NCBI GenBank assembly: GCA_951406725.2
Contig: OX597831.1
Location: forward strand, 61,938,001-62,002,000
Source: Octopus vulgaris
Lineage: Eukaryota
DNA: 64,000 bases
Direction of reading: 5' to 3'
Part shown: piece by piece, positions 1-64,000 of the stretch
Position numbering within the stretch: the first letter of the stretch is position 1
Layout: the number at the start of each line of letters is the position of its first letter
The notes under the pieces: model-generated
Seen by the model: only the letters and a program-made list of their open reading frames with translations
Database searches by the model: none
What the model was told of the DNA's origin: nothing
Position numbers and translations under genes: made by a program

Positions 1-130
1 TGTAGATTTTAGTCACATGAAATATGGATATCACCAGAGGACTGTATATTAATATAAACATCGAGCTAAGGGAAAGAGTCTACGCATACTATTAGAAATA
101 GTAGTCACATTCCTATCAAAAGGCAAGTAT

Positions 131-428
131 TCTTGTTTGTTCCTTCTCGAGCCATCCCTGGCTCATAGGGTCGGTTTCCCGGTTTCCTTGGCGTATAGGT
201 TCCTCACCTGGATGGGACGCCGGTCCGTCGCAGATGAGCTGCAAGATGCGGGAGGAAATAGTGAGGGAAAATTGTGGCGAAAGAGTCAGCAGAAATTCGC
301 CATTACCTTTGGCCGGAGCCGCGTGAATCTTAGGTGTTTTGCTCATAAACACACATATCGCCCGGTCTGAGATTCGAACCCGCGATTCCTCGACCGCTGT
401 TTTAACCACTAGGCTATGTGCCTCCACA
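131..428 (-). mobile_element. tRNA-derived SINE, family A (tail type 1)
   Basis: Minus strand begins TGTGGAGGCACATAGCCTAGTGGTT (Pol III box A) ... GGTTCGAATCTC (box B); close match to 6631-6930. Confidence 0.85.
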
Positions 429-621
429 TCATAAAGTATACTATTGTATTAAATATATAAGGGTACACTGGGAAATATATTGCTGATATACAAATATATG
501 AGTTGATTAGTGTTGAATTGCCTTTAATAATTAGTCTACTCAATAAAGGTTAACTTGCGGTGAAGAAAAACAGCTCCAGTAACCATGTTGTAAACTTTTG
601 TAGTGCTACATTATTTCCTAA

Positions 622-780
622 TGATCCTTTCTACAGTAGATACAAGGTCTAAAAATTTCGAGGCGGAGACTAGTCGATTACATCGACCCCAGTGTTTCAC
701 TGGTACTTAATTTATCGACCCCGAAAGAATGAAAGTGACCTCGACGGAATTTGAACTCAGAACGTAGCAACGGCTAAATA
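622..780 (-). mobile_element. SINE family C, partial
   Basis: Family C core CATCGACCCCAGTG...GGTACTTAATTTATCGACCCCGAAAG...GAATTTGAACTCAGAACGTA. Confidence 0.75.
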
Positions 781-1347
781 TTTCCAGAAAGCAATTCTTT
801 AAAAATAGGACACATCAATGTTTGAATTTCTCAGTATATGTAACAAAATGTTTAATTCATTAAAATGTTAGGATTCATGTCCATGAAGTAAGTTTTGAAA
901 TAACATCATTAACCAATTACCAAACATTACTGTTTAGCTTTCTCAAGAAAGATCAGGATTTGAATTTTAGATTGCGGCATGTGTTAATGCAAATAAAATC
1001 ATATATGCCATTTATCATTAGTAATGTATTTCACGGCTCCTAACAAATTTATTATTCCGTTAGATTAGTATGCATTTGATAACCTGTTTGTAGGGATTCA
1101 AACTATTCTTTAGATAATTGGTATTGAGGTTTTATTTGCGCTAACATAAAAGATATACAATTGATATGAATGACGCTGACAGAACGCGTATTATCAGTAT
1201 AATACAAAAATAGTCTACACATTTGCAGAACCTCTAAAATTGCTGCAACGAAGCTTGAAACCTTCAATATGCTTTAGGATGCATGCTTCTATCATTCAGG
1301 CAGTTAAAGCAAAACTCTCAAATTTGAGCTCAATATTAATAAATATA

Positions 1348-1764
1348 TATTTCTTTACTAATCACAAGAGGCTAAACATAAAGGAGACAAACAAGGGCAG
1401 ACAAAGGAACTAAGTCGATTACATCGACCCCAGTGCGAAACTGGTACTTTATTTATCGACCCCGATAGGATGAAAGGGAAAGTCGACCTCGGCGGAATTT
1501 GAACTCAGAGCATAACGACAGAGGAAATACCTATTTATTTACTACCCACCAGGGGCTAAACACAGAGAGGACAAACAAGGACAGACAAACGGATAAAGTC
1601 GATTATATTGACCCCAGTGCGTAACTGGTACTTACTTACTCGACCCCGAAAGGATGAAAGGCAAAGTCGACCTCGGGGGAATTTGAACTCAGAACGTAAC
1701 GGCAGACGAAATATCGCTAAGCATTTCGCGCGGTGCGCTAACGTTTCTGCCAGCTCGCCGCCTT
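1348..1764 (-). mobile_element. SINE family C, internally duplicated (dimeric) copy with 22-bp TSD
   Basis: Head GGCGGCGAGCTGGCAGAAACGTTAG; body present twice; TSD GAGCTCAATATTAATAAATATA at 1326-1347 and 1766-1787. Confidence 0.9.
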
Positions 1765-3573
1765 CGAGCTCAATATTAATAAATATAAGTTACCGATTAC
1801 AAACTATCAACAGATACATTTTTGAGACAAAGTAAACTTGAAATGTAAAATGCATTACCAAATAAGATGCATATCGTCCAGGTTTCACTATTAAATATGT
1901 TTGTCGTTTCAGAAGCAAACAAGCTATTTCATGTAAAATGAAAAGCATTGTTTCGAGAGTATTATGTCACTGTAATATGCTGAATGACGTAATCAGGACT
2001 GACTCTCAGACATTTCCTTATGTTTACCGAACAATAGAGCCACACTTAGCTAATATATTTAAAGTATATTTCGAATTTTGGTTTCAGAAAAGGAAAAAAA
2101 ATATTTGCTCGACAGGCAAAATGTACACGTAGAATATATATTTGATAGTATTTAATGTCCCCTGATAATCTATGCAAATCATCCGATTCATTTTATCACA
2201 TGAACTATGAAACTAAAATGAAATATTTGTCTTACAAACACGTCTTCAACTAAACAACATTTTCCAATGATTAAAAGAAAAAATTTCTCTCTATTCGATA
2301 AAACAAGAAGTACTACATAGAATAAAAGCAGAAGCAGCTCTGCATGGATTTACATAGCTTCTCCTTTCTATTTCCACATTCAATATTAGGCACAGTGTAG
2401 TAAACGAGTAAAAGAAAAACAAAGTATGTATTTTATCTATGACAGGTACTTAAAATATGTTTGGATAACAAAGGAATCGGATTCTCGAATAATGCAAATT
2501 ACGTTTACCTCACTTGAAATATTTGAATTTTCAGTATAATTCATTACACGCTAGTTCTATTTTCTCTTACATTAGATCTAATATAATGCATAATTTATCT
2601 TCTTTTAGAATCAAACGAATCAGTATCAAATTTATTGCCAGATCGAAAATATTTTATTCTCCTCATCTGAACGACAATCGATGAGGAGGTCAAAGGAACA
2701 CATCACTGATAACAAGTTACGTGGAAGTAGTGCAATAAGAATTACAGGAATAAAGGAGATTCTTTGAAAGAAAAAAAAAAGAAAGAACATTTGTTGCATA
2801 GATTGTTTCCTTGACGTGTAAGATATTCAGATAATCAAACTTCCTTTCGTTTAACACGAAACTGTACAAAAGATTACTGTATTTTTCAGCATTTCAAGTA
2901 TCAGACTTAAGAGTAGAATTTCTTCTTTCCGATATTATAACAAAGAAATGAAATGCATTTCAGTTGTTCAAGTGTAGAAAGGAATACGATATCATTTATA
3001 CTACGTTCTCATTTCAGGATAAAGCCAAGAAGTATTACACATCTTGCAGTGTTCAACTGCATCGAGTTCCACATTTATAAATATAATCCTTTATATAGGA
3101 ATCCATATGAAATCAGTGAATCAAAGCTACTAGAAGCAAATCAGGATTTCCTTAAGTGTAAGATAAACTGAGTTGTTGTACATGGTCAGTATCTTGAATA
3201 ACACTAATAATATAAAAATAGTTGATATCAGTATCAAAAGATATCTGGAAAATGTTGGTATATTTCGAGGAAATTTTGACTACTAAAATTGGTACGTGAC
3301 CAGTTATAGCATTTGAAACAATGGTACTGTCAATTATATTGACTCCACTTTTGGACTATTATTTATTTTACCGACTCTGAAATAAGTAAAGGAAAAGATT
3401 ACCTCTTCACGTATTGAACTGAGCTTGTTAAAAGAGTATCAAATTATCATAAGTTATATCGCACAATGTTCTAATGTTTCTGTTGAAAATATGGTAACTA
3501 CATCATTGTACAATGCAAAAAATGCAAGACTGCACATGTAATAACTGCTACCGATTATATTTGAAAGGTTTTA

Positions 3574-3989
3574 GGACGGCGAGCTGGGAGAACCGTTAGC
3601 ACGCCGGGCGAAATGTGTAGCCGTATTTCGTCTGCCGTTACGTTCTGAGTTCAAATTTCGCCAAGGTTGCCTTTGCCTTTCATATTTTCGGGGGTCGATA
3701 AATTAAGTACCAGTTACGCACTGGGGTCCATGTAATCGACTTAATCCGTTTGTCTGTCCTTGTTCGTCCTCTCTGCGTTTAGCCCCTTGTGGGTAGTAAA
3801 GAAATAGGTATTTCGTCTGTCATTACGTTCTGAGTTCAAATTCTGCCAAGGTTGACTTTGCCTTTCATCATCTAGGGGTCGATAAATTAAGTACCAGTTT
3901 CGCACTGGGTCGATGCAATCGATTTAATCCGTTTGTCTGTCCTTGTTTGTCCCCTCTATGTTTAGCCCCTTGTGGGCAGTAAAGAAATA
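3574..3989 (+). mobile_element. SINE family C, dimeric copy with ~18-bp TSD
   Basis: Same head and duplicated body; TSD TATATTTG(A/T)AAGGTTTTA at 3556-3573 and 3990-4007. Confidence 0.9.
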
Positions 3990-5574
3990 TATATTTGTAA
4001 GGTTTTATGACGCAAACGTCTCGGAAATTGTACTGAATCGGCGGTTTGGATAGAGTCCAACAAAATTATACGATAAGATTGGATTGATTTACTAAACCAT
4101 CAACGCAACACGAAGATACGAAAATCAAAAACTTAACAAATCACATTTAAAAAGAATTAACATTTATAAAATTTTGACTTATATAAATTATTATTTCTTG
4201 TCCATTTATCGTATCCACATATATGCAAATAAGATTTGGGATACGAATGTTTGGTATCCAATACTTGAATGCATAATTTATTCAATAAAAATCCTGAGAA
4301 TCCATTTTTCTGCAATTATAGAAAAATTTCAGTTCATTTAATTATATTGTTTTATTTTTATTTTTATTTTTAAATGAATAGCTACAAGCTGTTACGCGGC
4401 AATCATTTCCTGAAATTTCAGTAATATGTATGAATAATTTCAACTATGCTTTCTATAACATATTTATGTTTCCTTGAGGCAATTTTATTCAAGCCGAAAC
4501 TTAACAACCACGATTGTAAGTGAGAGAAATATTTATTACTATAATACTTTTACAGCTGAATTACATGGCGAAAGACAAATAATTAAAAAAAAAAAATCTG
4601 ATATGCCATTAACTCTTAAACACGATGCCATGTCATATTTTGAGAAAAATCGTTTTGATTAAATGTAGGCACACACGTAGAAAAATAAAAGATTTAAAAC
4701 ATGTCATTCTGCAAAGATCTGCAATTTGCCATTACTTTTCAACGAAAAAATTCTGCGTGTTTTTATCAATTACACATCTTAGTTGTGAGTCGAGGCTATT
4801 ATTAATGTTATCATTCTGAACATCAGTTGATGAAAACGAAGCAATAAAAATTTATAATCCGTATCGATCTCGCGTTTTGTTACAAAACTATTCTAAGACA
4901 TTGCTTTTAAGACAACTTTAACGAATGTTTAACAAGAATTGTTACTATCAAATGTACATGATAATATAAGCGAACGTGGTTAATTTCCTCTTAACAAATG
5001 CCATCCATATAAATTTTCGTATGACTAAGCGACAGTGCATATACATATATTTAATAATCAGAAATAAGCATACAGACACAAGATCTGTCATGTAATCGCA
5101 AACTGAGACCAAAATTATGAACGTTTTAAGTAATATTATGTACGCCACATATATGTATTAGAAATCTGATTGGTTGCACAATGAATCATGGCAAAATAAT
5201 CGAGGGAAATATACTGAGCTGACACTTATCAGCGTCAGCATTTTGTCTTGTCTAATGTGTTATTACCAACGATGTTTTATTTTTCACATCAACGCTCATA
5301 CAACAGTCAAAAGATCAAAGGTATTCAAGCCGTGTTAAATCCGTCTGTTTAAGAAAATGCATGAGAAAAATATCCAGTTTATCCCTTACAAATGAAAACG
5401 TCAGTATTGAAAGAAGGACCTAAGTGTTATTTCTGTATATTAGATCGATCATACCAGCAGTCTGTGTATGACTCATTCCGTTATAAATTGAAGTGGGTTT
5501 TATTTGTAAATTTGTCTTTATCTCTTTGTTTTGCAAAAGTGCATTGATGTAGCAAACTTCGTTTTCAGTCAACA

Positions 5575-5622
5575 TATAAGCACATATATACATATATGTA
5601 TATATGTATATATATGTATATA

Positions 5623-5678
<56 letters not shown>

Positions 5679-5960
5679 CATACACACACACAGATATATA
5701 TATATATATATATATATATATCTATGTGCGTATCTCTGTGTCTGAGTTTTTCCTCCACCATCGCTTGACAACCGATGTTGATGTGTTTACGTGAATTAGC
5801 GGTTCGGCAAAAGTGACCGATAGAATAAGTACTAGGCTTACAAAGAATAAATCATGGGGTCAATATCTTCAGCTAAAAAAAGATCTTTCAAGGCGGTGCT
5901 CCAGCATGGCCACATTCAAATGAAGGAACCAATTAAAAGAATAGAAGAATAAAAGAAAGA
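5575..5960 (+). mobile_element. SINE family B 3' half preceded by (TA)n/(CA)n microsatellite
   Basis: GCTTGACAACCGATG...GCGGTTCGGCAAAAG...AAGGCGGTGCTCCAGCATGGCC tail. Confidence 0.8.
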
Positions 5961-6630
5961 ATTCTCTACAAGTATTCTGTTGCACTAGTAAAAGAATGTT
6001 CGATAAAAGATTGGCCTCTCGCAGAGAGATATACATATATTCCAAAGCCAAAATGTTAGGACAGCAGAAATATCATTCTTAGCATCTTTCTTAGATAGAA
6101 TTATTCAGAATTATTGTTGACTTACAAAAACGCACACTCACACACACACACACACACATACACACACACACACACACACACATACACACAACCACGCACA
6201 GAATATGCGCTCGGACAGTGACGCTCTCGGCAATACACACACATGCGTAATTTTAATATTAATGAAGTGAAAGAAAAGGTATTCAATACAGTAGTAAAAT
6301 ATAAATAATTTAAAAATAAATGCCTTCATATGCTCTTGTACGTTTCATTGAATTTCATACAGCATACGGAGCATATAATCAAGAAATATAAAGAAAAAAA
6401 TGAAGAATTATACATCTACAAAATTTGATTATTGCAGTATCATTTTTATTAGATTTCAGTCTAACACGTGTTTGTGCCAGATAAGTGTCTCAATGACCTT
6501 TTATGTAGCATTTAAGTGCATTTACTTGATTCATTTGCAGTACATATTTATTCAAAGTAAACATCACTATGCATCTTTACTCAAGGTTTTATAGTCCTGG
6601 GCTGTAAGGGATAAGGGCACTAAATATGAT

Positions 6631-6930
6631 GTTTGTTCCTTCTCGAGCCACGCCTGGTTCATAATGGCCGGTTTCTTTAGCGTATAGGTTCCCCACCTGG
6701 ACAAGACGCCGGTCCGTCGCAGGTGAGCTGCAAGGTGCAGGAGGAAAGGGTGAGGGAAAGTTGTGGCGAAAGAATCAGCAAAGAACGCCATTACCTTCTG
6801 CCGGAGCCGCGTGAAGCTTAGGTGTTTCTCTCATAAACACACACATCGCCCGGTCTGAGATTCCAACCCGCAATCCCTCGACCGCGAATCCGCTACTCTA
6901 ACCACTAGGCTATGGGCTATATGCCTCCAC
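6631..6930 (-). mobile_element. SINE family A (tail type 1) with 13-bp TSD
   Basis: Homologous to 131-428; TSD CACTAAA(T/G)ATGAT at 6618-6630 and 6932-6944. Confidence 0.85.
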
Positions 6931-7474
6931 TCACTAAAGATGATATTAAATGGGCAATTATTAGCAGCACTTCATCGTATGATATTGGGAACTCGAAGTG
7001 TAATCTATGTTTGTGAGTAATATTCCATATCTTTACCTTTAATTACAGGTTTTAAATAACGGAATCGGATTTGCTCTAAAATTTGCCCATTCATTTAGAA
7101 AAGTACTTAAATACTCTTCAAAGAAGGACATTTAACTGAATATCTCGTAGATAGAAGTGCCCATAACCAAATCAAATAATCGCAAATTTTATCAAGTTAG
7201 AATTGAACAAGCTCTTAATGAACATGAAAATAATAATTCTTTTGTTAATTAGCACGAAATATGATTAAAATTTCGACTCACTTAACTACTTCTAATCAAC
7301 ACTACACTGCTAATATTTAAAAAAAAGTGTAAAACTCGATTGCTATTGTCAGGTCTAAACACCTAAATTAAAATGATATTTATTTCCTCTTTATTTCTAC
7401 TTTCCTTCAATTCCTTTTAAATGTGTGCATAAAACGTATGTGGAATCATTTTATCCTCATTATGCATGGTGAAT

Positions 7475-7908
7475 AAGGCGGCGAGCAGGCAGAAACGTTA
7501 GCCCACCGGGCGAAATGCTTAGCGTGTTTCATCTGTCTTTACCTTCTGAGTTCAAATTCCGCCGCGGTTGATTTTGCCTTTCATTCTTTCGGGGTCGATA
7601 AATTAAGTACCAGTTACGCACTGGGGTCGATATAATCGACTTAATCCGTCGTTTGTCTGTCCTTGTTTGTACCCTTTATGTTTAGCTCCTTGTGGGCAAA
7701 AAAGAAATAAGAAACGTTAGCACGCCGGGCGAAATGCTTAGCGTATTTCGTCTGTCTTTACTTTCTGAATTCAAATTCCGCCGCGGTCGACTTTCACTTT
7801 CATTCTTTCGCGGTCGATAAATTGAGCACCAGTTGCGTACTAAGGTCGATCTAATCTACTGGCCCTCTCCCCCAAAATTTCGGGCCTTGTGCTTACAGTA
7901 GGAAAGAT
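7475..7908 (+). mobile_element. SINE family C, dimer with two different tails
   Basis: Two tandem C bodies; imperfect TSD ATTATG...GGTGAAT at 7459-7474 and 7907-7922. Confidence 0.85.
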
Positions 7909-7999
7909 TATGAGCGGTGAATGATGTGAATACATTCTGAATTAAGGTTCTGTACTTCTGCTAAGTGTATAAAATAATCTCCCTTAAATTTTTCAAAAG

Positions 8000-8700
8000 G
8001 TTTAAATGATATCAGAACTATATTTCAAAGGAACCTCTGCTGCCTCGTACCCAAATGTTTATGACTTCCTAACGTTGACCAACATTAACATAGACTATCT
8101 TCAGATCGCTTCATCCACCTGCATAGATAAAACCTTGAACAAAGATGCATAGGAATGCCTATATTAGATGAATACATACCGCAACCTAATCAATTAAATG
8201 CACATAAATAATACAACAAGGGAAATTAGTACATTTATCGAGCAGAAACAGGTGTCGGATTGGAATTTAAATGAGAATAATACTGTGTGTGCGTGTGTGA
8301 GTGTCTGTTAGCTGTGAACTTAACAAAATAAAATTTTTGTGACTATCCCCATATTGGAAAGAGAGGCAGGATGTCAAGGTAGAGCCAACACTGCAGACCA
8401 CTAAAGAGTCAATGCATCACAGATTGTTGTATATGAGGCGGGTGTGTCGCCGAAGTATTCCAGTGGAAGGACGTGTGAAAGCATATGGGCGCGACAAAGG
8501 GTCCCTTCAGGACCAAATTTAACAAGTCGGGCTTTAATGTCATGAAGGTAGCGAGGCACCAATGGTGATTAAAAAGTAATCCCACCGATTGTAACATCAG
8601 GAGTATCGCAATGGATAAAGGCAAAAACTTTCTTCAATGACAGCTGTTGGTACAAGCTCTAAATAGACAACAGAAACGTCCTCACTCTGGCACCTACCTA
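8000..8700 (+). pseudogene. Highly decayed Penelope-like element, GIY-YIG region
   Basis: Frameshifted translation gives VVYEAGV...(Y/H)MGATKGPFRTKFNK, resembling PLE endonuclease VIYKA.V...YIG.T...FK.R. Confidence 0.55.
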
Positions 8701-8791
8701 AACTGTATAAGAGAGATTTTCCGATACTTTTCTTATGGGGGCTGTTATGCCCTTGATTACTGGCGGACTACCGTATGAAAATTTACTGTTG

Positions 8792-9007
8792 TTACTGCTA
8801 AAAGCCATTTCCAAATAAGTTAAGACAGCTACCACTGATGAGCTCTTCCTTCTTCTGTCGCTACTGCTAAAAGCCATTTCCAAATAAGTTAAGACAGCTA
8901 CCACTGATGAGCTCTTCCTTCTTCTGTCGCTACTGCTAAAAGCCATTTCCAAATAAGTTAAGACAGCTACCACTGATGAGCTCTTCCTTCTTCTGTCGCT
9001 ACTGCTA
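8792..9007. repeat. 69-bp minisatellite, three near-identical copies
   Basis: Unit CTACTGCTAAAAGCCATTTCCAAATAAGTTAAGACAGCTACCACTGATGAGCTCTTCCTTCTTCTGTCG starting at 8792, 8861, 8930. Confidence 0.95.
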
Positions 9008-9404
9008 CCATTACTGTTAATGTTATTATATATCAACAATAATGTAAACGAAATACCAGCACTGTATGATTTCTGTACGACAAACATGTCTGAATCCAGA
9101 CCTAATATCATTAGAATTTAAGTTGATTAAATTCAATATAGATTCTCATATATTTCAGTATGTCTAAATCGCCTTTTTAAGCGATTAAAATTGGCAATAT
9201 ATTTTGTTATAAATGTAAATATTTACTTTAACATTGATAGCATTTTCAAAGCATTTTTTTCTCGTATTTTTAATATAAATTTACTCGTTTTAGCCCTCTT
9301 CAACTTTTCAATCCATATATATCTGTATGTGTATGTTTGTGTGCGTGCATGCGTGTGCCTGCATATATATTTATGAGGATTTGTATATATATATATATAT
9401 AATA

Positions 9405-9670
9405 TAGGGAGAATTCACAAAAAAGAAAGAAAAGACGAAGACATGTGGAGTAGAAAACAAACGGATGTATTAGTTTAACGCTCGGGAAGTGAAAAAGACT
9501 TTAACACTTCGAGCCTAAGCTCTTCCACAGAAAGGATCACAACGGAACAAGGAGAGAAAATAAATAAAGAATGCGTAGTAGCTAACGATCTATCATGGCG
9601 AAAGCCGGATAGAGGGGTCTCCCAGGAGACCTAGGAAGAAGGGGAGATAATAAAGTAGTGGTGATCCCTA
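9405..9670 (-). mobile_element. Solo 3' repeat (pLTR-like) of the PLE family at 49.5-50.7 kb, next to (TA)n
   Basis: AAAGACGAAG...GTATTAGT...CGCTC.GGAA...TTCGAGCCTA.GCTCTTC.ACAGAAAG...GTAGCTAACGA matches 49455-49740. Confidence 0.75.
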
Positions 9671-10073
9671 TATACATATATATATATATTCTTATACATA
9701 TACTTACACATGCATGTATTATTTAAGTTAGTATTTGTGTGCGTGTGTATGTATACGCGTCCATATCTGACTTCGTGCGGCCGTATGTATCTATGTCTGC
9801 GTGCGCATGCAGCACACGCGTTTCTTTGAAAGATATCGATATGAATACATGTGTAAAAAAATTTTATATTCAGGCATGAAGTTTTTAACAACGTTGTGTT
9901 CAGTTGTTTCAGTGCATGTAAGTATCTATACGTGTATTAGTTATTTGCAAGTCATGTTACAAGCAATTTCCATTTGTATGTCTTTGTGAGAGTGTTGTTT
10001 ATAACCTGCATCTATTATAAGAAGCTACATGAGCACACGCTTGTTTCAATGCAGACTCACAAACAGATTGTGT

Positions 10074-10119
<46 letters not shown>

Positions 10120-10539
10120 ATCTGTGTTTTGTAAATGAATAGGTTTCTATGTCTGTCTGAATGGTTGCATGTGTTACTATACTTATTTGCATGTCAATGC
10201 ACAAATATGGTTTTCCAAATATTAGACTTCGTCGAAATTCATGTATGCGTTTATCAATATTTGTGTATGTATCTACGCATGTTACAAGCTATGTATGGTG
10301 ATATGCTTGTATGTAAATGTATGAGTCTCAATGTTTGAATTAAATTCTCCGACGAAAGACATACGTAACCGCTGAAGCAGTTGCCTGTTGCTGTATACAT
10401 ATTTTCACCACAAGGGAAATCAAACGTCTCCTACTATCAGTCTTCTAAAATACAATCTGAAGATTGTTTCAACTTGGATGATTATTTATTGTTAGACCTA
10501 GACCTTCTTGACACACTTTCCTCGTATGACACGCGCATT

Positions 10540-10690
10540 AACACACATGCACGCACGCACACACCCACCACACACACACACATGCGCAAACATATATAAC
10601 GTATATGAGGCATGTATGTGCGTGTCGGTGTCCATCTAGATATATATATGCAGAGCTTACATACATACATGCATGTATACACACACACAC

Positions 10691-10740
<50 letters not shown>

Positions 10741-11128
10741 ATATATATATATGTATGTATGTATATATGTATGTATATATGTATGTATATATGTATGTAT
10801 GCATATATTGATACAGATGTATAGATATACATATATGTAAAAGTGTATGTATAGATACTAGTACATACATATACACACACACACAAACATATGTATATAT
10901 ATATATATGCATACATATATAGATACATACATATGTATCTATACATGTATATGTATATATATGTAAATGTATATATATATATATATATATATAAAGCGTA
11001 TATATAGTCTCATATGCAAAGCAATGTGTGCAAATATATACATTCAAACCTTATTCCACTCTAAATTACTGTACATAACAGGAAGAGTGTGTGTGCATAT
11101 ATTAAGGTATGTATACATGTATATATAA

Positions 11129-11183
<55 letters not shown>

Positions 11184-11280
11184 CACATACACACACAAAC
11201 ACGCACACCAACACACATGAACACATACGCACGTACATACACAAGCACACATCTATATATATATATATATATATATATGA
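10540..11280. repeat. Compound (TA)n/(CA)n/(TATG)n microsatellite field
   Basis: Direct reading. Confidence 0.9.
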
Positions 11281-11743
11281 ATTCTTCCTTGGCGTTTTAC
11301 TCATCATCTACTACAACAAAACAGTTTCAACGGCGGCAATAACAACATAAATAAGTGAAATAAAATGCAAATAGAACGACAAAAAAATCTTTTTTCTAAC
11401 CATGAAACTAAACAGTATATAGCAGTATAGAATGTCATATGCTAAAAGCAGTTAATACATACATGTGATATTATTAAGACATTTTGCAATGTCCTTAGAA
11501 ATCTTCAAAGTTAAAACACGCAATACGTATATGAATCAATGAATATATATTTTCCTAAAGGAGACGTTATATGAGGCTCAAACGATAAATCGACTTACGC
11601 TAATATTACTAATTTCTGTTCTCTGTCATATTATGCGTTCAATTCCCAGGAGAATGTATTCTGCCTTTCATCTCACCAAGTCTACTAATATGCGTACCAG
11701 GGTTTACTGATTCGACTATGTACCACCAGTCTATACAATTACA

Positions 11744-11744
<1 letters not shown>

Positions 11745-11786
<42 letters not shown>

Positions 11787-11857
11787 GTATATATATAATG
11801 TATATATATTATATATATATAATATATATATATATATATAATATAATATATATATAA

Positions 11858-11909
<52 letters not shown>

Positions 11910-11910
11910 G

Positions 11911-11952
<42 letters not shown>

Positions 11953-12015
11953 GTATATTATACATATATATATTCTATATATATATATATACATGTATAT
12001 TATATATATATATTC

Positions 12016-12085
<70 letters not shown>

Positions 12086-12187
12086 TATATATATATATTC
12101 TATATATATATATATATATATATATTGTATATTATATATATATATTCTATATATATATATATATATATATGTATATTATATATATAT

Positions 12188-12236
<49 letters not shown>
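11745..12236. repeat. Long interrupted (TA)n tract with higher-order ATGTATATTA...ATTCTA subunits
   Basis: Direct reading. Confidence 0.95.
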
Positions 12237-12238
<2 letters not shown>

Positions 12239-12680
12239 GTGTTTACTTATATGTATGTATATATGTATGTATGTATAGGGAGACAGAGAAAGAGAAAGAG
12301 AGAGAGATATTGAATAAGATAATGGAAAAGCTAGTTTTTGATTTGACATTTTTTCTTCTGTTGGCAATATGACAAATTCACATCTAATACACCTAGTATT
12401 TATATGTCCATATGCATTATGTTCGCTTTGTACTTTTTTCTATTTGTGATATAGCTCATTTTTACATCTTTTTTCAAATATTTGTATTTGAATAACTTAC
12501 AATGTGTGATCTACCTGATTTCCGAAAAGGGTCGATTTTAGTACCGCGGACAGCTGGAGTTTCGTCACAAAACTGAGACATTGTTTAATACATCGAGCGG
12601 TACAATCTCTAAAAATCCTGTTGACATTTCCAGATAAACGTAAAACCCGTTCTGGCACGCTTAATTCTTAACACTCACAT

Positions 12681-12847
12681 GTGTTTGAAGTAATTGATCA
12701 TTAATGATCTGGAAATCAAATACTGTCTCGCAAAATGAACTGTTGAAACATTTAAGGATGTACCTTGGTTTTCTCATAATACGACTGTTATTTTCATGCA
12801 TTATTAATCTTCTCTATAGCTTGTATTAAGAATAGAACCAATATCAA
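12681..12847. repeat. ~167-bp direct repeat, copy 1
   Basis: Near-identical to 14315-14483. Confidence 0.95.
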
Positions 12848-12859
12848 ACCTTACAGAGA

Positions 12860-13400
12860 GGACCAGCAGAATAGTGAAACGTTTTGTGTCGAACTGTTGC
12901 AGCAAACGTGACAGAGCTAAACCTCCTTCTTGCCAACTCTGCACCAACCTAGGCCATTAGCTGTGAGCATCATAAAGCCGGATTCCAAGGGAGAGCTACA
13001 ATTGCTAAATACTCATCAAGGTTGATGAAGAGGAAAATGGTGTCTAGATCATTAGGCGCTCAATGAACAATGCCATCCTCTCTAATGTATCATCATTTAC
13101 TTTCATTTCTTCACTTTAGAGCAAGTTCATGTCTGGATACAGTCCAAATAAGGCATTCACTTAGAATGTTTTGTCCCATCGTAAAGCATGGAGGTAGCTT
13201 TGTGGTGAACTGAGCAGCAATATACCGGAAATCTCTTGGCTCTTCATTTGTTCCACATAGCATAGTCAATGCCAAGAATGACCTGAGTATTTTGGCTGAT
13301 TATATCCAGCCTGTGGTAAAAACATTGTTTTTTTATGGTGGATGCACCTTCCAAGATGGTACTGTGCTGATTCATACGACTAATATTAGTTCAAAATCAG
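12860..13400. pseudogene. Decayed Tc1-like transposase fragments
   Basis: Plus-strand PIVKHGGSFVV (Tc1 PTVKHGGGSVM) near 13175 and FQDGTVLIHT (FQ.DNA..H) near 13350. Confidence 0.65.
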
Positions 13401-14314
13401 GACGAGAATCGAGCCCAGAAGTACGGAAGAAGACTTGGATATAGGAGACCATTTATGTTGCATCTTGGAGCAGCAATCAAGGAGCCATTTCGCTTCACGG
13501 TCATCGCTGTAAAGGATAAAGCTGATGTTACTTGAAGAATAGCTTATAGTTTCCCTAACAATCACTCAGAATCAGTTCAAGTTAAATCATTGACATTAAA
13601 AATAATGAAGTTTTCTTTTAACAAGTTCTATTATTTTGTTTAGCAGCTGTGTATATACATACACACATACATACGTATGCCTGTATTTATATATGTACAT
13701 ATGAATGTATGAATATTTGTATACACACATAGGTATATACATGCACATGTGTGTGTATGTGCTTGTGTGTGTGTACGTATGTATGTAAGTGTGACTGGCA
13801 AAGGAAATTTCTAGTTGAAATATATTGGCTATAGAATTTAGAAAGAATGGCAGTGATACAATTTTAATGACAGACAATTTAGACTGCATTGTTTTACCCT
13901 AAGTCACGTGATGAATTTTGGTAGTAAATATGATGTAAACATCATTTTGCCGTCTGAAGATTAATTATATATAACGAACAAATGAAAGCGATAAATGTAG
14001 AATTATATGTGAATATTCGCTTGATGCGATAGAAAACTATCAAAGTATACGCATTTTAGTCTCAATGATTGTGATAAAACTGTACTTCTTTGCTGCAGTG
14101 TATTAATTTCAGATGCTAATTATTAACAATTGACCTTGAAGTAATTCTGAATGAGTCAACGAATTTAATCATAGTGATATTAACTAAGAGGAAACACAGC
14201 AAATGACAGTCTCATCATGAAATCTATCAAAGAGGAAGCTATTGTCATAAAGAGACAATGATTTTCTCGCGCAATATCGGAAATTGAACTATATATCTTT
14301 CATTAGGATCACTG

Positions 14315-14483
14315 GTGTTGAAGTAATTGATCATTAATGATCTGGAAATCAAATACTGTTCTCGCAAAATGAACTGTTGAAACATTTAAGGATGTACCTT
14401 GGTTTTCCCATAATACGACTGTTATTTTCATGCATTATTAATCTTCTCTATAGCTTGTATTAAGAATAGAACCAATATCAACA
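14315..14483. repeat. ~167-bp direct repeat, copy 2
   Basis: Near-identical to 12681-12847. Confidence 0.95.
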
Positions 14484-14714
14484 ACGTATCTTATGACGAG
14501 TCAATGAGGAAGCAGCTATGTGATCGCATCATATACTAGAGATAACATCCAAATCTTCCTCAATCATACATTACAGGCTTGAAATCAATGGGACACACAG
14601 TATAATGTAATGACCGAATAAAGGGTTGGAGGGGTGTATATATAAAATGCGTTCACCATAAATTTGAAACAACAAGGATGATTTAGGAATAAACAACAAC
14701 AGCAAAAGAAACAT

Positions 14715-14915
14715 ATTCTTTCTAGTTTTGGCACAATGCCAGCAATTTGATGGAAATGAACATTCGACTTGGTCAACTGGTATTTTCTTTTATCGGCTCA
14801 GAAAGAATGTAAGGGAAAGTTTTCAGAATTTGAACCTAGAATGTAAGGAACTAGAAGAAATGCCTCTAAGCATTTCGTCCTGTATGCTAACAATTCTGCG
14901 AGCACGCCGCCTTAA
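14715..14915 (-). mobile_element. Old, degenerate SINE family C
   Basis: GAATTTGAACCTAGAATGTAA...AAGCATTTCGTCC...TGCTAAC...CGCCGCC. Confidence 0.6.
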
Positions 14916-16632
14916 TAGCCGCCTAAATATGTGAGTGGCAACTCTGAACTGTATTTCCCATGAATTTTAGAAACGTTTTAGAAAGCCGTACATTCTAATA
15001 ATCAGCTGTGAAATTAGACACTTATTACCAGAGATTGATGGAAGTTATATCAAATTTAATTTGTTAGTGTCAATAGAAAATGCCAAAATTTGAATGGAAT
15101 AGAATTAGTAATGACTTATCAATGATTAATGTCCAGAATAAATAACAAGAAATTGTCTTTCGTTTTATATTCCATTTAGAATATGGTATTATAAAGAACG
15201 ATTCCATTTTTGTTTATGATAAAATTATGGGCGCATAAAGGGATAGTAGATTGAATTAGTTGTAGTTTATATATTTTTCACGGTATAGTCAAAGGAAAAT
15301 GTGCAGTATATTATATTCTGTAGCGGCCTTCTGAAACTAGTTAGGAGAAGGTTCACTGACATTTGGGCTAATACGAAGTAATCGATTTATTTAAATAATC
15401 TAACGGAATGTCAAGGTTGCGCTGTATCTACCAGAAAATAGAGCAGTTTTGCTCGTGGTTTCTCTGAGAGTCAAGCCTGAGGAGTATCAGTCGCCAGTAA
15501 AACTCAGATGGAGAAGTACTTTCAACGCTATTTTCTAACAAACAATGCCACTACGTATGAGACGGCACACTCAAAAGCAGTACATCACGACTGAGAATTA
15601 CCATTCCATCGGAGACATGACCCACGTAATTCGTATTCGTCATCGAAAGTAACCAAAGGTTAAATGATGGCATTAACTAGAGTGACATTCTAGAATTACC
15701 AACTGTGATCTCTTTAATTGTATGTCACAAAGAGTTTAATGAGAGTTTAATGGACTATATTGTGATGACAAACTATATTAGAAAGAGAATATCAACTTCA
15801 GAATCATTTAGTAAATATACGTAACTGATGTTTATACTGCGCTGAAAGAATTCTCTTGTACCAAGATACGTAAATTTTAGTTATCAGTCAATACATAACA
15901 ATGTATAGACTATATATCTCAGTTCTTAAATTCAGCCAGAAATATCAGATTTAAAGGAAATAAATATATTGCCAATATTATTTAACGTATATCAAATCCA
16001 ACGATATTCAAAGACATAACATTTTAGACTTTTGTGAATAGAAACTAACTTACTGCCCGAGAATTTCGCTGTCGCAGTTTCAATACCGTCTTTATTCATG
16101 ATTTAGGAAAGATTATATATATTTTTTCGTAACTTTTGTTTCTTTAAAATTTCATACAACCATTATGAACTTTGGTATAAGCCAAGAATGTTCCTAATCA
16201 CTATACTATTGCAGTCAGAATTAGACCGGATTTATGTACGTATGTATGTATATATGTATGTATGTATGCTGTGTGTGGATATGCATGTATGTCATTATTC
16301 AGTCTTATTTCAAGATTTCTTTTTAATAGAAAAAGAGCCGGTTTCTAACCTAGATCCAAGGTTCCTTCATTGAAATTTCATCGACATCAACAATGTATTT
16401 TTGTATATAAGTATATATAAGTGCAGATTTCTATGTTTTGTTTTATGTATATATTCCCATGCATATATTTGCGTATCTAGACATTCTCATATATACTTAA
16501 ATGATAAAGTTCCTGGAAGTTTTGCAGAATTTTACTGTTCCAGTGATGACTTGGATCTGTAGACCTCGAATCAACTTTCTCCTTTCTGGTTTTGAGAAGC
16601 TTAATTCCTCAAGATTGGTATTTAGGCAGAGT

Positions 16633-16680
16633 ACTACATATCCCAGTGCCCCAACAACTACATATCCCAGTGCCCCAACA
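16633..16680. repeat. Perfect 24-bp tandem duplication
   Basis: ACTACATATCCCAGTGCCCCAACA x2. Confidence 0.9.
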
Positions 16681-19586
16681 ATTACAGATTCTCTGTTCAA
16701 CTTTCTCTGTCAAGGTTAATGGTGACGATCACACGCTACATACTTTCCTTCCAAGACCTGCTGTAAATGGCGGAATTGCGGTAGAACGTTAAAACTTAGT
16801 GCGCATGCACAGCTGAGTCCAAGGTCAATCTGTGCCAAGCAGCCTCACTCTCCGTGCTTTAGCTTCGTAACTATAGCAATAGTTCTGATACTTATTGATC
16901 AGATCACGTACTATACGAATGGTGTGTGTATCTGTGCGTTCGTGCGCGCATGTATATATATATGCGTGTATGTATATGCATGTGGATAGAAACATACATT
17001 TCTAACAATCAATCCAGCCAGCCCTCTATCTATATATCTATCTATCTCATTTTATTCATCGCGTGATGTGCATGCACCAGCTATAACTTTAAATCTGATA
17101 CATTTTTACTGCTTTATAGTTGGGTGCTTATTTAGCCTCCTTTGCTATAATGATATAGGACGTTAAGATTGACAAAATTCCCTGCATTGATCCTTATTAA
17201 AAACTAAAGTATATATTTCCCTTCTCTCTAAAACATTTGAGGCAAGCAGATGGCAACATTTTTACGTTTTATCATCTTAATATTCAATTGGGCGTTTCCT
17301 GGGGTTTCTAAGTAGCCATGCATAGAAATATGTCAGAGTGACATCTTCAGTTTCTTGTATTTTAGCTTTAGAAAAAAATTGCATTCTTTTCATTAATGCC
17401 TCGGGAGTGTGGCGCGTAACGATGGGATATACTGTCACCGAAATACTTGACATTTTCTTCAGATTTTATGAGAATATTTTGCGTATAAACGCTTGGAATT
17501 TTTATTTTATCTGATTGCGTCATCGTGGTTTTTAAAGTTGACAGTTCACGACTTAATGATTTTAGACTGACACTTTTGTTTTCTGCTCTTAATCTTTTCA
17601 TCTTTGTTTTAGCTAGTATCAAATGGCGTTATATTATTTAACGAGACATGATGATTTACTGTATAGTTTAATACTACCCTACTTAAAAGAAAAAAAAATT
17701 ATAAAATAATGTTGTATGTAGTGATATAAGATAGGAAATTAAATATTTCGGATTGGTTTTTATTTTGCGAAGTAATAAAACAAAGAATTGGTTCCTTATG
17801 AAGACGTCTACATTTAAGAGCCGAATCCTGGAAGTGTTTGGATCACAAGAGTTTTGTTATGATTTTGGATGCTAAGTTGCTGAAATATTTGGCTTCGTTG
17901 TAACACGTGGAGGAAGGGAAACAAAACGAGGCATTTGTATATATAGACTTGGAGAGTAAATAAGAAAAAAACAGAGATTATCAGGAATGCCAGAGTAAAT
18001 ATAGATATATATAATGATATAATGAAATTATTGTTTACAGTGCTCAGGTGCACCACAACTGTTTAGGTGCACCACAATATAATTCAAATGGTAAAAAAAA
18101 AGCCATACTTCAGCAAATTTGTTCTGGTGTCAATATGTTTAAAATAATGATATATCTCATGAATTTGTTCAGAAATAAAGTCTAATATATTATGCAATGA
18201 ACAAAGGTTAAATACGCCAGTGATAATGAGAAATTCATAGATAGTTTCTAATTTAAGCAGAGTACAAACCCTATTTAGCATTTTGCTAGAAATAACATTT
18301 CATTTCTTTTGTTCGTAAACAAGATGATGCTTTTTCAAATACTGTGTCTCCTTGAGATTCGAAGTCATCCCAATTATATGTGATTCTCGTACATTGTTTA
18401 CGTATCTCTTCAAAATTTGCTGAGTTAAATTACGGTTATTTAATGATAATTTCAAAAACATTGAAACATCAAAGAAATTTCCCAAACATATTTAAGTAGA
18501 CATCTCTAAGAAACGTAAAAAAAATATATTGAACTATAATTTAGGAACACCTGGTATATTTCCAAATTATTAATTACAAATATAGAATATATTAAATAAT
18601 GCAAGCCATGAAGCCGCTGAAATCACGACATAAACATAGCATAGAATGTCTATGCCTGGAATATATTTTGAAAATATTACAGTATCGACGCCTAAATGTG
18701 TAGCGTCATACACCATATTTAGATTTCCAAGGTACGATTCCATTTCATATACATGATTTTGTTGTGTTTCTCATAACGCGATTTTGTTATGTTTCTCACA
18801 ACGCCGGGTTCGAATTTGCTTTTCTTCCTTCCGAAGGTTGATAAAATAAGTACCTGTTGAACACTGGGTCGATGTGTATTCAGAACATAATGTGTAGTAA
18901 TTAAATAGCACGCGGTTATTTCACCTGAATTTGCTAGCCGTCTTCCAAAATTTGAAATCAATAATTGTTTTATTGATTTTTTTTGTTTTTTGTAAATACA
19001 CAAGTCTAGGGAGTTCTTCGAGAACATCGACCACATTATTTGCCTAACACGTTATTTTATCCAACCGAAAAAAAGCTTTGAGGCAAAATGGGATTCAGAA
19101 AGCCTGAACCAACACGGCTTCTTGTTTACTTTATTTGGTGCTGTAACGATTAGGCCAAATCCCTACCCGTCGATTATTTGATAATGGTTTTCTTTTCTAA
19201 CATAGTTACATGCCCAAATAAAGTGGTGTAATTGATTAAATAGATCCAAAGGTTTATCGAAACCATGCAATGAAAGTTAAAATGGAGCTTTTCAATGGAG
19301 ATAATGCAATATATTTTAACCATTTTATTCATTAACTCAGTCCACCAACCTCGTAATGAATTGCCAGCCTCGCAGTGAATTGCCAAAATGCTGCGTGCTA
19401 TTTAATTACCACCCATTATGTTCTGAATACAAATCAATCCAAAATCATCTTTAGTCTTTATCCTTTCGGGAGTGTGAGGGTCTATTAAGTAAAGTAACAT
19501 TATACACTGGAACAATTTAATTGAATATTTTCTACCTATAAGTAATCTTCTGATTTGGAAAAAAGTTAATTATTAAGCGTAATGTA

Positions 19587-19800
19587 AGGCGGTGATCTGG
19601 CAGAGTCGTTAGCACGCCGGGTAAAATGCTTCACAATATTTCGTCCGTTATCACATTCTGGGATCAAGTTCCACCGTGGTCGGCTTTGCCTTTCTTTCTC
19701 TCAGGGTCGATAAAATAAGTAGCACTTGAGCACTGGGGTCTATGCAATCAACTTACCCCCATCGGGATAGCTGACCTTGTAGCACAATTTGAAACCAATA
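19587..19800 (+). mobile_element. SINE family C, older variant
   Basis: GGCGGTGATCTGGCAGAGTCGTTAGCACGCCGG head; GGGTCGATAAAATAAGTA core. Confidence 0.75.
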
Positions 19801-19904
19801 ATAGATGCAATGTGTTTATAAATAAGTATTTTCAGTCGCTCACAATTGATGAAGATTCTACAATATGAATCTACCTAGAATTGCAAAATCTTCCTCATAT
19901 TACA

Positions 19905-20186
19905 CGTCTTTTGTCGAACCGATATGTTACGGGGACGTAAACACACCGCCATCGGTTGTCAAGCGATATTGGGGGGACAACGACAGACACACAAACATAT
20001 ACATATATATATACATATATACGACGGACTTTTTTCAGTTTCCGTCTACCAGACCCACTCACAAGGCTTTGGTCGACCCGAGGCTATAGAAGAAGACACT
20101 TGCCCAAGGTTCCACGCAGGGGGACTGAAACCGGAACTGTGTGGTTGGTAAGCAAGCTAATTACCACACAGCCACTCCTGCACCTA
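19905..20186 (-). mobile_element. SINE family B, partial
   Basis: Ends TTACCACACAGCCACTCCTGCACC (reverse-complement head); internal microsatellite. Confidence 0.85.
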
Positions 20187-20269
20187 TGCAGAGTATTAAT
20201 CTACGACTAATGGAGTGAGTTGTGAGAAATAACTCGTGATTGCTTTACTCAAAATAAAACGAGAATTAA

Positions 20270-20371
20270 TAAAATATAGTGTCTTGTTCAACACACAACC
20301 CGGTCAGCGAACCGAACTCACTACCTCAGGATTGTGAGCCCGACGTTCTAACCACTGTGCCATACGCCTCA
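20270..20371 (-). mobile_element. SINE family A-like tRNA head fragment
   Basis: Reverse complement GAGGCGTATGGCACAGTGGTTAGAACG...GAGTTCGGTTCGCTGACCGGG. Confidence 0.6.
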
Positions 20372-21149
20372 CGCCGACCTATATGCGCAGTAGAAAGTCG
20401 TCAATTCACACAGTTCGTCTTCCACAAAGTATTACTTTGTTACTGGTAATTAAGCTTATCTTTCGGTAAGAATAGATGTCGTGAAAGTGAATGAAGGAAA
20501 CAGAATGTTGACAGTGCGTCATTACTAAGACTGTGCCAGATAAAGGCTGTCGTATTAATGTGATAAGGATTCAGTTGAAACATTTTATCCATCATGTCTA
20601 ATACTACGTCTTCATATAAGCAGTGTTTACAATTTCAGTTCTTCCAAAATATTTCACTTAAATCAAACGCTTTAATAAGTCGTTAACGTTTTATGGCTAT
20701 TAAAGTATTTGTACAAAATGTAAATTTAAAAAAAAATATTTATATTAGTATAAAAACTATTCTTCATATATTCACATCAGCAGAGAGAGTGTGTGTGTAT
20801 AGGTGTTTGGTTTACATGGTTGAAGTTTGCCTTTATTCGTTCTGAAGATTTTATAATAAAATAGTTGTGTCATTTATTTCGATGAAAATACAGTAAATGT
20901 AAAATATTACGACATTAATATAGTTGTATTTTATCCCTGGCCTATACAATAGCATTAGAAAACATTTAATTATTATAGAAATTACATTAAAATATATTTT
21001 ATTGCAACAAAAAGAAAAAAAAGTCTATCTCCATACTCTCTGTTTAAAAATTTACCATATCTACGGATAAAAAGTGACGTCGTTAACAGTCAAGTATATG
21101 ATATCGATGCTTTGGTGTGTGTCAGTCGTCTTAGTTTGGATTCTAAACA

Positions 21150-21850
21150 ATGTGAAATTAGAAGAGACTCTAAGCAAATGTCTACTGGTATTTTGCGTTG
21201 TGAGAATTACGATTCATATTTATCAGTCATGTTGATCCACTGCATACTAGAGGCCATCAAGGTACTAAATAATCCAAACACGCCGCGCCATCTCGTAACC
21301 GTGGTCCATGTTAGACTTATTTATGTTGCGGCACGCTGCAAGAACGTCTATACAGCTGGAGGAGGTAGAATAAAAATAGGCCGATGGTACGAATTCATAC
21401 GTAGAACGGCGTATGATGCCTTTAATTTTCACTGGATTTTTAGCTTACTGTCAAACAGTATCGTTGAAAATAACGTTGCAAGTACAATTTACATTGAGCT
21501 TGTCCTGATATCCTGAATTGAGATAGTGTGGTACACTTCATTACAAAAGCAAAAATTAGCCTGAGTGCTTACTAGGTCATCAGACGTTGAAATGCGACCC
21601 CATAGAGCGGGAAACATCGTCAAAAACTACCTGTCCGAATAGGCCAATATGATATCGCCTGCAGCGGTGGGCATGCTTGATGTTCCTTAGGAAAGATTTG
21701 CCAATATATTGACCGTACCCATCTATTTTATTTCTCAAGGGTATGGGCATGTTTAACACATCTAAAAAAATTCCCCATCGAACTTCAGGAGAAAGCAAAG
21801 AATACATACGGGTAGATGAACTTTGAGATGTTTGGCAGTATATATAGTTG
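21150..21850 (-). pseudogene. Decayed PLE linker and GIY-YIG region
   Basis: QYIGKSFLRNIKH (PLE TNIGK.FL.LI.KHF), NCTCN, EMARRVW, DICLE in collinear order. Confidence 0.55.
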
Positions 21851-23079
21851 TTTTACATCATCCTTGCAGGCCGATGTTGACTGGTTGACCTCGAAACGTT
21901 GCAGCATTCGTTAGGGGTTTTTTTTTGTCGTTGAACAGCAAGTTTTTTTTTTCCTGAGCGAGTCGACTGAAAACTCGTATCTACGTATGACATATTTCCG
22001 TCATTTTATTTATGGTAATTAAAATGACCGAGAAAAATGTCACGTTCATGGTTGGAAGGATTGCCTTCGGTAACAATGTTTGTTAGGAGATTGGCTGAAG
22101 CAACTATCCACTGCCCTTAGTGGTGTGCAGTGAAGCGCTGTGTTTAAGATTTCATTGTCACAATATATCCATATTACTGTTGTTAAACGGGAAGTTTTAT
22201 GAGCAGTTTTCAACCATCTTTGTCAGTGGTAACAGACAGATGATCAACAGGGAATGGGTTGTTAAGGTTTCATAATGAGCCTCTGTTAGAAATTTGGATA
22301 TGAATTTTGAGAATTGTGTCATTCGATAGAAGCATTCACATCAGGCAGAAATGTCTCCTTCATTAAAGTAACAGGCGTCATAGAAATAGCTGTGTTCTTA
22401 ACGTTTTTGCTTCACAACTCATTCTTCTAAGTATGATCTCACTACGTAGGACTTTGGTTATGCGTTTTTTTATTAGAGTTCTTCGTTGATTCTTACATCA
22501 TGAGCACAGTTTCACTGAGATTAAAACCACTACATATACTGGATATAATGAATTAAATTTCTCTTTATTTATTAACAGTGGGAGGCAAAATAGTTGGATC
22601 CAGTAATTAGAAGTTCAGAATTTGAAAAACCGGATTAATCGTAAGCACTGAACAAACAAAATGATTCAATGCACAACTCAAGGGTTATCAGTATTAGCAA
22701 TCCGTCTGCTGATAATATTTGCAGTAATAATAGCCACGAAGGAAAGTCGATATTAGTAATTTATCAACAGATCAAATCTCGTCTGTGTCTGTCTGCAAGG
22801 TTTCAATTTAAGACAATTATTGACGTCACAAAATCACGTGTTTATCTCTTCACATACTTGTATCTAGCTTCATTTCCAAGAACTGTTTTAATATATTACT
22901 GCCATTTAAAACGTAATTTTATTGGAAACTTATTTAATCAACAGTTTTTTATAAAGTACAAGATACATACTTTTATACATCTTCTTATCAGTATCATTAC
23001 TATTTGTTGTTTGTCTTTAAGTTAACATACAAACCGAATATCATAGTATTCCTAATATGAACTTACGGTTTAATACTGG

Positions 23080-23290
23080 CTGCAAATTTTGGTACAAACC
23101 AACCATTTCAGGGGAGTGGTAAATCGATTGCATGGTCTCCAGTGCCCAACTGGTTCTTATTTTATCGATTCCAAAAGAAAAAAAAGGCAAAGTCAGTTTC
23201 AGCAAATATTGAACTTAGAACGTAAAGATTTAGAATATAAATATACTAAGCATTTTTCTCGGTGTGCTAACGATTCTGCCAGTTCGTCAC
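23080..23290 (-). mobile_element. SINE family C, degenerate
   Basis: GGTGTGCTAACGATTCTGCCAGTTCGTCAC head (reverse complement). Confidence 0.65.
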
Positions 23291-23329
23291 TTACACACGG
23301 TTTAATACTAAGGCAATACATGTAGACAA

Positions 23330-23735
23330 GCGTAATCCGGAAAGGCAAAATATGGGGGATACTTCGGGCTCTATCTAAAGGAGGAGATGTATCTGTGGTG
23401 CCATGTTCAGTGGAGGAAGGATCACTCCATATAGGAAGGGATTTATTGGGATTTTTATAGCCGGCGCGGAGTAGGGTGCAATTGTAATATTCAGCGTATT
23501 GCTCGAATATTTCTTTATTGGAGGATAAGAATAAGATCCTATATGATACGCTATTCATAATGGCGTTTAGAACAGCTGCAGTGTGGGTGAATTGGGGACA
23601 AGTTAACGTATTAAGGTTCTCCCGGAGTTTATGGCACGGATACAATGTGTTGTTTTGTAATATTAATACTGGTCCTAAAAGGGACGCTAAAGCCCCCGCT
23701 TTTTGTAGAAGTATCTAATTCTTTTCCTGTCCAGG
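23330..23735 (-). pseudogene. Decayed PLE reverse-transcriptase C-terminal (thumb) region
   Basis: ORF 23199-23645 contains RILFLSSNKEIFEQYAEYYNCTLLRAGY, matching PLE RT LSS.EEIF....YY..AL...GY; collinear with 21150-21850. Confidence 0.7.
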
Positions 23736-23739
23736 TAGT

Positions 23740-23928
23740 ACGTCGGACGAAACGTTTAGTAGCATTTCGCCCCTTTTAACGTTCTGAATTCAAATTCTGC
23801 CGAGACGTCTTTGTCATTCATTCCTTTCGGTGTCGATAAAATAAGTACCAGATAAACATTGGAGCCGATATAATCGAATTATCCCCTCTGCTGAACTTGC
23901 TGGCCTTGAGCCACAAATTGAAACCATT
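23740..23928 (+). mobile_element. SINE family C, degenerate
   Basis: GTTCTGAATTCAAATTCTGCCGAG...GTCGATAAAATAAGTACCAG. Confidence 0.7.
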
Positions 23929-24231
<303 letters not shown>

Positions 24232-25616
24232 TTTCATCTATGTATGCATATATATATCTACCTCAATTGCGAAATCATCTTATGTACTACACCAACCCCC
24301 TTTTTCATTACTCAATTATAATAAAAAAAAGAACAAAATATCATAATTCATTTTTGTATGTAAGTAGTAAAGATATATAATTTAATCGCATATATGCTAC
24401 TTTTTTTTTTATTTATTTTACTTTTCCTTTTTTTTTACAACTGTGTTTATTTGTACGAGGTTGTGTATGTCTCTCTTTCTCTCTGTGTGAGAAGATCCTG
24501 TTTGCAAACTACGTATGCTTCTGTCTTTCGATTATTATATACGTCAGTTGCTGCTTGTTCTTTTTATCAATCACTCAGCCACTTAAGTGAAGAACAACAC
24601 ACTGTAAATACAAACATCGGGTGAATACAGAGAATAATGGCAGCTCGATGTGATTCCATCATAATTTCGATTGCCATTAGATGCATCGGTATTGTACGTC
24701 TCCTAGCCATTAACTATCTGCTTTGTATTGCGTCGCATTTTCATTTTAGTAACTTACACCCACTGTTATTTCTTTGTTAGGATCGAAATTAGCCACTTAA
24801 TAAAGATGAATTCAGCAAGCAAATTATTCATAGGAGTAGCTTTTTCAACGGTTCGTCTTTCAATATTAGCACACTATAAGTCTCGGGCTTTGAAGTAAAT
24901 GCGATATAGATCATTAAGTAAGTGAACCATTGACTGAGAAATTTATTTTGTTAGCATCTGTGGAATCAATTGATGAATGGGGACACAAACATTCAAAATA
25001 TACATGTTCACTCATGTAGAAATATTGATATATATATATATACACAGGCACACGCCATCATTTGCACTTATCTATGTGAATGTTGACGTCATATAATTGG
25101 ACGTGATGAGAGGCTGCAGAGTACAGTTATATGTTTTTATATTCGAATGTTATTCTACTTTTGTAACACCATGATTTTAGCTTGTTTACCTATGTTTAGA
25201 ATTGATGTCTTGTTGAACATAATGAAGGAGAGGTTGGTAATGAAATATCATGAGCATAATTTGATAACTGTTTGGATATAGTGTTTGGTGATACTCATGC
25301 TAAACGAGAGATATTGCTACAAATTTTAGAAATCTCGCTAAAACGAATATATATATTTAGCTGTATTCAATATAGGTGTATAAACGAATTTATGTGTTGT
25401 TTTAAAGGAATAATTGATGGGATATACGGTGTAAAAATAGAATTAAATCAATTTCAGTTATCAAATACACTTAAGCTAACATGGAATAGATCCGCATCTA
25501 AATCTGGTAATTTTGTTTCTCGCTTATTTAAACACTTGTGCGGTTTATTACTCTAATGTAAGCTTTGCTTCGTTCGTAAGGAAAAGAAAACTGGGGAGGA
25601 CAAACACACAGACGCA

Positions 25617-25678
<62 letters not shown>

Positions 25679-26067
25679 CACACACATTGTAAAACCTTAC
25701 ATTGTGTTTCACGGGGAGTCTTGTAAATACCAAAACCAAAAAGTGACGCCATATAATTCGAAACTAATCAAATCTATTCTGCTTTACTAGAAAGTACTTG
25801 TTGCTCTTTTCGTAGTTCTGGATTCTCAGACAATCTTTCAGGCTTCGTTCACAATGCAGTGGTGGTGTGTTAGCACACTACCGCATTGTTCTTTAAATTC
25901 CTTTTATCGTTTAATTTGCTAGCTTGCACTCAAAGCGCCCAAACACTCTTTATCTTCTTTACGCACAGACGTGAAAGAAACCAAAAGAACTCAATGTTAG
26001 ATTCATCACTTTCACGGTAATTAAGTTCTCTCTACTCTATAACATTCAACACGTTGTATATCAATGC

Positions 26068-26554
<487 letters not shown>

Positions 26555-27625
26555 ATATGTTTTGCAAGATTTTAGTCATTCTCGGGGATTTTTCACTATG
26601 GGGATTGTTATTTCCATTTGATTTTTGAAATTTTTATCGCATTGCCAGATAAGCGCAGTTTTATACATCTTGGGTGCATGCAGTGTTTGTCTGGCTTTTC
26701 ATTGTCAATGCTATTGATAATACACTCTGCATTTCTCTATGTAATTCTCTATGTTGTGCATATGCATATATCATAGTGTTATTATATTTTAATTTTCTGC
26801 AGTTTTTTTAAAAATTTTTTCTCAGTCCATTTCTCAGTAAAATCCCATCTGTTGAAGTGTATTAAGGGGTCATTTGGCAATTGCATCCTACACACTGTTA
26901 ATCTATTTCAAAATACTAATATGTGGATAATTCCCCTATTGTAGACTACGGCAACTGATAATCGATTAAGATGTAGTTCTTCTAATTATCCGTAAAACTT
27001 ATCAGGCAGTTTAACTTTTAATTCCTTTATGTGGATTAAGATATCTCATGGAATGATTGTTTTAACCTTCACTGAATTATTTCTGAAATTAAAAAAAAAA
27101 AGTGTAAGAAGGACACAGGAGTAGGATGGCAAAACCTGCAAGGCGTTAGGCTCTGAGAAAGCTATCCCTAGCATGCTTTTATATCGTCTCAGCGTTGTAG
27201 AACTCCTTTGTGTTGCGATTTACTTTAATAAAAAGCTGACTAGCCTCTCCTTTCTTGTGGAAAGTTTCAGCTTGGTATGCACAGGCACGTGCATCCGGTG
27301 AAAGCAAACACTTGAGATTCCTTATGTGGAAGGCGAACATATAGTGTGATCGCCTTTCGTGCGGCAAGTTTTATAACAAGTTTTTTCTTTCACTAAGCTG
27401 CAGTCGTGCGTCAAACGCAGTTAGAATGCCTTATACATCTGGGATATCAACAGAAGCGCAGTGCACATTGTCAAATAGATTCTAAGTTCTGTGGTACGTT
27501 AGCAACGGGTCTCTTTGGAAAAATCTCCTCTTTTTTATGGGAATAGTGTTGGTTTTCTTGGTCATTCTCCATTTTTCTGTATTTAATTTCCTAATTTCTT
27601 CAAGCATGAGAAAACAACAAAAGCG

Positions 27626-27741
27626 CATCATCATCATCCTCCTCATCATCATCTTCATCATCGTCATCATCATCATCATCTTCATCATCGTCATCATCAT
27701 CGTCATCGTCGTCATCGTCATCATCATCATCATCACCATCG

Positions 27742-27791
<50 letters not shown>

Positions 27792-27819
27792 GTCATCATC
27801 ATCATCGTCATCACCATCG

Positions 27820-27857
<38 letters not shown>

Positions 27858-27898
27858 GTCATCGTCATCATCATCATCATCATAATCATCACCACCAC

Positions 27899-27949
<51 letters not shown>

Positions 27950-27984
27950 CATCACCACCACCACCACCACCACAACCACCACCA
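27626..27984. repeat. Imperfect (ATC)n/(ACC)n trinucleotide tract
   Basis: Direct reading. Confidence 0.95.
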
Positions 27985-28105
27985 TGTTTCCAGTGTTTTT
28001 ATTGCTTTGTTTTACATGAGCTGTTCCAAGTTAGACGTTTTACTGTAACATATTTATAAGCAGCTTTGGTGTGTTTTAAGGAAAGAAGACCAAATACTGA
28101 GACGT

Positions 28106-28309
28106 ATACTCTTTTACTTGTTTCAGTCATTTGACTGCGGCCATGCTGGAGCACCGCCTTTAGTCGAGCAAATCGACCCCGGGACTTATTCTTTGGAAGC
28201 CCAGTACTTATTCTATCGGCCCTTTTTGCCGAACCGCTAAGTGACGGGGACGTAAACACACCAGCATCGGTTGTCAAGCAATGCTAGGGGGACAAACACA
28301 GACACACAA

Positions 28310-28342
<33 letters not shown>

Positions 28343-28519
28343 CATACATATATACGACAGGCTTCTTTCAGTTTCCGTCTACCAAATCCACTCACAAGGC
28401 ATTGGTCGGCTCGGGGCTATAGCAGAAGACACTTGCCCAAGATGCCACGCAGTGGGACTGAACCCGGAACCATGAGGTTGGTTAGCAAGCTACTTACCAC
28501 ACAGCCACTCCTGCGCCTA
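28106..28519 (-). mobile_element. SINE family B, full length
   Basis: As 26068-26554. Confidence 0.9.
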
Positions 28520-29447
28520 TGACTTCATTAAAAGTTATTTTGTAATATTTGTGCTTTTGAAAGTTTTTTTTAAGTTCCTTTCTATTTGATTTTTTCTATG
28601 CGATTTGTAAACACGTATCTATGTCTTTGTGTTGATATGTATGCTGTTAATTCTAGGCTTTGTGCGAGCAATATTTCTGTGTTGTGCCATTATTACATGT
28701 TCATGTATACTGGTTTCTCGAAATTAGCTTTAGAATAGTGACAGGTAGGGAGAGAAAAGGAAATAAATAGAAACACAGTCAACCAGACATACAGACAGAA
28801 AAAGGAGTAGAGATGCATACATATCATTAATTTATAAATAAATTTAGTTTAATGTCACAAGGAACGAAGAGATAATTACATAGGGGACAGGATTAAAATT
28901 TCCAATATGTTGTTGCTGTTTGCTTTTTCAGAGCGAAAGCCAATATTGGTGTCATTTATTAGCAAGGTCGATGTAGGTTTAAAATATGTGACAGATGTAA
29001 TAGGAGTTATTAATGAATGCTATTTTCAAATGTGGTGGTAGATTTGGTAGCTAAAAATGGTACCATACTGGCTAACTCGCTGTTTCAATTCACCTCCACG
29101 AACAAATGAATAAATTGACAATTAAATATAAGCATTTAATGCGATGTTTAGAATATATACTGGGTGCAATGTGACGGGTAACAGAATCGATAGCGCCCAG
29201 TCCAAATTATCTAGTGGCATTTCTGCGGGGTCAGCTTTGCCATTCATCCATTTTGGGAACGATAAAGTAAGTATCAACTTACTTCCTTCCCGAACCAGCT
29301 GACTTTGTGCCAAAATTTGAAACAAATATTTACTTGGTGTATTTTGCTGTGGTATAAATAGTGTCGGAGGTGTTTAACTGTTTTACAGCGAATAAATAAA
29401 ATCGACTACTTTGTTTCAATTTCTAACTGTATTTATCATCACCGACA

Positions 29448-29612
29448 AGCACGGCTGTGTGGCAATTAGCTTGCTAACCAGGCACATGGTTCCGCGTTGA
29501 GTCCCACTTCGTGGAAACTTGGGCAAGTGTCTTCTACTATAGCCTTAGGCCGACCAAGCCCTTGTGAGTAGATTTGGTAGACGGAAACTGAAAGAAGCAT
29601 GTCGTATATATG

Positions 29613-29655
<43 letters not shown>

Positions 29656-29890
29656 ATGTATGTGTGTCGGTCTGTCTGTCTCTGTAAGTTTATGTTTGAG
29701 TGTCTGTGTTCGTCTCCCTCCACTATCGCTTGACCACTGATGTTTGGGTATTTATGTGCCCTATCTTAGCGGTTCAGCAGAAGAGACTGAGAGAATAAGT
29801 ACAAAGAATAAGTCCTGGGGGTTCGACTAATGATGGTCCTTCAGCATGTCCGCAGTCAAATGACTGAAACAAAAATAAGAATAAAAGAAT
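29448..29890 (+). mobile_element. SINE family B, diverged
   Basis: GGCTGTGTGGCAATTAGCTTGC head; CAGCATGTCCGCAGTCAAATGACTGAAAC tail. Confidence 0.85.
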
Positions 29891-30980
29891 ATATATATAG
29901 TAACATAAAGGAGAAAATTTAGATTATCCCCACGTTGTGAGTTGTAACGCAAAAAATAAATGTTTAAAATAAAAGGAAAATGCGCACACTTGCTAATCAG
30001 GACATTGAAATTATTGTAATTTCGTATTTTCTTAAAGAGATTTTATTCCATGTTGTGTGCGGTGAATTTTGTGAATGAATGTTTCAACAAGCATAAAAAT
30101 CTGAGAGGCGGTAATTGGTGAGGTGAGATATTTACAGTGATGGGTATGTGATCATGAACTAGAATTTATACTGAAATCAAAGTTTCACTCAAAGGAATCT
30201 GTCTATATTGCTGGAATCTGTTCCTTATGTAGTGTAGTTCTCCGTCTGGCTGTCATACTTGTCCGTCCTATATGGTTATGTCCACATCCTGAACAAGTTA
30301 TAACATAAGGTTCACAGTTAAAACCAACTTATCATGTGCTTCTGAGGATGTAACTTAGGTTGTAACTTGCTCAGTTATATATTGTATTTCTTCCCCTCTG
30401 TACTTACCAAGTCTACTGCGGTCAAGTTGGATTTTCATTTTTGCAAGGTTGTTAAATTATAATCGCCGTCAAAGCTGCTGTCAATCTAATATCTCCGAAT
30501 ATAATTGCCAAAATTAGAAAGAAATATTATAAATAATATCATAACTTTTATGGTAGCTTTCACCAGTAAAACATGAATTATTATTATTATCATCATCATC
30601 ATGAATATCTCCAATTCTGTCATCAATTTTGTTATATAATAATCAGTAACAAATATATTGGTTCCAAATTTTGGCATTATGCCAGAAAAATTGGGGTGGT
30701 GCTGAGAAATTCATTACATCAACCCCAGTGCTCTTCTGATGCATATTTTAGCGACCATGAAAGAATGAAAGGTTAAGTCGACATTGGTGGAAATGGCTGC
30801 TAAGTGTTTTTCTCCGTTTGCTAACGGCTCTGTCAGCTTGCAGTCTTATCAGTAACAATAGTATTAATATGATCTATTTGTAGAATTAAATGTCCAATTC
30901 ACTTGGTATTTATTGGAAGAGTTAAGCATAACTTGCATTGTAGATTTCTACTGCTTAGCTTTTAGTTCATTTTAGCATTA

Positions 30981-31327
30981 TCTATTGTATAAAATCCGTT
31001 CTGTCTGTCTGTGTGTGTGTCTTCTAGGATCTCGGGCATCCTCCATCCAACTGCGCTCAAATTTAATATGTAGATATGTATCAGAGCGTGTATAAGTCTT
31101 AAAAAAATTACAAAAATCGATTCCAGGTGAGAATGTGATCGATAAAACTGTGGGAACTTGCATTTGGAAAATCGTTTTTCTTGGAATAGAAAAAAGTCTA
31201 TCTTTATTTCTTCTTTTGTGTTTCTCAAAGGGGAGGCCTATGGGACAGTCGGACAAGTTGTTTTGAGAAAATTTGGTTCAAATGTTTGACAACTCAGAAC
31301 CGTCCATTTCACGGAGGTGTTTTGCTC

Positions 31328-31330
<3 letters not shown>
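30981..31330 (+). mobile_element. Non-autonomous Helitron-like element
   Basis: 5' TCTATTGTATAAAA followed by (GTCT)n; 3' hairpin CCGT...ACGG then CTCG; layout similar to 56304-56673. Confidence 0.55.
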
Positions 31331-31368
<38 letters not shown>

Positions 31369-31405
31369 CATTCACGCGCGCAAATATCTATGTATGTATA
31401 TTACC

Positions 31406-31705
31406 AATAATTATAACGATATAGAGTATGAAGTCTTGTTCATCATCAAAATTTCTTTCTTTTTATTTTACAAATTCATACAGCATTTTATGATTATTAC
31501 GACCAACATATGTTTCCGCTGGGTAGTAGCATATGCAGCCGGGCATAGTTTTCGGAACGGCTTGGTTCAGGGCCTCTCAATCAGCTAGACTCGATGCGAA
31601 CTGATTAAAGTTAGCTGTTTGTCGGTCAGGAAATGAGGTGAGGTTGTTTTGAATGTGAAATCTGATCTGTCTGTCAACTTGTGTGGTTGATCTCGGTTTC
31701 ACACT
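31406..31705 (-). mobile_element. Inverted pLTR of the Penelope-like element at 31.7-34.6 kb
   Basis: Reverse complement aligns with 34316-34638 (e.g. CAGATCAGATTTCACATTC, CAGTTCGC.TCGAG.CTAGCTG, CTATATCGTTATAATTATT). Confidence 0.8.
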
Positions 31706-32344
31706 TAGCATAACATTTCCGACGTCGAGATAGAAACTACAGATAAAAATTATTCAAGTTCTTCAAAGTCATTGAGCTCTCCATCTCACTAGAAGAAGAA
31801 CAAACACACCGTAGTTAATTTCTTTGATGTTACATTTGATCTAAGTACCGGCCTATTCGAACCATACAAAATGGTAACGACAACCTTAAATGCATAAACT
31901 ACAGTAGCAATAATCCCAAATGCATAACGGAGTCCATAGTTAGAAATATTTCCGCCCGCACATCCAGACTGTCGGCTGACGAGGAGATATTTAGACTAAA
32001 CGGGAAATACTATAACAAAGCGTTAGAGGGCGCAGGATTCAAAGATAAATTAGTGTACAGCCCTGTGAACCAAGCCAAAAGGGATAAATATAAGATAACC
32101 TGTAGGATCGCAAATTACATCCTTACAAAAATCCATAGCAACCGGACAATCCCCCATAAGGAGGTAGACAAAAGAAGAAAATGGAAGGCTGAATACATAA
32201 TGTACAACTATAAAATATGCAGTTCGGATGATAGTAAAAAAGATACAAACTCGAAGGTATATCAGGATCAACCACATAGTGGAATTAACGCTGAATCTTA
32301 TTATTTCAGAAATAAAAAAAAAGTAAAAAGAAGAAAAAAACAAG

Positions 32345-32469
32345 CGCATGGTTCCGGGTTCAGTTCCACTGCGTGGCATCTTGGGCAAGTGACTTCTACT
32401 ATAGCCTCGGGCTGACCAGAGCCTTGTGAGTGGATTTGGTTGACGGAAGCTGAAAAGAAGCCCGTCGTA

Positions 32470-32529
<60 letters not shown>

Positions 32530-32722
32530 TGTGTGTTTTTGTCCCCCTAGCATTGCTTGACAACCGATGCTGGTGTGTTTATGTCCCTGTTACTTGGCGG
32601 TAGAATAAGTACTGGGCTTACAAAAAGAATAAGTCCCGGGGTCGAGTTGCTCGATTAAAGGCGGTGCTCCAGCATGGCCGCAGTCAAATGACTGAAACAA
32701 GTAAAAGAGAGTAAAAGAGAGT
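32345..32722 (+). mobile_element. SINE family B, 5'-truncated, inside PLE
   Basis: Family B body and tail. Confidence 0.9.
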
Positions 32723-33626
32723 ACCCCAGTCGTACACCTACACAACTCACAACAAAGAAATAAGATAGCAAGAGCTCAACATACCCGGACAGCTGCCACA
32801 GCAAAAAGAAAGGCTCTGACATTAACAACCACACAATGCATAATAATGCCCAAAGTAATAAGAAATCCAGGATAATTTATGATAGAATGCTGGATTCAGG
32901 AAACAAATAATTTACAACATTCCGAAGCAGTTTTACACGGTGATCGAGAAATACTTTCTCAAGTCTAGAAAATACCACAGAATATTCAATACGCACAATG
33001 TCCCGCACACTTTTCCCGCAAGCCATAATGTAGTACATAAAATAGCGAAGGACCGATAAATGTACTAGACTAAGTAAAAAATAATGAACCCATCAACCGG
33101 AATTTTGATAATATTAAACGGGCTGTGAGGGCAAGAATAGGTAATGAAAGAAGAGACTTGAAAGCTAAACCAACATAGCACTTTAGTGGGCTTAGTAGTC
33201 GAAGGAAGACAACTTCAACACGAGCCTATGACTCCACTGGATAGGGAGAGGGAATCGCTAGAAATAGCAGGCCACAAACCCAAATACCTAGAATTAACAG
33301 GGGGCAGCAGAAACATGTATCAGGAACTATAACACAATAAATAATAGAGACAGTGAACTAGTTCTCTGTAATTGGGCTAGAAATAAAGTATGCCTCTTAA
33401 ATTTTAGATTTTTGACGTAGAGCCTTGTGTATAGACACAAAATCACTTCTGAGAGAAGGACGTAGTCTATATAAGTGTCTCCTCGCTAAATTTAAAAGAA
33501 AAGAAGACTAGTTAATCATTTAAATTAATTTAGGGATAGAAATAAATCAAACAGCACGAGCAAAGTAAGCAAACTAACTTGATTCCTTAACGATAAGAAC
33601 CATAACTATACACGGAGTGGAAGATA

Positions 33627-33858
33627 TATTTCTTTACTACCCACAAGGGGCTAAACACAGAGAGTACAAACAAGGACAGACAAACGGATTAAGTCGTTTA
33701 CATCGACCCCAGTGCGTAAATGGTACTTAATTTATCGACCCCGAAAGGGATGAAAAGCAAAGTCGACCTCGGCGGAATTTGAATCCAGAATGTAACGGCA
33801 GACGAAATACGGCTACGCATTTCTCCCGGCGTGCTAACGTTTCTGCCAGCTCGCCGCT
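33627..33858 (-). mobile_element. SINE family C monomer with 13-bp TSD, inside PLE
   Basis: TSD GGAGTGGAAGATA at 33614-33626 and 33859-33871. Confidence 0.9.
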
Positions 33859-34315
33859 GGAGTGGAAGATAATTAGTACAGCTAAACCATGTCGTGCAGT
33901 AGGAAATAGATATGAGCAATGTATAGAAGAAATGTACCAAATTTCCACATCAAGACAAATTATTTAATAGCAGGCTGTAACACGGCTTAAGATACTTGCA
34001 AAACATTCAAGAAATTTTACGAACATTCTAGACTACACAATTTTCCACCCACAGTTTGGTGGGATATAAAGGAGAGAAGCACTTATGACATTGCTTTGTC
34101 ATAACCAACCTAGTATATATTCTGTCTACTTTCTTGCACTATGTACAAATACCATAGCCACGAAAATATATGAATAACTAAAAAACGTTACAAGGACTAT
34201 AAATGAAAGTATGGTTATTAAGTACCCAAATACTACAATACGCAACGAAGCCTGCCAAAACAGTAACATTAACCTCGACCTAATTACATAGAATCTTGAC
34301 TCCGGTCAGCACCTG

Positions 34316-34638
34316 GTGCGAAACAGAGATTAACCACAGAAGCTGATAAACAGATCAGATTTCACATTCTATACAATCTCCCTTCACTTCACGCTGAACT
34401 CTGGCCAACAAACAACTAACTGTATTCAGTTCGCTTCGAGACTAGCTGGTGGACAGACCCCAAAAGAAGCCGCACAGAAGATTATGCCCGGTTGTATGTG
34501 CAATTGCTCATAGTCTGTGCAGTGGAAACATGTGTAGGTCATAATAGCCATAAAAATATGGTGTATGGAATTGTGAAATGCAAGGATATTTATTTTGAGG
34601 AGGAACAAGTAACCGTATTCTATATCGTTATAATTATT
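34316..34638 (+). mobile_element. 3' pLTR segment of the PLE
   Basis: Downstream of the GIY-YIG remnant; inverted copy at 31406-31705. Confidence 0.75.
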
Positions 34639-35051
34639 ACTCTTTTACTCTTTTTACTCTTTTACTTGTTTCAGTCATTTGACTGCGGCCATGCTGGAGC
34701 ACCGCCTTTAATCGAGCAACTCGACCCCGGGACTTTTCTTTTGTAAGCCCAGTACTTATTCTATCGTCTCTTTTGCCGAACCGCTAAGTAACGGGGACAT
34801 AAACACACCAGCATCGGTTGTCAAGCAATGCTAGGGGACAAACACACACACACACAAACACACACACGCATATATATATACATATATACGACGGGCTTCT
34901 TTCAGTTTCCGTCTACCAAATCCACTCACAAGGCTTTGGTCGGCCCGAGGCTATAGTAGAAGTCACTTGCCCAAGGTGCTACGCAGTGGGACTGAACCCG
35001 GAACCAAGTGGTTGGTAGACAAGCTACTTACCACAGCCACTCCTGCGCCTA
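34639..35051 (-). mobile_element. SINE family B, full length
   Basis: Family B head, body and tail. Confidence 0.9.
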
Positions 35052-35329
35052 TTGTTGATATGCACTTCAGAAAATATTACCATCCAAAGAAGTGAACACA
35101 GAATTACCCATCGGAGGAATTTACAGCTTCAGTGAGAATTCATAGTAGTCATACACGTTAAATAGTAATCGATGCGGTTAGCCGTAACCGGGAACATAAC
35201 TGAGAGTCACCACGGTATCCACCCGGATAATATAATCCTCTAACCTCTCTGTCACTGTCACCCTCTCACACACACATATACACATATATACACATATATG
35301 TCTGTGTGTATGTGTAAAATGCTTGGCTG

Positions 35330-35705
35330 TTGGCCGTGTGGTAAGAAACTTACTTCCAAAGCATATGTCTACAGGTGACGCTTTGGGCAGATGTCTTCCA
35401 CTATAGCCTGGGTCCGACCAAAACTTGTCAGTGGATTGGGTAGACAGAGACTGAAAGCACTTCGTGTATGAATATATATATATATGTGTGTGTGTGTGTG
35501 TTTGTGTGTGTGTCTGATTTGTCTGCTTTTATCACCACCCCACCTCTTGACAACCGGTATTAGAGAGTTTACATCCCTGTAACGAAGTGGTTCGGCAAAC
35601 GTCACCGACAAAATAGGCCCTGAAGTCGATTCATTCGACGAAAAATTCTTGATTCTTGAAGGCAGTACCACAACATGTCTACAATCTAATGACTGGAACA
35701 AGTAA
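35330..35705 (+). mobile_element. SINE family B, old diverged copy
   Basis: GGCCGTGTGGTAAGAAACTT head; AAGGCAGTACCACAACATG...GACTGGAACAAGTA tail. Confidence 0.7.
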
Positions 35706-35998
35706 TAGACACATACTCACACACATACACACACACACCCACACGCACACACACACACACTCACATATATTTTCTCTCTCTATAGATATATGTATATATT
35801 GTTGGGGATATGTTACATATCACAAACATAGGGCTATTTGTCTGGTCCGTTCTTTCCCAAAAATAGATTTCTTTGTAAATGTAACAAAAGCCAGAGAGAA
35901 TCGTAATGTCGTCTACATTTATGATGCAAACGAATAAAATGTATTGCTATTTTTATCGTGAACTTAATTATTATGGTTTCAACACGTTGCAGTAAATA

Positions 35999-36029
<31 letters not shown>

Positions 36030-36442
36030 TCAATATAAATATATATATGTGTATATATATATTCTATTTTTTGCCATATATTGATAATATGAATAGTTCC
36101 GTATCGGTGGTTTATATATATTTGATATCAGATATTGCCGATATAGGAATGCCTCGTGAAAAATATCTGTTCCGATTTGCTATTTCTTACTGATATCTAA
36201 GGGCCTATGGTGGATTGGCTTGATTTAATTTAATCAGGTTATTTACCATTAAACGGTATGAAACGGTGCATCGTCTAAGAAATACAGGGTAAAAGTTTTT
36301 CAATATATAATGTTATTTTGCGGTTATTTTGGCTGTTATTTCTAGTGGGTGATATTATATTGTGATGTTGAACGTAAAAATGGTTTATGACTATAATACT
36401 ATGGTGGCATTCTACAAAATTTTTTGCCACCTATATTGATTA

Positions 36443-36491
<49 letters not shown>

Positions 36492-36494
36492 GTA

Positions 36495-37543
36495 CTAGCA
36501 GAGATACCCGGCGTTGCCCGGTTACATTCAATTGAAGAATTAGACTTTTCTGTTATATTTTCTGAATGAACTGGAATATCTATGTTTCGAATTTCATCAA
36601 AATTGCAGATGAGGGTTATTTCCCTCTTTACACACCCTAAAAAAATTGTAATCGTGCCACATGGAAACCAAAAGACGAATGATCACAATAAGGAGTCAGT
36701 TACCCTACCCTAGTCGTTACCACTCCCAATTTAGGATTCATCACCATCAAGGTGACAGGCACAGCCGTAAGATGCATTACGAATCTATAGCAATTGGAAG
36801 GGCGTGACCTAACTGAAATCAATATTAACAACTGTGTGACGTGGGGGCTTAGGAGAAATTAAAGTGTCACCTCTGGAGTTTGCAAATGACCTCTATACTG
36901 ATACGTAACTAGACAGAATGAATTTAAAATCCATTAATGTCTTTGAATAACCAGTTACTTATCTGGGAAGGCCTTGTAATCAATGTTACCATCTGGGGAC
37001 TATGTGTGACCGAGTGATAATAAAAAGACTGAAAGGAGGTCTGCAATCAAATAACTTTACTCAACACTTTGCAACTGAATCAGTGGAGACAAAGATGCCT
37101 CTCATTTACTTAACAATTTATGCACCACATTGCAGAAATCAAAATGTAAGTGTATGTCAAAGCAAACTGTTACCCTGTTGTACCATTGAATTAGAAATAA
37201 TGACCAACTTTTATGCTCGGATAACCCTACAGCTTCTAAGAGCACAACTGTATTCGTTTTTGCTTAGATGAAATGAGAAAATTGTGGGTGTTAAGTCCCC
37301 ATGGAGGGGTCTTTCTAACTTTGCAAGAAGATGAAATTTTATAAATATTACTTCATTTGAGTCTAATATCTATGGTTAAAATTTCATCAACAGCAAAAAT
37401 ATAGGAATTCTCATGGGAGTTATGGCCCTTATGCTTAGAAAATAGTTTCCAAATTTCATAAAGATCCATTCAGTACTTTTGACCTAGTTTTAGATCATAA
37501 AAGAAATTACTAAAGTTTGGGAGTTAAGGCTCCCATTAGGGTG

Positions 37544-37545
<2 letters not shown>
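36495..37545 (-). mobile_element. Non-autonomous Helitron-like element flanked by (TA)n
   Basis: Reverse-complement 3' end CCGGGCAACGCCGGGTATCTCTGCTAG (hairpin + CTAG), similar to the end of 56304-56673; far boundary approximate. Confidence 0.6.
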
Positions 37546-37625
<80 letters not shown>

Positions 37626-37699
37626 TAGATAGATATATACACACACACAAAAAGATAAATTGATAGATACAACTGAGTGGGCAAAGAAAAATATGAGAC

Positions 37700-37916
37700 A
37701 CAGCCCAGTGCTTCATTATGTTGATAAGCCTAGTACTTATTCTATTAGTTTGTTCTTGTGAAACCAGTAAGTTTTGTGGATGTAAATAAATGAACAGCAG
37801 TTGTGAAGCAGTGATGAGGGCGAAACACAGACACAAAAACACACACATACACTTAAATATATACATATATATACGATTGATTTGTTTCAGTTCCTGTCTA
37901 CGAACTCCATATATAT
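37700..37916 (-). mobile_element. SINE family B fragment, host of the RTE insertion
   Basis: AAGCCTAGTACTTATTCTAT...ACACAGACAC...TTTCAGTTCCTGTCTAC. Confidence 0.7.
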
Positions 37917-40450
37917 TGTTGTTGGCATCCTTTTTGTCTCGGGAGACAATGGAGTTCCGCATAAAATAATTTAGTCCGGCTTTTACATTTCATGTCCTAA
38001 TACATCTCCTGCTGTGACTGTGTAATCCTATCCTGGACAAACACTCCCTCTGGCAGGTGCCACAAATATAGTGAAGACTTTGCCTGGCTAGTTGTAATGT
38101 CATACTTTCTTGTTGACGTTTTTTCTTGTCTTTCCATTTCTCCTCTCCCTCTATGTCACTCCTTTGTGTTCCCTCTTTTACGGTACGTCGCCAATCTCCA
38201 CGGTTGCTGGCAACTGCTTCCCAGTTGGTAATATTGATGTTGCAGGAATTCATGTCCCTTTTGCAAACATCCTTGTATCGTAAGAACGGACTACCCACAG
38301 ACCTATCCATCTCATACGTCTTTGTGTGAGGAGTGTAAACATGCTTGGTATTCCTGCTTGCTTGAGGACATCTTTGTTGGGGACATGATTGTGCCATTTG
38401 ATGCGAAGGCAGCGCAGGTGAAAGATATTTAGTCGACGTATGGCGTCGTATGGCATGTGTATGGCGTCCAAGTTTCACTTCCATACAATAGAGTGCTAAG
38501 TACACATGCCTAGTAAATCTTCATTTTTGTGGTCTTGGTCAGCTCATTGTTGTTCCATGCCCGTTTGGAGAGTTGGGCCATCAAAGCAGCTGCCTTGCCA
38601 ATGCGTATATTGAGCTCTTTATCAAGGAATAGGTTTTAGGTGACGGTAGAGCCAAGATAGGTAAACTTCTCTATTTCCTGTAGTCTGTCGTCTCCAATAT
38701 GTATGTTTGGGATGGTCGATGTAGCCTGACCCATGATATTGGTCTTCTTGAGGCTGATAAATAAGCCAAAGTTGTCACATGCTTGCTCAAAACAGTTTAT
38801 GAGCCTTTGTAGGGCTTCTTCTGTGTGTGATACCAGAGCGGCATTATCAGCAAATAGCAACTCCTTGATCAGGACGCTTCTGATTTTGGTCTTGGCACGC
38901 AGACGCGAGAGAGTGAACAGTTTCCCATCACTTCTACTGTGCAGAAACACTCCATCATCTGATGTTACAAAGGCATGTGACAGCGGCAGCGAGAAGAAGA
39001 TGCCAAGTAATGTAGGAGCAAGGACACAACATTGCTTTACCCCATTTTTTATTTAGAAGGCGGCTGATGTTGAATCATTGTGATGTATGGTGCCTTTCAT
39101 ATCACCATGGAAAGATGTGATGATTCTTTGGTGGACATCCGATTTTTTGGAGCAGGATGAAGAGGCCTTTGCTACTTACCAAGTCAAAGGCCTTTGTCAG
39201 GTCAATGAAGGCTATATTTAATGGCATTTTCTGCTATCTGGACTTCTCCTGAAGTTGGCGTATGGAGAATATCATGTCAATAGTTGAACTGCTTCTTCTA
39301 AAGCCACACTGCGAATCTGGATAAATTCGAGAAGCAAGCAGTTGCAGCCTGGACAGGATAATTCGAGCAGACGCCTTTCCAACAGTGCTTAGAAGAGATA
39401 TTCCACGGTAATTGTTACAATCACCAGGTCACCTTTGTTTTTGTAAGGCGTAATGATATTAGCATCCCGCATATCCCGAGGGACTGTACCCTCTTCCCAG
39501 CACTGACACAGAAGCTCATGAATGTGCCGAAGCAGGATGGTGTTTTTGCCGGTTTTGATGATCTCTAAGGGGATGCCGTCTTTTCCCGGAGCCTTGTTAC
39601 TTGCTAGGGAGTCACTAGTCTTGGTGAGCTCTGCTATAGGTGGCAGACTGTCAAGTTCACACATGACAGGAAAGATCTTCACACCCTAGATTGCAGCCTC
39701 AGCTACCCTGGTCTCTCGTGAGTAGAGATCCTGGTAGTACTCCACCCATCTATCCATTTGCTTACTTTGGTCCTTGATGAGATCCTCAGTAGTTGATTTC
39801 AGAGGGGCTGACTTGGTTGTGGATGGACCGAGGGCCTTCTTCAAACCGGCATACATCCCACGTGTGTCGCCACCGTCAGCAGCTGACTGGATACTCTGAC
39901 AGATTTCCTGCCAATACCTATTTTCAGAGCGTCTGGCAGTCAGTTGGGTTTTATTTCTTGCCTTTCTGAGTTCTTCGAGTGACTTTATAGAAGAATCACT
40001 CTTGTATTACATCAGAGCTGCACGCTTTGTTTCGATAACTGTTTCCAGCTCTAAGAGCCCAGCACTGAACAAAATCTGGGTTTTGCCTTTCTCTCATGCA
40101 AAACATTGTCGCAGGGTAGGGTCGGAGGTTCTGGCAGTTTTAATGTGTGGTCGGCCCATTTTCTTGGAGTGATGGACTTTTTAGGCAGAATCCTCACCTT
40201 GCTTCTTATTAGTAAATGATATGTGTCACAATCCGCGCTGTGGTAACTACGAGTCAGTTGAACAGAATTCAGAAAGGGTCTTCGTGTAATGATGAGATCC
40301 AGCTGATGCCAGTGGTTTGATCTTGGATGTCTCCAAGATGCCCTGTGGCATGTCTTGTTGGCAAAGAATGTGTTAGTAATGCACAGGTTATGGTATGTGC
40401 AAAATTCAAGTAGTCTCTGGCCATTGTTATTCATGTTGCCAATACCAAAG
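37917..40450 (-). pseudogene. RTE-clade (BovB-like) LINE, 5'-truncated and frameshifted
   Basis: APE: NNNGQRLLEFC...WRHPRSNHWHQLDLII...SADCDT; RT: KAPGKDGIP, CWEEGTVPRDMRDANI, ELLFADNAAL; C-terminal CGTCQRECLSRIGLHSH; 3' CCATTGTCTCCCGAGAC...GATGCCAACAACAA tail. Confidence 0.93.
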
Positions 40451-40626
40451 CACATACACTTACATGTATACATACATATATATACGATCGATTTGTTTCA
40501 GTTCCTGTCTCCGAAATCCATATATATATATATATATATACATATATTTAAATATATATATACGACGAATTCTACGGTTGGCTGTCGGGTATGTTATATT
40601 GTGTTTTTTTCCTTACATGTCTTGAG

Positions 40627-40687
40627 TTAGTTGCACTGAAGAGCATATTCTGCATTGATTGCGAAATCACAGGTGATATGTAACTAA
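40627..40687 (+). ncRNA. Type I hammerhead ribozyme H2-1
   Basis: Stem I TTAGTTGCA/TGTAACTAA, core CTGAAGA, stem II GCA...TGC, GAAA, stem III TCAC-AG-GTGA, triplet ATA (predicted cut after 40678). Confidence 0.85.
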
Positions 40688-41117
40688 TTTCTGTTTTTAA
40701 ATGACTTGCTTCGAAGTTTTGCTTTCGGTAAAATTTGTTTATTTTAGTAGTTTTGACTGCAAGGGTCCCTCCTAGCGTGTCGGTACATATGAATAATAGT
40801 ACCCTCTATATAATATTAAAAAAATATTTTCAAAGTGGAAAAATTTACAGATTTTTTTCTCTTACGAGGTTTTTCACGCTAACTACTGATAATTTCTTAT
40901 AAAGATTTTATCCTTAATTTTAAATTTATATTTTTCACCGGAATAGTTCAATACTGAACTTTTGTTCCGAATAGACAAATTGGTACCGAAATGCATTGCG
41001 AATAGGCCCGCCATTTTCATAGATATCTAAAGATAAACATTCGTACATGCTACGACGAATTCTACGGTTGGCTGTCGGGTATGCTATATTGTGTTTTTTC
41101 CTTACATGTCTTGAGTT

Positions 41118-41184
41118 CGTTGCACTGAAGAGCATAGAATGCATATTCTGCATTGATTGTGAAATCACAGGTGATATGTAATTA
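41118..41184 (+). ncRNA. Type I hammerhead ribozyme H2-2
   Basis: Same core; stem II closed by G-U and 10 nt longer; predicted cut after 41176. Confidence 0.75.
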
Positions 41185-41304
41185 AATTCTGTTTTTAAAT
41201 GACTTGCTTTGAAGTTTTGCTTTCGGTAAAATTTGTTTATTTTAGTAGTTTTGACTGCAAGGGTCCCTCCTAGCGTATCGGTACCTATGAATAATAGTAC
41301 CCTC

Positions 41305-41358
<54 letters not shown>

Positions 41359-41363
<5 letters not shown>

Positions 41364-41523
41364 AAATTTAAAGGACTGACCACTAAAAGTGGACGGTCAC
41401 TATGCTAGATATAGACGTCAAAATCGCTATTTTCCACGAAGAATGCGTTCTCAAGCGATTATGACGTCTATATCTAGCATATTGAACGTCCACTTTTAGT
41501 GGTCAGTCCTTTAAATTTTGTAT
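41359..41523. repeat. Near-perfect inverted repeat, ~70-bp arms and ~25-nt loop
   Basis: 41359-41428 vs 41454-41523. Confidence 0.9.
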
Positions 41524-41656
41524 GTAAAAATATTTTAATCTTCGGATTTCTTTAATATGCTAGGCCACTGGTTTTAATTGATTAATATCAATTTCTACCC
41601 TTATTCAATTTTTTTATATATATATATATAAATAAATAAATATATATATATATATA

Positions 41657-42209
41657 TACTAAGTAATTAAGGGTTTAGCAACGAATTGCCTCACCAACAC
41701 ACCGAATTTAGAAATAGCAGTCAAAGAGATATAGCTATTCCTTCTACTAAAAGGGGGATCTCAGTAAAAACACAGCACTTGAAAGGCAAACACAGACAGG
41801 TAAGAAAGAAAGAATGAAATGACGGCAATCTATCATGCAATTTTAAGTTACCTACGGACGTACGTTTCGAGATCAAGTTTTAGGATAGCATAAGAATTAG
41901 AAAATTCTACTTTACCCAAACTTCTTCTCTCATCGGCGCAGGATACCACAATTATGAATAATTGTATATTAAATTTTGAGATACTAGAATGCATCATCTC
42001 AACTCAGTGTCAGAGCGAGCCAAAGCATGACCAGTACCACGAAATTCAAAGTTTGAATGAAAGTTTGTGTCACCAGCCCCCTTTCAAGTGCTGTGTTTTT
42101 ACTGAGATCCCCCTTTTAGTAGAAGGAATAGCTATATCTCTTTGACTGCTATTTCTAAATTCGGTGTGTTGGTGAGGCAATTCGTTGCTAAACCCTTAAT
42201 TACTTAGTA
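41657..42209. repeat. Perfect 130-bp inverted repeat flanking an HHR-containing spacer, family H3
   Basis: 41657-41786 is the reverse complement of 42080-42209. Confidence 0.95.
41851..41942 (-). ncRNA. Type I hammerhead ribozyme H3 (CCGAUGA core variant)
   Basis: Stem I CCTGCG/CGTAGG, core CCGATGA, long stem II GAGA...TCTC, GAAA, palindromic ACGTACGT stem III, GTC triplet. Confidence 0.75.
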
Positions 42210-42314
42210 TTACTTAAATTTTCCTCGAATGGGGCTTTTACATGCCGAAATCTACTTGGTGTAATTGATAATTATCCCTAATTAATTAATTTCACCCTTT
42301 ATTATTACTGATAA

Positions 42315-43095
<781 letters not shown>

Positions 43096-43709
43096 ATCTT
43101 GATATCGCCAGTGATAACAATAATAAAAATATATAACAGACTGGAATTGTAGGCCCGTCTCTTGCAATTTCGATCAATTGGGTCTTGTCCTCCCTCTTGT
43201 ATAGAAGTGTACGGCTGCAGCGAAATTCATTTTTGGACTTTCTTCTATCGAAGGCATTTTAACAAAAATTCTTCCGTAAAGACGGTGAAAATATTGTCAA
43301 TTTCTCCAAACAGGGACACAATTCAATTTTTAAACAATAACCAAAACCCCTTCTCCGAAAGGGGGAGGGTTACGGTTTACAATTATTTAACAAATGCAAC
43401 ACAACAACGTTTCCCTGATGAGGAACCAAGAAATGTAATTACAATAGCCAAACAGTAATAATAATAACAGCAAACCTTTTTAATTTATCCCCATTTATGT
43501 GAAACCACTTATTCAAGTTCAAGTCATTGATGCAATTTTATACGAATTGCTAATACCTCCACACACATAATAAGGGTGAGAAATTGAATATTAATTTGAT
43601 TAATATGAATTGAAAACCAGTGGTGTAGCATATAAGACCATAGCGGATCTTCTTCTAGCAAAATGGATGACCACTGTTAATTGTTCATCCCTGTTATATA
43701 ATACTTTCA

Positions 43710-43985
43710 CTTTAATAGTTTCAGTATCAAAGTGAATGTCTGCATTACAATAGATAGATGTTTTTGTTTCACTTTTAACACGTAATATTGAAATAGTGGA
43801 GAAGATATGATATTGCTGTGGGTCGCCCTAGGGAAAAAGTAAAATCTTTTTTGCCGATGACACTCCCCGGACCTTAAGTAAGGCATGTGTAAAATTTGAA
43901 TGATATTGGTTGTGTAGTTCTCACGTTTTAGGGAAACACACAGACTGTCAGACAGACACACATTCTCAGTTTTATATATATAGAG
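43710..43985 (-). mobile_element. Helitron-like non-autonomous element, 5' part
   Basis: Reverse complement TCTATATATATAAAACTGAGAATGTGTGTCTGTCTG...AAATTTTACAC, similar layout to 56304-56673. Confidence 0.5.
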
Positions 43986-45049
43986 ATGTATGTATGTATG
44001 TATATAAATTCTAATGTATTTTCCCAATGTTGAAGCCGTAAAAATAAAATAAAATAATATGAAATGTCAATTGAGAATGATTCTGATATAAAGACAGATA
44101 AAACTATAAAAATGTTACCCATTCCGTTTTCTCCAAAAATATTCAGAGATCTTGGCAAATCAATCAATTGATTACTATGTTCAAAGTTATTTTGATGTTG
44201 GATATTGGATGCGGCAAAATTTTCGCCAAGATGTTCAACTAAAACCTATTTAATTTTCGTGTGTGGTTTGCATTTCTATACGAGTATTTCCGTGATCTCG
44301 GTCGTGGCTAAATTTAATAGACGGAACACAAACAGCTATGATTAAAGCTAGTCTTGCCATATTTAGAATTTTAATAAGAAAGTGTTGGGAGTTTGCCCCA
44401 TTATCTCGTCTGCAAGAAATGTTTGCTCGACTGCTTTTAATTGTTTTCTGGGGGTGGCGTAGTTTTATGTCTAAAGACAAATGTTTTCGAAATACCAAAA
44501 AAAGTACAATGGAATTGTTCTATTTTAGTGACTAACTATCAGAAATATTTCAAAATGGATATACAAAATGTTGCCGGGGTAACAATCACTTCATGATTAT
44601 TGATACCATTGTGAAACATAGGAATACTGGCAAAAATATATAATTGTTAATCTAAATTATTTTAGTACATATGAATATATATGCATATATATACACACAC
44701 ACATACATACATACATATATACATACATGCATAATACCAACATACATACACATATACACACAAACATACACACATACACACGCGCATATATAAGTATGCA
44801 CACAGGCACACGTACAGATATCCTTATATTTTTACATCACCTCAGATACAGGGTGATGCATGACGTCTGGAAGTCTACCGGCCAGCTGTAGCAATAGTTT
44901 AACTTCTTTGTTCTCCGTTCGCTCACAATACTACACTTCACAAAAACGTTGCTAAGGGTGACTAAAAAAAAAAGGATAAGATTTTTTAAGTATTTAAAAT
45001 ATTGTTTTATGGGAAAATATTTATAGCGCAAATATATACTGAGTAGATA

Positions 45050-45457
45050 TGGATCTTTTCGGTTTGAACGGCAGTTTTTAACATAATTTCTAGGTAACTA
45101 AAACAATTTTAACTTCGTATACTGGTAGAATGTGTTTATAAAACATCTTTTTCTCTTGGCTTTATTGAGAAAATTCTTTAGTTTGTAAGATATTTGTTGT
45201 TTTTTCTTCAATTTCTGCAATTTCAACCAATCACTGACGTCTATTGAGGTAAACAACATTCTGTGCCGTATGAATATGTCCCTCGTTTAAGAAACACATT
45301 GGGTTTATTTACATTTGTGAAGAAAAAAATATACCCTTCCCCCACCCCTAACCCTAACCCTAACCCTAACTAACCCTAACTCTAAAATACATTGTAATGC
45401 ATGGCAATTTCATATGGCACCGCTAGAAAAAACTGCCGTTCAAACCGAAAAGAACCG
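45050..45457. mobile_element. MITE with ~30-bp TIRs and internal (CCCTAA)n
   Basis: TGGATCTTTTCGGTTTGAACGGCAGTTTT ... AAAACTGCCGTTCAAACCGAAAAGAACCG; TA (possibly TAGATA) on both flanks; CCCTAA repeats at 45345-45381. Confidence 0.85.
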
Positions 45458-46450
45458 TAGATATATATGTGAATGAGCATTGCAGGCAACAGCCGTCCCT
45501 TTTTCCATACGGTAGAGAAAAAGTCAGGAATTTGCCAGAAATTGAGTCATGATTCAGCTGAATATAATATTTGCATCTACAAGAGAACCAAGTAACTTAT
45601 TGAGGAGTAAGTAGCACGGTAACGGTACCAGTTTTGTTGAAAATACACAATATCGAAAATATAGAGACTCAACTAATGTGTATATAGTTTAAGAAGAAAA
45701 TCCAAATCAGCGATGGGTATCGAAAGATTACTTTTTCATAAAACTATATAGTACTGCGCTGAGATTAGGTTAAAACCCTAATCAGTTGCTAATAGTGGCT
45801 GGATAATGTGTTTAAGGGATTCTATGGGAAATGGATGCCATACCAATTTATAATGGCATAAACTGTTGATACAAGAAAGGAGTATAAGAGTAATATAAAA
45901 ATAACAATAAGTATTATTTCCATGGAGAAAAGTTGGTGATAATGAGAGATTTTAATATCCGTGTTCTGCAGAAAGCAGAAGAGATTTGATGTTAATCGCA
46001 AATACGGTGTTAGGCAATGTACAGTAAATGAAGATCTCACTTTGTGCATTATCAATACCTACACTAGCTTCGAATAAAAGGCTGATGACGATAGAGCTAG
46101 TTACATATGCTCTCGAAGCAATGGTATTGATTGACTGCAGCGTGTATAAACAAAATGAGAGAAAGCATGTACGCATTACAAGGGCGACGAAAGCGGAAAT
46201 CGATTCAGAATCCAGAAAATGCTTCTATCGACAATAGGCTACGCTGTAGCTTCCAAACGTTAAAAAATCTGAAGTCGTAAACTAAAGCGAGAAAGAATGC
46301 AGCGTATAAGAATTAAACAAATAAGTTGGGTATAGATATCTGACGTGGGCCTGAGACAAAAATCTAAGCCGCTTAGCACCAGAAACTATAGCAGGCTTAA
46401 CAATGTGCTTGCTAAATCAACAAGCATCATACCTGATTTGTATGTAATTA

Positions 46451-46845
46451 GGGAGAGTTTACGAAAGAAAAACAAAAAGTGAAGACAGGTGGTGTACAAA
46501 ACAAAGAGATGTTTTAGTATAACGCTCAGGAATAGAAAGTTTTTTACGTTTCGAGCCAACGCTCTTCTACAGAAAAGGACACAGAAAAAAACAAGGAGAA
46601 AAAATAACGTGTGTAGTGGCTAACGATCTATCATGGCGACTAGTAATATATATATATATATATATATAGGGTGAGTTTACGAAAAACCAAAAGACGAAGA
46701 CAGATGGTGTACAAAACAAACAGATGTATTACTATAATGCTCAGGAATAGAAAAAGTCTTTTAAGTTTCGAGCCTACGCTCTTCTACAGAAAGGGACACA
46801 GAAAAAAACAAGGAGAGAAAATAATGTGTGTAGTGGCTAACGATA
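46451..46845 (-). mobile_element. Two tandem solo pLTR-like repeats of the 49.5-50.7 kb PLE family, separated by (TA)n
   Basis: 46451-46640 and 46668-46845 match each other, 9405-9670 and 49455-49660. Confidence 0.8.
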
Positions 46846-47736
46846 CTTGTACTTCAATGTTAGTGAAGCGAAAGAATGCAATTCCCTGAAATGCTTCTAT
46901 GTTCACAAGTCTTTGTGTATCACTGCAAAACTCAGAGTAATCAGCCGGACACTATAACTAAGCACTTTATAAATGAAGTTGGAACTATAACTAAACAATG
47001 CTCTGTGTTTATACAATAACGCCATATGCAGCTTCTGCCATGAATTTCCCTTAAGAAAGTGATCACCTACGGACCTCAGAAAACGAGTATTACTCAGCTA
47101 AGCTCAATGGATACATTATCAATTCTCCGTTGTACTTTAGTCGGAAACCTTGTTATATGAATCGTTATCAAAGAATGGATTATCTGTCGAGTGTAGAAAT
47201 GAGTTGGTCGCAAGCGGTGAAATTTCATTCACGTATGCACAAACGCATAGACTCGTACACACTCATATGTATAAATAGGCGTTAGCACACACTAAAATAT
47301 AAAAAAAATCTTAGCTGTTACTCACAAGCGACAGGGGAACTTGTATCATGCATTTTTTAGGCACCCCTAAATCCACGTAAAGAGATAGTTATACCCTTGA
47401 CCTTCCTCCCCCTATTGATTCAAGACAACAACATGGATGTGATAGGTGAAGGGAGGGACGTCTTCTGCTTCAATTGGCTGGACCTCATTTTCAGCTGAGA
47501 ACACAAAGGCAACATGACGTAAGGTTGTGCTACCTGGTCTAGAAATCGAGACCGCAATTTTATCGTCAGTAACTAAGCATACGCTAACTACTCGGATATG
47601 CGTTTTCATATATACACTTGTATGCATATATTTATGTATACACACTCATACATATACAAATATACTTTTATGTAAAGTTACACAAAAAAAATATTTTATT
47701 AGTGTTCTGAATACGTTTTGTAGACCACGTGATTAT

Positions 47737-47862
47737 TATACTTTTACAAGAAATGGTAGTGACTTCGAAGTCTCGGCCTGCCAGTCTTCATGAGACATTT
47801 CTATGAAGGTTACTAATCCGAAACTTCGAAGTCACTATCGGCCCTTTTCTTGTAAAAGTATA
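47737..47862. repeat. Imperfect inverted repeat made of two opposed HHR-like halves
   Basis: TATACTTTTACAAGAAA..TAGTGACTTCGAAGT.TCGG / CCGAAACTTCGAAGTCACTA..TTTCTTGTAAAAGTATA. Confidence 0.75.
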
Positions 47863-47905
47863 GTATAAACACATATGTACATAAACATACATACGTGCAT
47901 AATAC

Positions 47906-47948
<43 letters not shown>

Positions 47949-47950
<2 letters not shown>

Positions 47951-48168
47951 TCTTTTACTCTTTTACTTGTTTTCAGTCATTTGACTGCGGCCATGCTGGA
48001 GCACCGCCTTTAGTCGAGCAACTCGACTCCGGGACTTATTCTTTTGTAAGCCCAGTAGTTATTCTATCGGTCTCTTTTGCTGAACCGCTAGGTAACGGGG
48101 ACATAAACACACCAGCATCGGTTGTCAAGCAATGCTAGGGGGACAAACACAGACACACAAACACACAC

Positions 48169-48259
<91 letters not shown>

Positions 48260-48416
48260 ACGGGCTTCTTTTCAGTTTCCGTCTACCAAATCCACTCACA
48301 AGGCTTTGGTCGGCCCGAGGCTATAGTAGAAGACACTTGCCCAAGAAGCCACGCAGTAGGACTGAACCCGGAACCATGTGGTTGGTAAACAAGCTACTTA
48401 CCACACAATCACTCCA
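47949..48416 (-). mobile_element. SINE family B with long internal (TA)n
   Basis: Family B head, body and tail. Confidence 0.9.
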
Positions 48417-49077
48417 TATATAGTATATGCACATACAAACACACATACAAAGATTGTGAAATCTATTATTTCTATACGCAGTTCATGAAGCCAGACAATT
48501 GGTGTAAAGTATTTATTTTTTAGTCATTTAACTATTTTACCAGCTATAAAAATTGATTATAATGGAAACTATTCATCTACCCAGCTAACGGGTAGACAGA
48601 GAAGAATGCCGGTGAATTCCGACTACTGTTGAATATTTCATTTCGCCTTAAGGTCCTGACAATGGCAGTTGGATATCTGTACATCATTCATTGTACAAAA
48701 ATACCCTTATATACCTGTAGTTGAAAACTTAATGCTTGCAAGCCAGTACATATTATTTAATATCCTGTTCAGCTTTACTTAAATAATATGTACCGAATTG
48801 CCATTAGCATTTTCTTTCATTTCCTCAGCCAATCAAGAACTTTCGAGACGTCCATCAGTACATCACAGTTTATGTTCAAATTCATATCATGATCTTATTT
48901 GAATTATTTATCTTATCACATTCTAATTTTAATTATTAATGTTTATGGAACGAACAGGTGTATGTACTTTAAGAGTTTGCTCCACACACATACGTGTATT
49001 TCCAGGTTCAATCCTGGAGCGTAGCCTAATTCAAGTGCTGAACTTAAACTTTACGGAAATCAGTCGTGTATGTGTAT

Positions 49078-49445
<368 letters not shown>

Positions 49446-49550
49446 ATGTATAACGGGAAGCTTTATGAAAATAAACAAAAGACGAAGGCAGGTGGAAAAC
49501 AAACGAACAATTGTATTAGTATGGCGCTCAGGAAATATAAATAAAACAAG

Positions 49551-49588
49551 TCTTTAACGTTTCGAGCCTACGCTCTTCAACAGAAAGA
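49551..49588 (-). ncRNA. Minimal hammerhead-like motif with atypical core, family H4
   Basis: TCTTT-CTGTTGAA-GAGC-GTAG-GCTC-GAAACGTT-AAAGA: stem I TCTTT/AAAGA, stem II GAGC/GCTC, palindromic ACGT in place of stem III. Confidence 0.55.
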
Positions 49589-49929
49589 TACACAGAGAGA
49601 GAAAAACACAGAAAGAAGGAGAGAAAAAAAAATGCGTGCAGTAGCTAACGAATCAACATGGCGATCTGATTTCGGCCAGAGGTCAAAGATCAAACATGAG
49701 ACGCGAGAGCGAAATAAGGGGAGATAATAGGGTTGATAAATGGGTTGAGGGACCAGCTAAAAGTGCGTGGGAGGGGTCTGGATGTGTGTATGTATAGGGT
49801 TGGTGTATGTATTAGTATGTATAAGGGTGTGTGTGTGTGTGTGTGTATGAGAGAGTATTAGTGCGTAAGATTGGTCTGGACGTGCGTATGTATGGGGTTG
49901 GTGTATGTATTAGTATGTATTAGTATGTA

Positions 49930-50703
49930 TTAGTACGTATTGGTATGTATAGGTGTGTGTGTATTAGTATGGCACATCATATGTGATGTGATGTGTAAAG
50001 TCATGTGGTGTAGTGAGGAGAAGAGGGGGAGGGGGAGAAGAGGGGGGATAGAAGGGGAGGGGAAGAGGAGGGGGAGGAGAAGGGGGAGAGGAGAGGATGG
50101 GGGAGAAGGAAGGGGATGAGGGGGATGAAGGAGGAAAGAGGGAGAGGGGGAGAGAGAAGGGGAGAGAGGGAGTGAGGGAGCAGAGGGAAGGGGAAGAGGG
50201 AGGGAGAAAGAGGGAAGAAGGGAAGGGGAGTAGGGGTGAAAGGATGAAGGACTGAAGAAGTAGGGGTCGGGGGAGAAAGGATAGGTGAGGAGGGGGGAGA
50301 GGGGGTTAGATGAGGAGGGGGGAGAGTTGAGACCAAATGGCGTATAAGAGCGAAGAGAGAAGATTAATTCCTGTTCACGGCGCAAACGGGAATCCGGATG
50401 GCCTCTGTGTAAGGACAAACCGAACACAGATAGGTGTTGCAAGGAGTGACCGGTGGAGCGGAAATGGCGTGAGACCGGTGTGTCGTTCGCAAGGTGGATG
50501 TCACGAAGGTGTTCCGCGAACCGGTCAGCCAAGCGGCGTCCCGTTTGTCCGATGTACAAGGAATTGCAGAGAGAGCAAGAGATGCAATAGATAATATTGC
50601 TGGAGGTGCAGGTGAAGGAGTGGATGATGGGATAGGGTCGATGGTGGGTGCTAGTGAGGCGGGTGGTGTTGGAGAGGTAAGGGCAAGTGCGGCAACGTGG
50701 GCA
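49930..50703 (-). CDS. Uninterrupted but start-less frame: PLE GIY-YIG endonuclease domain plus low-complexity run-on
   Basis: CPRCRTCPY...FTCTSSNIIYCISCSLCNSLYIGQTGRRLADRFAEH...VSRHF...RREQELIFSL.S..PFGLN; frame extends 144 nt upstream of the listed ORF start. Confidence 0.8.
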   Translation of the reverse strand, partial: CPRCRTCPYLSNTTRLTSTHHRPYPIIHSFTCTSSNIIYCISCSLCNSLYIGQTGRRLADRFAEHLRDIHLANDTPVSRHFRSTGHSLQHLSVFGLSLHRGHPDSRLRREQELIFSLRSYTPFGLNSPPSSSNPLSPLLTYPFSPDPYFFSPSSFHPYSPSLLPSFSLPLPLPSAPSLPLSPSLSPSPSFLLHPPHPLPSPPSSPLPLLLPLLFPSPSIPPLLPLPLFSSLHHMTLHITSHMMCHTNTHTPIHTNTY

Positions 50704-50779
50704 TAGATGTATATATATATATATATATATATAGATGTATATATATATATATATATATATTTATTTATATACACAACAA

Positions 50780-50811
<32 letters not shown>

Positions 50812-52719
50812 GATATAATATATATATAATATATATACATATAATTCTTTTCATTACTTCAACATACCCTTTCTGTAGCAACAGACGCTACTACCATTTT
50901 AACCCAGGAAGGTGATTTGTCTTTGTCTTGGAGCCAGCCACATTTGAAGTCTCAAGTGTAATCGGCCGAAACTGTAAGGATAATCTGGAAACCTGATTGA
51001 GGAGAGAAGACCACGAATGGCCCGTCCTTGTTTTCTCCTGTTCGTCTTCGTATCGTCTACCTGTCTGGATGTTTTATAGTTGTCTGTTGCGTTCATGCTC
51101 CATGTTTATATATATACACACACGCTCATACACATATGTATGTAAGAGTCTGTAGTTGTCTTAGTGTGTGTTTGGATGTGGGGGGGATGTACACGTTCAT
51201 AAACAGATTTCCTCCACACTTGATTGCAGAAGCCCTTCATAGCAACCCAGCTGTCAAAAGAACAAAACCAGCAAAAGAAGGACCCGTCTTGTAACACGGA
51301 CCGAGGAGTCCCAGTCGACTGCGAGTCGTTGGAGCCTTTCACTGATCAAAAATAATTCGTAACTTTTTTGTTCTTCTATATATAAGAAAATCTATCTCCG
51401 TTAAGAGCAGAGTTATTTAGACTGTACTATGCTGAGGATAACTAAAGCACAGAAGCATGTGCATATTACACCTTAATTTATGACCCACAAATTTAATTTC
51501 TAATTTCGTTTTCATTTTGGGAGTCACTGACTGCTGCCATTAAGTACTTTTATTTCTCCTTTCTCCGTTTCAGAGAGAAATATAAATTTTGTTGGAACTT
51601 TTTGAGCACTGCATTGTGTATGGCACATTTTAGTCTAATAATATCATTAGCCACTTCTTTTACTTCACAACACTGTAGCATACATATTTGCAGTTCCAGA
51701 AAGACAAACCCAATATCGTTCCTTGTAGCATTCGAACGCAAAAAGTAAGTTTCAATAAAGAAGTTGGACACAGTAGTGAATGAAAAACAAATGCAATAAA
51801 GACATAATTGTTGCAATTTCCAGTCGTGTTTCATTTGAAATCATTCAATACACTTCAGAATTTCAATTTAAAATTCAAGTATTTCACCATCACATGCATG
51901 TTACAAGTATAGTTGTCACTTGTTTCTCATAACCAGCCACTAATAAGAAGCTGTTGTGCATATGTGCGTGGGTGGGTGTATCTAAATACGCAGTATGCAT
52001 TTATGTATATGTATGCATTTAAGTATACGTATATGTCTATATGTGTATATATATATATATGTATATGAATGTGTATCTTTACGTACGTATAGATTGGTGT
52101 ACATAAGTGAATAGACTAGCTGAACAAGAATTGATATAGATCGTATAGTGATACAAGTACATCACTTTGATTCTATTTCGAGAGAACGTGTAAAAATACT
52201 TCAACTGTCATTAGGAATACGATTAAAGAAAAAAACGTAGCCACTTGATCAGGGACAGAAATTTTTATGATGGAAAAGTTTTATTTATAATAAATAGTTT
52301 ATGTCCATAGCTGTTATATTTCAATTTCGTCGGTTTAAAATTTGCTTATTAACAGCATAATACAAACTCAATTAGCAGATCAGTCAATCAGACGTTAGAA
52401 ATATTACACCTAGATTGTGTATTGAATATGCTTCAACACCCGAACTTACATAAATAATCTTGCAAATCAAATCCCAAAAGGATATATATATATATATATG
52501 AATCAATGCGATTGGCTTCAAATTTCGGTCTACTAAGACTTTGGTCGGCTCGAGGCCTCAGAAGGAAATACTTGCAACCATGTGGTTAGGTAGCAAATTT
52601 CTTGCCACCCAGCCACTTCTAAACATATGCAAAACATTGAAAAAATTAGGTTAATAAGTGCGTACATATATATAGGCATATATCCATATGTAAGTGCAAA
52701 AAATATAAATTACAGATGA

Positions 52720-53670
52720 ATGTCAAGTGGGGCCAAAGGGACGGTGATCAAGCAGTTCAGATCAACAGTCACGCACAGCAGCTATTTGTGTGCTGGAGAA
52801 TTGTCCTGATGAAAAGCAGTTAGTTTTTCTGGGGATTTCGTCTCGACAGCCTTCTGTATCTGGTTCAGCACATAGGCAGAGTGCTATCCATTGATGGTGG
52901 TGGCTCTTTTGAAGATAATCAGTAAACACAATGCCTTTTACATCCCTCGAAATTCAGGCCATCAGCTTCCCTGCTCATGAAACGACCTTGGCCTTCTTTG
53001 GAGCAGGTGAGGAGGGATGTTTCCACTGCGTGGATTGTGGTTTTGTCTCTGGCACACGCTCATCCTGGGTTATGAAACGTTCCAGGAAATCAGCTGGATC
53101 TCCCTCAAACAATGACAGATTTTCCCGTGATGTAATCAGCTTTGCGTGTTTTCGATCGGATGTCAGATGACATGAGAGCCATCGAGCAGAAACCATCGTC
53201 AAGCTAATTTCATTGTGCAAAATATTCTCAAATCTTTCATGGGATGTCAGTAACAACCAATTGTTACTCATCGCCATGTGGTGAACATGATCAATATTTT
53301 CCTCTGTAGCGGTAGTTGCAGGACGTCCAGACGTTGCAGTATCAACAAGATGCTCCCTTCCTCACATAAATTCAAGTTCCTACTTTTGCACTGCTGAGAA
53401 ACCTAGAGCCTCATTCATTAACGTAGCAACAGTCTCAGAATGAATAAGGTTTGAAGCTAAACCACTTTTCTGCATGTACGTGATAACACAAGGATGCCGA
53501 ATTTTGTCGCTACGATTTACACTTGAAGTCTTCTTTGCACAGTTAGTTGTTAGTTTGCTTGGAACGAAACAATGAAATTATTAATGAGAAATGATGAAGT
53601 TAATGCATATAGGATTTCCCTGCTGTAGCTTCACTCCATAGTCCGCCTATGAATTTTCAGCCCATTCTTC
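52720..53670 (-). pseudogene. Decayed mariner transposase
   Basis: ILHNEISLTMVSARWLSCHLT...FLERFITQDE...PETKPQSTQWKHPSSPAPKKAK; downstream LFHQDNS.AH. Confidence 0.88.
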
Positions 53671-53960
53671 TATATACAAACATGACGCATATTTGATGTA
53701 TTTTTGCTGTAGATAATTCTGCTGGAAGTAAATGTCAGTAGCATCTGCAGATTAAGCTTTTGATGAACTATGTTCAAAGAGGCGCCTTCTACTTTAGTTG
53801 TAATTGCAATTTCGAATTCTGGTAAAGGGAACAACAGTAAATAAATAAAAAATGATAAATAAAACTAAAAGGGTTTCTGTCTCCATGTTAATTGGGGGCA
53901 GCCTCAAAATCACAGGATGAGCAGTTAGTAAGCGAAGTAATCTTTTCAATTAAGTGTATA

Positions 53961-54169
53961 TTCTTTTACTTGTTTCAGTCATTTGAATGCGGCTATGCTG
54001 GAGCACCGCCTTTAATCGAGCAACTCGACCCCGGGACTTATTCTTTGTAAGCCCAGTACTTATGCCACCGGTCTCTTTTGCCGAACCGCTAAGTAACGGG
54101 GACATAAACACACCAGCATCGGTTGTCAAGCAATGCTAGGGGAACAAACAGAGACACACAAACATACAT

Positions 54170-54246
<77 letters not shown>

Positions 54247-54408
54247 TACGACGGGCTTCTTTCAGTTTCCGTCTACCAAATCCACTCACAAGGCTTTGGT
54301 CGGCCCGAGGCTATAGTAGAAGACACTTGCCCAAGTTGCCACGCAGTGGAACTGAACCCGGAACAATGTGGTTGGTAAACAAGCTACTTACCACACAGCC
54401 ACTCCTGC
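53961..54408 (-). mobile_element. SINE family B, full length
   Basis: Family B head, body and tail. Confidence 0.9.
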
Positions 54409-54974
54409 AACATCTTCCAGTTTAAATACGTTGTAACGTATTGTGAGACTGTTTCATGCTGCACATGCACTTCGACTGAGGTTGTTTCTGCAAAACTGAA
54501 TGTTGCCATCAAAATATGTTCTGAAAGTCTAATTATAATCTTCCTCAATAGTATCAGGTGAGAGTATATTGATTTGGTAGATTACTATCATTCTGAACCA
54601 TTTACCATTCAGAGGACACCATATTGTATTGTTGTAATTACTTTCCGATGGCGGATTGTGAAATGTGTAATTAATTTTATTGCTGAGGGCAAATTGTTTC
54701 ACTATGATTACCAATTAATAAATGCTAGAATTTATGTTGTTTTATCGAGCAAATTATTCTACTTGAGGTTGATGAACAAAGGTTTCCTTATAAGCACAAA
54801 ATATTTCTGGCCATTATGGAATCTACATTTATGCTAAATGCCAAATTCAAGTAGCTAATATAAAATTCCGATTTATTGTTCTTTAGATATCGTAACATTA
54901 AAAACGTTGCAAAGGAAGAGAAATGTCCTCACCAGCGGAAAAAATATATTATATATTTCATTGAACAAATCCAA

Positions 54975-55355
54975 TGGAATTGCTGTGTGGTAAGACGTTC
55001 GTTCCCTACCGCATGGTTCCAGGTTCAATCCACCTGCGTGGTACTTTGAACAAGAGTCTTCTACTGTAGCCTCAGGTTGACTAAATCCTTTTGACTGGAT
55101 TTGGTAGACGGAAACTAAAAGAAGCCCGTCGAATATATATATATATATTTATACAGAGAGTGAGAGAGATGCAGGAATGGATGTTTGGTAAGAAGTTTGA
55201 TTCTCTACCATATGATTCCGGGTTCAGTCACACCATGGGAAGGTGTCTTCTACTATAGCCACGGGCCGACCAAATCCTTGCGAGTGGATTTGGTAGACAG
55301 AAACTGAAAGAAGCTCGCCCCCAGCATCGCATGACAACCGATGTTAGTGTAATTA
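54975..55355 (+). mobile_element. Two tandem degenerate SINE family B 5' halves
   Basis: GCTGTGTGGTAAG...GGATTTGGTAGAC.GAAACT present twice. Confidence 0.7.
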
Positions 55356-55589
55356 TGTAAATATATATCAATATATATAAGGGTAGCAAAAAATTCTAGA
55401 AAAAATTCTCCGCTACCACCGGTCTAGTGAGAAGGAAAAAATAGTCAAAGACTATATAATATACATTCAACAATATAAGGAATGGCCATATAGGACATTC
55501 GACTCACTAGAAAGAGCAGCCAAAACTCATACCGCTAAATAGTTGTAATTCTGAAATAGAAAGTGAAATAAAAACGTTTACCCCTTTCA

Positions 55590-55685
55590 TCTCTGGACTA
55601 TGCATAGTTTCGGCAAAACTTTGGCAAATGAATTAATTAAATTAAATTAAATTCATTTACATCTGGCGTGCCTCGTCAGCAGAGA
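55590..55685 (-). ncRNA. Type I hammerhead ribozyme H1-1
   Basis: TCTCTG-CTGACGA-GGCA...TGCC-GAAA-CTATGCATAG-TC-CAGAGA on minus strand. Confidence 0.9.
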
Positions 55686-56059
55686 GCCTAGGACGAGTAT
55701 ATGTCCACGAGGCTATGGTAAAGAAGCCTCCAGTCACATATGCCCTAAATTTTCAAATCTTACCGCAATCGCGCGGTCTACTCAGCAGCAAATATAAACT
55801 GCTGATTTAATTTCAAAATTAGCCAAAGAATCATTAATTAATAAATATAAGGGTAGCAAAAAATTCTAAAAAGAATTCTCCGCTACCACCGGTCTAGTGA
55901 GAGGGAAAAAATAGTCAAAGACTATATAATATACATTCAACAATATAAGGAATGGCCATATAGGACATTCGACTCACTAGAAAGAGCAGCCAAAACTCAT
56001 ACCGCTAAATAGTTGTAATTCTGAAATAGAAAGTGAAATAAAAACGTTTACCCCTTTCA

Positions 56060-56155
56060 TCTCTGGACTATGCATAGTTTCGGCAAAACTTTGGCAAATG
56101 AATTAATTAAATTAAATTAAATTCATTTACATCTGGCGTGCCTCGTCAGCAGAGA
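56060..56155 (-). ncRNA. Type I hammerhead ribozyme H1-2
   Basis: Identical to H1-1, 470 bp away. Confidence 0.9.
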
Positions 56156-56303
56156 GCCTAGGACGAGTATATGTCCACGAGGCTATGGTAAAGAAGCCTC
56201 CAGTCACATATGCCCTAAATTTTCAAATCTTACCGCAATCGCGCGGTCTACTCAGCAGCAAATATAAACTGCTGATTTAATTTCAAAATTAGCCAAAGAA
56301 TCA

Positions 56304-56673
56304 TCTCTCTCTATATAAACGGCAGTTTGTCTGTGCGTGTTTCTGTGTGTCTGTTTGCTTGTACCCTCACCCTGACCACGGCTTTCAACCGATTCTGATG
56401 AAACTTGACACACACATAGCCCAATGTCATAATTCAAAACTAACGCAGCGAAAATTTTGAAAAGTTCCCCCAGTTCTGAAAAAAGTCGATAAAATCGACA
56501 TGGGGTCGAGAATCAGAAACAAACCACAGACTGTCTAGGGGACGCAACTCAACCTTTTTTAACTCAAAAAAAATTTACCATCATTTTTTTGCTATTTTTT
56601 GGCTATAACTCTCTAAAAATGCTTTATAGTTATTTCCCTTACAAACCTGAGCAACGCCGGGCGATACTGCTAG
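56304..56673 (+). mobile_element. 370-bp non-autonomous Helitron inserted into an H1 unit
   Basis: 5' TC, 3' hairpin CGCCGGGCG + CTAG, inserted between A and T of AATCA^TTAATT with no TSD; removing it restores the 470-bp period. Confidence 0.9.
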
Positions 56674-56872
56674 TTAATTAATAAATATAAGGGTAGCAAA
56701 AAATTCTAAAAAGAATTCTCCGCTACCACCGGTCTAGTGAGAGGGAAAAAATAGTCAAAGACTATATAATATACATTCAACAATATAAGGAATGGCCATA
56801 TAGGACATTCGACTCACTAGAAAGAGCAGCCAAAACTCATACCGCTAAATAGTTGTAATTCTGAAATAGAAA

Positions 56873-57103
56873 TGGAGGCGCAATGGCCTAGTGGTTAGGG
56901 CAGCGGACTTGCGGTCGGAGGATCACGGTTTCGATTCCCAGACCGGGCATTGTGTGTGTTTATTGAGCGAAAACACCTAAAAGCTCCACGAGGCTCCGGC
57001 AGGAGGTGGTGATCCCTGCTGTACTCTTTCACCACTCTAAAAGGCGGTGCTCCAGCATGGCCGCAGTCAAATGACTGAAACAAGTACAAAAAAAAAAAAA
57101 AAA
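56873..57103 (+). mobile_element. Chimeric SINE (family A head + family B tail) inserted into an H1 unit
   Basis: TGGAGGCGCAATGGCCTAGTGGTTAGGG head; AAAGGCGGTGCTCCAGCATGGCCGCAGTCAAATGACTGAAACAAGTA tail + poly(A). Confidence 0.88.
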
Positions 57104-57134
57104 GAAAGAGAAATAAAAACGTTTACCCCTTTCA

Positions 57135-57230
57135 TCTCTGGACTATGCATAATTTCGGCAAAACTTTGGCAAATGAATTAATTAAATTAAATTAAATTCA
57201 TTTACAACTGGCGTGCCTCGTCAGCAGAGA
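57135..57230 (-). ncRNA. Type I hammerhead ribozyme H1-3
   Basis: As H1-1 with one stem III C-G to U-G change. Confidence 0.85.
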
Positions 57231-57623
57231 GCCTAGGACGAGTATATGTCCACGAGGCTATGGTAAAGAAGCCTCCAGTCACATATGCCCTAAATTTTCA
57301 AATTTTACCGCAATCGCGCGGTCTACTCAGCAGCAAATATAAACTGCTGATTAAATTTCAAAATTAGCCAAAAAACCATTAATTAATAAATATAAGGGTA
57401 GCAAAAAGTTCTAGAAAAAAATTTCCGCTACCAGCGGTCTAGTGAGGAAGAAAATATAGTCAAAGACTATATAATATACATTCAACAATATAAGGAAACT
57501 AAATCAGCAGTTTATATTTGCTGCTGAGTAGACTGCGCGATTGCGGTAAGATTTGAAAATTTAGGGCACATGTGACTGGAGGCTTCTTTACCATAGCCTC
57601 GTGGACATATACTCGTCCTAGGC

Positions 57624-57719
57624 TCTCTGCTGACGAGGCACGCCAGATGTAAATGAATTTAACTTAATTTAATTAATTCATTTGCCAAAGTTTTGCCGAA
57701 ACTATGCATAGTCCAGAGA
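57624..57719 (+). ncRNA. Type I hammerhead ribozyme H1-4
   Basis: Canonical core on plus strand; predicted cut after GTC at 57713. Confidence 0.9.
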
Positions 57720-58092
57720 TGAAAGGGGTAAACGTTTTTATTTCACTTTCTATTTCAGAATTACAACTATTTAGCGGTATGAGTTTTGGCTGCTCTTTCT
57801 AGTGAGTCGAATGTCCTATATGGCCATTCCTTATATTGTTGAATGTATATTATATAGTATTTGACTATTTTTCGTTTCTAACTAGACCGCTGGCAGCGGA
57901 AAATTTTTTTAGAATTTTTTGCTACCCTTATATTTATTAATTAATGATTCTTTGGCTAATTTTGAAATTAAATCAGCAGTTTATATTTGCTGCTGAGTAG
58001 ACCGCGCGATTGCGGTAAGATTTGAAAATTTAGGGCATATGTGACTGGAGGCTTCTTTACCATAGCCTCGTGGACATATACTCGTCCTAGGC

Positions 58093-58188
58093 TCTCTGCT
58101 GACGAGGCACGCCAGATGTAAATGAATTTAATTTAATTTAATTAATTCATTTGCCAAAGTTTTGCCGAAACTATGCATAGTCCAGAGA
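58093..58188 (+). ncRNA. Type I hammerhead ribozyme H1-5
   Basis: Canonical core; predicted cut after GTC at 58182. Confidence 0.9.
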
Positions 58189-58330
58189 TGAAAGGGGTAA
58201 ACGTTTTTATTTCACTTTCTATTTCAGAATTACAACTATTTAGCGGTATGAGTCTTGGCTGCTCTTTCTAGTGAGTCGAATGTCCTATATGGCCATTCCT
58301 TATATTGTTGAACGTATATATATATATATA

Positions 58331-58555
58331 TGGAGGCGCAATGGTCTAGTGGTTAGGGCAGCGGACTTGCGGTCGGAGGATCGCGGTTTCGATTCCCAGA
58401 CCGGGCGTTGTGTGTGTTTATTGAGCGAAAAAAACACCTAAAAGCTCCACAAGGCTCCGGCAGGAGGTGGTGATCCCTGCTGTACTCTTTCACCACTCTA
58501 AAGGCGGTGCTCCAGCATGGCCGCAGTCAAATGACTGAAACAAGTACAAAAAAAA
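58331..58555 (+). mobile_element. Chimeric SINE (A head + B tail), second copy
   Basis: Near-identical to 56873-57103. Confidence 0.88.
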
Positions 58556-58565
58556 TATATATATA

Positions 58566-58973
58566 GGCGCAGGAGTGGCTGTGTGGTAAGTAGCTTGCTA
58601 AACTACCACATGGTTCCGGGTTCAGTCCCACTGCGTGGCATCTTGGGCAAGTGTCTTCTGCTATAGCCCCGGGCCGACCAATGCCTTGTGAGTGGATTTG
58701 GAAGACGGAAACTGAAAGACGCCTGTCGTATATATGTATATATATATATATGTGTGTGTGCGTGTTTGTGTTTGTCCCCCTAGCATTGCTTGTCAACCGA
58801 TGCTGGTGTGTTTACGTCCCCGTCACTTAGCGGTTCGGCAAAAGAGACCGATAGAATAAGTACTGGGCTTACAAAGAATAAGTCCCGGGGTCGATTTGCT
58901 CGACTAAAGGCGGTGCTCCAGCATGGCTGCAGTCAACTGACTGAAACAAGTAAAAGAGTAAAGAGTAAAAGAG
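58566..58973 (+). mobile_element. SINE family B, full length
   Basis: GGCGCAGGAGTGGCTGTGTGGTAAG ... (GTAAAAGA)n. Confidence 0.92.
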
Positions 58974-58990
58974 TATATATATATATAGAA

Positions 58991-59034
<44 letters not shown>

Positions 59035-59337
59035 GTAGGAATGGCTGTGTGGCAAGGAGTTTGTTTCCCATCCATATAATTCCGGGTTCAGTCTCACCTT
59101 GGGAAGTTGTCTTCTACTACAACTAAATGTCATTTAGTTGTTTTAAAATTATTACACTAATGAAGCTTGTCCATTGTTACCCTGCCTTTCCTTCATCTGT
59201 ACCTTTACTGATTATAGAGAAGTTTTACTTCTTTCGTATTAATTTTAATGCTTTCTTTTTGCGCTTTATTGGAATATTTAGGTTTGATGTTCTTTTCAAA
59301 TACATAATATTTTTTCCTTGGTGTTTAAATCTGTTTT

Positions 59338-59720
59338 GGAGGCGTAATTGCCCAGTGGTTAGGGCAGCGGACTCGTGGTCATAGGATCGCGGTTTCGATT
59401 CCCAGACCTGGCGTTGTGAGTGTTTATTGAGCGAAAACACCAAAAGCTCCACGATGCTCCAGCAGGGGATGGTTCTGATCCCTGCTGTACTCTTTCCCCA
59501 CAACTTTCTCTCACTCTTACTTCTGTTGTACCTGTATTTCAAAGGGCCGGCCTTGTCACTCTCTGTGTCACGCTGAATATCCCCGAGAACTACGTTAAGG
59601 GTACACGTGTCTGTGGAGTGCTCAGCCACTTACACGTTAATTTCACGAGCAGGCTGTTCCGTTGATTCGGATCAACCGGAACTCTCGTCGTCGTAACCGA
59701 CGGAGTGCTTCCACACACAC
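59338..59720 (+). mobile_element. SINE family A (tail type 2) with 11-12-bp TSD
   Basis: A-type tRNA head; tail ...CTCGTCGTCGTAACCGACGGAGTGCTTCCACACAC; TSD AAATCTGTTTT at 59327-59337 and 59721-59731. Confidence 0.9.
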
Positions 59721-60079
59721 AAATCTGTTTTGTTTTTTACAAGTGATGAACATTCGTAATATTCCTCCTGGAAGGAGTCGAAGCTTTTTCAGTATTCTTC
59801 AATATCCTTTGTAAGATTTCTTGTGTCAGTTTTAAAGTAAGTGTGAATTTAAGTCAATATTACTAAAGTTTTATTTCATTTTTTAAGTTTTCATTGTTAA
59901 AGATTTATCATATTGGCACCGCTGGTTCAGTATTTTTTGACATTTTCTAACATATTTGTTTTTCTTTTCTCGTTTCTGTTTAGAACACCTGTTGCCTGAA
60001 AGAATTTGTTTTTGTTCAGTGAGTCAATTGCACCCCGTATTACTATTATTCTATTTTGTTGGATGGAGAGTTTCCAGTT

Positions 60080-60493
60080 ACTCTTTTACTCTTTTACTTG
60101 TTTCAGTCATTTGATTGCGGCCATGCTGGAGCACCGCCTTTAGTCGAGCAAATCGACCCCGGGACTTATTCTTTGTAAGCCAAGTACTTATTCTATCGGT
60201 CTCTTTTGCCGAACCGCTAAGTGACGGGGACGTAAACACACCAGCATCGGTAGTCAAGCAATGCTAGGGGGACGAACACAGACACACAAACACACACATA
60301 CATACATATATATACATATACATATATACGACAGGCTTCTTTCAGTTTCCGTCTACCAAATCCACTCACAAGGCTTTGGTCGACCCGGGGCTATAGCAAA
60401 AGACACTTGCCCAAGATGCCACGCAGTGGGACTGAACTCGGAACCATGTGGTTGGTCAGCAAGCTACTTACCACACAGCCACTCCTGTGCCTA
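60080..60493 (-). mobile_element. SINE family B, full length
   Basis: Family B head, body and tail. Confidence 0.9.
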
Positions 60494-61013
60494 TGTGTGT
60501 ACTGTATTGATCCAACGGAATCATAATGTCAACTGAAAGCATTTTCTATGTATTTCGGGACCTAGTTGTCAGCCAGTATCATGGTTAGCTTCCTGATTTT
60601 CTGTTTCTTATAAGATATGAAACGTTGTTGAAACGTTTGACATAGATGTCGTACCATCTACCTTGGCTTCTTGTCTTCTCTTTAAAAATCTTTCTTTGCT
60701 TTGCCGTTCTATTTTGTTCTATTCTTCTTGTCGTACTGTCAGGATGTGTTTTATGCTAATTGAGTTTGTTTCTGCATGAATTATTGGATTTTGCTTCGTT
60801 TTCGTTTGCACCCACACATGAACTGTTATGGGTTGCCGCCTTTAGACTGTTTTTCATGTGATTTGAGTTAAAACGAAAGGAGATAAGGTTCCTTCTGCTG
60901 CTGCTGTGTTGCTTTACGAATGTTTTTATCGTTATCTTAAATACACACACACACGTATACATACACATACATACATACATACATACACACATACACACAT
61001 ACATTCATATATA

Positions 61014-61049
<36 letters not shown>

Positions 61050-61065
61050 TGTATATATATATATA

Positions 61066-61130
<65 letters not shown>

Positions 61131-61134
<4 letters not shown>

Positions 61135-61240
61135 TATTCAGTGCTTCACTTATGTTCCCCGGGTCTGCAGTTAGTGGGACGTTTTTATAAAATAGTGGCC
61201 CTACCTTATACTGTACTGAGTCAGACTCCGCTGCCAACGT
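61131..61240 (-). pseudogene. Short CR1-type LINE ORF2 linker fragment
   Basis: [27 protein letters not shown] resembles CR1 IGPL...D....AE.LN.QY. Confidence 0.5.
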
Positions 61241-61521
61241 GTAGAAGGCTTTAGGATTTCTTTTTTTTTATATTTTCGTCTTTCTTCTTTTCTTTTCCAT
61301 GGAAGGTTTTGAGTTTATTTTCAGTCTCGAAAAGTTCATCTCTCAGGTGGGATTTCTCACTGTCATTCAGATGTTTATTTAAACGATTGGAGGTATTTAC
61401 TCTCCGCAACATGATTATTCTGCTGTCTCGGTAAATGATGGTTTTGTGTGTATTGGTCCTCTTCTCTGGGACATATTTAATGCATATGGCTCGCTTATTG
61501 ACATGAATTTATATATATATA

Positions 61522-61571
<50 letters not shown>

Positions 61572-63069
61572 TTTAAACGTATATATATATATATATATAT
61601 ATGATATATGTATTTATATATATGATTATATGTATTTATATATATATGTGTCTGTGTGTGTTATGGCGTGAGTTATGCGCGTCTGATGCAAGAATAATAT
61701 TACCCAAATAAATATTTGGATATGTTTGCCAAGAATAACCTTTAGCAGAGTTAGTATATATACACACACACAACGCACGCCGTAGTACTCCAAAGATAGT
61801 TACGACATTAATCTAGCACAGTGACCAATACGGACGCTGAATGCTGTCAACTGTACCACTCTTGTAAAAACATTTTGAATATTAGACATATACAAACCCG
61901 AATCTCTATGCATTTAGGTAAACAAAGATATGCGTACTGAAAATGACACAGAAAATCATATGCATAAATATAGTTAATGATCTGACGTATATGCCCAAAA
62001 TTGATGATAATGTGTAATGGCAAATTGTATAATACGTATGCATCCTTATCAATTTATGTTTATGAACTTACTCACACATAGATATGAAATCACACTAGTT
62101 ACGCATAGACAAGCACACATGCATACATATATGCATATACTAAGTGACGTACCGGATAATTCTCGGGAAAGCGGGGCTTATCCCTTGGTTCCGTTCTCAT
62201 GATTGTTTTATTAATCCAATAACAACAATACAAAGTATGTAGCCATTAAGACGGTTTTTTGTGTATTTACTGAGAATACCAAACTGTCTTACCGGGATCT
62301 TGTTTTTAGGAATTTCCAATAAATTATGATTACCTAAATTGTGAATTCAGTTATGTAATAACATGAAATTAGTTATCCGATAGTAAGAATTCAAATAAAG
62401 TAGTCCAGAAAACGGCTTTAATGCGGTTCCAGAGTATATAGAACTTAGGAGGAAATACTAATAAGGTATGTATACTAAAATCGTGAAGCATCTTACCTGA
62501 TAATAGGCTAATCAGATATGAGATAATAACAATTCAAAGTAAATAACTCTGAAAAGGGTTTTTGTGCGTTCCAAGAGAATATTATCCTCAACGGCGCTAG
62601 TGTTGTTATTTTTGTGAGTAATCATTAACCTAAATAAGTGGATCTATTGTTTAGGAAAATACTATTTACTTGTTTAAGGGTTGTGCTGGATAAATTGCGA
62701 AAATTGCTATAACTGGTCAAATACTAAGAAATAAACATACTCAATTTGATTTATACCAAATGATTTAGGAAAATGACTGGAGTAATTCCCTTGGCTGTTA
62801 AAATGAAATATATCAGATATATATATAAAGATCCCTTCCAGGGGCCCTATTATCGAGTTTTGTAACAATCTGAATATGCCATGAGGTTTTCAGACATGAG
62901 TTCTACTCACGTGTCACGTTTAATCAAAATCGAATAAAACGACGTAGGAAGAGTTAGTTAACAACTCCACAAACACAACCACAGACAGAATTTTCCACAT
63001 ATATTATAGATTTATACATGCATCTGTGTGTGTGCACGTGTGGTTGTGTGTGAATATGTTTATGTCTTT

Positions 63070-63285
63070 AATCTTTTATCTTTTACTTGTTTCAGTCATT
63101 TGACTGCGGGAATGCTGGAGCACCGCCTTTAGTCGAGCAAATCGACCCCGGGGCTTATTCTTTTGTAAGACCAGTACTTATTCCATCGGTCTCTTTTGCC
63201 GAACCGCTAAGTGACGGGGACGTAAACACACCAGCATCGGTTGTCAAGCAATGCTAGGGGGTCAAACACAGACACACAAACATAT

Positions 63286-63332
<47 letters not shown>

Positions 63333-63621
63333 TACGACAGGCTTCTTTCAGTTTCCGTCTACCAAATCCACTCACAAGGCTTTGGTCGGCCCGGGGCTAT
63401 AGCAGAAGATACTTGCCCAAGGTGCCACGCAGTGGGAGTGAACCCGGAACCATGTGGTTAGCAAGCTACTTACCACACAGCCACTCCTGCGCCTATGTGT
63501 ATACTGTATTGATCCAACGGAATCATAATGTCAACTGAAAGCATTTTTTATGTATTTCGGGACCTAGTTGTCAGCCAGAATCATGGTTAGCTTCCTGATT
63601 TTCTGTTTCTTATAAGATATG
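63070..63621 (-). mobile_element. SINE family B plus ~127 bp of upstream flank shared with the 60.1 kb copy
   Basis: 63494-63621 matches 60493-60619. Confidence 0.9.
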
Positions 63622-64000
63622 CCAACATTTAAGCTTAAAAACAACCTCAAAGCCTTCATCTCATTGGTGTCAGGACAATAAATTAAAGCTATTTAGCGAA
63701 TTGGTATGGGAACTGGCCTTTAGAAAAGTAGAGTTTACAGTAAACCTTTCAGTTTAATGCTTCATATTGGCAATATTTAAATCCCTGCTTACAATGATTA
63801 GGAAACACAAATACGACTCCGAGTGGAGACAACCATGTTGAATGAAATATACTGGTGGCAAAATCTACGTAAATTTCTATCTTAACATTAATATTCCTAA
63901 ATGTAATTAAGAGAGAGCCGTAATATCTCCAGTTTTGGAATCAGACGTGTGATGGCATTCAAGTGTATTGATTTTAGGGAGAATCTAGTACATAACAATT

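Follow-up and report, generated by a model that had tools for sequence, protein, structure and literature searches.

A 1.5-unit copy of a dispersed hammerhead repeat in a (TA)n tract of Octopus vulgaris, a putative non-LTR retrozyme with the insertion anatomy of Penelope-like elements

The block at 40563-41314 of the window (the whole 64,000-nt stretch of Octopus vulgaris DNA analysed here, contig OX597831.1) is best explained, with a probability of about 0.7, as a 1.5-unit copy of a dispersed non-coding hammerhead repeat, i.e., an animal non-LTR retrozyme, which would have been inserted into (TA)n by the enzyme of a Penelope-like element (PLE) acting in trans. The repeat is referred to as H2. 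Its family has a hammerhead whose stems covary among diverged copies, and insertions whose 3' ends fall almost always at one of two sites, A and B. The features in the window are as follows.

40520..40562, strand not applicable: left (TA)n flank, the target microsatellite
40563..41052, plus strand: unit 1 (5'), with a 5'-truncated start and (TA)n immediately before it
40627..40687, plus strand: hammerhead copy 1, core 40636-40642, AUA 40676-40678, predicted cut after 40678
40679..41176, plus strand: predicted cut-to-cut monomer RNA of 498 nt, a candidate circle if cleaved and ligated as proposed
40802..40816, plus strand: site A within unit 1, the fixed 3' end of 87/186 arms in the family and putative start of reverse transcription
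40817..40931, plus strand: "tail" between sites A and B, with site B at about 40931
41053..41314, plus strand: unit 2, partial, stopping at the fixed site A and followed by (TA)n
41116..41185, plus strand: hammerhead copy 2, core 41125-41131, predicted cut after 41176
41300..41314, plus strand: site A where the window insertion ends, from the mapping of fixed 3' ends
41315..41361, strand not applicable: right (TA)n flank, the target microsatellite

The H2 block and its family

The preliminary description of about 1.5 units of a tandem repeat embedded in (TA)n was accurate, with the repeats at 40563-41052 and 41053-41314 and (TA)n on either side. The two repeats are about 93-94% identical to each other, differing by 2.9% substitutions plus a 9-nt deletion, and together they make up one arm ending at site A. 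This copy belongs to the older of two subfamilies and is old and slightly decayed. The unit has a GC content of 0.32 and a longest sense frame of 46 aa; its antisense frame is not conserved between the subfamilies and has no credible Pfam match, and an open reading frame with reverse transcriptase and GIY-YIG endonuclease, the mark of an autonomous PLE, is absent from it. A second tandem repeat in the window, H1 (470-nt unit, 55370-56304, minus strand), had been described as lacking extended similarity to H2, and the comparison agrees (best local score P = 0.34, 500 shuffles; blastn E ≥ 0.055). H1 ends at a pyrimidine-then-TATA motif resembling site A, thus H1 likely shares the mobilisation route of H2 despite the lack of extended similarity.

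The family was searched in its own genome (2.8 Gb), where a first look gave 2711 candidates, the best 40 of which were scored. A 22-mer over the hammerhead core has 332 exact matches, a 21-mer beside site A has 344, and a looser hammerhead pattern has 1217, sister families included; the control gave 0 in each case. The spacing of tandem matches gives a monomer length of 485-498 nt, and 42 of 492 positions distinguish the two subfamilies. H2 is thus a dispersed family with hundreds of scattered copies and fixed 3' ends, as opposed to a single-locus duplication. Assembled contigs from seven runs presumed to be RNA and one unlabelled run cover the H2 unit, strand, ends and circles not being visible in contigs; those from the presumed RNA runs carry the labels of three organisms, and one contig of 249 nt spans the cut site. 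None of the runs containing the unit is registered as RNA. No published account of this family was found in the literature searched, and repeat libraries such as Repbase could contain it.

Sister retrozyme families, 72-78% identical to H2, were observed at nine further loci (L243, L244, L248-L250, L253, L257, L258 and L265). They have the A and B ends and the stem III of H2 and differ in stems I and II; in one of them, stem II is short and the unit recurs every ~459 nt. In the window, H2 sits in the TA run that ends the right copy of an 84-bp direct repeat (85%; 37833-37916 and 40444-40527). The direct repeat flanks a decayed minus-strand LINE with an RVT_1 match at 38639-39052, which we take to be RTE-like, and looks like a long target duplication.

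The hammerhead and its conservation

Both window copies contain a type I hammerhead with the core CUGAAGA, GAAA, UCAC-AG-GUGA and the triplet AUA, so that the core, stem III and triplet first given for copy 1 are confirmed in the sequence, and all type I core positions (C3-U4-G5-A6-N7-G8-A9, G12-A13-A14-A15.1, U16.1-H17) are present in both. The two plus-strand hammerheads, with predicted cuts 498 nt apart as initially proposed, are exactly the matches that a hammerhead descriptor finds in the 64-kb window, as compared with 0.02 per shuffled window (100 shuffles); the descriptor is strict and misses H1. The 9-bp stem I described for copy 1 does pair there, but it depends on an A present in 1 of 120 family hammerheads and is thus a private variant, the family form being 6 bp followed by a pyrimidine mismatch and further pairs beyond. 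Copy 1 also lacks 9 nt of stem II that are present in copy 2, which shortens the stem, and gaps at this place occur in 2/120 copies. In copy 2, stem II is full, but C11.1 is changed to U and there is one more change in stem I. UCAC/GUGA would close a loop of only 2 nt, therefore the monomer has three pairs plus A15.1-U16.1, or stem III forms between two copies. The AUA triplet, named in the heading of the preliminary description, is no peculiarity: it is the natural triplet before the cut of the ELVd (+) hammerhead (PMC1636495), albeit in a viroid context, where it is the slowest of the four triplets assayed in the ELVd (+) work (PMC1636495). AUU and AUC occur too among related hammerheads.

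In 120 full hammerheads of the family, systematic variation of the core is confined to N7 (A in 67, U in 33, C in 18), and N7 (A/U/C) is also the sole core change between the two subfamilies. Covariation was evaluated in 15 hammerheads hand-picked for diversity, including sister families 72-84% identical. Ten of 24 pairs, in 43 cells, are changed on both sides, and 92.9% of cells pair as compared with 30-37% in slid controls. The double-sided changes affect five pairs in stem I and five in stem II; stem III is invariant, being fixed by the search pattern. Core and stem covariation are thus kept among relatives, as the preliminary description had anticipated, and they support a real hammerhead under selection, with three stems and an open stem I. 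In the second subfamily, the stem III segment is a perfect palindrome and A replaces G at 10.1. The stem III 10-mers of the two forms self-pair at -9.0 and -13.6 kcal/mol and neither makes a hairpin alone, which suggests that two copies may together form the hammerhead, as described for newt and ASBVd (PMC6155905) and for axolotl (PMC7229834). On these models, the H2 hammerhead would probably be helped by a two-copy stem III.

Several observations weigh against the main reading, including those on a lizard PLE and on Xenopus retrozymes cited below. The window copies have no hammerhead match in Rfam, either at the gathering score or at E ≤ 10, which is not a biochemical criterion, and the hammerhead is not the predicted minimum-energy fold, its constrained ensembles lying 3.6-7.3 kcal/mol higher. 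The Rfam result, together with an unremarkable local folding score of the block (z = -0.58), would also fit a repeat that arose in place, by tandem duplication or by expansion of a satellite, and that resembles a hammerhead by chance. Such an origin is contradicted by the dispersal of hundreds of copies, their fixed 3' ends, the covariation and the chance rate of 0.02 per window; its probability is negligible, and we reject it on dispersal and covariation. The predicted H2 monomer is strongly self-paired (z = -5.5, 25 shuffles).

Insertion anatomy and the template

The ends of the insertions were mapped at 165 loci, 155 with the repeat and 10 being copies of another element. The loci are a non-random sample of best hits and first-listed matches of exact patterns, partly chosen for an intact hammerhead. 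Collapsing 167 insertions by breakpoint signature left 123 distinct events with 186 arms. The 3' ends are at site A in 87 arms, at site B in 87 and elsewhere in 12, and TA-rich DNA follows 144 of the 174 arms ending at A or B. Sites A and B are about 105-115 nt apart (in the window, A at ~40816 and ~41314, B at ~40931), and in contigs from other runs (TA)n begins right behind the position of 40931 in 4/4 runs. In the predicted fold of the monomer, each site lies in an AT-rich single-stranded stretch just after a hairpin. The preliminary description had proposed permuted start and end points as the sign of a circular template. With 174/186 arms ending at two fixed sites this prediction fails at the 3' end; the 5' ends are scattered round the whole unit, which is what any 5'-truncated retroposition gives.

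The 123 events comprise 62 one-armed insertions (29 ending at A, 30 at B and 3 elsewhere), 59 insertions with two inverted arms and 2 of other form. The inverted arms are tail-out in 59/59, and all 53 pairs with both ends classed combine A with B (29 B/A, 24 A/B), a strict pairing for which no published description was found in the literature searched. No LTR layout occurs among the 123 mapped insertions, and the marks of a PLE-mobilised element, i.e., partial tandems, 5' truncation, an inverted 5' copy, a tail at one end and a (TA)n target, are all found in the H2 family. Twin priming of the L1 type, in which the long arm would start just past the priming site of the short arm, was rejected, since it fits 6/59 pairs, at chance level (P = 0.35). 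Near-equal 5' ends are found in 16/59 two-armed insertions (P = 0.002), and fold-back may therefore make a minority of the inverted insertions.

Such end anatomy, which is that of PLEs, could also be expected if the H2 copies were not stand-alone retrozymes but pLTRs, the terminal repeats of an autonomous PLE so far unfound, truncated at the 5' end. Homology between retrozymes and pLTRs is reported in Xenopus (10.64898/2026.07.22.740005), and the first look scored the best 40 of 2711 candidates. Beyond the hammerhead, however, the arms run into another H2 unit, for up to 2.7 units, and not into an open reading frame; tblastn with two PLE proteins matches 3/165 loci, in short separate fragments; and the sole open reading frame inside a copy belongs to a separate insertion with a target duplication. 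We consider this origin quite improbable.

Turning to the template of the retrozyme favoured here, the suggestion that reverse transcription proceeded beyond one unit over circular or multimeric RNA was borne out: 55/186 arms are longer than one unit, the longest being 1328 nt (2.7 units), and 34/186 span at least two cut sites. The junction contexts are exact in 117/138, the rest being mostly single substitutions plus a few false matches. Reverse transcription mostly passes over the cut site, and with exact junctions this means that the template is ligated or uncut, not a cut linear monomer. Stops of 5' ends within 8 nt of the cut site (13/146 passages versus 81/1518 nearby) are in slight excess, in a sample partly selected for an intact hammerhead.

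Sequence variation among the repeats was then compared within and between insertions. Repeats belonging to one insertion diverge by 3.1% and 1.65% (26 and 19 loci), as compared with 5.6% and 4.7% between insertions. Minor alleles occur in both repeats 125 times versus in one 35 times, and in both arms 243 times versus in one 20 times. Those differences that recur at several loci have no direction (52 the same way, 58 opposite), and derived alleles are split 151/147 between upstream and downstream repeats. Forty-six rare variants are common to all copies in one locus, where 0.6 would be expected, a count to which a few loci with two nearby insertions contribute, and 301 are in one copy only. 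The repeats of an insertion are thus homogenised without position-specific inheritance, which favours a monomer template, and a new mutation present in all repeats requires a one-unit bottleneck. Since a linear-only cycle cannot lengthen arrays and a one-unit bottleneck is needed, a circle is the simplest account of both. As judged from these patterns, the template would be a monomer, probably circular. The homogenisation might also stem from gene conversion or from source arrays that are very young and homogeneous. The shared variants carry no signature of RNA editing (A>G 5, T>C 12; P = 0.78), and without an A-to-G excess the double reading of one physical molecule is not proven.

The same H2 family and PLE enzyme could also have used as template a linear read-through transcript of several units that stays uncut; the hammerhead would then be dispensable for insertion, and no circle would be used. 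Uncut RNA is the dominant substrate of a lizard PLE in the in vitro assays reported (PMC11167929), it fits the exact junctions and the read-through equally well, and the predicted ground state has a fold other than the hammerhead. On the other hand, each insertion has its variants homogenised over all its repeats, and their inheritance is not position-specific; a purely linear cycle could make arrays shorter but never longer, whereas arms of 2.0-2.7 units are found; and the hammerhead is preserved by compensatory change across diverged families. An uncut linear template is thus unlikely, although it is the most serious competitor of the retrozyme reading with a cut and ligated monomer.

Under the latter reading, multi-unit H2 copies would be transcribed, the hammerheads would cut, probably aided by the two-copy stem III, and the monomer would be ligated into a circle. 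A PLE protein would nick both strands of a TA tract, priming would be internal, at site A on one strand and site B on the other, and the reverse transcriptase would run round the RNA until it drops off; in the window copy, a single arm started at A would have been kept. More tentatively, with slightly less than even chances, a PLE-type protein dimer on one circular ribozyme RNA may prime both nicked strands, at A and an obligatory B about 105-115 nt apart, while rolling round the circle. If true, a single rule would account for PLE tails, inverted arms and partial tandems, and the insertions would be direct genomic evidence of retrozyme circles as templates.

Known systems and a candidate enzyme

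On the marks that can be read from sequence, H2 appears to be an animal non-LTR retrozyme of known class, non-autonomous and PLE-mobilised in behaviour, and not an autonomous PLE. As in the metazoan non-LTR retrozymes described from coral, mussel and axolotl (Cervera and de la Pena 2020, PMC7229834), a type I hammerhead is present in each short, low-GC, non-coding tandem unit, the copies are dispersed, and the predicted monomer is highly self-paired; the dimer-dependent ribozymes of axolotl and newt likewise have a weak stem III. The H2 monomer of 485-498 nt exceeds the unit range of 150-450 bp given for metazoan retrozymes (PMC7229834), but falls within the 51-972 bp given in the 2026 preprint (10.64898/2026.07.22.740005). 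Unlike the retrozymes of PMC7229834, H2 has short arrays (≤2.7 units) and no target duplication visible in (TA)n, and its circle is only a candidate. The sections of PMC7229834 compared contain no description of fixed A/B ends or two-armed insertions.

The movement of animal retrozymes is a hypothesis in the discussion of PMC7229834 and in the 2026 preprint, where non-LTR retrozymes are proposed to be PLE-derived and PLE-mobilised (Li, Clavereau and Pollet 2026, bioRxiv 10.64898/2026.07.22.740005). The evidence presented there is co-occurrence and pLTR homology in vertebrates, whereas that from H2 is insertion anatomy; both element types are present in the Octopus vulgaris genome, and extended pLTR homology was not found for H2. 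Eight of nine Xenopus retrozyme dimers did not cleave in the assays of the preprint (10.64898/2026.07.22.740005).

The EN+ PLEs are reported to show partial tandems, 5' truncation, an inverted adjacent copy and a (TA)n bias, with a tail of 30-40 bp "often only at one end", the origin of their tandem and inverted insertions being described as an open question (Craig et al. 2021, PMC8557442). For a lizard PLE in vitro, both strands are reported to be nicked and extended, reverse transcription is initiated internally on the RNA, at two sites by which the tail is delimited, and hammerhead mutants still insert, uncut RNA being the main template (Frangieh et al. 2024, PMC11167929). Partial tandems, truncated 5' ends, an inverted copy, a one-end tail, (TA)n and a hammerhead upstream of two start sites are thus common to H2 and the PLEs of these two accounts. 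Unlike these PLEs, H2 has no open reading frame, its tail is about 105-115 nt as compared with 30-40 bp, and its hammerhead has full stems II and III in place of the minimal form. The A+B pairing is counted strictly in H2 (53/53), whereas the PLE accounts say that the tail is "often only at one end". This pairing is a countable rule that an in vitro assay can test, and the H2 family offers a small, defined substrate of ~490 nt with two mapped start sites and a candidate long-ORF partner in the same genome.

The genome carries at least two young PLE families. In the first, PLE family A, RVT_1 and GIY-YIG are encoded in a frame of 1214 aa. Its 4475-bp unit, with frames to 1214 aa, ends in (TA)n and has 17191 candidates; a piece of this very young family lies in the window at 49930-50760 (minus strand) and others at L226 and L232. 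No hammerhead was found in it with the search pattern used, and as a motif-sharing partner of H2 it was rejected for lack of a significant shared motif (P = 0.18).

In PLE family B, the frame is 722 aa long and contains RT-like and GIY-YIG motifs; it has no significant match in Pfam, and its Atlas neighbours carry HTH_animal in 31-99% of their members; as a guess, we take it to be perhaps of the Hydra clade. Its terminal motif has 5043 exact matches in the genome. A hammerhead is present in PLE family B, whose copies are flanked by (TA)n and end at two fixed sites separated by 73 nt; its inverted pairs are A+B in 15/15. Its A site resembles that of H2 over about 24-26 AT-rich nt (P = 0.024 with 500 shuffles, in one of three comparisons). 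Beyond this short A-site motif, the H2 unit has no extended similarity to 60 PLE-hit loci, among which no autonomous partner sharing the unit was found. From these sequence features, PLE family B is a candidate partner of H2.

Copies of PLE family B were seen at L231 and L266-L295, and a distant relative lies in the window at 31840-32415. Many of its insertions with two arms are very small: each arm breaks off 20-50 nt upstream of the terminal motif, within the hammerhead of the family or immediately ahead of it, unlike the arms of H2. A 1.7-kb open reading frame between H2 units (L031/L032) was rejected as the autonomous partner, as it interrupts a unit, with a target duplication of ~17 bp, and is found without H2 in 10 further copies. 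This 1.7-kb element (L031:3073-4750 and L032) contains one gag-like open reading frame with a degenerate zinc knuckle by eye and no Pfam match, and forms its own family with 763 candidates, some copies being in partial tandems.

Two neighbours of the H2 block have a paired structure of their own. At 41656-42317 of the window, a tail-out two-armed insertion in (TA)n has arms 100% complementary over 131 nt and no match to the hammerhead descriptor; its right arm is about 105 nt longer, which gives the A+B layout of H2 in unrelated sequence. Right after the (TA)n flank of H2, at 41349-41533, there is a hairpin with 80-nt arms that are 93% complementary, possibly a short two-armed insertion or a MITE.
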